Below, piece by piece: positions 1 to 20,907 of a stretch of DNA of 20,907 bases; the stretch's first letter is position 1, and each line of letters starts with the position of its first letter. The translations under genes were made by a program, and so were the position numbers. The notes beneath the pieces are model-generated. The model was not told the origin of the DNA. It was given only the letters and a program-made list of their open reading frames with translations, and ran no database searches. This DNA comes from an uncultured euryarchaeote (GTDB lineage Archaea; Thermoplasmatota; Poseidoniia; Poseidoniales; Poseidoniaceae), in the NCBI GenBank assembly GCA_937899865.1, contig CALBRH010000040.1, positions 1-20,907 of the forward strand, in the 5' to 3' direction.

Positions 1-22
1 AAAAAGAATTAACGATATCAAA

Positions 23-421
23 ATGCGAATTTCGAATGTTCCAGAAAATAATGAGCACCCCAATCAAATGAACCTGTTCGACTGCTTTAGTATTGAATAT
101 GATAAGAGTATAATTGGTCTTGGATCAAGAGCTGTTAGTAGTGAAGAAGAATATACTGAATCGCATCCAGTTAGCGCATTTCTCGACTTGCTGCCAAATG
201 AACAGGGTGATGACCCTTTACTTGCAGTAGCCTGTCAAAATCTATTGATGGTAATCGATGGAGAGTTAGCTAAAGGTAAAAATCATGCAACCTTAGAATT
301 GATTGTTATTGAATTGGATAAATCAGGTATATCGTTTGAAGAAATAGATGAAGCAATCGAGCATTTGCTAATGAGTGGAGCAATCATTGAAGTTGAAGAT
401 GATTGTTTCATTACAATCTAA
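23..421 (+). CDS. Hypothetical protein with a probable C-terminal winged-helix (RPA2-C-like)
   Basis: 132-aa ORF. The C-terminus GISFEEIDEAIEHLLMSGAIIEVEDDCF matches the helix-G-x-I-beta-wing pattern of wHTH domains. The N-terminus is acidic and low-complexity. Confidence 0.6.
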   Translation: MRISNVPENNEHPNQMNLFDCFSIEYDKSIIGLGSRAVSSEEEYTESHPVSAFLDLLPNEQGDDPLLAVACQNLLMVIDGELAKGKNHATLELIVIELDKSGISFEEIDEAIEHLLMSGAIIEVEDDCFITI

Positions 422-434
422 GCGAGGCTTTGAC

Positions 435-746
435 ATGACCTTGACCAAAAAACAGGCTGCTCAACTGTGTATTGATGCAATAAACTCTGAAAACAAACTA
501 AAACAAAAGGTCATTCTTGTAATTGTAAACATTATTTTAATTTCTGCAGTTATAACTTATCTTACTTCATGGTATTTTGGCCTAGCATGTTTATTGGTTT
601 GTGGACTATTAGGTCAATTTGCCCATGAGAGAATGGATAATTCAATTCAGGCAAGAAAATTATTAGCAATAAAATCGTTAAATTGGCAAGAATCTGAATT
701 AGAAAATCCTGATTTGTTGGCAAAATTGACTAAAATTATTGGTTAA
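435..746 (+). CDS. Small hypothetical membrane protein (2 TM)
   Basis: Hydrophobic hairpin VILVIVNIILISAVITYL / WYFGLACLLVCGLLG. Start moved from 375 to ATG 435 (GAGG upstream), which removes the overlap with the previous gene. Confidence 0.7.
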   Translation: MTLTKKQAAQLCIDAINSENKLKQKVILVIVNIILISAVITYLTSWYFGLACLLVCGLLGQFAHERMDNSIQARKLLAIKSLNWQESELENPDLLAKLTKIIG

Positions 747-754
747 GTGAAAAA

Positions 755-1411
755 ATGGATTACAGCCTTGAGATTTCAAAGTTAGAGTCGCATGCTAAAA
801 TTGTGAAAATTTTAGCGAAAATTGCGATTTTGAGTATCTCGTCCACTATTATTGTACTATTGTTTGGATTTATTATACCTGATCCTGCTATTTTTCTTTC
901 GATAGTTATCATACCTATAGCGATGGTTGTTTCCAATAATTTGATCGAAAAATATTACGATACTAAAATTGAATATACACTAAATGAATTACTTTCTCAT
1001 GATAATTATCAAGAGATTGAGCAAACCAACCGAGATAAGGAAAAAAAATCCAACTATTCCAATTCTGAGCATCTCCGAATCAGAGGAAGTGATGAGAAGG
1101 GGCCTGCTTTTGGGAAAAATAGTAAGGATTTCTCAACTCACGGAAAGCGTATTGATGCAATGGAAAATCGAGATTATGATGAAATTGAGAATGTCAATAC
1201 AAAAGGTGAAAGAATGCTGAGAGACGCTGACAAACTTCAATCTGAAGCTGCTGCAAAACAATGGGAAAAATCACAGTTAAAAGATCAAGATTTAATTGAA
1301 GCTGGTGTTGACAATCTTGGTGATTTAATAAAAACTGGTTGGTTTGAAAAAAATCAGCAAGATGGTGCAGTTAAACAGTTGTATGATAATAATGAAGGAA
1401 ACCAAATATAG
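755..1411 (+). CDS. Hypothetical membrane protein (2 N-terminal TM, soluble C-terminal region)
   Basis: 218-aa ORF 8 bp after the previous stop. Two hydrophobic segments at about aa 18-62, followed by a charged tail. Confidence 0.75.
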   Translation: MDYSLEISKLESHAKIVKILAKIAILSISSTIIVLLFGFIIPDPAIFLSIVIIPIAMVVSNNLIEKYYDTKIEYTLNELLSHDNYQEIEQTNRDKEKKSNYSNSEHLRIRGSDEKGPAFGKNSKDFSTHGKRIDAMENRDYDEIENVNTKGERMLRDADKLQSEAAAKQWEKSQLKDQDLIEAGVDNLGDLIKTGWFEKNQQDGAVKQLYDNNEGNQI

Positions 1412-1432
1412 GACTCCCACTTAGAGCAAGTT

Positions 1433-2182
1433 ATGAAGGTAAAGGCAATCTTGGTGGCTGGCGGTCACGGAAGTAGGTTGTATCCATTTACCAACATTAC
1501 TCAAAAAACGCTTTTACCAATATATAATCGGCCCGTAATCGATTATGCTTTAGGAACAATTAGACGTGCTGGAATAACAAATATTACAATAATTTCAAAC
1601 CAATTCATCGGCCAAATCGCTAAACATGTCGGTTCTGGATTAGATGGGGAAACAATTCACTATGTTCTTGAAGAAACGCCTGAAGGAGTTGCAAAAGCAC
1701 TTAACTTAGCAAGGCCACATAATGAAAATTGTCGCTTACTGATATATTTCTCAGATAATATTACCACAATAGAATTAGAAGAAAATGTCAAGAAATTCAC
1801 GGACCATAGTTCAAACCCTGGTTGCATATTATTGTCAAGAGATGAAGAAAGCCCTCATGCTTTTGGAGTGGCGCAATTTGATGATGATGGAAATATTATC
1901 GATATTATTGAAAAACCTGAAAATCCGCCTTCAAATATTGCTATAGGTGGTATTTATCTGTTTGACGAACAATTTTGGACTCTAATTGATGAATGTCAAA
2001 ATGAATATGGGGATGATTTTTCAATTACAGATGTCAACAGAAAATATGTCCAAAAAGGCCAAGCAGAATTATTGAATATTGGTAAGGAAACTTGGATAGA
2101 TTGTGGTACACCTGATTCACTACTTGCTGCTTCAATCATGGCAAAGGATGGAAAGTTAAATCCAAATCCATTCAAAAATTAA
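1433..2182 (+). CDS. Sugar-phosphate nucleotidyltransferase, glucose-1-phosphate thymidylyltransferase (RmlA/RfbA)-like
   Basis: Motifs [37 protein letters not shown] and WIDCGT. The nucleotide and sugar specificity cannot be fixed from motifs. Confidence 0.9.
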
Positions 2183-2219
2183 CAATAAAAAATACATTCC
2201 ACACAATAATGGTGAACAT

Positions 2220-3044
2220 ATGAAAATCGGAATTATCGGTGCAGGAATGGTTGGCGGTGCTATTGAGCACTGCTTCAAACATGCCCATGAATTATTTGTA
2301 CACGACCCCTCTAGAGGCACTAAACTTAGTGATGTCATTGACAATGTTAACTTCGCATACATTGCTGTGCCAACTCCTCCTCATCCTGAACATGGAGGCT
2401 GCGACACTAGAATTGTTGAAGAGATTTTAGATTCTCTACCTGATGGTTTTACTGCTGTGATAAAAAGCACGGTTATTCCCGGCACTACCGAAGCATTTCA
2501 TCAGCGATATTCGCACCTAAAAATAGCATATTCACCAGAATTTTTAGTTGAGCGAAGAAGATTGGAAGATTTTGCTAACCAAGATATACTCGTTTGTGGC
2601 ACTCACCATGAAGATGTTGCTCAACTAGTTTTCAAGCAACATCAAGAAGCAGGAGTATTACGCAATGAGAACTTGTTCCATTTGACGCCAACTCAAGCTG
2701 AATTGGTAAAATATACCAAAAATACATTTTATGCCATGAAGGTTGTTTTTGCTAATCAAATGTATGATATCTGTCAAGCACTTGATGAAGATTGGTATAA
2801 GATTCAGGAAGTGATTACTACTCCGCAAGAGCAACCGATTGGAGACTCGCATCTTGATCCTATTTTTGGCTTGAATCGAGGTTTTGGCGGTAAGTGTTTA
2901 CCTAAAGATTCACAAGCATTAGCTATACTTGCAGAATCTTTATCTTGCAAATATGAATTATTAGAGGCAATTCAAAATGACAATGAAAAATTACGAACAA
3001 TTCCTACTGGTAAGCCTAGTGACGTTATTACCAATGATGACTAA
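2220..3044 (+). CDS. UDP-glucose/GDP-mannose dehydrogenase family protein, short two-domain form
   Basis: GAGMVG Rossmann motif, [26 protein letters not shown] (catalytic Lys), [10 protein letters not shown] (catalytic Cys). SD GGTGA at 2211-2215. Confidence 0.9.
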
Positions 3045-3063
3045 TGGTCCAAGTGGTGATTGA

Positions 3064-3480
3064 GTGGACAAAATATTGGTTTCTCAACTCGCTCCAAGAG
3101 GCACAATTAGGCGCTTCGCATCAGCAGGAGCAATTAACACACTATTATTTTGGATATTTTGGGAAGTGTTACGTCTTTCTCCTGCTCTAGAGTTATTATC
3201 TGAAACTGGCGTATGGGCTGCTGCATGGGTGATTTCATGTACAATTGCCCACTTTACTCATCGATACTTTACGTTTGATGGAAGAAAGGATATCAAAACC
3301 ACAATGCTTGGTGCATTTGCAGTTTACGCCGTAGGTGGAATATTATCAACACTTTCTTATGAGTATCTAGTTTCAAATTTAGATTTATTTATTCGTATGA
3401 TTTTTGTCATCAACATGCTGATTTGGGGATTGTTTACTTGGGCAAGTATGCGATGGTTTGTCTTTGAATACGATGATTGA
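3064..3480 (+). CDS. GtrA-family small membrane protein
   Basis: 138 aa with about 4 TM. RFASAGAINTL and HRYFTF match GtrA patterns. GTG start with SD GGTGAT at 3055-3060. Confidence 0.75.
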   Translation: MDKILVSQLAPRGTIRRFASAGAINTLLFWIFWEVLRLSPALELLSETGVWAAAWVISCTIAHFTHRYFTFDGRKDIKTTMLGAFAVYAVGGILSTLSYEYLVSNLDLFIRMIFVINMLIWGLFTWASMRWFVFEYDD

Positions 3481-3520
3481 CTCGGCAAATTATAACCTTA
3501 CTCAAAATCGAATTATTCAA

Positions 3521-3527
3521 TTATATT
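3521..3527 (+). promoter_or_regulatory. Putative TATA box for the TerB-like pair
   Basis: TTATATT in the AT-rich intergenic gap, about 28 nt before ATG 3549 and 47 nt before ATG 3568. Confidence 0.4.
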
Positions 3528-3567
3528 CATGCGAGAAGTTATTGGCTAATGAGTGACACGGACTACC

Positions 3568-3999
3568 ATGCTGCCCGACACAATTCACAAGTTATCACGT
3601 GAAGAAAGATTCTCTTATGCTAGATTATTGGCATTCATTGCTAGAATTGATAATGAACTTACTGTGGACGAAATGGCTATGTTTGAGCAACGTCTTGGTA
3701 CTGCCTTATTATCTCCTAATCAACGTGAATTGATCCGCCAAGCCCTGAAAGCACCTCCTCCACTGGATGAATGCTTAGCAGGATTGAGCGATGAAGCTGG
3801 CCGTCTAGCATTAAGAGATGCTGTTTTGATGGCTGCTGCTGATGGTACTGTCGATGATGATGAAAAAGAAGTTTTAACTGAAATTATCGCTCATCTCGGA
3901 TTGCCTGATGGGGCTTTAGAACGATTATTGAAGTGGACTGTTGAAGGATATAATTGGATGCAATCAGGCTATGACATTTTGAATGATCTAGCGGAGTGA
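3568..3999 (+). CDS. TerB-like (tellurite resistance B fold) protein, copy 1
   Basis: Two acidic repeat motifs, IDNELTVDE and ADGTVDDDE, in an all-helical protein. Start uncertain: GTG 3553 or ATG 3568; 3568 aligns with the paralog. Confidence 0.8.
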   Translation: MLPDTIHKLSREERFSYARLLAFIARIDNELTVDEMAMFEQRLGTALLSPNQRELIRQALKAPPPLDECLAGLSDEAGRLALRDAVLMAAADGTVDDDEKEVLTEIIAHLGLPDGALERLLKWTVEGYNWMQSGYDILNDLAE

Positions 4000-4424
4000 A
4001 ACCTTTGTTTCCAGATATGGTTAATGAATTGACCATTGAAGAGCGATTAGCTCATGCACAACTAATGGTTACAGTTGCTTCTATTGATGGAGAATTGGTT
4101 CAAGAAGAACTGATAATGATTGAAGCAATAATGGGCAAGTCTATGCTTCATCCCGAAATGAGAGTTGATGTTAGAAATACTCTAACTCATCCTATCGAAA
4201 TAGAAAAATGCATGGAAATTTTATCTGAAGTCGGTCAACAATTAGCATTAAGAGATGCTGTTTTAGTCTCAGCCTGTGATGGAGATTATGATAAAAAAGA
4301 AATTCGAGCAATTAAAAAAATAGCAAAAATTGCTGGAATCAAAACAGAAAAGATCTCTCAGATTTATCAGTGGGTGGAAGAGTATTGGGAAGTCTACAAT
4401 AGCTCCGCAACTTTTTTTCAATAA
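3996..4424 (+). CDS. TerB-like protein, copy 2
   Basis: Motifs IDGELVQEE and CDGDYDKKE. Aligns without gaps to copy 1. The GTG start overlaps the upstream TGA (GTGA, 3996-3999). Confidence 0.8.
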   Translation: MKPLFPDMVNELTIEERLAHAQLMVTVASIDGELVQEELIMIEAIMGKSMLHPEMRVDVRNTLTHPIEIEKCMEILSEVGQQLALRDAVLVSACDGDYDKKEIRAIKKIAKIAGIKTEKISQIYQWVEEYWEVYNSSATFFQ

Positions 4425-4579
4425 ATTGCTATTTTCCCTTAATGTGGTAATTTTGTTTGCATTTTAGGCATTTTTGGGCGGTTTTTTACTCTATTACAAA
4501 TCCATTCTCTCATCCTAGGGTAACACGATTATTTATTACTGATAAGTGACTCGATGACAAAAGAGCCTCGGTGAAATAG

Positions 4580-5161
4580 ATGGGAATTCATCCAAAGATT
4601 GGGATTACTGGACTGCCAAGAAGTGGTAAATCCGCTGTTATGGAAAAGGTCCTACAAATGCTAGTCGAAGAAAGAACTCATGAAATCAAACTCCGAGGAA
4701 ACCTCAGTGACAAGCCAATTATCGCTGGTATGCGAACTGAGCCAATAATCGAAGGTGGAGAAAGATTAGGCTACAAAGTAATAGATCTCATCACTGGAGA
4801 GGAGGGAGTTATTGCTCACAAAGAATTTGATTCAAGGCTTCGAGTTTTGGGCTATGGATTAGATTTAGAAGCCCTGGAACGGGTCGCTATTCCAGCAATT
4901 GAATATGCCAAGAATGAGAGCGAAGTATTGGTGATTGATGAAATTGGTAAATTCACTGTCGAAAGTGAAATGTTCGTGAATTGTGTTAGAGGTGCTTTGG
5001 AAATTGATAAGCCAACTTTATTGACTCTGCATAAGAAGAGTAGACACCCTCTATTACAAGATATTAGACGAAGAGATGATGGTAGGATCCTAGAAGTTAC
5101 TCCTGTCAATCGTGCATTACTGCCTTATAAGATTCACAAATTGATGCGAGAAACCTATTGA
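4580..5161 (+). CDS. Nucleoside-triphosphatase, THEP1/NTPase_1 family
   Basis: Walker A ITGLPRSGKS, Walker B LVIDEIGK. SD GGTGA at 4570-4574, TATA-like TTTATTA at 4532-4538. Confidence 0.9.
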   Translation: MGIHPKIGITGLPRSGKSAVMEKVLQMLVEERTHEIKLRGNLSDKPIIAGMRTEPIIEGGERLGYKVIDLITGEEGVIAHKEFDSRLRVLGYGLDLEALERVAIPAIEYAKNESEVLVIDEIGKFTVESEMFVNCVRGALEIDKPTLLTLHKKSRHPLLQDIRRRDDGRILEVTPVNRALLPYKIHKLMRETY

Positions 5162-5202
5162 TAGCCGTTTAATTCATCACTTGGATACTGCTGGGCGATA
5201 AC

Positions 5203-5547
5203 ATGGACCAGCCAAGTAAGGCAGCAAACCGAATCCTGCTTGGAACGGGTTTTGGGTTGATACTTATTTGTGGCTTTGCCATAATTGAAGAGAGAATGGT
5301 AGTAACTGAAATTGGATTCGGCCACCTATTTTTGTTAATTGGCATAATTTGCTTAATGATGGCAAAACTGTTGAGTTATGAAACCTCATTTCTTTCAACT
5401 CTTTTCCCCAATGAAACCGTAGCAGAACTCAAACAAAGAGTTGACCAAGACATAAATCAGCTTAGCCATGAAAACCGAGTCGGTAACGCTTGGGCAGAGT
5501 TAGAAAGTAAGGTTTTGACTGATGAAATCGATTCAGAACAAGAGTAA
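5203..5547 (+). CDS. Hypothetical membrane protein (2 TM)
   Basis: 114 aa with two hydrophobic helices, then an acidic tail ending DSEQE. Confidence 0.75.
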   Translation: MDQPSKAANRILLGTGFGLILICGFAIIEERMVVTEIGFGHLFLLIGIICLMMAKLLSYETSFLSTLFPNETVAELKQRVDQDINQLSHENRVGNAWAELESKVLTDEIDSEQE

Positions 5548-5601
5548 TTCCGTTGCGAATATTCAAGAATCTTCTATCTCTCCACGACATAAGGCGATAT
5601 T

Positions 5602-5985
5602 ATGAGTGAGGTCCCAGAAGGTTTGTACTATACTAAAGAACACGAATGGCTTAGAGTTGAAGGTAACACGGTAACTATCGGGATTACTGACCATGCGCAG
5701 AATGCACTAACCGATATCGTATACATTGAACTCCCTGAAACCGGCATGGTCGTTGAAGACATGGGAGAATTTGCTGTTGTTGAATCGGTAAAATCTGCAT
5801 CACCTATTTTCGCCCCTCTTGCTGGTGAGATAACTGAAGTCAATGAAGAGTTAGAAGATGCTCCAGAACTAATGAATACCAGTCCTTATGGTGATGGTTG
5901 GATAATTAAGATGACAGTAAATAACCCGGAACAAATTTCCAGCCTAATGGACTCTGCCGCATATAAAACTGAAATTGGCGAGTGA
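5602..5985 (+). CDS. gcvH: Glycine cleavage system H protein
   Basis: YYTKEHEW, GITDHAQ, lipoyl-lysine motif VVESVKSAS, and NTSPYGDGW. Confidence 0.97.
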   Translation: MSEVPEGLYYTKEHEWLRVEGNTVTIGITDHAQNALTDIVYIELPETGMVVEDMGEFAVVESVKSASPIFAPLAGEITEVNEELEDAPELMNTSPYGDGWIIKMTVNNPEQISSLMDSAAYKTEIGE

Positions 5986-6533
5986 GAGTTTTGTCTTCCA
6001 GCGATGGTCATATCGCATTGTACATAGATGGCTCTTGCTTAGAAAATCAAAATGTCACCGCAGAGACTCCTGCAGCATGGGGAATGGCAATTGTTGTCGG
6101 GGATAATGGCCTTGGCAAGGGAAGTGGCGAAATTCTTGAAGAATCTTGGGGATTTGTAATTTGTAATCATGACGATAATGAATTCCTTGGCGCTGAAGTC
6201 GGTTCAAATAATACCGCAGAATTAACCGCATTTGCAATGGCATTACGTTGGCTGATAATCGATGGAAGCGAACAAGATGCGATAATATACACCGATTCTC
6301 AATATGCTGGAAATTTAGCTACAGGCCTATGGCGAGCAAAAGCCAACAAAAATTTGGTCAAAACTGTGCAAAGCCTATGGAAAGAAGTGAGTGAAATTCG
6401 AAACCTACAATGGAGTCATGTAAGAGCACATCGAGGACATAGGTGGAATGAGAGAGCAGATCACCTTGCCAATCGTTGCGTAAGTAATCAATTGCCCATA
6501 CCGCTATCTTTTTGGAAGCCTGGACAGCGTTAA
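5982..6533 (+). CDS. rnhA: Ribonuclease HI (type 1 RNase H)
   Basis: DEDD set: YIDGSC, SNNTAEL, IYTDSQY, and HVRAHRGHRWNERAD. The GTG start overlaps the gcvH TGA. Confidence 0.9.
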   Translation: MRVLSSSDGHIALYIDGSCLENQNVTAETPAAWGMAIVVGDNGLGKGSGEILEESWGFVICNHDDNEFLGAEVGSNNTAELTAFAMALRWLIIDGSEQDAIIYTDSQYAGNLATGLWRAKANKNLVKTVQSLWKEVSEIRNLQWSHVRAHRGHRWNERADHLANRCVSNQLPIPLSFWKPGQR

Positions 6534-7393
6534 TCCAGTCTTTGTTTAAGCCACTCTTGAAGATCTTCTGAATAATCTAAATTACGTAGTCCATAGTCAA
6601 TTTGGGCCTTTAACCAAGATAGGGGGTTGCCAGAATCATACCATTGATAATCACTCAAATCAACTGCAATCAATCCATTTCCATTCATCCAATGCTTCTG
6701 TAATTCAATGGTTTGGAAATCGCCAAACTCACTTACTGGATAAGTTGAAGTTAGCAGATCTTTGCTATCTTTGGTGAAAATATATCTGCCGCACAGTACT
6801 TTATTTGAAGGTGCATTTTCAATTGCAGGCTTTTCGATAATTTGTGATATCTTATCGCCATTTAATTCTATGACTCCATAGTTACTTACCTCACTTTCAG
6901 GTACTGAATATATTGCTGCACAAGGTAAACCTGTTTTATTGAAAGCAGAAACTAATCTACTTGAAGCATTAGATGCTTGAAAATTTTGGACGCTTGAGAA
7001 ATTATCTGTGATTATATTATCTCCAAGTAACACAAGATAGGGCCCCTGTATATGATCTAAAGACTGCAAAATTGCATTCCCTAATCCAAGTGGTTCATAT
7101 TGAGTATGAATGAAGAATTTTATCGACTCGTCTAAGCAAAATAGAGATTCACTAATCTCTGGTCTTAAAGAATGATACTCTTGCTTATCTTCCAAGAAGG
7201 TGGAAAAATCTTTTTTTGGAGAAGTGATGATGTGAATCCTTGTTACATTTGCACTTACAGCTTCTCTTACCAAATGAATGAATGCTGGAATATCTACCAG
7301 CGGTAGTGACTCTTTTGGAAGATAAGCGCTGGTTGGCAACATTCTACTTCCAAGACCTGCAGCAACGATTACCGCATCCTTAACGACTGTCAT
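6530..7393 (-). CDS. UTP--glucose-1-phosphate uridylyltransferase (GalU)-like nucleotidyltransferase
   Basis: AVIVAAGLGSRMLP, PKESLPL, EPLGLGNAI, LLGDN, YGVI, IIEKP, GRYIF, WYDSG. Start set at ATG 7393 rather than 7426. Confidence 0.85.
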   Translation of the reverse strand: MTVVKDAVIVAAGLGSRMLPTSAYLPKESLPLVDIPAFIHLVREAVSANVTRIHIITSPKKDFSTFLEDKQEYHSLRPEISESLFCLDESIKFFIHTQYEPLGLGNAILQSLDHIQGPYLVLLGDNIITDNFSSVQNFQASNASSRLVSAFNKTGLPCAAIYSVPESEVSNYGVIELNGDKISQIIEKPAIENAPSNKVLCGRYIFTKDSKDLLTSTYPVSEFGDFQTIELQKHWMNGNGLIAVDLSDYQWYDSGNPLSWLKAQIDYGLRNLDYSEDLQEWLKQRLD

Positions 7394-7445
7394 TATGAAT
7401 CCCAAAGGGTACAACCTTTCAAGCATAACCCATCATGGCATACCA

Positions 7446-7868
7446 ATGGCAACAGTTCCTGAGTGGCGATGGATTTCTATCGCGGGTGTAATAATGGTGC
7501 TTCAATCACTATTAGACATTGCACCCGAAGGGCCTTGGGATGCTCGTTCCTTTACTAGAGGAGTGATTGGATTAAGTGGGCTATGTTGCTTGTATGTAGG
7601 TTGGTTTCGCTTTACCTTCAAGCAACCCGGCATCATTCCCTCAATAAATCGGTGGCAGAATCCAGAAAAAAGTTGGAAATTGGTGGTTTTTTTCGCATTG
7701 GTTTGTTTTTTGTTAGTATATATTATCAACAACACCGACTTGAAAGAACTTCTTCCTGAAACCTCTGGCATGATTATTCTGCTAATTGGTTGTCTTGCAA
7801 TGATGAATGGAGTCTATGTGGGATTAGTTGTATCTGGGCCTCTAAATGAGGATTTGGAGCAGGAATAA
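7446..7868 (+). CDS. Hypothetical membrane protein (about 4 TM)
   Basis: Four hydrophobic segments, ending DLEQE. Start set at ATG 7446, leaving a 52-bp divergent promoter gap; ATG 7395 would leave only 1 bp. Confidence 0.75.
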   Translation: MATVPEWRWISIAGVIMVLQSLLDIAPEGPWDARSFTRGVIGLSGLCCLYVGWFRFTFKQPGIIPSINRWQNPEKSWKLVVFFALVCFLLVYIINNTDLKELLPETSGMIILLIGCLAMMNGVYVGLVVSGPLNEDLEQE

Positions 7869-9347
7869 TCAATCAAGAAACCCTAATTGTTGATCTAAAG
7901 TTTCCAATGCATCACTCAACTCAGGTAATGATTCTGGTGCTTCCATTGTACTAATGTGCAACTTTTTCATACTTGTTTTTGGCATTTCGCCGTCACCTGA
8001 TAACCAATCAATCCATTCTTGAGATGACCCATCGCTCCTTACATCCATCAATTTCCATAATGGAGTTAAATCGCATCCATGTTCATGCAAATCTGTAATT
8101 CGTGAACTAAACTGCTCAGATGAAACTTCAGCCATTTTTATCAACAACTCTCGCATTCTAGTTCGGACTACCTCGTCTCCATCTTGCCACATTACTGGTA
8201 ATAATTTCTTAGTATCATTTGGGAATGTTTCAAAATAGTCTCGTAGTGAAGGTACTAGATTTCTACGAACAATTGGTAACTCATGTTTACTCAACTCAAC
8301 TAAGTTGTTAGCCCACATTTCAGTGTCAATAAATCTCAAATCCGAAGATGTAGTACTTATTGCGGCTAAAACATCTGGATCTTCATCGTTCTTTAATTGC
8401 TCATAGAATGGAAGTGCATCCTCTGCTAATCTTCTAAATAAACGCGTTAAAACATCTGCCATTGCACGGCGAACCATTAGGTCATTTCTAGCCATCAAAA
8501 GTTTGGCCAATTCATGACCTGTTTCTCTATCATAATCTATCGCTTTTGCTAAACACTTGGTAATTTGTACCGCCACTTGAGTATCATCATCAGAACTCAA
8601 TCGTGTTAGAATTTCAAACAATCCTAACGGTTCGATTAATTCAGATCTTTCCATCAATAATCTAATCCATTCAATTAGTAATCTTCGCCTATCTACATGG
8701 CTAATTTCCAATTGATGCAACATCCATTTAGCGGCCTTTATTCCAAACTCATGAGCAACAACTCCGGTCATCCTAAGTACAATCGCATCAGGATTCCAGT
8801 CAAGATTTTGAGGGCCTGCCTCCGGCTGCGTATGCCAAGTTCCTGGTTTTTCACCTATAGCAATCGATTCGAGTAAATGATAGCCTTGATGGATTGGTTG
8901 TCCCAATGGCCCGACTGCCAAGCCATTGAGCAATGCAATGCTTAACCACCATCGAGTACTATCAGGTGCTTGAGGGTCGAGTGCTCTTGCAAGCCAGTCA
9001 TTATTTATGGAGAATACCAATCGCTCAGCGACCATATTCGTACGCTTTGCAATCCACTTTTTGTGAACCTCATATGGGTCATCAGTCAAATTCATTCGAT
9101 GAGGGACTACTAATTCTACTACGGTGTTTAATTTATGTTCAAACATTCCTCGGTCGACATTTAGTAAACCAAGACCTTGTTCAATTAATTCCTGAGCAGA
9201 TATCGGTTCAATAACTGGGAAATCTAAATCTCTAATTGGTGGTTGAGGTAATGGCCAAGATTGTGTTCCTCGCTCCAATGCCTCTACTAACAAAGTTGCC
9301 ACTTTTTCAAAAACAATCTGAGAAATCTCAGATCGGCTCTTACTCAT
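7869..9347 (-). CDS. HEAT/ARM-repeat-containing hypothetical protein
   Basis: About 492 aa. The C-terminal half has recurring HEAT-like units (DDDTQVAVQ, RNDLMVRRAMA, DEDPDVLAA, HELPIVRRNL, DGDEVVRTRM). ATG 9347 preferred over TTG 9356. Confidence 0.75.
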   Translation of the reverse strand: MSKSRSEISQIVFEKVATLLVEALERGTQSWPLPQPPIRDLDFPVIEPISAQELIEQGLGLLNVDRGMFEHKLNTVVELVVPHRMNLTDDPYEVHKKWIAKRTNMVAERLVFSINNDWLARALDPQAPDSTRWWLSIALLNGLAVGPLGQPIHQGYHLLESIAIGEKPGTWHTQPEAGPQNLDWNPDAIVLRMTGVVAHEFGIKAAKWMLHQLEISHVDRRRLLIEWIRLLMERSELIEPLGLFEILTRLSSDDDTQVAVQITKCLAKAIDYDRETGHELAKLLMARNDLMVRRAMADVLTRLFRRLAEDALPFYEQLKNDEDPDVLAAISTTSSDLRFIDTEMWANNLVELSKHELPIVRRNLVPSLRDYFETFPNDTKKLLPVMWQDGDEVVRTRMRELLIKMAEVSSEQFSSRITDLHEHGCDLTPLWKLMDVRSDGSSQEWIDWLSGDGEMPKTSMKKLHISTMEAPESLPELSDALETLDQQLGFLD

Positions 9348-9371
9348 TATGATCAACCAATGAGTTTAGTT

Positions 9372-10298
9372 TTAGATATCAAGTTCAATATTCAAATTTT
9401 GAATAAGTTCCTTGTATCTATTCCTAATAGTAACCTCAGTTACTCCAGCAACTTCAGCAACTTCTCTCTGCGTTCTTCTCTTGCCACAAAGCACCGAAGC
9501 GATGTAAATTATTGATGCTGCAATTCCTGTTGGACCTCTTCCACTGGTTAATTCCTTTTCTTGGGCTGCCTTGATTAATTCGTAAGCCTTTGCTTCTACC
9601 TCAGCATCTAATCCCAATCCAGAACAGAATCTGGAAATGTAATCTTCAGGGCCGGTTGGCATGATTTTCATCTTTAGCTCTCTTACCATAAATCGGTAAG
9701 TTCTACCAATCTCTTTTCTTCCAGTACGAGATGCTTGTCCGATTTCGTCAAGAGTTCTTGGAACACCACATTGACGGCAGGCTGCATACAATGAAGCCGC
9801 AGCAACACCTTCAATCGAACGACCTCTGATCAATCGCTTGTCTACTGCTTTCTTGTAATTTACAGCTGCAGCTTCACGAACTGATTTTGGTAGTTCCAAT
9901 CGACTTGCCATCCTATCAAGTTCAGCAAGCGCCATAGCGAGATTTCTTTCGGTAGCATTCGAAACACGGCTTCGCTTCTGCCACTTTCTCATTCGATAGA
10001 ATTGTGAACGGTATCGGGAATTGATTGTCTTTCCAGAATAATCCTTATTCTGCCAATCGATATCTGTTGAAAGACCTTTATCGTGTAGCATAACTGTCAT
10101 AGGTGCTCCGGTTCTTGCTCTTTGGTCGCCTTGCTCTGGTGAGAAAACTCGCCATTCTGCTCCTTGGTCAATTACATTATCCTCTAATACTAAACCGCAG
10201 TCATCACAAACCACTTCGCCTCGAGTTTCATCTCGAGTAAGGTTTCTACTTCCACAATCATTACACTTTACAATATCTTCAACTTGTTGTTCATCCAT
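9372..10298 (-). CDS. tfb: Transcription initiation factor IIB
   Basis: Zn ribbon CNDC..CDDC, B-reader GAEWRVF, HDKGLST, two cyclin repeats, and C-terminal [16 protein letters not shown]. Confidence 0.98.
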
Positions 10299-10312
10299 TT
10301 ATTATTCCCCCT

Positions 10313-10329
10313 CCCTATGAAAAATAGGG
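10313..10329 (-). promoter_or_regulatory. Hairpin in the tfb leader abutting the SD
   Basis: The minus strand reads CCCUAU-UUUUC-AUAGGG, then AGGGGG-AAUAAUAA-AUG. Confidence 0.45.
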
Positions 10330-10462
10330 CAACACTCTTAACCCCTTATGCGAGGTTATATGAATCTTGTGCCATGTTTTAAGAATTTATTCTTGGAGAA
10401 ATTTGGTACTGGCAACGTATTTTTTTACTTCCCATGATATAGTTTATGAAAAATCAAGGTCA

Positions 10463-12490
10463 ATGGTTATACGCACAACAAGCCTGCCCGAAACGATTGC
10501 AATGGGTGTTGACGGGGGGGAGCGGAAAATCGGCTTAACACCTAACAAGCGAGTTTTATTCTTGACCAAAAACTTAGATCTTATCAAACAGCAGTTATAT
10601 GATGGGTTAAATCTTCAAATGAAAGACATCAATCCTGAGGATTTATTGGATGATATCAATACAGATGTTATGACTCCAGCCTGGGTTTGTTTTGACCATG
10701 AACCGGCAGAGATTGCCAAAAATGCTTATGCGGGTTTGAAACATAATGGTCTAAGAGTATTCAATGAAAATGCACTAATCAACGGAAATTTTGAAGTCAT
10801 AGTTTCCGGACAAAGAAAAGGCACAGGCTCTAGTAGAGAAACAGCAGCACAATGTGAAAGATGGGCAGGTATACGCATTGTAATTGCAGCATCATTTGCT
10901 CCGATTCACGAAAGAAATAATATCAATCTTGGCCAATTAATGGGTGATTACAATATGCTAGAGAGGTTACAAAATGGTGAACAATTACCATTATCTGAGT
11001 TTACTGAAAAATATGATGACGTGACAAAAATTATTATTGAAAAAGGCGGTTTGTTCCCGTTTGCTAAAGCTCTAAAATCTGGCGAAATTACTCTACCTGC
11101 CATTAATACTCAGGCAAAACCTATGACTATGGCAGAGAAAATTATTGCAAGAAATTTGGTTGGACAAGAGTCTGGACAATGCGTAAAACCAGGAGACCCG
11201 GTCATCACTCAAGTTCAAGGAGGCTATTCTCATGAATTTACCACTGCTCAAGTTCATACTTTCTTATCAAATGAATATGGACAGGATTACCAACTACCTA
11301 ACCCAAGCAAGTTTGCTGTATTCGAAGACCACTTGCTATATGCTCATCACAATCCAAAATTTGTTCCTTTCATGGATAAAGTGCAAATCCTACGTGACTT
11401 ACAAAAAGCATTCCAACAGCATACTGAAGTGAGAGATTACTCTGCAGTAAATGGTGTATCGCCAGGAATTTGCCATCAAGTAGCACGTGAAGAATTTATT
11501 GAAATCGGTGATTTTGTTCAAGCTACGGACTCACATACCTGTATGGGTGGCGCCTCAAATGCTCTAACATGGGGTGTAGGTGCTACAGAATACTCCAATC
11601 TAATCAGTGCCGGATTTACCTTCGTAAAAGTCCCAGAATCGATACGATTTGAATTAATAGGAGACTTAAATCCAGGTTGTACTGCAAAAGATGTGATTTT
11701 ATTCATATTAGCAGACCATGCTCGAAAAGAATTAACTCTGAATCGCTCGATGGAATTTGGCGGCCCTGGACTTACCAGTTTATCTGTTGATGAGAGAGCG
11801 ACACTATGTAATATGGCAACGGAATGCTCGGCTCGGACTGGTATTTGTGAACCTGATGAAGCGTTGTATTCTTGGATGAAAAATGCTATGCCTAATCTAT
11901 CACTTGAAAAAATGAAGAAAGATTCTGTAATTCCTGATGAAGGTGCGCATTATGATGGAGGGGTGCATCATATCAATTTAGCCGATATCAAGCCAATGGT
12001 TGCTCATCCAGGAGATCCTGACCAAGGAGTCCCTAGCGACCCTACTAATGGAGCATTAATCACCGAAATTGGTGATGTTACTATCGATATCGCATATGGT
12101 GGCTCCTGCACTGCTGGTAAAGAAGATGATATTTCTTATTATGCTCAAGTATGCCAAGCAGCAGATGATGCTGGTTTGACTGTTGCTGAAGGAGTTGAAT
12201 TCTATATTCAATATGGTTCTGGATTAGTCAAAGACTTAGCTGTTAGGAATGGTTGGCACGAATTATTCGCCAAGGTAGGAGTGAAATTGATTGACCCTGG
12301 ATGTGGTGCATGTATTGGAGCAGGTCCTGGCGTCTCAGTCAATGCCGAACAAGTTACTGTTTCTGCAATAAATCGAAATTTCCAAGGCCGTTCTGGACCT
12401 GGAAAACTGTACTTAGCCAGCCCGTTAACGGTTGCCGCCTCCGCATTCACTGGAAAGATTTCTTCCTGGCAAAGTAATCTCTTTGAATGA
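10463..12490 (+). CDS. Aconitase/isopropylmalate-dehydratase family protein, single chain with the swivel (LeuD-like) domain N-terminal to the LeuC-like Fe-S domains
   Basis: N-terminal DINTD and GTGSSRE (swivel domain). C-terminal EDH, GICHQ, ATDSHT, GGSC, PGCGACIG, NRNFQGRSG and LASP. Start ATG 10463 (alternative 10502); TTG/GTG-type 10367 is unlikely. Confidence 0.88.
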   Translation: MVIRTTSLPETIAMGVDGGERKIGLTPNKRVLFLTKNLDLIKQQLYDGLNLQMKDINPEDLLDDINTDVMTPAWVCFDHEPAEIAKNAYAGLKHNGLRVFNENALINGNFEVIVSGQRKGTGSSRETAAQCERWAGIRIVIAASFAPIHERNNINLGQLMGDYNMLERLQNGEQLPLSEFTEKYDDVTKIIIEKGGLFPFAKALKSGEITLPAINTQAKPMTMAEKIIARNLVGQESGQCVKPGDPVITQVQGGYSHEFTTAQVHTFLSNEYGQDYQLPNPSKFAVFEDHLLYAHHNPKFVPFMDKVQILRDLQKAFQQHTEVRDYSAVNGVSPGICHQVAREEFIEIGDFVQATDSHTCMGGASNALTWGVGATEYSNLISAGFTFVKVPESIRFELIGDLNPGCTAKDVILFILADHARKELTLNRSMEFGGPGLTSLSVDERATLCNMATECSARTGICEPDEALYSWMKNAMPNLSLEKMKKDSVIPDEGAHYDGGVHHINLADIKPMVAHPGDPDQGVPSDPTNGALITEIGDVTIDIAYGGSCTAGKEDDISYYAQVCQAADDAGLTVAEGVEFYIQYGSGLVKDLAVRNGWHELFAKVGVKLIDPGCGACIGAGPGVSVNAEQVTVSAINRNFQGRSGPGKLYLASPLTVAASAFTGKISSWQSNLFE

Positions 12491-13185
12491 TAATTATGAG
12501 AAAGCGTACTGGACTAATTGCTGCGATTATTGTTGTTTTAGGCATTGCCTTAACGATTAGTTTGACTCAAGTAATGATTAATCTATTTGCTGATTATCTA
12601 AACTGGTTTATCGACAACAAATCCTTTGGAATTGCTATATTCCTGTCACTATATATCGTGTTTGGCATTGTTGCTATTCCCGCTAGTTTTCACAAATATC
12701 TTGCAGGCGTGATTTACGGTTTTGGACCTGGTATAATCATCGCTTGGATAGGTTCTATGCTTGGTGCAATAGCGCCTTTCTTCTTAGGTAAAAAATGGAT
12801 GAACCCCTATGCAAGAAAGGCTCTTGAAGACTATCCAAGTTTGAAAGGTTTAGAAGATGAAATTACTAAGCAAGGTCAAAAAGTAGTTGCCCTTACTAGA
12901 GTAAGTTTAGTCATACCATATGGTGTTTTAAATTATGCTTATGGTGCTACTAAAGTTAAATTTAGAGATTTTTTCATCGGTAACTTTGCTATGATTGTAC
13001 CAGCGATAATCTATGCTTGGTGGGGCTCTCAAACTATAGTGACAAGCAATGGAATTGAAACTACGGCAAAAACTCCATTTGATTTTGTTATCATTTTAAT
13101 TTCAATAATCATCACAATCGCTCTAATTGTAAAAGGTAAACGAATCATGGAAGATCTTGAACGAAATGTTGAAGCAACTCAATAA
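12487..13185 (+). CDS. TVP38/TMEM64 (VTT domain, DedA superfamily) membrane protein
   Basis: AIPASF..LAGVIYGF, GSMLGA, LTRVSLVIPYGVLNYAYG. ATGA overlap with the aconitase stop. Confidence 0.88.
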   Translation: MIIMRKRTGLIAAIIVVLGIALTISLTQVMINLFADYLNWFIDNKSFGIAIFLSLYIVFGIVAIPASFHKYLAGVIYGFGPGIIIAWIGSMLGAIAPFFLGKKWMNPYARKALEDYPSLKGLEDEITKQGQKVVALTRVSLVIPYGVLNYAYGATKVKFRDFFIGNFAMIVPAIIYAWWGSQTIVTSNGIETTAKTPFDFVIILISIIITIALIVKGKRIMEDLERNVEATQ

Positions 13186-13201
13186 TCGAGCCTCATTACT
13201 G

Positions 13202-13208
13202 TTTTTTT
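13202..13208 (+). terminator. Putative oligo-T terminator
   Basis: T7 tract 16 nt after the VTT gene stop. Archaeal intrinsic terminators are U-rich tracts. Confidence 0.4.
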
Positions 13209-13246
13209 GTGTTAGTTATTATGTACCGTCGGTAATCGAAATGGAG

Positions 13247-13290
13247 TGTTGCTGGCCCGAGGTCATTCGGACCGAGGAGGACCAGAGACG
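13247..13290 (+). promoter_or_regulatory. Structured 5' leader of top6B containing a kink-turn
   Basis: GGUC/GACC stem, GAG bulge, tandem G.A/A.G pairs, then GG/CC and CCAG/CUGG. SD GGAGUGA at 13290-13296. Confidence 0.6.
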
Positions 13291-13301
13291 GAGTGACAAA
13301 G

Positions 13302-15380
13302 ATGTCTGGTATAGCACAAAAATTAGCATCGAAACAAAAACAAGTAGCAATTTCAGAATTTTTTGAGAAAAATAAACACTTTTTAGGATTTGATTCTCCA
13401 GTAAGGTCATTGATTACCGCGGTCAAAGAAGCGGTTGACAATGCCCTTGATGCATGTGAAGAAGCTCGTATTCTGCCTTCAATCAAAGTTAAAGTTACCA
13501 AGATAGATACGAAAAAGGACATCATCGAACTAGTTGTTGAAGACAACGGTCCTGGAATTCCTCAGAAAAGTATTGAGAAGGTTTTCGGACAACTATTGTT
13601 TGGATCAAGATTCCATGCTATTAGACAATCCCGTGGACAACAAGGTATCGGTATTACTGGGGTAGTAATGTATAGTCAATTAACTACTGGAAAACCCACT
13701 CATGTCAGGTCAAAAATCGCAACCGAATCGACTGCTGCTGTAGTTGATATTGGTCTTGATACTAGGAAAAATAAAGCAACAAAAAGCAATTCAGGTCGAG
13801 AAATTTGGGAACTTGAAGATGGCGAGATGAAAAAACACGGCTTAGAAGTCACCACTAGAATGAAAGCAAAATATCAGAAAGGTAGGCAAAGCGTATGGCA
13901 ATATTTGCGGATGACTAGTATTGTCAATCCTCATGCAGAAATCACATTTACCGACCCTGAAGGTGAAGTTCATCACTGGCCAAGAGTCACTGAACGCCTA
14001 CCAGGTAAAGTCGAATCAATAAAGCCGCATCCACACGGCATTGAATTAGGGCAATTGCAAAGAATGCTGACTGAATCTACTGATTCGCGCTTGTCTGTTT
14101 TTCTTAGAACTAACTTTTCTGGAGTCTCTACTAGGGCTGCAAAAGAATTGTGTGCTGCTGCAGAATTAGAAGTAAAGATCAAACCAAAGCAAATGTCGCC
14201 TGACCAAGTACGCGCCTTACTCGAAGCCTTTCAAGGAGAGAGAATGTTCCAAGGCAAACCAGTCAAATTACTGAACCCTCCAACTAATTGTCTATCTCCA
14301 ATCGAAGAGATGTTAATCAAAAAGGGTCTATCAAAAACTATTGACTCGAGGTATGCTACAACGATGACTAGAGCTCCTAATGTCTCTCAAGGTAATCCAT
14401 ATCAAGTTGAAGTTGGCTTGATTTTTGGAGGCGATATGGCATCTGATAAGTCTGTTGAAGTTTTACGCTTTGCCAATCGCGTTCCTTTGATGTATCAACA
14501 AGGTGGTTGTTTGTTAACCAAGGCTATCGAATCTGTTGATTGGCGTCAATATGGACTTGATCAAGCAGGTGGAAAAGGTGTACCAAAAGGTCCTGCTGCG
14601 ATCTTAGTACATCTAGCGAGCACTAATGTTCAATTTACTTCTGAGGCAAAAGAAGCATTGGCAGATAATGGGGAAGTTTTGGAAGAAGTCAGAAAAGCTA
14701 TGTTGGAAATGGGTAGAGGCCTAAGAAAACACTTAGAAAAGAAAAAGAAAATGGCTAAAACAAAAGAGAAGTTTGAATTAATTAACGATATTTTGCCAGC
14801 AATTGCTAAAAAATCTGCACAGATTTTAGATAAACCCGTTCCTAATCTTGCAGGCTCAATAACCAAAATTATGTCCGCTGTTATTTGTGAAAGCGATACA
14901 GAATGGAATAAGGAATCTAAATCTGTTGATGTATCAATAAAGATCTACAATTATACTGCAAGAGCAAGAGCATATACAATACTTGCAACTTGGCCGGAGA
15001 AGTCTGGTGGAGTTATGAAAAACAATCAATATGGTGGCAGAAAAGAAGCGACTGGAGTCTGGGCTTGGAAATTAGATACCTTACAGCCTGGAGAAAACAT
15101 AACAATCACATTCAGCCTTGATGGTTTAGAAAAAGGCGATTGGACTGAAACCGATGTATTCTATCGAGGAAGTCAAGAAATAATTGGTGCAATGAAAATG
15201 GATGAGAAATATCTTGAAGAAATTCGTAACCAAGAGAAGATTTTGAATGAGCTAAATTCATCTACTCAGGTTGAAAGTTTCGAAAATTCCGAAGAAGCAT
15301 CAAAAGAGGATGAACCTACACCAGAACCTGCGGTTAAACCGCCTTCTGGCCAATCAACTCTATTTGGAGGTGAACAATGA
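13302..15380 (+). CDS. top6B: DNA topoisomerase VI subunit B
   Basis: GHKL motifs (EAVDNALDA, EDNGPG, GQQGIG), H2TH, transducer RFANRVPL, and a C-terminal extra domain. ATG 13302 follows SD GGAGTGA. Confidence 0.97.
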   Translation: MSGIAQKLASKQKQVAISEFFEKNKHFLGFDSPVRSLITAVKEAVDNALDACEEARILPSIKVKVTKIDTKKDIIELVVEDNGPGIPQKSIEKVFGQLLFGSRFHAIRQSRGQQGIGITGVVMYSQLTTGKPTHVRSKIATESTAAVVDIGLDTRKNKATKSNSGREIWELEDGEMKKHGLEVTTRMKAKYQKGRQSVWQYLRMTSIVNPHAEITFTDPEGEVHHWPRVTERLPGKVESIKPHPHGIELGQLQRMLTESTDSRLSVFLRTNFSGVSTRAAKELCAAAELEVKIKPKQMSPDQVRALLEAFQGERMFQGKPVKLLNPPTNCLSPIEEMLIKKGLSKTIDSRYATTMTRAPNVSQGNPYQVEVGLIFGGDMASDKSVEVLRFANRVPLMYQQGGCLLTKAIESVDWRQYGLDQAGGKGVPKGPAAILVHLASTNVQFTSEAKEALADNGEVLEEVRKAMLEMGRGLRKHLEKKKKMAKTKEKFELINDILPAIAKKSAQILDKPVPNLAGSITKIMSAVICESDTEWNKESKSVDVSIKIYNYTARARAYTILATWPEKSGGVMKNNQYGGRKEATGVWAWKLDTLQPGENITITFSLDGLEKGDWTETDVFYRGSQEIIGAMKMDEKYLEEIRNQEKILNELNSSTQVESFENSEEASKEDEPTPEPAVKPPSGQSTLFGGEQ

Positions 15381-16477
15381 TGGCTGGAAGGATGAGTGCT
15401 GAAGAAACAAAATCGGCAATGCAATCTGTCGTTTCAGAAATGTATGAAAAAATTGTCAAAGGTGAGCCGCCAACGATGACACTACCGGTTAGAACAAAAA
15501 ATAATATTGGGTTTGACAGGAAGCTTGGTGTTTACAAGTATGGAAAAAACAAATCAATTCGTGATGCTACAAGTTTGGGTTCAGCAAAACAATTGTTACG
15601 AGCATTATACATAATTGAATTCATTGAAGATATGATTGACTCTGGTAAATCATCGACTTTAAGAGAAATGTATTACATATCAGAAAGTTGGGGTCTTGGT
15701 AAATTTGGTAGCCAAAATGAATCAAACAATCTAGCTGAAGATTTGGAAATAGTAACTAAATGTTTACGTGAAGATTTCAAATTAAGACCTGAAGAAGATG
15801 GAGCAAGAATCATTGGCAATCTAACTTTGCAGGAGAGAAATCGACGTGGAGAATGGATGAGAATCAATGCAAGAGATGATGTTGGTGATTCTGGTTATGG
15901 TGTTCCATATAATGTTGAAATGGAAAAAATTGAATTCTTAGAACATGATATTAATTTCCTAATGGCAATTGAAACTGGTGGAATGTTTGACAGATTGGTT
16001 GAAAATGGCTTTGATGAAGATTACAAATGTGGCCTGTTGCATCTAAAGGGACAGCCTGCTCGTTCTACTAGAAGAATCATCAAGCGAATGAGTGAAGAAT
16101 GGGATTTGCCAGTTGTAGTATTCCTTGACGGCGATCCATGGTCATTCAGAATTTTTGCTTCTATTGCTTATGGTGCAATCAAGACTGCACATATTTCCGA
16201 ATACTTGGCAACTCCGAGTGCAACCTATCTCGGAATAACTTCAGACGATATCTTAGCTTATGATTTACCTAGTGATGATTTATCCAAGAAGGATGTTGAA
16301 GCATTAAATGCAGAGTTATCCGACCCAAGATTTGCTGATTCATGGTGGCAAGACCAAATCAATATGATGCTTGAATTAGGTAAGAAGGCTGAGCAGCAAT
16401 CTTTAGCAAAGTATGGTTTGGATTTCGTAACCGATACATACTTGCCAGAAAAACTAGCAGAACTTGGTCTTGCATAA
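15377..16477 (+). CDS. top6A: DNA topoisomerase VI subunit A
   Basis: TLREMYY (catalytic Tyr), TOPRIM AIETGG and DGDP, KAEQQ. ATGA overlap, SD GGAGGTGA at 15366-15373. Confidence 0.97.
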
Positions 16478-16518
16478 TCGTACAAGCATTCATGGAGGAC
16501 TTCGACAGAGGATTGACT

Positions 16519-17538
16519 ATGGCGCAAAGTAATGCCAACCCATGGGCAATGCGTGTTGGAATTGCTGGGTTGGTCTTTTTGCTACTTGGTGCAGTCGCGA
16601 TTTTTTCTAATATGGATCAAATAGATGAAGCGTCAAGTCCAAAGAAAATCAATGAAGCAGCAATTACTGGCGGTGGCGCTAAAACTGTAGATTTAACCAA
16701 CAGTTGCTATTCGGCAGTTATCATTTCAGATGATATCACAAATGTCAGCCTGCTAAAAATGAGTGGTTCAAATATCGCTGACGAAGCTATTGAATCAAGT
16801 AATTGCAAGACTGATTGGACGCCAATGGATTCTGATGGAAGTAGATTTACCATTATCAAAGAATGGGACATTACGGAAAAAGGTGAATATGTACTTGAGG
16901 TAGAATGTGAATCAAATTGTGACAATTCTACACTTTGGTTAGTTGATGCTACCAGCGCACAATGGAAACTATTGGAACAGCCTGCATTGGTTTTTGGCGG
17001 AGCAATGTGCTGTATCGGAATCGCTTTCCTACCGTTTGCTTTCATCCTTTACCTATCAAATAAGAATTCTAATGGACCCAAAGTTATGATGGTTGGTGCT
17101 AATGGACAAGTTATACCCATCACAGATTTAACTCCCGAAAATATAGCAAATATTCAACAACAGCAAGCAGAAAAGGTAGATAACCCATTTGCAGATACTG
17201 GAATAGATAAATCTGAAGAATTCATTGATGGCAGAGAAGATGTTCAAAATGGCACATTGCTAACTACTGAACAGGTATTTGCTTTGATGAAAGGCGATGT
17301 CGATGAAGCTCAAAATAGAATTGCAGATCCATTCGCTGACTATAATACCCTGCGTCAACCTGAGGCTGAAAAGAAAATTACCAATACAAAAGAAATTTCA
17401 TCATGGGATGAAGGTGGAAGTGTTGAATCAACTAAAACATCTAACGAAAGTGATTCAAAGAAAAATGTTAAACAGAAAATTTCGCCTAAAAAATCAGAGT
17501 CGAAACCTAATGCATGGAAAGATTGGGATGAAAATTAG
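16519..17538 (+). CDS. Hypothetical membrane protein (2 TM, Cys-containing external domain, acidic disordered tail)
   Basis: Hydrophobic segments VGIAGLVFLLLGAVAIF and ALVFGGAMCCIGIAFLPFAFILYL. Start at ATG 16519 after GAGG; 16492 is possible. Confidence 0.8.
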   Translation: MAQSNANPWAMRVGIAGLVFLLLGAVAIFSNMDQIDEASSPKKINEAAITGGGAKTVDLTNSCYSAVIISDDITNVSLLKMSGSNIADEAIESSNCKTDWTPMDSDGSRFTIIKEWDITEKGEYVLEVECESNCDNSTLWLVDATSAQWKLLEQPALVFGGAMCCIGIAFLPFAFILYLSNKNSNGPKVMMVGANGQVIPITDLTPENIANIQQQQAEKVDNPFADTGIDKSEEFIDGREDVQNGTLLTTEQVFALMKGDVDEAQNRIADPFADYNTLRQPEAEKKITNTKEISSWDEGGSVESTKTSNESDSKKNVKQKISPKKSESKPNAWKDWDEN

Positions 17539-17546
17539 GTGATGAT

Positions 17547-18122
17547 ATGAAAAAATATATTTTTATTTCAATGACAATTATTGGAGTTTTAATGATTATT
17601 TTTTCATCTTTGGGTATCACACAAGAGCTCAATGATGCTGATACGGTTGATGCAATGTTGCCACCTTGTACTGTAGAAGATGGATTACCATTTGTTGGAG
17701 AAGATGATGTTACTTGTTATTGGGGCATGTCTGCAGAAATTCTAGAAATCCCAGCCGAAGCTATTGCTGCAAATGTTGATGTAGAAATTTCTTGGGTCAA
17801 ATCCGGTGTATGGATTGGTATTGCTGAAGCGAGTGAAGCGGATAATTGCGAATTAAAAGGTGATTATTATGAGTGCGAAAAAGATTCTGTAAACATGATT
17901 GCTGGTGGCCCCTCTTCTAACGGTGAGATCACTTGGCAACCGGTGCCGGGCGAGTATCGGTTTGTTGCCGGAGGGGATGATTCTCAAACAATGCAGCAGT
18001 TTGATGTGGATTGGAATTATCAAGCTTCGCTAAAGTCTACATTAGCTATTTCTTTCCTTGTTATCGGACTGATTTTTGCCATATCTGGCACAGCATTGTG
18101 GTATAAAATATCAAAACGATGA
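17547..18122 (+). CDS. Hypothetical secreted/membrane-anchored protein
   Basis: MKK plus hydrophobic signal/TM, an acidic beta-rich domain with 4 Cys, and a C-terminal TM followed by KISKR. SD AGGTGAT at 17537-17543. Confidence 0.8.
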   Translation: MKKYIFISMTIIGVLMIIFSSLGITQELNDADTVDAMLPPCTVEDGLPFVGEDDVTCYWGMSAEILEIPAEAIAANVDVEISWVKSGVWIGIAEASEADNCELKGDYYECEKDSVNMIAGGPSSNGEITWQPVPGEYRFVAGGDDSQTMQQFDVDWNYQASLKSTLAISFLVIGLIFAISGTALWYKISKR

Positions 18123-18128
18123 TTTGAA

Positions 18129-18152
18129 AAGGTTCATCAATTAGTGAACCTT
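18129..18152. promoter_or_regulatory. Perfect inverted repeat, candidate operator
   Basis: AAGGTTCA-N8-TGAACCTT ending 12 nt before the regulator ATG. Confidence 0.55.
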
Positions 18153-18164
18153 AGGTTGAGCAAT

Positions 18165-18911
18165 ATGGCCGACATTGACCAAGCACTGTGGCTTTTACAA
18201 AATAAAGTTCGTAGACAAATTCTCGAGAGATTGGTGAGAGAACCTCATTATCCAATGCAATTAGCAGAATTAATTGGTGTAAGCCAACAAGCGATTAAAA
18301 AACATCTCAAAGAATTAGAAAATGGTAATTTCGTTACCAAATTAAAAGTTCCAAGTGAAAAGGGTGGCCCACCTAGAACAATTTATACCGTTCAACAAGC
18401 AATATCGATTAGAATTGATTTAGGCCCTGATTTATTTAATTGTGAGCAAAGAAAACTTCCATCTGGTGGCCCAATGAGGCTGTCTAGTAAACTTCCAGAA
18501 GCAACACATTCGGTTGCTGAGATGGTAAGTGGAAGAAAGCGTATTTCAGTTAGTGAAGGAGTTGGACACTTATCGGAATTGAATCGAGTTATTGAGCAAT
18601 TAGATAACGAAAGAGATGCTCTTATTTCATTGCATCAACATATTCGTAATCGTATTTCACAAGGAGTTGACAGTGATTTTCAGCAATATGAAGAACGAGC
18701 CATGATACATTCGATTATTGAAGCGCCAGAAAAGCGACTAGATCTAAACTTGCTAAGCAAAGAATTGCAATTAGGACAACGCCAAATGTCTGAATTGTTA
18801 GAAGAAGTGCGCTCTAAATTACAACGCCAAATTTCTCAAAGAGCTGGCCACATTATTGCAACACCTGAAAACTCTGACCTATACTGGTGGCTTGGAGATT
18901 ACAAGAAATAA
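18165..18911 (+). CDS. ArsR-type winged-helix transcriptional regulator (archaeal long form)
   Basis: LQNKVRRQILERL, YPMQLAELIGVSQQAIKKHLKELE, GGPPRTIY, a coiled coil, and a possible second HTH near the C-terminus. ATG 18165. Confidence 0.88.
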   Translation: MADIDQALWLLQNKVRRQILERLVREPHYPMQLAELIGVSQQAIKKHLKELENGNFVTKLKVPSEKGGPPRTIYTVQQAISIRIDLGPDLFNCEQRKLPSGGPMRLSSKLPEATHSVAEMVSGRKRISVSEGVGHLSELNRVIEQLDNERDALISLHQHIRNRISQGVDSDFQQYEERAMIHSIIEAPEKRLDLNLLSKELQLGQRQMSELLEEVRSKLQRQISQRAGHIIATPENSDLYWWLGDYKK

Positions 18912-18922
18912 TCCCGGTTATC

Positions 18923-20907
18923 TCAGTCTTCTGAACCTAAAACAGATGATAGTGAAGATTGTTCAGCAATTCGCTTCTTAACTTCCTCTCTTCTTGCTTT
19001 ACCTACAAAGTAAACCACTCCAAGTAGAGAGAGTGTTAGTAGAATAACCACAAATGGTAATGCGGTCTTAGCAACTATTTGACCTGCGACGTCAAAGAAC
19101 GGACTTGGCGATTCTAGCGGTTCAGATACTGCTTTGATATTGTTGTTTTCGCTTGCTTCAACAATTTCATTCATTGGATCAACTACAACATATACTCCTT
19201 TACTTCCAGCAACGACCGGATATAGTAGATATATCTCAATTTCTTTGGCATCTTCTGACGCATCTGGAGCTAGTAGTGCACCTACAACTTGGCGCATTAC
19301 TATACTATCTTCATCACAACCATTATTCTTGATGTCATTGATTATAGATTGACTGTTAACATCATTATATTGGCATAAAACGATTTCAATATCAGTTGCA
19401 TGTGTATTTCCTACATTTTGTAAAGTTATACCAATAGGAATTGTAGAATCGATTTCAGCACTATATTGAGACACAATAATTTCTTTAATGACCAAATCTG
19501 GTGCCTTTAGATTTAAGATAACAATAAATTCGTTACTGTCTAAATTTTCTCCTTGCCATGATGGTGATGAATCATAATCGCCACCTTCTGTCATATCGCC
19601 AGCAATTGATGCTACCTTCAATCCGACACTACGAGTATTCAATTTAGCAGTAGGTGAAATCTTTACTACCGCAACCATTTCAATTGTCTGATAAGGTGCC
19701 ATTTGTGGCATCATGTAGATATCATCTGCTTCAAGATAAGCACATCTTATTGTGTTCTGCTCTTCAGCTACCATAGCATAAAATGTATCAATTTCTAACT
19801 GGCTAGCATCTGCTGCAGGCATTGGATCAGTAATCACTACACATGGCTCATCAACACTCAAATCATTACTAATTTTCTTAATAGTGCGCCATTCTACTGA
19901 CCAGCCTTCAAGAGAGCCCATTCCAGGCGATTGGGTCCATACCAAATCATTGCCTTGAGTTTCTGCAGTGTGATTGTACAATTTTGGCCAATCTTGGACA
20001 TTGCCATTATTGGTAATGTTGACTGCAAAACTGACAATCTTACCGGGTGCTGAAACTTTGATTGAATTATCGACTGTTGAATCCATAGTAATCTCCATGT
20101 CAAAGAACTCATTGACATATACATACAAGAAATCAATATCTCTCTCTCTAGTAATTCGGTTATCCTCATTTGGATAAGCTTCTTCGGACAATGTCTTGAA
20201 TTCAACCACATATAATCCTGCCCCGATATCAAACTCAGGAATATTCATCAATACATCGAATGTTTGATCAGAGTCACGATCTAATTCTTCCAAACTTTCT
20301 CTTGGGATTGTAATGTCCCAATGGCCTGTTCTTACTGGAATTCCGCTCGGATCAATCACTGTTGTTAGGCGGAAATCAAACCTGTCCGGACCGTTTCCAT
20401 TATTGGTTGTTGTAACAGGCAATACGAGATTCTCTCCTGGATTTACCGCAATAGCAGAGATTGGATTTCCATTTGAGTCTGTAACTGAAACAATTCTATC
20501 AGCATCTCTTTCTATTTCGGTATCCAAACTGTACTCATGAATCACATTTACAGTATATCTTCCCGAATCTGAAACCTTTTGATAACCTTCGAGATTCGCT
20601 TGTAAAGTGAAACTCTTTGAACCAATACTCGCATCTTCAGGAACGCATACATTGACTCTAACCATCCATGTTCGGAAGGTTGTACCAGCATCTAATTTCC
20701 ATTCTATCGGCATACCAAGAGTTGCACTAGATCCTCCTGGTGTTTGTGAGAAATCAATATCCAAAACCCAATTTGATTGACGCCAAGTTGATTCATCGAT
20801 ATCATCTGGTTGAACTTCAGGTGCGCCAGGAGTGCTAAAGATTAGATTCCCAGACTCAAAGTTCTTGGTTACGTCCTGCTCGAATGTGTGGCAATCGCCT
20901 GCTTTAA
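18923..20907 (-). CDS. Large acidic cell-surface protein with Ig-like/CARDB domains and a C-terminal TM anchor (5' end outside window)
   Basis: The frame stays open from TTG 20764 to the window edge (KAGDCHTFEQD...NWVL). PDLVIKEI..QNVGN..VVVDPMNEIVEASENNN is a CARDB signature. C-terminal TM ALPFVVILLTLSLLGVVYFV followed by basic residues. Confidence 0.85.
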   Translation of the reverse strand, partial: KAGDCHTFEQDVTKNFESGNLIFSTPGAPEVQPDDIDESTWRQSNWVLDIDFSQTPGGSSATLGMPIEWKLDAGTTFRTWMVRVNVCVPEDASIGSKSFTLQANLEGYQKVSDSGRYTVNVIHEYSLDTEIERDADRIVSVTDSNGNPISAIAVNPGENLVLPVTTTNNGNGPDRFDFRLTTVIDPSGIPVRTGHWDITIPRESLEELDRDSDQTFDVLMNIPEFDIGAGLYVVEFKTLSEEAYPNEDNRITRERDIDFLYVYVNEFFDMEITMDSTVDNSIKVSAPGKIVSFAVNITNNGNVQDWPKLYNHTAETQGNDLVWTQSPGMGSLEGWSVEWRTIKKISNDLSVDEPCVVITDPMPAADASQLEIDTFYAMVAEEQNTIRCAYLEADDIYMMPQMAPYQTIEMVAVVKISPTAKLNTRSVGLKVASIAGDMTEGGDYDSSPSWQGENLDSNEFIVILNLKAPDLVIKEIIVSQYSAEIDSTIPIGITLQNVGNTHATDIEIVLCQYNDVNSQSIINDIKNNGCDEDSIVMRQVVGALLAPDASEDAKEIEIYLLYPVVAGSKGVYVVVDPMNEIVEASENNNIKAVSEPLESPSPFFDVAGQIVAKTALPFVVILLTLSLLGVVYFVGKARREEVKKRIAEQSSLSSVLGSED

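Follow-up and report, generated by a model that had tools for sequence, protein, structure and literature searches.

The leader of the top6BA operon in an uncultured euryarchaeote of the Poseidoniaceae contains a hairpin that forms a true RNA structure, present once per genome and retained by almost all of the Marine Group II archaea sampled. We judge this element to be real because one match per genome is found before top6B and because its helices exhibit compensatory changes. The window analysed here is the whole 20,907-nt stretch of contig 40, from an archaeon with a 2.0-Mb genome of 39.7% GC. In it, the original prediction had recognised a consensus kink-turn (K-turn) adjoining the ribosome-binding site, and had proposed that L7Ae controls the operon through this motif, which would tie Topo VI synthesis to ribosome biogenesis; any such tie is speculative. 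The regulatory-looking RNA beside the ribosome-binding site is real; the K-turn and the L7Ae mechanism are not its conserved part.

Anatomy of the top6B leader

Every base, stem, bulge and mismatch named in that prediction, together with the Shine-Dalgarno sequence (SD) and the ATG, sits where it had been placed, and the segment is indeed GC-rich (62% over 50 nt, against 39% for the window). The features of the locus are the following, with the evidence in brackets.

13202–13208, plus strand: oligo-T run, putative terminator (sequence)
13212–13232, plus strand: promoter-like block with TTAG, a TATA-like octamer (13216–13223) and the palindromic heptamer CCGTCGG (13226–13232) (same-genus leader conservation)
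13242–13295, plus strand: top6B leader motif, full covariance-model match (62 bits, E-value = 2.4 × 10-10)
13247–13250, plus strand: 5' strand of the optional outer helix P0, pairing with 13287–13290 (pairing counts, weak)
13252–13258, plus strand: 5' strand of helix P1, with a nearly invariant core GGCCC at 13254–13258 (alignment, covariation)
13259–13260, plus strand: G and A, positions 2n and 1n of the predicted K-turn; family-wide, two basal P2 pairs with 13275 and 13274 (alignment)
13261–13273, plus strand: core hairpin of P2, 13261–13264 with 13270–13273, pentaloop 13265–13269 (covariation)
13274–13275, plus strand: G and A, bulge positions L1 and L2 of the predicted K-turn; family-wide, 3' partners of 13260 and 13259 (alignment)
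13276–13278, plus strand: invariant GGA, a plain 3-nt bulge family-wide; L3 and the sheared G and A of the predicted K-turn (alignments)
13279–13285, plus strand: 3' strand of P1, with A13281 opposite C13256 (alignment)
13290–13296, plus strand: working SD of top6B, GGAGTGA, outside P1 and P2 (sequence)
13302–15380, plus strand: top6B, 692 aa (Pfam Topo-VIb_trans, HATPase_c)
15377–16477, plus strand: top6A, 366 aa (Pfam TP6A_N, Topo_VI_alpha, Toprim)

The gene upstream of top6B is a VTT-domain gene (Pfam) with its stop codon at 13183–13185. The oligo-T run that follows is likely to be an archaeal terminator and the beginning of an independent top6B promoter region. Among same-genus leaders, the distance between the end of the TATA-like box and GGCCC is fixed at 30–32 nt; from this constant spacing we predict that top6B transcription starts at about 13244–13248, some 6–10 nt before P1. 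The N-terminus of Top6B is shared with its relatives from the annotated ATG at 13302 onward, and the start region of top6A overlaps the top6B stop codon by 4 nt. Homologous leaders exhibit a GGAGG-like SD located 1–6 nt 3' of P1, and the AUG follows P1 at a constrained distance of 11–19 nt.

The description of the family is based on an alignment (A1) of 59 distinct top6B leaders, for which we gathered leaders from 24 genomes of the same genus and five of another family, and then from about 40 more genomes spanning genera. Every leader gathered from the Poseidoniaceae and the Thalassarchaeaceae exhibits GGCCC, a variable hairpin and GGAGGACC. Twelve columns of A1 are invariant (G13255, C13256–C13258, G13270, G13276, G13277, A13278, G13279, G13280, A13281 and C13282), and these invariant bases concentrate in the core of P1 and in the GGA bulge, while the pairs of P2 turn over. 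In P1, 13255–13258 and the GGAC of 13279–13282 are the same in all 59 leaders; G13254 differs in two of them and C13283 is a U in two, the pair 13254:13283 being A-U in one leader and G.U in another. The two outer pairs of P1 covary, 13252:13285 and 13253:13284 exhibiting A-U, U-A, C-G, G-C and U.G. The GGA of 13276–13278 is unchanged in 59 of the 59 leaders of A1 and in 93 of the 93 distinct rows of a second alignment. In the pentaloop (13265–13269), the first two bases (A, U) and the last one (G) are conserved.

The fold is thermodynamically ordinary. The 34-nt core, with its GC-rich helices, folds at -12.7 kcal/mol (family mean -11.2 kcal/mol), and the minimum free energy corresponds to a z-score of -0.42 for 68 nt and to a mean z-score of about -1.3 for the 34-nt core. 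The register of the inner part of P1 is ambiguous, all of its bases being invariant and the alternatives lying within 0.7 kcal/mol. The weak extension UGUU/GACG of the original prediction (P0) would reach the first base of the SD, but its pairing is only marginally above that of slid controls: 60.6% of its cells are paired, against 47.9% after shuffling and 56.8% when one strand is slid by -1 column.

The positions 13275–13280 read AGGAGG, a perfect 6-nt SD-like sequence lying inside the structured element, 21 nt 5' of the AUG. It complements the 3' end of the 16S rRNA better than the working SD at 13290–13296.

Distribution and covariation

A covariance model built from A1 finds a single match in the 2.0-Mb genome of the window, at 13242–13295. 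One match per genome is obtained in 60 of the 64 Poseidoniaceae and in 40 of the 41 Thalassarchaeaceae (100/105 in total). No match is found in 45 genomes of the sister order, nor in the two genomes that represent the third family of Poseidoniales. In a phylum-wide sample of 151 Thermoplasmatota genomes, 26 of the 27 Poseidoniaceae and Thalassarchaeaceae exhibit a match, and all the other families exhibit none. The motif is carried by 98 of 100 separately fetched top6B loci; in the 80 of these that were retrieved with a constant flank of 400 nt, its 3' end lies some 6 nt 5' of the ATG. Further regulon members are absent from the genome of the window at E-value ≤ 10, and in the other genomes there is never more than one match per genome at E-value ≤ 0.1. 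A repeat or a mobile element was rejected as an explanation, the core pattern and the covariance model each being single-copy in the genome.

No Rfam 15 family reaches its gathering score anywhere in the window, and none is found at E-value ≤ 10 over 13240–13300. Our literature searches found no report of a top6 leader RNA. The original statement that no such control had been described for top6 thus agrees with both searches.

The helices P1 and P2, with the GGA bulge between them, are supported by covariation. In A1, the two-helix model pairs 80% of the cells, against 66.7% after shuffling, and its covariation score is 0.371 against 0.163; none of 500 shuffles reaches 0.371, and slid controls score 0.08–0.14. 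A second, model-fitted alignment leads to similar contrasts (84% of cells paired against 72.3%; covariation score 0.294 against 0.104). Individual pairs of A1 change by compensatory substitution: 13253:13284 is A-U in 28 leaders, U-A in 17, U.G in five and C-G in three; 13261:13273 is C-G in 21, U-A in 16, A-U in four and G-C in four; 13263:13271 is U-A in 46, C-G in nine and G-C in three. Among the paired cells, G.U and U.G outnumber A.C and C.A by 34 to 3 and by 50 to 4 in the two alignments (about 12:1). This excess indicates that the constraint bears on the top6B-sense RNA rather than on an antisense transcript or a cruciform in the DNA. Thus, as expected of a structured leader, compensatory changes on the sense strand go together with a consistent association with the 5' UTR of one gene.

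Three genomes of the genus Poseidonia (G067, G088 and G112; loci L231, L232 and L233) carry a degraded motif that the covariance model misses. These copies exhibit a G-to-C change in the otherwise invariant 3' strand of P1 and a weakened P2. This three-genome subclade looks like a natural loss of the element, which would be dispensable at least there.

Two loci of unusual structure were met in this survey. The genome G063 exhibits top6B 5' ends at two contig ends (L234 on its contig 4, L038 on its contig 27). The motif is visible on the contig-4 copy, and the contig-27 copy reaches the end of the contig before the position of the motif; this duplication reflects either assembly redundancy or strain heterogeneity. 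In the sister-order top6B loci L078–L092, where the motif is absent, the reading frame stays open 5' of the conserved N-terminus and is rich in lysine or in alanine and proline, apparently as an N-terminal extension of Top6B.

The K-turn register and L7Ae

Taken by itself, the window sequence can be drawn as a consensus K-turn, just as originally proposed. The bulge 13274–13276 is followed by the facing GA dinucleotides, then by C13258-G13279, C13257-G13280, the A13281.C13256 mismatch and CCAG/CUGG. The bulge geometry and the strand polarity are those of a K-turn, whereas the family-wide model bulges 13276–13278 instead. Like Kt-7 and the box C/D K-turns, the 2+5 loop of the window is writable as a C stem, a 3-nt bulge, G.A, A.G and an NC stem; in this register -1b:-1n is C:G and 3b:3n is G:C. 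Such a pattern is frequent, however. A K-turn-hairpin descriptor (C stem of 3–7 bp, loop, 3-nt bulge, GA facing GA, NC stem) matches 326 places in the genome, against about 222 in first-order Markov simulations. This density corresponds to about three matches per 20.9-kb window on both strands, and the pattern alone is not significant.

In a K-turn, A is required at 1n and G is normal at 2n. At 1n (13260), 38 of the 59 distinct leaders have A, 10 have U, 10 have G and one has C; at 2n (13259), 26 have G, 19 have C, 10 have U and four have A. The original prediction was to be refuted if its tandem GA pairs proved non-conserved, and their 5' strand does vary, 1n being other than A in 21 of the 59 leaders; in the leader alignment, which the prediction had put forward as a check, the two helices covary and this strand of the GA does not hold. 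The variants of 13259/13260 other than GA and AA always pair with 13275 and 13274 (or an inserted base): UU occurs with AA, UG with CA, AC with GU and UA with UA, and the Thalassarchaeaceae variant exhibits C-G plus one further pair. In these Watson-Crick variants, P2 gains two pairs and only the 3-nt bulge G13276-G13277-A13278 is left between the helices. G13277 and A13278 never vary, with or without a GA partner, and sheared pairing with 13260 and 13259 thus cannot explain their conservation.

A Top6B tree (FastTree, 105 loci) shows how these states are distributed. GA or AA is present in 89 of the 105 leaders, 88 of them among the 96 rows of a well-supported crown clade of Poseidoniaceae; the Thalassarchaeaceae and the two deepest Poseidoniaceae branches exhibit Watson-Crick pairs at 13259/13260. 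Within the crown clade, the purine state has been replaced by Watson-Crick pairs at least twice. One of these reversals concerns a UU clade of seven genomes from the genus of the window, among them the MG-II genome that was published first. At least four state changes are needed on the tree, three of them forced by its starred branches.

The purine state itself allows two registers with the same canonical pairs: with the tandem purine pairs stacked on P2, the bulge is GGA; with the distal GA in use, the bulge is 13274–13276 and a K-turn results. The equivalents of L1 and L2 are limited to R and A, respectively, and that of L3 is an invariant G. This restriction is demanded by the in-line register, with its tandem purine pair and GGA bulge, and not by a K-turn. 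Judged from the alignments and the tree, the K-turn look is a lineage-specific overlay in crown Poseidoniaceae, not the conserved core of the element. A perfect K-turn consensus in a single sequence was not what conservation had kept, which calls for caution with predictions of this kind. The top6B element differs from Kt-7 and the box C/D K-turns in that its 1n varies among homologues, in that a second register uses the same canonical pairs, and in its family-wide form, a simple 3-nt bulge between Watson-Crick helices.

The l7ae gene of the same organism provides a positive control. It occupies 1423–1794 of the minus strand of locus L094, on contig 65, and rps28e and rpl24e come next. The l7ae leader (L094, 1785–1830, minus strand) forms a textbook K-turn hairpin with the polarity seen in the top6B leader, the AUG lying within the bulge and the 1b position and the SD in the loop. 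This is the same arrangement as in published archaeal l7ae operators (PMC6298567). Among 48 Poseidoniales genomes from three families, 45 match the strict K-turn descriptor in the l7ae leader (43 with GA, two with AA), and the other three still exhibit GA before the C stem. The 5' GA of l7ae abuts the SD, and part of its conservation may reflect the latter. The genomes G016, G020 and G044, whose top6B leaders have UU, retain the l7ae K-turn. Evidently, going by these leader sequences, L7Ae-dependent K-turn control exists in Poseidoniales and keeps its GA, unlike the top6B element. Through the MGII l7ae leader, the autoregulation published for L7Ae is extended to Marine Group II.

The window's top6B leader resembles this MGII l7ae leader in its loop-capped C helix, the 3-nt bulge on the 3' strand and the tandem GA facing GA, and it shares with the l7ae 5'-UTR K-turn operator the general layout of an archaeal 5'-leader hairpin adjoining the SD. 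The l7ae-type operators are weak, unstable hairpins that occlude the SD or the AUG inside the fold (Huang, Ashraf and Lilley 2019, PMC6298567). In contrast to these operators, which keep their GA, the top6B element is GC-rich, has its SD outside, and loses the 5' GA in a third of the distinct leaders while the rest is kept. Specifically, the SD at 13290–13296 lies 3' of P1 and the weak P0 reaches only its first base, so that the sequestration typical of an l7ae-type operator is not seen.

These observations bear on whether L7Ae binds the K-turn register in crown Poseidoniaceae (bulge 13274–13276; G13277.A13260 and A13278.G13259) and thereby represses top6BA translation. The exact fit of the window to the consensus speaks for this, as does the persistence of GA or AA at 2n-1n over a large clade; A.A at 2b.2n is reportedly tolerated in natural K-turns, according to work of the Lilley laboratory on Kt-23. 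The use of a same-polarity L7Ae hairpin by l7ae in the same genome points in the same direction. L7Ae has been established to bind K-turns in four Sulfolobus mRNAs, including those of l7ae and nop5 (Daume et al. 2017, PMC5539422), and all tested K-turns fold upon L7Ae addition, whatever the 3b:3n pair (PMC6298567). The main text of this RIP-seq paper on L7Ae (PMC5539422) does not contain the word "topoisomerase". Against these points, 1n departs from A in more than a third of the distinct leaders (21/59), and GA has been lost twice within the clade, including seven genomes of the window's own genus, with the l7ae K-turn intact there. The equivalents of L1, L2 and L3 are constrained in a way that a K-turn does not need, and G13277 and A13278 stay unchanged even when they have no partner. 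Moreover, the SD is outside the hairpin and the helices are GC-rich, unlike in l7ae operators, the descriptor match is frequent by chance, and -1b:-1n is G:C, a rare type, in most leaders. We thus regard repression of top6BA by L7Ae as unlikely in crown Poseidoniaceae; as a conserved feature of the element it fails, GA being lost in some lineages while the element remains. Close relatives that differ at 13259/13260, some with a loop compatible with a K-turn and others with plain Watson-Crick pairing, constitute a natural experiment on the L7Ae hypothesis.

Candidate functions of the element

We favour, with moderate confidence, the view that the element is a previously undescribed structured 5'-UTR operator, acting post-transcriptionally on top6BA in Poseidoniaceae and Thalassarchaeaceae and read by a putative trans factor. 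This reading follows from its single copy, its linkage to one operon, the presence of invariant surfaces beside covarying helices, and its fixed position next to the SD. The element is made up of P1, whose GGCCC/GGACC core is nearly invariant and in which C and A are always opposed, of the invariant GGA bulge on the 3' strand, and of a freely covarying P2 of 6–7 bp capped by an A-U-N-N-G loop. It begins no more than about 10 nt from the predicted 5' end and ends 1–6 nt before the SD. A sequence-specific trans factor, most simply a protein, may bind the invariant bulge and the P1 core. This factor might be a regulator devoted to the operon, or Topo VI in autogenous control, the latter being, by pure conjecture, the simplest candidate. 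Once bound, it might block or allow loading of the 30S subunit at the SD next to it, with a possible further effect on 5'-end-dependent decay. The SD is unsequestered because P0 is weak, and repression would thus have to be steric. In crown Poseidoniaceae, the two basal P2 pairs have turned into purine oppositions (GA or AA facing GA or AA), which enlarges the bulge to a 2+5 internal loop open to two registers, one of them a consensus K-turn.

Bulged hairpins that serve as protein operators are well known, such as HIV-1 TAR with its 3-nt bulge and those of phage T4 gene 43 and MS2. The top6B element resembles them in being a short hairpin, in its conserved loop and small conserved bulge and in its covarying helices, and it is likewise located at or beside the ribosome-binding site of a single dedicated target mRNA. 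This analogy is functional only, the top6B element exhibiting no sequence similarity to them.

An extended form of the operator reading combines it with L7Ae: Topo VI or an RNA-binding protein would read the invariant GGA bulge and the P1 core, and in Poseidoniaceae the purine switch between in-line tandem GA and K-turn would let L7Ae also tune the operon. We hold this combination to be improbable. If true, such a feedback loop with an L7Ae switch, in the most abundant planktonic archaea of the ocean, would give archaeal topoisomerases their first conserved riboregulator, and would be a natural example of a K-turn evolved on an older bulged operator.

A different role could be attributed to the AGGAGG of 13275–13280. 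This sequence might pair with the 3' end of the 16S rRNA and be masked by the CCC strand, the fold setting how frequently 30S subunits are captured unproductively, or kept in standby, 21 nt from the AUG. The 16S rRNA ends in ...GGAUCACCUCCU, of which AGGAGG is a perfect 6-nt complement, a stronger match than that of the working SD in the same leader, and the three Cs opposite GGAGGA, with several near-isoenergetic registers, are as expected of a labile mask. However, the functional SDs of the same leaders vary freely and AGGAGG does not, and the invariance of the following ACC and of the opposite GGCCC is not explained by anti-SD pairing. The distance to the AUG also speaks against a decoy, no start codon stands at SD spacing, upstream ORFs are absent, and the Thalassarchaeaceae carry GGGAGG instead. 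Such a decoy or standby site is quite unlikely on this evidence. An upstream ORF or an alternative start served by AGGAGG was rejected, no conserved start being found at SD spacing and the N-terminus being conserved from the annotated ATG.

The predicted transcription start 6–10 nt 5' of P1, the constant spacing from TATA to P1 and the conserved paired structure would also suit a stem-loop flush with the 5' end that guards the top6BA mRNA from 5'-end-dependent decay with no ligand involved. Pairing alone would suffice for this purpose. The twelve invariant bases, the GGA bulge, the C.A opposition and the conserved loop would then be superfluous, and the element occurs on one mRNA only; we consider a ligand-free stabiliser very unlikely. 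A DNA-level element in the initially transcribed region, either a repressor operator or a supercoiling-sensitive cruciform, would agree with the invariant half-sites of the P1 core, with the location at about +8 to +38 and with the supercoiling-responsive control known for bacterial gyrase genes, but it is hardly credible given that the asymmetry between G.U and A.C (34:3 and 50:4) is incompatible with a symmetric DNA cruciform, that the bulge and the mismatch are retained on one strand only, and that the sequence of P2 is free provided that pairing holds.

A post-transcriptional operator of top6BA remains our preferred reading. The motif represents a new RNA family, probably of a known broad type, the structured 5'-UTR operators, and it carries a lineage-restricted K-turn look-alike. 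Conserved cis-regulatory RNAs have seldom been described in archaea, and we know of none for a topoisomerase. The covariation is strong enough for defining a new family, which is single-copy and strictly linked to top6BA in the abundant, uncultivated Marine Group II. The element provides a concrete handle on the control of Topo VI dosage.

Two other features of the locus deserve mention. The ORF following top6A (16492–17538, 348 aa) exhibits a hydrophobic N-terminal stretch and no Pfam match, and matches only same-genus loci, with 29–95% identity over its first 125 aa or so. Since its N-terminus looks membrane-anchored and its matches are confined to the genus, we rejected it as a co-conserved regulator. 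The heptamer CCGTCGG is located two bases 3' of the top6B TATA-like box and is conserved genus-wide. It exhibits no genome-wide enrichment, with 37 copies, a number comparable to that of control heptamers, and was rejected on this basis as a genome-wide promoter signal. A similar CCGTCG is found just 5' of the l7ae TATA-like box, and a near-identical block TTAG..ATTATG..CCGTCGG occurs on contig 15 at position 18704. From its placement, CCGTCGG could be a promoter-proximal element or a transcription-factor site.
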